From: a virus
IMG/VR virus record: IMGVR_UViG_3300045988_017120
Location: 1 to 6,033 of that record
Direction: 5' to 3' (one strand)
DNA length: 6,033 bases
Position numbers and translations under genes: made by a program. This document shows positions 1 through 6,033 of this stretch, piece after piece. Position 1 is the stretch's first letter, and each line of letters begins with the position of its first letter. The notes under the pieces are model-generated. The model was not told the origin of the DNA. It did not search any database and saw only the letters and a list, made by a program, of their open reading frames with translations.

Positions 1-55
1 AGTTCTACTGAGAATACGTCTATGCTTACTTCTGTTCCCAATGTTTCTCAACAGA
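1..55. repeat. Left copy of an exact 55-nt terminal direct repeat. It is an overlap produced by linearising a circular genome.
   Basis: agttctactgagaatacgtctatgcttacttctgttcccaatgtttctcaacaga at 1-55 is identical base for base to 5979-6033. The capsid reading frame is continuous across the junction. Confidence 0.97.
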
Positions 56-1431
56 CTCTCAGTGTGTTTCTTCAGACGGCTAACGCTGGAGACAAGCCTA
101 ATACTCGTGATGATGCTGGACTGCCTATTGTTTATGGTTCTTGTAAGTTGCTTGATATGCTTGGTTACGGTTCTATGATTGCGTCTACCAATACTGGTAA
201 GGCTGCTATTACTAAAAAATATCTAGGTGTTGATAATCTTGGTGATGCTGATAATCCTCTGGTTTATGCTTCTTCTCAGATTGTCAATGCTCTTCCGTTC
301 CTTGCTTATCAGAAAATCTATTATGATTTCTTTAGCAATACTCAATGGGAAAAACATTTAGCTTATGCTTATAATGTTGACTATTGGTCTGGCTCTGGCC
401 AAATCTCATTAGTTACGGATATGGTTAAGCTTCGTTATGCTAACTATCCTAAGGATTATTTTATGGGAATGCTTCCTAATTCTCAGTACGGTTCTGTAGC
501 TGTTTTACCGGCTAGATATGGTACTGGTTCTTATTCTTCGAGCGATTTAATTGCGTTTAATGCCTCTGGAAATCAAGGTGTGTTTAATTTACCTGCGGGT
601 AAGACTTCCCCGATTACTGGTGCTCTTGATACTACTCGCGCTGTTGCTCTTAACTCTGATCTTTCCGCCCTCTCAATCCGTGCGACTGAGTATCTTCAGC
701 GCTGGAAAGAAGTAGTCCAATTCTCTAGCAAAGATTATTCTGACCAGATGGCCGCTCAATTCGGTATCAAAGCTCCCGAATACATGGGTAATCATGCACA
801 TTATATTGGAGGCTGGTCTAGTGTTGTTAATATTAATGAAGTAGTTAATACTAATCTTGATACTGATTCTTCTCAAGCCTCTATTGCTGGTAAAGGTGTT
901 TCTAGTAATTCTGGACATACTATTACTTATGATTGTGGTGCTGAACATCAAGTGATTATGTGTGTTTATCATGCTGTACCTATGTTAGATTGGAATTTGA
1001 CAGGCCAAGCTCCTCAATTGACTGTGACTGCTATAACTGATTTCCCGCAACCTGCTTTTGACCAGCTTGGTATGCAGGCCGTTCCTGCCCTTAATCTTCA
1101 GAACAATCCCGGACGTGATGTTTCCGGTTCTCTTGGTTATAATCTTCGTTACTGGCAATGGAAATCTAATATTGATACCGTCCATGCTGGATTCCGTGCT
1201 GGTGCTGCTTATCAGTCTTGGTCTGCTCCTCTTGACGGTTGGCAAGTGTTGACTTCCGCTGGTGCTTGGTCTTATCAGTCTATGAAGGTTCGTCCTCAAC
1301 AGTTGAACTCTATATTTGTTCCTCAAGTTGATGCTACTAATTGCTCTGTTGCATTTGACCAGTTGCTTTGTAATGTTAATTTCCAAGTATATGCAGTTCA
1401 GAACTTGGATAGAAATGGTTTACCTTATTAA
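1..1431 (+). CDS. VP1: Major capsid protein, 3' part. This is a continuation of 5673-5978. The ATG at 22 is an internal Met, not the start.
   Basis: The frame is open from base 1 (agt tct act gag = SSTE, the same residues that end the 5673 ORF). Stop is TAA at 1429-1431. The size, strong T-ending codon bias and aromatic/Gly/Asn-rich jelly-roll-like composition are typical of microvirus capsid proteins. Confidence 0.93.
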   Translation, partial: SSTENTSMLTSVPNVSQQTLSVFLQTANAGDKPNTRDDAGLPIVYGSCKLLDMLGYGSMIASTNTGKAAITKKYLGVDNLGDADNPLVYASSQIVNALPFLAYQKIYYDFFSNTQWEKHLAYAYNVDYWSGSGQISLVTDMVKLRYANYPKDYFMGMLPNSQYGSVAVLPARYGTGSYSSSDLIAFNASGNQGVFNLPAGKTSPITGALDTTRAVALNSDLSALSIRATEYLQRWKEVVQFSSKDYSDQMAAQFGIKAPEYMGNHAHYIGGWSSVVNINEVVNTNLDTDSSQASIAGKGVSSNSGHTITYDCGAEHQVIMCVYHAVPMLDWNLTGQAPQLTVTAITDFPQPAFDQLGMQAVPALNLQNNPGRDVSGSLGYNLRYWQWKSNIDTVHAGFRAGAAYQSWSAPLDGWQVLTSAGAWSYQSMKVRPQQLNSIFVPQVDATNCSVAFDQLLCNVNFQVYAVQNLDRNGLPY

Positions 1432-1443
1432 TTTTGTGCTGTT

Positions 1444-1887
1444 ATGAGAAGTTTTGCTTATAAAAATCCCGATTATATTAAAAATGAGGTTGTTCCTGAA
1501 TTGATTGAAGATAATCCGTGTTATCAACAATCTGTATATGATACAGTTATGTATGATGAGACTCCCGATGGTGATTTGATTCAAGCTGATATGACGCAGA
1601 TTTTATTGAATCAAGAAAAATATCGTCGTTTGCTTGGTGATATGAATGTTCAGAACATTCTTGCCCAAATGCATCCTACTCAGTCTACTGTTATGGACGG
1701 TATGACTGATGAGGAGCGCTTTAATTGTGTTATTTCCCGGCATTGCCAGACTATGTCTGAAAGACAAGCTGTTTTACAGCAATTGTCTAGTGAGAAGTCA
1801 GAATTAACTAAGTATGCCGAGACTATGTTGGCAGAGCAACAGTCAGCGCCCGATGAGTCGTCCGCCCCTGACGCTACTGCTCAATGA
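1444..1887 (+). CDS. 147-aa acidic hypothetical protein. It may be an internal scaffolding (VP3-like) protein.
   Basis: The ORF has the same T-ending codon bias as its neighbours. It starts 12 nt after the capsid stop, and its stop overlaps the next start (ATGA at 1884-1887). The Asp/Glu/Gln-rich composition and ~150-aa size, sitting beside the capsid gene, resemble gokushovirus VP3. I recognise no specific motif, so the function is only a guess. Confidence 0.6.
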   Translation: MRSFAYKNPDYIKNEVVPELIEDNPCYQQSVYDTVMYDETPDGDLIQADMTQILLNQEKYRRLLGDMNVQNILAQMHPTQSTVMDGMTDEERFNCVISRHCQTMSERQAVLQQLSSEKSELTKYAETMLAEQQSAPDESSAPDATAQ

Positions 1888-2999
1888 GGTTCTATGATAT
1901 TGGAGAAAGTCCCTTAATGGGACACTCCGAAAAGCATATTGCTCCGCTTGTTCTTGGTGGTATCATTGCCGCCGGTGCTTCTCTTGCTGGCAATGTTATT
2001 GGCTCTTCTTCGCAAAATAAGGCTAATCAGACCAATATTGATATTAATCGCGAGAATAATGCGTTTAATGCTGAGCAGGCACAGATTCAGCGTGATTGGC
2101 AAGAGAAAATGTGGGGAATGAGTAATTCTTACAATTCCCCCAATGCAATGATTTCTCGCGGTCTTAATCCATTTGTCCAAGGCTCTGCTGCTATGGCTGG
2201 CTCTAAGTCTCCTGCTTCAGGTGGCGCCGCTGCTTCTGCTGCTCCTCCTCCTAGCGTTCAGGCTTTTCGCCCCGACTTTTCTGACGTTGGTACTGCATTG
2301 GCTTCTATGGCTCAAGCTCGTGCGTCAATGATTAATGCTGAACAGAACGCTGCTCTTACGCCGTATAAGATTGAACAGATTCGTGGCGCTACTGATTATC
2401 GTAATATCGGTGTCGGTGAATCAGGTTACTGGAATAAATCTACTGGTAGAGAATCCGCATTATTGGACCAATCCAAAGAGTATCAGGAACTTAAAAATAT
2501 GGAATTTGCCGGTCGCCTTACTCAGGCACAAGAAGCACAGATCCTTTTGGATTCAGAAGCTCAACAGGTATTGAATAAGTACCTCGACGAGCAACAACAG
2601 GCTGATTTGTTTATTAAAGGCCAAACTTTAGCTAATTTGTATGCCCAAGGTTCTCTTACTGAGGCTCAATATAAAGCTGAGATGGCTAAAGCTGTTAAAT
2701 TGTCTGTTGAGACTAATGGTCTTAAGATTCAGAACAGGATAGCTGAAGAAACCGCTGATTCTCTTATATATGCGAATATTCAGGCCAACCGTGCCCAAGG
2801 TTTGTCTTCACTATGGGATTCGAAGAATACGAATGTTCTTAAGAATATGGAATATTCTAAAGAAAAAGCTGTTCGTGACTATTATAAGTGGAGTGCTAAG
2901 CACAAACAGAAAGATGTTAATTCTTATGAGCTGCGTAACGCCCTTGAATATAGTACCCGTGTTTTCCAAGGTGTTGGTAATAGTATAGGTCGTATATGA
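1884..2999 (+). CDS. VP2: Minor capsid / DNA pilot protein (VP2, H-like).
   Basis: It has an N-terminal hydrophobic Gly/Ala segment (IAPLVLGGIIAAGASLAGNVIGS). This is followed by ...AEQAQIQRDWQEKMWGMSNSYNSPNAMISRGLNPFV, which resembles the conserved ...Q..M...T..QR...D...AGLNP motif of gokushovirus-type VP2 as I recall it. Next come an Ala/Ser/Pro-rich linker and a long Gln/Ala/Glu/Lys-rich stretch that is probably coiled coil. The start is ATGA-coupled to the upstream ORF. Confidence 0.8.
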   Translation: MRFYDIGESPLMGHSEKHIAPLVLGGIIAAGASLAGNVIGSSSQNKANQTNIDINRENNAFNAEQAQIQRDWQEKMWGMSNSYNSPNAMISRGLNPFVQGSAAMAGSKSPASGGAAASAAPPPSVQAFRPDFSDVGTALASMAQARASMINAEQNAALTPYKIEQIRGATDYRNIGVGESGYWNKSTGRESALLDQSKEYQELKNMEFAGRLTQAQEAQILLDSEAQQVLNKYLDEQQQADLFIKGQTLANLYAQGSLTEAQYKAEMAKAVKLSVETNGLKIQNRIAEETADSLIYANIQANRAQGLSSLWDSKNTNVLKNMEYSKEKAVRDYYKWSAKHKQKDVNSYELRNALEYSTRVFQGVGNSIGRI

Positions 3000-3076
3000 C
3001 ATACTTCAGGACTAGAAGCCTATCGCGGCGTTTGAGCGATATACACCCGCCGCCCGCGGAGGGCCTGGTCGAAAAA

Positions 3077-3122
3077 CGGAGCGGAGCGACTTCCTTAGAG
3101 AAGCGTTCCGCTTCGGTATTTT
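3077..3122 (+). terminator. Candidate intrinsic terminator closing the structural-gene transcript.
   Basis: The hairpin has 16 pairs. Segment 3077-3088 (cggagcggagcg) pairs with 3104-3115 (cgttccgcttcg), including two G-T wobbles. A3089 is bulged. Segment 3090-3093 (cttc) pairs with 3100-3103 (gaag), leaving the 6-nt loop cttaga. The tail is g-tatttt (four T at 3119-3122). The U-tract is short, so the call is tentative. The same hairpin could instead act in ssDNA. Confidence 0.4.
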
Positions 3123-3213
3123 AGCACGTAGGTGCGCAAAGGCAAGACAGTTCCTGCCTTGCCGTGTCTATACACCTCTGTATACATCTACTTGTTAATT
3201 AAGCGGAGCCCCT

Positions 3214-3282
3214 AGTTGTGTACGAAGTAAAATCGAGTTATCCTCTCGATTTCTCCTTTCTCTCGTCCATAAACGCACAACT
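3214..3282 (+). other. Nested stem-loop domain.
   Basis: The inner stem is a perfect 8 bp: aaatcgag (3230-3237) pairs with ctcgattt (3245-3252), with loop ttatcct. The outer stem pairs agttgtg (3214-3220) plus cg (3223-3224) with cg (3274-3275) plus cacaact (3276-3282), with a 2-nt ta bulge. Confidence 0.45.
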
Positions 3283-3319
3283 CACACTCTATTGTAGAAT
3301 CTAAAAAAAACGTTTTTCT

Positions 3320-3350
3320 TTTGGTTTAATAAAAATAGTTTGTATATTTG
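3320..3350 (+). promoter_or_regulatory. Bacteroidota-type sigma-A promoter (-33 TTTG, -7 TAnnTTTG).
   Basis: TTTG lies at 3320-3323 and TATATTTG at 3343-3350, separated by 19 nt. This fits the published Bacteroides -33/-7 consensus and its 19-21 nt spacing as I recall them. The site sits in the very AT-rich part of the only long intergenic region, about 50 nt upstream of the first ATG (3401). Confidence 0.5.
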
Positions 3351-3400
3351 CTCCCAGTTAGAAGTTACAACTGTTATTAACATTTTAAAATTTTACAATT

Positions 3401-3595
3401 ATGCAGAAATTTATTATTTCAGTTAAAGAAAAAACTACTGGCCGTGATGTTATTTCGCCTTATGTCGTTAATTCTCTCGATGGTCTTGGAAACTATTCTG
3501 AGCGAGTTTCTTCGTTGGGTCTTCTTGTTATTGTGGATTCAATTAAGGAAGAAAATGATTTTGTTGAACTTAAAACTCAAGCTGATGAAAAGTAA
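3401..3595 (+). CDS. 64-aa hypothetical protein, the first gene after the promoter.
   Basis: The ORF shows the genome-typical T-ending codon bias (ttt att att tca gtt ... ggt ctt ctt gtt att). It follows the promoter directly. I recognise no motif. Confidence 0.6.
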   Translation: MQKFIISVKEKTTGRDVISPYVVNSLDGLGNYSERVSSLGLLVIVDSIKEENDFVELKTQADEK

Positions 3596-3668
3596 TAATA
3601 TTTGGAAAATTGTGATTGGAGCTGTTTCTGCCGCTTTAGGTTATATTCTTAATGCTATTGGTTTATGA
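3585..3668 (+). CDS. 27-aa single-pass transmembrane peptide (MKSNNIWKIVIGAVSAALGYILNAIGL). It may be a holin-like or membrane-targeting lysis partner.
   Basis: The ATG at 3585 overlaps the end of the 64-aa ORF. The stop TGA (3666-3668) overlaps the peptidase start in an ATGA. This is the only open frame covering the otherwise unexplained 3596-3664 gap, and that stretch has T-ending codon bias. The peptide has a polar, charged N-terminus followed by about 19 hydrophobic residues. The start is uncertain because the frame is open back to 3444. Confidence 0.45.
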   Translation: MKSNNIWKIVIGAVSAALGYILNAIGL

Positions 3669-3973
3669 ATGATGTTCTTATGGAGTTTCTTGGTTATCTG
3701 TTATATTCTAACTTGCATTTTTCTATAACAAGTGCCAAGCGTTCTATTGCTGAAAATGAGGCTGCTGGTGGTGTTCCAAATTCTCAGCATTTGTTTGGAG
3801 AGGCTATTGATATGAAGCCTTATGGTTCTACTTCTTATAATCGGTTGCTTGAGCATATCCATAGTTATTCGGATCATTTTCATGTATTCGATCAATTGAT
3901 ATTATATCCTACATTTATTCATGTTTCATTTGGTAATCGTAATCGTCGCCAAGTGATTGACAAGCGTAAATAA
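3665..3973 (+). CDS. Zn-dependent peptidoglycan peptidase, M15 family (Peptidase_M15_3 / YcbK-like). This is the putative endolysin.
   Basis: ITSAKRSIAENEAAGGVPNSQHLFGEAID matches the family core S.yR....N...gG...S.H..G.A.D, with His42 and Asp49 as predicted Zn ligands. LILYPTFIHVSF matches the C-terminal ..Y....vHvD block, with His86 as the third ligand. There is no signal peptide and no wall-binding domain. The call rests on remembered motifs, not on an HMM run. Confidence 0.78.
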   Translation: MNDVLMEFLGYLLYSNLHFSITSAKRSIAENEAAGGVPNSQHLFGEAIDMKPYGSTSYNRLLEHIHSYSDHFHVFDQLILYPTFIHVSFGNRNRRQVIDKRK

Positions 3974-3975
3974 TT

Positions 3976-5655
3976 ATGAAATTTTCTCCTGATTTACTGA
4001 AAGCGACTGATCATTGTCAGCATCGTTCGTTTATTACTAATCGTTACACTGGTGCCCGTATTGCTGTAGATTGTGGTCAATGCGATTATTGTATCCATAA
4101 GCGTGCTAAAAAAGCGTCTATGCGTGTGAAGACCGCTGGAAGTGCTTTTAAGTATTCTTATTTTGTAACTCTTACGTATGATAACGAGCATATTCCTCTT
4201 ATGAACTGTAAGGTTCTCCATAGTGAATATGAGGACGTCGTAGGTATTTCAGGAGATATTCATTTTGGTGATGAATACCATTCTTATATCCCCGTTTCTG
4301 AGTATCAATGTGATGATAACTCCATGTTGCATCATATATTCTTCGAGCAGGTTCAAGGCACTGTGCCGTATGACCGTGAAATTAAGGAATATGTACCTGT
4401 TAGGGATAATTGGTTTCTTAGTATGGATGCTATTCGTAGTTTTATCCATAAAACGCAAGCCGTTGACAAGACGGACTATCCCGCTTCTACGCAGTACGGT
4501 CGTGATAATCTTATTCCCTTTCTGAATTATGTTGATGTTCAGAATTATATTAAACGTTTACGTAAACATTTATTTCAACAATTAGGAACATATGAAACGT
4601 TACACTTCTACGCTGTGGGTGAGTACGGACCCGTACATTTCCGCCCGCATTATCATCTCTTATTATTCACAAACTCGGAGAAGGTCTCTGAGGTTTTACG
4701 ATACTGTCACGATAAGAGTTGGAAACTCGGTCGTTCAGATTTCCAACGTGCCGCTGGGGGCGCTGCTTCGTACGTTGCGAGTTACGTTAACAGCCTTAGC
4801 GCTGCTCCCCTCTTATATCGTTCATGCCGCGCGTTTAGACCCAAGTCGCGAGCATCTGTCGGATTCTTTGAAAAAGGTTGTGATTTCGTGGAAGACGAAG
4901 ACCCTTATGCGCAAATTGAGAAAAAAATCGATTCTGTCGTTAACGGACGAGTCTATAACTTCAATGGTGTCAGTGTTCGGTCAACTCCACCCATGTCGTA
5001 TATCCGTACCTTATTACCCCGATTCTCGTCTGCTCGCAATGACGATAGTGTTGCGATTGCTCGAATTCTTCTCGCTGTACACCGAACGCCGCAAAGAATT
5101 GCAAGATTCGGATTTGTTGACTACAAACAGGACTCAATCTTAAGTCTTGTTCGTTCTTATTATCAATATCTTAAAGTCAATTCTATTCTTACTGATGATG
5201 ACAAGATTATATTACATGCTTCTCGGTGTCTTACTAGGTTCTGTAACAGTTCTAGCGATGTCGATATTGAATCTTATATTAATAAGTTATATCGGTTGTT
5301 CTTATATGTCTATAAATTCTTCCGTAACTGGTATTTGCCTCTCTTCGGTTCTGATGTTAGTGCTTACTCCGGTCGTATTATGTTTATCATTAAAACAGGT
5401 ATAGAGTATGAAAAGGAAAAAGATTATGAAAGTCTACGAAATGCATTCAGCCTACGCTCCGTTAACCCGGACATATCGGATTGTATGTTTGCGTTGCCTG
5501 CGTACGGACAGGAGAGTGATGTCTTGCAGGCCGTATCAGGTGAAACGGTTCAGCTTCTTGAACAACTCCGGTTTCGTAGTTCGACATTCTGTCGTGATAT
5601 GATTAAGCATAAGAAGCTTAATGATGCTAATAATATATTTAATCGTATGGTTTAA
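3976..5655 (+). CDS. VP4: Rolling-circle replication initiation protein (HUH endonuclease; phiX174 A / gokushovirus VP4 homologue).
   Basis: Four elements support the call. An N-terminal Cys cluster CGQCDYC lies at 4072-4092. Motif I FVTLTYD lies at 4162-4182 (aa 63-69). The HUH motif HYHLLLF lies at 4648-4668 (aa 225-231), preceded by EYGPVHFRP. The twin-tyrosine motif YVASYVNS has Y266 at 4771-4773 and Y270 at 4783-4785, as in the phiX174 A active site. Confidence 0.95.
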   Translation: MKFSPDLLKATDHCQHRSFITNRYTGARIAVDCGQCDYCIHKRAKKASMRVKTAGSAFKYSYFVTLTYDNEHIPLMNCKVLHSEYEDVVGISGDIHFGDEYHSYIPVSEYQCDDNSMLHHIFFEQVQGTVPYDREIKEYVPVRDNWFLSMDAIRSFIHKTQAVDKTDYPASTQYGRDNLIPFLNYVDVQNYIKRLRKHLFQQLGTYETLHFYAVGEYGPVHFRPHYHLLLFTNSEKVSEVLRYCHDKSWKLGRSDFQRAAGGAASYVASYVNSLSAAPLLYRSCRAFRPKSRASVGFFEKGCDFVEDEDPYAQIEKKIDSVVNGRVYNFNGVSVRSTPPMSYIRTLLPRFSSARNDDSVAIARILLAVHRTPQRIARFGFVDYKQDSILSLVRSYYQYLKVNSILTDDDKIILHASRCLTRFCNSSSDVDIESYINKLYRLFLYVYKFFRNWYLPLFGSDVSAYSGRIMFIIKTGIEYEKEKDYESLRNAFSLRSVNPDISDCMFALPAYGQESDVLQAVSGETVQLLEQLRFRSSTFCRDMIKHKKLNDANNIFNRMV

Positions 5656-5672
5656 TTTTAATTTTATTGATT

Positions 5673-6033
5673 ATGAGTGATTTTAGTCCTTTAGACCGGG
5701 CGAAAATTTCTGTCCATCGGTCTTCTTTCGACTTAAGTTCGAAAAAATTGTTTACCGCCAAAGTTGGTGAGATTCTTCCGTGTTATTGGCAGATTGCTAT
5801 TCCCGATACTAAGTATCGTATCTCTTCGGATTGGTTTACCCGTACCGTTCCGGTTAATACGGCTGCTTATACCCGTATCAAGGAATATTATGATTTCTAC
5901 GCTGTGCCGTTACGCCTGATTTCTCGCGCTCTTCCGCAAGCATTTACCCAGATGATGGATTACATGACTAGCGCGTCTAGTTCTACTGAGAATACGTCTA
6001 TGCTTACTTCTGTTCCCAATGTTTCTCAACAGA
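5673..6033 (+). CDS. VP1: Major capsid protein, 5' part. It continues at position 1 after the overlap is removed. The joined gene is 5673-5978 plus 1-1431, which is 1,737 nt and 578 aa.
   Basis: The ATG at 5673 lies 17 nt after the Rep stop. The frame is open to the window end and is missing from the ORF track only because it has no stop. Translation is MSDFSPLDRAKISVHRSSFDLSSKKLFTAKVGEILPCYWQIAIPDTKYRISSDWFTRTVPVNTAAYTRIKEYYDFYAVPLRLISRALPQAF... The FDLS...G.L.P...R..P...Y.FYAVP.R pattern is the conserved N-terminal signature of Microviridae F/VP1 capsid proteins, as I recall it. Position 6033 is codon position 1, matching position 55 in the frame of ORF 22-1431. Confidence 0.93.
   Translation, partial: MSDFSPLDRAKISVHRSSFDLSSKKLFTAKVGEILPCYWQIAIPDTKYRISSDWFTRTVPVNTAAYTRIKEYYDFYAVPLRLISRALPQAFTQMMDYMTSASSSTENTSMLTSVPNVSQQ
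5979..6033. repeat. Right copy of the 55-nt terminal direct repeat (circular-genome overlap).
   Basis: Identical to 1-55. The 5,978-nt offset gives the unit genome length. Confidence 0.97.

Follow-up and report, generated by a model that had tools for sequence, protein, structure and literature searches.

The start of complementary-strand synthesis is understood only for the E. coli phages phiX174 and G4, although few DNA viruses of the human gut are as abundant as the microviruses. The Bacteroidota have a different primary sigma factor and, to our knowledge, lack most of the E. coli primosome; a priming signal has not yet been described for the abundant gut microviruses that infect them. Single-strand origins (sso) of the RNA-polymerase-dependent ssoA type, like the M13 minus origin, carry either CS-6 (TAGCGT/A) in a terminal loop together with an RSB, or a hairpin-borne mimic of a -35/-10 promoter. 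The sso acts as an orientation-specific ssDNA signal for second-strand synthesis (PMC4595007). Mini-hairpin DNA motifs are reported from G4, St-1 and alpha3, whose complementary-strand origins depend on primase, and the same motifs occur in ssiA of RSF1010 (CCGAAGG) and in the N4 vRNAP promoters (GCGGAGC); as RNA they lose much of their stability, r(GCGAAAGC) having a Tm of 39 C (PMC13037366). In the phages the motifs lie at those origins.

The window that we analysed (6,033 nt, IMG/VR record IMGVR_UViG_3300045988_017120) is a circular human-gut microvirus genome of about 5978 nt, in which bases 1-55 recur at 5979-6033. An earlier note on this sequence had described compact gene junctions everywhere except after VP2, and the measured distances agree: VP1 and ORF147 are 12 nt apart, ORF147 and VP2 overlap by 4 nt, and gaps of 2 and 17 nt separate ORF102 from VP4 and VP4 from VP1, whereas 401 nt lie between the VP2 stop (2999) and the next start (3401). 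The GC-rich island that it placed there beside AT-rich DNA is equally real, with a GC content of 0.59 at 3000-3149 against 0.33-0.46 in the flanking coding DNA and 0.21 at 3300-3399. The element itself extends from about 3004 to about 3295, in keeping with the interval of 3001-3300 that had been marked out, and is followed by a conserved promoter. Only 5 nt separate its start from the VP2 stop, which implies transcription of its 5' part at the least. The promoter, located with the sigma-ABfr consensus of PMC7366714, is the only match in the genome (0.23 expected), and both of its TTTG blocks are invariant among relatives. The 6-kb phage encodes no polymerase or primase gene. A strand-exposure mutation gradient that might have located the origin was sought at 4-fold sites, where the T content steps at the VP4/VP1 boundary (0.44 to 0.64) as it does at the element, a pattern confounded by gene-specific codon usage. 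The features discussed below are as follows; where element positions are given, position p corresponds to window position 3001+p.

3004-3295, + strand: the whole structured non-coding element, defined by profile matches, top conservation, covariation and no coding signal
3022-3040, + strand: hairpin P2 (ATCGC / GCGAT, 9-nt loop), 100% of cells paired
3048-3064, + strand: interleaved helices P3 (3048-3050:3056-3058) and PK (3052-3055:3061-3064), with covariation
3077-3115, + strand: long hairpin LH of 12 + 4 bp (16 pairs), 95.7% paired, competing with M1 + P5
3081-3087, + strand: mini-hairpin M1, GCGGAGC (GNA triloop, C-G closed); GCGGAGC in 83/96 and GCGAAGC in 13/96 sequences, the N position alone varying
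3100-3114, + strand: hairpin P5 (GAAGCG TTC CGCTTC), an alternative to the top of LH, with coupling at element pair 100:112
3115-3125, + strand: invariant GGTAnTTTAGC, the T-tract after LH/P5 plus an unpaired conserved block, with invariant columns in alignments A1 and A2
3124-3135, + strand: hairpin P6 (GCAC GTAG GTGC), with covariation
3136-3167, + strand: hairpin P7, including ggcaag 3141-3146 / cttgcc 3158-3163, with compensatory changes at two pairs
3172-3196, + strand: variable linker between the 5' and 3' domains, an insertion/deletion hot spot
3203-3209, + strand: mini-hairpin M2, GCGGAGC; GCGAAGC in 88 sequences, GCGGAGC in 7 and a compensated ACGAAGT in one
3214-3282, + strand: core of the 3' domain, the long-range stem P8 (3214-3221:3275-3282, 100% paired) enclosing M3, P9 and a pyrimidine-rich single strand
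3222-3228, + strand: mini-hairpin M3, ACGAAGT in the window; its outer pair covaries (G-C 109, C-G 67, A-T 14)
3230-3252, + strand: hairpin P9 (AAATCGAG TTATCCT CTCGATTT; stem 3230-3237/3245-3252), with compensatory changes
3279-3287, + strand: invariant AACTCACAC, the 3' end of P8 plus unpaired CACAC, invariant in 96/96 sequences
3320-3350, + strand: sigma-ABfr promoter of the Bacteroidota type (TTTG-N19-TAtaTTTG), flanking the element and outside it

An nhmmer profile of the element matched microvirus contigs from IMG/VR (about 105) and from metagenomes (99), and none of the element-bearing contigs is longer than about two genome lengths. Among about 100 related gut microviruses of about 6 kb it is the best-conserved part of the genome, with 0.877 identity against 0.52-0.84 for the genes, a value somewhat inflated by the use of motifs inside the element to gather the relatives. 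In a blastn search of positions 2990-3400 against 50,697 phage records, the matches of substantial coverage all belong to the same clade of gut microviruses, and G4-like phages are absent among the matches listed. The conservation and covariation in relatives that the earlier note had proposed to look for are found within this clade. A protein-coding signal, which would have argued for a gene, is absent from the element: the longest open frame varies between genomes, 3-base periodicity is missing, variability by phase is 0.10, 0.12 and 0.085, and indel lengths modulo 3 are distributed 205:13:3. For lack of such a signal we reject as genes both the 42-aa ORF at 2996-3124 and the 108-aa CDS that spans the element in the annotation of Dulem virus 242. 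ARAGORN reports no tRNA or tmRNA genes. At Rfam gathering thresholds the window and five relatives have no match, and even at E = 10 the element matches no family beyond chance level. The weak matches at E <=10, namely mir-383 (20 bits against 70 needed, E 0.078), the ylbH leader (18 against 50, E 0.16), and ARRPOF and a snoRNA, both far under their gathering scores, are attributed to chance. The region is a conserved, folded non-coding element.

The DNA fold of positions 3000-3300 reaches -50.7 kcal/mol against -36.2 kcal/mol in dinucleotide shuffles (z -3.62, with 0/100 shuffles as good), and the RNA fold has a z of -4.29, so the comparison with shuffled controls that had been proposed comes out in favor of structure for either form. 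Covariation in 96-191 copies backs about 11 helices. For 51 pairs, 97.4% of cells are paired, as against 23-46% in slid controls; double changes occur at 18 pairs in 252 cells, compared to 3-10 pairs and 4-54 cells in the controls, and 0/500 shuffles reach the observed value. The structure is specific to the + strand: DNA folding z values are -3.5 and -3.0 on this strand and -2.6 and -2.1 on the other, P8 is closed by an invariant T.G, and G.T pairs are many on the + strand. These pairs are tolerated in P7, P8 and LH; in eight helices just 3 of about 5,730 cells are G.T, even though one Watson-Crick type gives way to another at 10 of the pairs in these helices. Four to five hairpins have 3-nt loops; there are zero UNCG loops and few GNRA loops.

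Three of the four stem-loops first described for the island (3077-3115, 3141-3146/3158-3163 and 3214-3282) are conserved. The remaining one, 3025-3030:3048-3053 with an alternative at 3024-3028:3054-3058, is present in the sequence but is not a conserved pairing, and covariation backs 3022-3026:3036-3040, 3048-3050:3056-3058 and 3052-3055:3061-3064 in its place. Other pairings were also set aside. Helix P1 (3018-3021:3061-3064), which RNAalifold proposes, is worse supported than the interleaved 3052-3055:3061-3064 and is mismatched in exactly those sequences that changed at element position 62; the outer stem 3010-3015:3065-3070 of the single-sequence fold has A.C mismatches in about half of the family; and a long-range M1-M2 pairing (3078-3087 with 3203-3212, also from RNAalifold) involves only invariant bases, on which covariation cannot judge.

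In the 5' domain, the P2 pair 3025:3037 is G-C in 77 sequences, A-U in 12 and C-G in 5. Changes in the interleaved helices are likewise compensated, at element pair 47:57 in P3 (C-G 173, G-C 11, T-A 7) and at element pairs 52:62 (C-G 178, G-C 9, A-T 2) and 54:60 (C-G 189, T-A 2). P3 and PK either coexist as a compact H-type pseudoknot or are alternative hairpins that exclude each other. LH covaries at element pair 83:107 (G-C 170, A-T 5, T-A 1) and carries about 2.3 G.T wobbles per sequence, and element pair 100:112 of the competing P5 is strictly G-C (104) or A-T (75). Element positions T91 and G78 are invariant and in LH can wobble-pair with both states of pair 100:112, which is the signature of two selected folds. 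Farther downstream, P6 switches at element pair 125:132 between A-T (74) and G-C (22) with no intermediates, and its loop reads C-GGA-G in 22/96 sequences; the apical part of P7 occurs in two sequence variants, each still paired. The linker that follows is missing in some genomes; in others it has gained a hairpin (CCTAGATCTATT..ATGGATCTAGG) or longer insertions.

The 3' domain (3196-3290) is a three-way junction, in which P8 encloses M3 and P9. Three pairs of P8 covary and one is an invariant T.G; in P9, 6/8 pairs show compensatory changes, zero pairs are G.T and the loop is conserved (GAGTTATC). The pyrimidine-rich single strand inside P8 ends in invariant GTCCATAAACG. The core of this domain is the only module retained in every variant genome. 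In L052, L113, L284, L306 and L083 a perfect hairpin with a T-run replaces the 5' domain, and the 3' domain follows; in L028 the LH hairpin is kept alone, followed by TATTTTTT. We propose that the 3' domain is the indispensable core and the 5' domain an exchangeable accessory module.

In other variants a canonical hairpin with T7 is substituted at the place of LH. In the window, LH/P5 leads into GGTATTTT, where 5 of 8 bases are T, and scores as terminator-like, as does P9 with its T-rich run. The 16-bp hairpin LH probably also serves as a transcription terminator, as predicted from this pattern. The earlier note had not proposed an intrinsic-terminator role for 3077-3122. With the terminator hairpin of the variants upstream and the single sigma-ABfr promoter directly downstream, the 3' domain lies in a spacer between terminator and promoter. 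Predicted terminators are pattern predictions, and any leak would lead to transcription of the 3' domain.

CGGAG had been noted four times, at 3057, 3077, 3082 and 3204. The positions are correct, and those at 3082 and 3204 are the cores of the conserved GCGGAGC heptamers at 3081-3087 and 3203-3209. Three xCG(R)AGx' heptamers are present on the + strand in 96/96 copies, and their variation is limited to the N position or to compensating outer pairs. M2 is followed by invariant CCCTAGTT (3210-3217). The loop of M3 is GAA, GGA or GTA, or else GNAA, and CCGAAGG is its commonest variant after GCGAAGC. Because the stems of M1 and M2 are invariant, covariation speaks neither for nor against them, apart from the one compensated variant of M2. 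CCGAAAG of the variant genomes, with a single closing pair only, was not counted as a mini-hairpin. Within the element, 261 occurrences of the motif lie on the + strand and 7 on the - strand; elsewhere on the + strand its density is 18.6 times lower. Nine microviruses whose VP1 is at most 37% identical, and which have no similarity to the element, carry 31 mini-hairpins on the + strand and 8 on the - strand of their non-coding DNA (5.0 against 1.3 per kb, with 1.2 per kb in coding DNA). This strand enrichment was a prediction that was then checked. The F-G spacer of phiX174 holds GCGAAGC at 2358, and the G4 origin carries GCGAAAGC at 3977 on the viral strand, beside the primer start.

We consider the element to be a candidate complementary-strand origin made of folded ssDNA with an embedded transcription terminator, a reading to which we assign a probability of about 0.5. 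The earlier suggestion of a structured ssDNA origin of this kind is supported in part and is the best backed of the readings: it fits the covariation, the + strand structure, the mini-hairpins, the scarcity of G.T pairs in most helices, the context in variant genomes and the enrichment of the motif in the non-coding DNA of the nine unrelated microviruses, and the function itself is read from sequence. From the conservation, the + strand-specific structure, the motif content and the genomic context we infer the following course of events. The circular ssDNA genome would enter a Bacteroidota cell and be coated by host SSB, and the GC-rich element would snap into SSB-resistant structures (M1-M3, P2, P5, P6, P7, P9, the P3/PK knot and the three-way junction closed by P8). 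A host priming enzyme (RNA polymerase, a primosome of the PriA type, or DnaG primase, the enzyme used by phage G4) may then recognise the fold and the invariant unpaired blocks GATATACAC, GGTAnTTTAGC, CGCAAAGG, CCCCTAGTT, GTCCATAAACG and CACAC. The RNA primer could plausibly be laid in invariant CCCCTAGTTG just 3' of M2, and the host polymerase would finish the complementary strand to give the replicative form. In the RNA form, 3077-3122 would fold into a wobble-rich 16-bp hairpin followed by UAUUUU and would end the single long transcript begun at 3320-3350.

Virion strand and mRNA are of one sense, and therefore all of the structural arguments fit an RNA too. An alternative explanation is that the element is a structured RNA. 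It could be a folded 3' untranslated region at the end of the long viral transcript, acting in protection against 3' exonucleases or in the processing of multi-genome-length transcripts of the circular template (possibly as a new ribozyme), or else a processed non-coding RNA that acts on the host. The fold lies on the mRNA-sense strand and is strong as RNA, the 5' part is necessarily transcribed, covariation is rich, LH contains its G.U-type wobbles, and some M3 variants are GNAA (GNRA-like) tetraloops. A functional RNA would likewise be expected to have interleaved helices, which here could form an H-type pseudoknot, a long-range stem with its three-way junction, and long unpaired blocks that do not vary. 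However, no Rfam family matches, the loops are mostly GNA or pyrimidine triloops, which are exceptional in DNA and weak in RNA (PMC13037366), and G.U intermediates are nearly missing from eight covarying helices. Furthermore, the 3' domain of the variant genomes lies downstream of a strong terminator-like hairpin and T-run with no promoter ahead, and the + strand motif is enriched in the non-coding DNA of unrelated microviruses and present in two experimentally defined ssDNA origins. We regard a structured RNA as rather unlikely. The same tentative standing applies, jointly, to a dual-use device, with an RNA terminator fold (perhaps a pseudoknotted 3' end) and a distinct ssDNA fold of M1, P5 and the 3' domain, or to a new RNA class. 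Under dual use, the coupled pair 100:112 and the wobble-capable T91 and G78 would be the footprint of a double RNA/DNA constraint; a more radical version, included in the same low estimate, would make the pseudoknot and the three-way junction a new structured RNA or a self-cleaving ribozyme that processes rolling transcripts of gut microviruses.

HUH Reps nick at hairpin loops in CRESS-DNA viruses and rolling-circle plasmids, and the 3' domain could accordingly be the viral-strand (+) origin, with the VP4 Rep nicking the P9 loop (GAG-TTATCCT-CTC) or AACTCACAC and the 5' domain acting as the single-strand origin. Retention of the 3' domain alone when the 5' module is swapped would be expected if it had to match the Rep of the phage itself, single-strand origins being interchangeable cassettes; P9 combines the strongest stem covariation with a conserved loop and no G.T, and the Rep operon has its promoter immediately downstream of the domain. 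Moreover, the + origin is otherwise unplaced, as no phiX174-like origin was found elsewhere in the genome: the best match to the 30-nt phiX174 sequence, which we take to be CAACTTGATATTAATAAC..., is 17/30, level with the shuffle mean of 17.35. Against this, the phiX174-like + origin is no hairpin and lies inside the Rep gene (4306 in NC_001422), the invariant T.G of P8 becomes A.C on the other strand, so the domain is not a symmetric cruciform, and it holds two of the three priming-type mini-hairpins. The Rep belongs to a family without a known nick-site consensus, which leaves nothing to match. We consider a nick site in the 3' domain unlikely.

Less still can be said for transcription punctuation only, in which the terminator of VP4-VP1-VP2 and upstream elements of the next promoter would account for the region with no role in replication. 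LH/P5 with GGTATTTT and P9 with its T-rich run are both terminator-like, a plain terminator hairpin takes the place of the 5' domain in the variants, and the single promoter comes next, at 3320-3350. However, about 40 nt suffice for a terminator, which has no need of the 300 nt found here, of about 11 helices that covary or of unpaired blocks that never change; the 3' domain is kept downstream of a perfectly good terminator, and terminator sequence drifts freely whereas this is the most conserved sequence of the genome. Punctuation alone is thus improbable.

CTX-phi exemplifies XerC/D-mediated integration at dif. To the 28-bp dif consensus as we assume it to be, the non-coding region has no dif-like match, and the best matches (20-21/28) lie in coding DNA. 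Although Krupovic and Forterre describe microvirus proviruses of Bacteroidales as bounded by dif-like att sites, corresponding to the VP2-Rep region here (PMC3091885), and the linker 3172-3196 is an insertion/deletion hot spot, the notion of an attachment site mimicking host dif, or of a host-derived segment as the earlier note had also suggested, is very improbable, as there is neither a dif-like site nor an integrated copy: the best 120 Rep homologues, the exact ORF64 protein and 120 metagenome matches to the 3' domain are all on contigs of about one genome or on head-to-tail concatemers, and the element is absent from at least 120 listed bacterial-genome loci that hold a 17-mer of it. Such loci, of which about 140 are expected by chance, were rejected as copies of the element, as the 120 listed lack it by profile search; one of them, L140, has four copies at a spacing of 570 bp, and these match by chance, as they lie in a protein gene whose domain is repeated in tandem. 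This weakly suggests that the element is absent from host chromosomes.

As a candidate complementary-strand origin, the element is a sharply delimited signal in a clade infecting Bacteroidota, and it comes with predictions at the level of base pairs for stems, triloops and single strands. It might find use in ssDNA vectors or synthetic microviruses for Bacteroides, and the enrichment of xCGN(N)AGx' on the + strand suggests a cheap sequence heuristic by which both the complementary-strand origin and the packaged strand of metagenomic ssDNA viruses might be recognised. Were the element an RNA instead, it would add a new class of structured RNA, and one that comes from very abundant viruses.

Among known systems, the phiX174 primosome site (the n'/PriA hairpin in the F-G spacer) is also a viral-strand intergenic hairpin that starts the complementary strand (PMC9865509); it is, however, a single hairpin of about 55 nt that works through PriA with PriB/C and DnaT, and the element is far larger. 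The reekeekee- and roodoodoo-microviruses, known from metagenomes, have conserved intergenic hairpins with compensatory substitutions that were proposed as candidate complementary-strand origins (PMC9865509). These viruses belong to unrelated clades, and their hairpins are simple, 13-64 nt long and no more than two in number, whereas the element is multi-domain, 300 nt long and backed by more sequences and formal covariation.

The sso of rolling-circle plasmids and ICEs (ssoA, ssoT, ssoU and ssoW) and the minus origin of M13/f1 resemble the element in being structured, fold-dependent and orientation-specific non-coding stretches of 150-300 nt, and also in being conserved among diverged replicons, exchangeable as cassettes and located near the Rep operon (PMC4595007). 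In contrast, sequence similarity is absent, and neither a CS-6 (TAGCGT) loop nor a promoter-mimic hairpin is recognisable in the element: CS-6 TAGCGT/A of the ssoA/M13 type does not occur in it, the nearest sequences being TAGCAC/TAGCGC in the P6 stem, and no second sigma-ABfr-like motif pair was found in the genome. These origins use the sigma-70/sigma-A RNA polymerase, and promoters of Bacteroidota differ. GCGGAGC of N4 and CCGAAGG of ssiA are ssDNA hairpin landmarks for a polymerase and a primase (PMC13037366), and the same heptamers occur here as M1/M2 and M3; the N4 vRNAP and the RSF1010 primase RepB' are encoded by those elements themselves, whereas this phage encodes neither type of enzyme.

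The G4 origin (also that of St-1, alpha3 and phiK) resembles the element in being a GC-rich intergenic island after a gene of the capsid module in a compact microvirus. As mapped, it has a GC content of 0.59-0.61, three hairpins and a fold z of -4.69, compared to a GC content of 0.59 and a z of -3.62 for the element. Both have a GCGN(N)AGC mini-hairpin on the viral strand, and in both the stem that bears the mini-hairpin is followed by C-rich ...CCCTA.T.G; the flank after M2, GCCCCTAGTTG, resembles the G4 primer-start context GTCCCTACTG, a likeness of sequence only. The two differ in that the G4 origin spans 136 nt, the element being about twice as long at about 300 nt, has one mini-hairpin against three and shares no sequence similarity with the element. 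Beyond what is seen in G4, the element has interleaved helices, a long-range three-way junction and exchangeable modules, and the priming that we propose here by analogy would take place in a host from the Bacteroidota, not in E. coli.

The first and last 55 nt of the window (1-55 and 5979-6033) are the same sequence: it is a circular microvirus genome, about 5978 nt long, assembled with a 55-nt overlap; a human-gut metagenome scaffold of equal length (L254) encodes the same proteins. The genes, named with the help of Pfam matches, are close-packed and all on the + strand, with 3000-3400 the sole large gap between them:

5673 to 1431, spanning the window junction, + strand, VP1 capsid
1444-1887, + strand, ORF147
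1884-2999, + strand, VP2 pilot
3401-3595, + strand, ORF64
3665-3973, + strand, Peptidase_M15_3
3976-5655, + strand, VP4 Rep

A short hydrophobic frame at about 3555-3668 (in the frame of ORF 3444-3668, ending in IVIGAVSAALGYILNAIGL and a stop) spans the junction of ORF64 and the peptidase, overlaps both genes and may encode a small membrane or lysis peptide; in the relative L253 a 37-aa gene is called at this site. A Rep protein 89% identical to that of the window (P0099) is filed under Corynebacterium striatum with a contig of 6035 nt; almost certainly, this contig is that of a microvirus present in the assembly, and the gene is not one of Corynebacterium. Four public contigs (L256, 13,625 nt; L030; L280; L316) consist of 1.2-2.3 genome copies joined head to tail; they are artefacts of assembly or of rolling circles and could pass for larger genomes or prophages.

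The gap holds the GC-rich, structured island described in the earlier note: GC content is 0.59 at 3000-3149 versus 0.33-0.46 in the genes on either side and 0.21 at 3300-3399, and the 301-nt region folds better than dinucleotide shuffles both as DNA (-50.7 versus -36.2 ± 4.0 kcal/mol, z -3.62) and as RNA (z -4.29). A blastn search of 50,697 phage records recovered the region in 36, all Microviridae; many are lemur "Dulem viruses", others come from dog faeces or a human sample, and some have hardly any nucleotide match outside the region. Scanning IMG/VR with one invariant block, followed by a profile search, revealed the full element of ~296 nt in about 105 contigs of about 6 kb each, and a metagenome scan added 99 copies, mostly from human gut. 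The element is a conserved feature of one gut-microvirus clade. Across 99 genomes, with the caveat that these were recruited via motifs inside the element, its mean identity is the highest of the genome (0.877, versus 0.81 for VP4, 0.73 for VP1 and 0.52 for VP2), and the top 100-nt bin is 3001-3100 (0.91). It does not encode protein, in keeping with its earlier description as non-coding: no frame is steadily open, substitutions lack 3-nt periodicity, and the lengths of 221 deletion runs relative to the window are 1 (mod 3) in 205 cases, 2 in 13 and multiples of three in only 3. No tRNA or tmRNA was found in the element, and the Rfam search suggested earlier returned no family at gathering thresholds for the window and five relatives, with only chance-level matches at E up to 10.

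The conserved fold was modelled on 96 copies with mutual identity below 96%. The 51 pairs in 12 helices are 97.4% paired, versus 23-46% when partners are slid by 1-3 columns; both sides change in 18 pairs (252 cells), versus 3-10 pairs (4-54 cells) in the slid controls, and none of 500 shuffles reached the observed covariation. The element is real, well beyond chance. Three of the four stem-loops drawn in the earlier note are conserved pairings; the first is not. The covariation-supported structures and the mini-hairpins M1 and M2 (counts among 96 copies) are:

3022-3026:3036-3040, + strand, helix P2
3048-3050:3056-3058, + strand, helix P3
3081-3087, + strand, M1, GCGGAGC in 83/96 and GCGAAGC in 13/96
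3100-3105:3109-3114, + strand, helix P5
3124-3127:3132-3135, + strand, helix P6
3136-3167, + strand, helix P7, which takes in the ggcaag/cttgcc stem noticed earlier
3203-3209, + strand, M2, GCGAAGC in 88, GCGGAGC in 7 and a compensated ACGAAGT in 1
3214-3221:3275-3282, + strand, long-range helix P8
3222-3228, + strand, M3 inside P8, GCGAAGC, CCGAAGG, ACGAAGT, CCGGAGG or a GNAA-loop variant
3230-3237:3245-3252, + strand, helix P9 inside P8

A further helix, PK (3052-3055:3061-3064), is compensated at two pairs among 191 unique copies, one of them being C-G in 178, G-C in 9 and A-T in 2. The pairing 3018-3021:3061-3064 proposed by RNAalifold is mismatched in exactly those copies where PK compensates. 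Because PK interleaves with P3, the two would make up a very compact H-type pseudoknot or else switch between two states. The 16-pair hairpin at 3077-3115 seen earlier, here called LH, is 95.7% paired (element position p being window 3001+p, pair 83:107 is G-C in 170 copies, A-T in 5 and T-A in 1) and competes with P5, in which pair 100:112 takes only the forms G-C (104) and A-T (75). The LH partners of 100 and 112, T91 and G78, are invariant and can accommodate either state by wobble, which suggests that both folds are under selection.

The four copies of CGGAG reported earlier are all in place, and the repetition reflects a conserved heptamer, xCG(R)AGx'. The outer pair of M3 covaries (G-C 109, C-G 67, A-T 14), and in 84 genomes the motif occurs inside the element 261 times on the + strand versus 7 on the - strand, at 18.6 times the density of the remaining + strand; the window itself has 3 versus 0.24 expected (P = 0.0018). 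By their sequence, M1-M3 correspond to the "mini-hairpin DNA" of Hirao and colleagues, a GNA or GNNA loop closed by C-G that is extraordinarily stable as DNA and far less so as RNA, and that is reported from the complementary-strand origins of G4, St-1 and alpha3, which depend on primase; RSF1010 ssiA has CCGAAGG and N4 virion-RNA-polymerase promoters have GCGGAGC (PMC13037366). If + strand mini-hairpins mark origins generally, unrelated microviruses should bear them in non-coding DNA. In nine genomes with the same gene order (L378-L386; VP1 25-37% identical, none among the element's matches listed), non-coding DNA has 31 motifs on the + strand versus 8 on the - strand (5.0 versus 1.3 per kb; one-sided binomial P about 1.5e-4) and coding DNA 1.2 and 1.4 per kb; eight motifs lie within a single 877-nt gap of Peromfec virus RodF7_5. 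Strand-specific enrichment of xCGN(N)AGx' may mark the complementary-strand origins of microviruses in general.

The Bacteroidota sigma-ABfr promoter consensus (TTTG-N19-TAtaTTTG; PMC7366714) has a single match in the genome, at 3320-3350 (0.23 expected), and both its TTTG blocks are invariant in relatives. This predicted promoter implies a Bacteroidota host and one long transcription unit; with a single promoter, one long transcript would circle the genome and therefore have to end in the 3000-3400 gap. An invariant A-run (3303-3310) lies immediately upstream of the promoter. Between the promoter and the ORF64 start codon, 3372-3400 holds an invariant T.TTATTAA and an A/T-rich leader, which may serve translation initiation or, more speculatively, be an AT-rich spacer as in the phiX174 origin. 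LH followed by GGTATTTT is terminator-like by score. Five relatives (L052, L083, L113, L284, L306) have a perfect 9-17-bp hairpin and a T-run in place of the entire 5' domain, followed by an unchanged 3' domain (3196-3290), and L028 keeps of the 5' domain LH alone, plus TATTTTTT. In these six genomes a conserved TTCCGAAAGTA(TCG) block, with a GAAA loop and only one closing pair, directly follows the terminator T-run about 20 nt upstream of the 3' domain. The linker between the domains (3172-3196; alignment columns ~175-345) is an insertion/deletion hot spot that is absent in some genomes and varies in L002, L013, L057, L066, L081, L118 and others: about 20 genomes have an additional hairpin (CCTAGATCTATT AGTA ATGGATCTAGG), L081 has three tandem ~23-nt repeats (CTTACAyTTTGTCAAGTCCAGGA), and L014, L096 and L362 have a common insert of about 130 nt. 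Since a terminator-like hairpin precedes it and the sole promoter follows, the 3' domain, in the window together with P6-P7, sits between the predicted terminator and the only promoter, a setting that suits a role at the DNA level better.

The most likely reading, to which we give about an even chance (roughly 0.5), is that the element is a modular origin region, in which the + strand ssDNA would fold and initiate synthesis of the complementary strand in a Bacteroidota host, and which would also contain the terminator of the transcript. A serious alternative, which would be the more novel outcome, is a structured RNA, which we regard as unlikely. Packaged strand and mRNA share one sense, therefore strand alone cannot tell DNA from RNA. 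In favor of RNA, LH averages about 2.3 G.T pairs per sequence, wobbles more in line with the stem of an RNA terminator than with a hairpin of DNA. However, the loops (three to four GNA triloops, one pyrimidine triloop, few GNRA and no UNCG) are DNA-like, the 3' domain occupies the terminator-promoter spacer, and eight helices (P2, P3, PK, M1, M2, M3, P6, P9) have only 3 G.T pairs in about 5,730 cells, although at 10 of their pairs one Watson-Crick type is exchanged for another. G.U intermediates in RNA, being nearly neutral, can usually be seen. Loop types, the near-absence of G.T in these helices and genomic context all lean towards DNA.

The 3' domain, which is universally retained and has a conserved P9 loop, could instead be, or also contain, the Rep nick site; no phiX174-like viral-strand origin was found in the whole genome. 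When 84 relatives are rotated to the element, four-fold-site T content is 0.44-0.55 in ORF64, peptidase and VP4 and 0.63-0.72 in VP1, ORF147 and VP2, the change being abrupt at the VP4/VP1 boundary; as a strand-exposure test for an origin this is confounded by codon usage, and the pattern probably stems from codon choice tied to expression in the structural genes. The earlier note had also considered a host-derived attachment segment, and Krupovic and Forterre described Bacteroidales microvirus proviruses with dif-like att sites in the corresponding region between genes (PMC3091885). The gap, however, lacks any dif-like match, and no relative is integrated among the contigs examined, close Rep homologues, exact-ORF64 contigs and metagenome matches all being on contigs about one genome long or head-to-tail concatemers. 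Those matches listed from a bacterial-genome scan for a host copy were all due to chance, which is weak evidence against such a copy. Four exact copies of an element 17-mer, 570 bp apart on an uncultured Bacteroidetes chromosome (L140, 3295-5021), are unrelated, lying on the opposite strand inside a tandemly repeated extracellular-domain-like protein gene. The invariant T.G closing P8, the + strand G.T pairs common in some helices, and the better folding of both domains on the + than on the - strand exclude both a symmetric cruciform and a function of the - strand.

Literature searches returned no description of the element, nor of any complementary-strand origin for Bacteroidota microviruses; in other microvirus clades, intergenic hairpins have been proposed generically as candidate origins (PMC9865509). 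The origin region we favor would work like the G4 origin and plasmid sso elements without being homologous to them. The annotated complementary-strand origin of G4 (NC_001420; primer 3970-3997, origin 3998) likewise fills a gap, the 136 nt between F and G, is likewise a GC-rich island (0.59-0.61) and shares a multi-hairpin fold (three hairpins, z -4.69). The G4 viral strand has GCGAAAGC, with the motif at 3977, 13 nt before the primer-start CTG (GTCCCTACTG); in the window, M2 is followed by an invariant GCCCCTAGTTG; the F-G spacer of phiX174, site of the primosome hairpin, has GCGAAGC at 2358. The element exceeds the G4 origin and plasmid sso elements in size and complexity: it has three mini-hairpins and a three-way junction, two of its helices interleave, one hairpin is bistable, and its modules can be exchanged.
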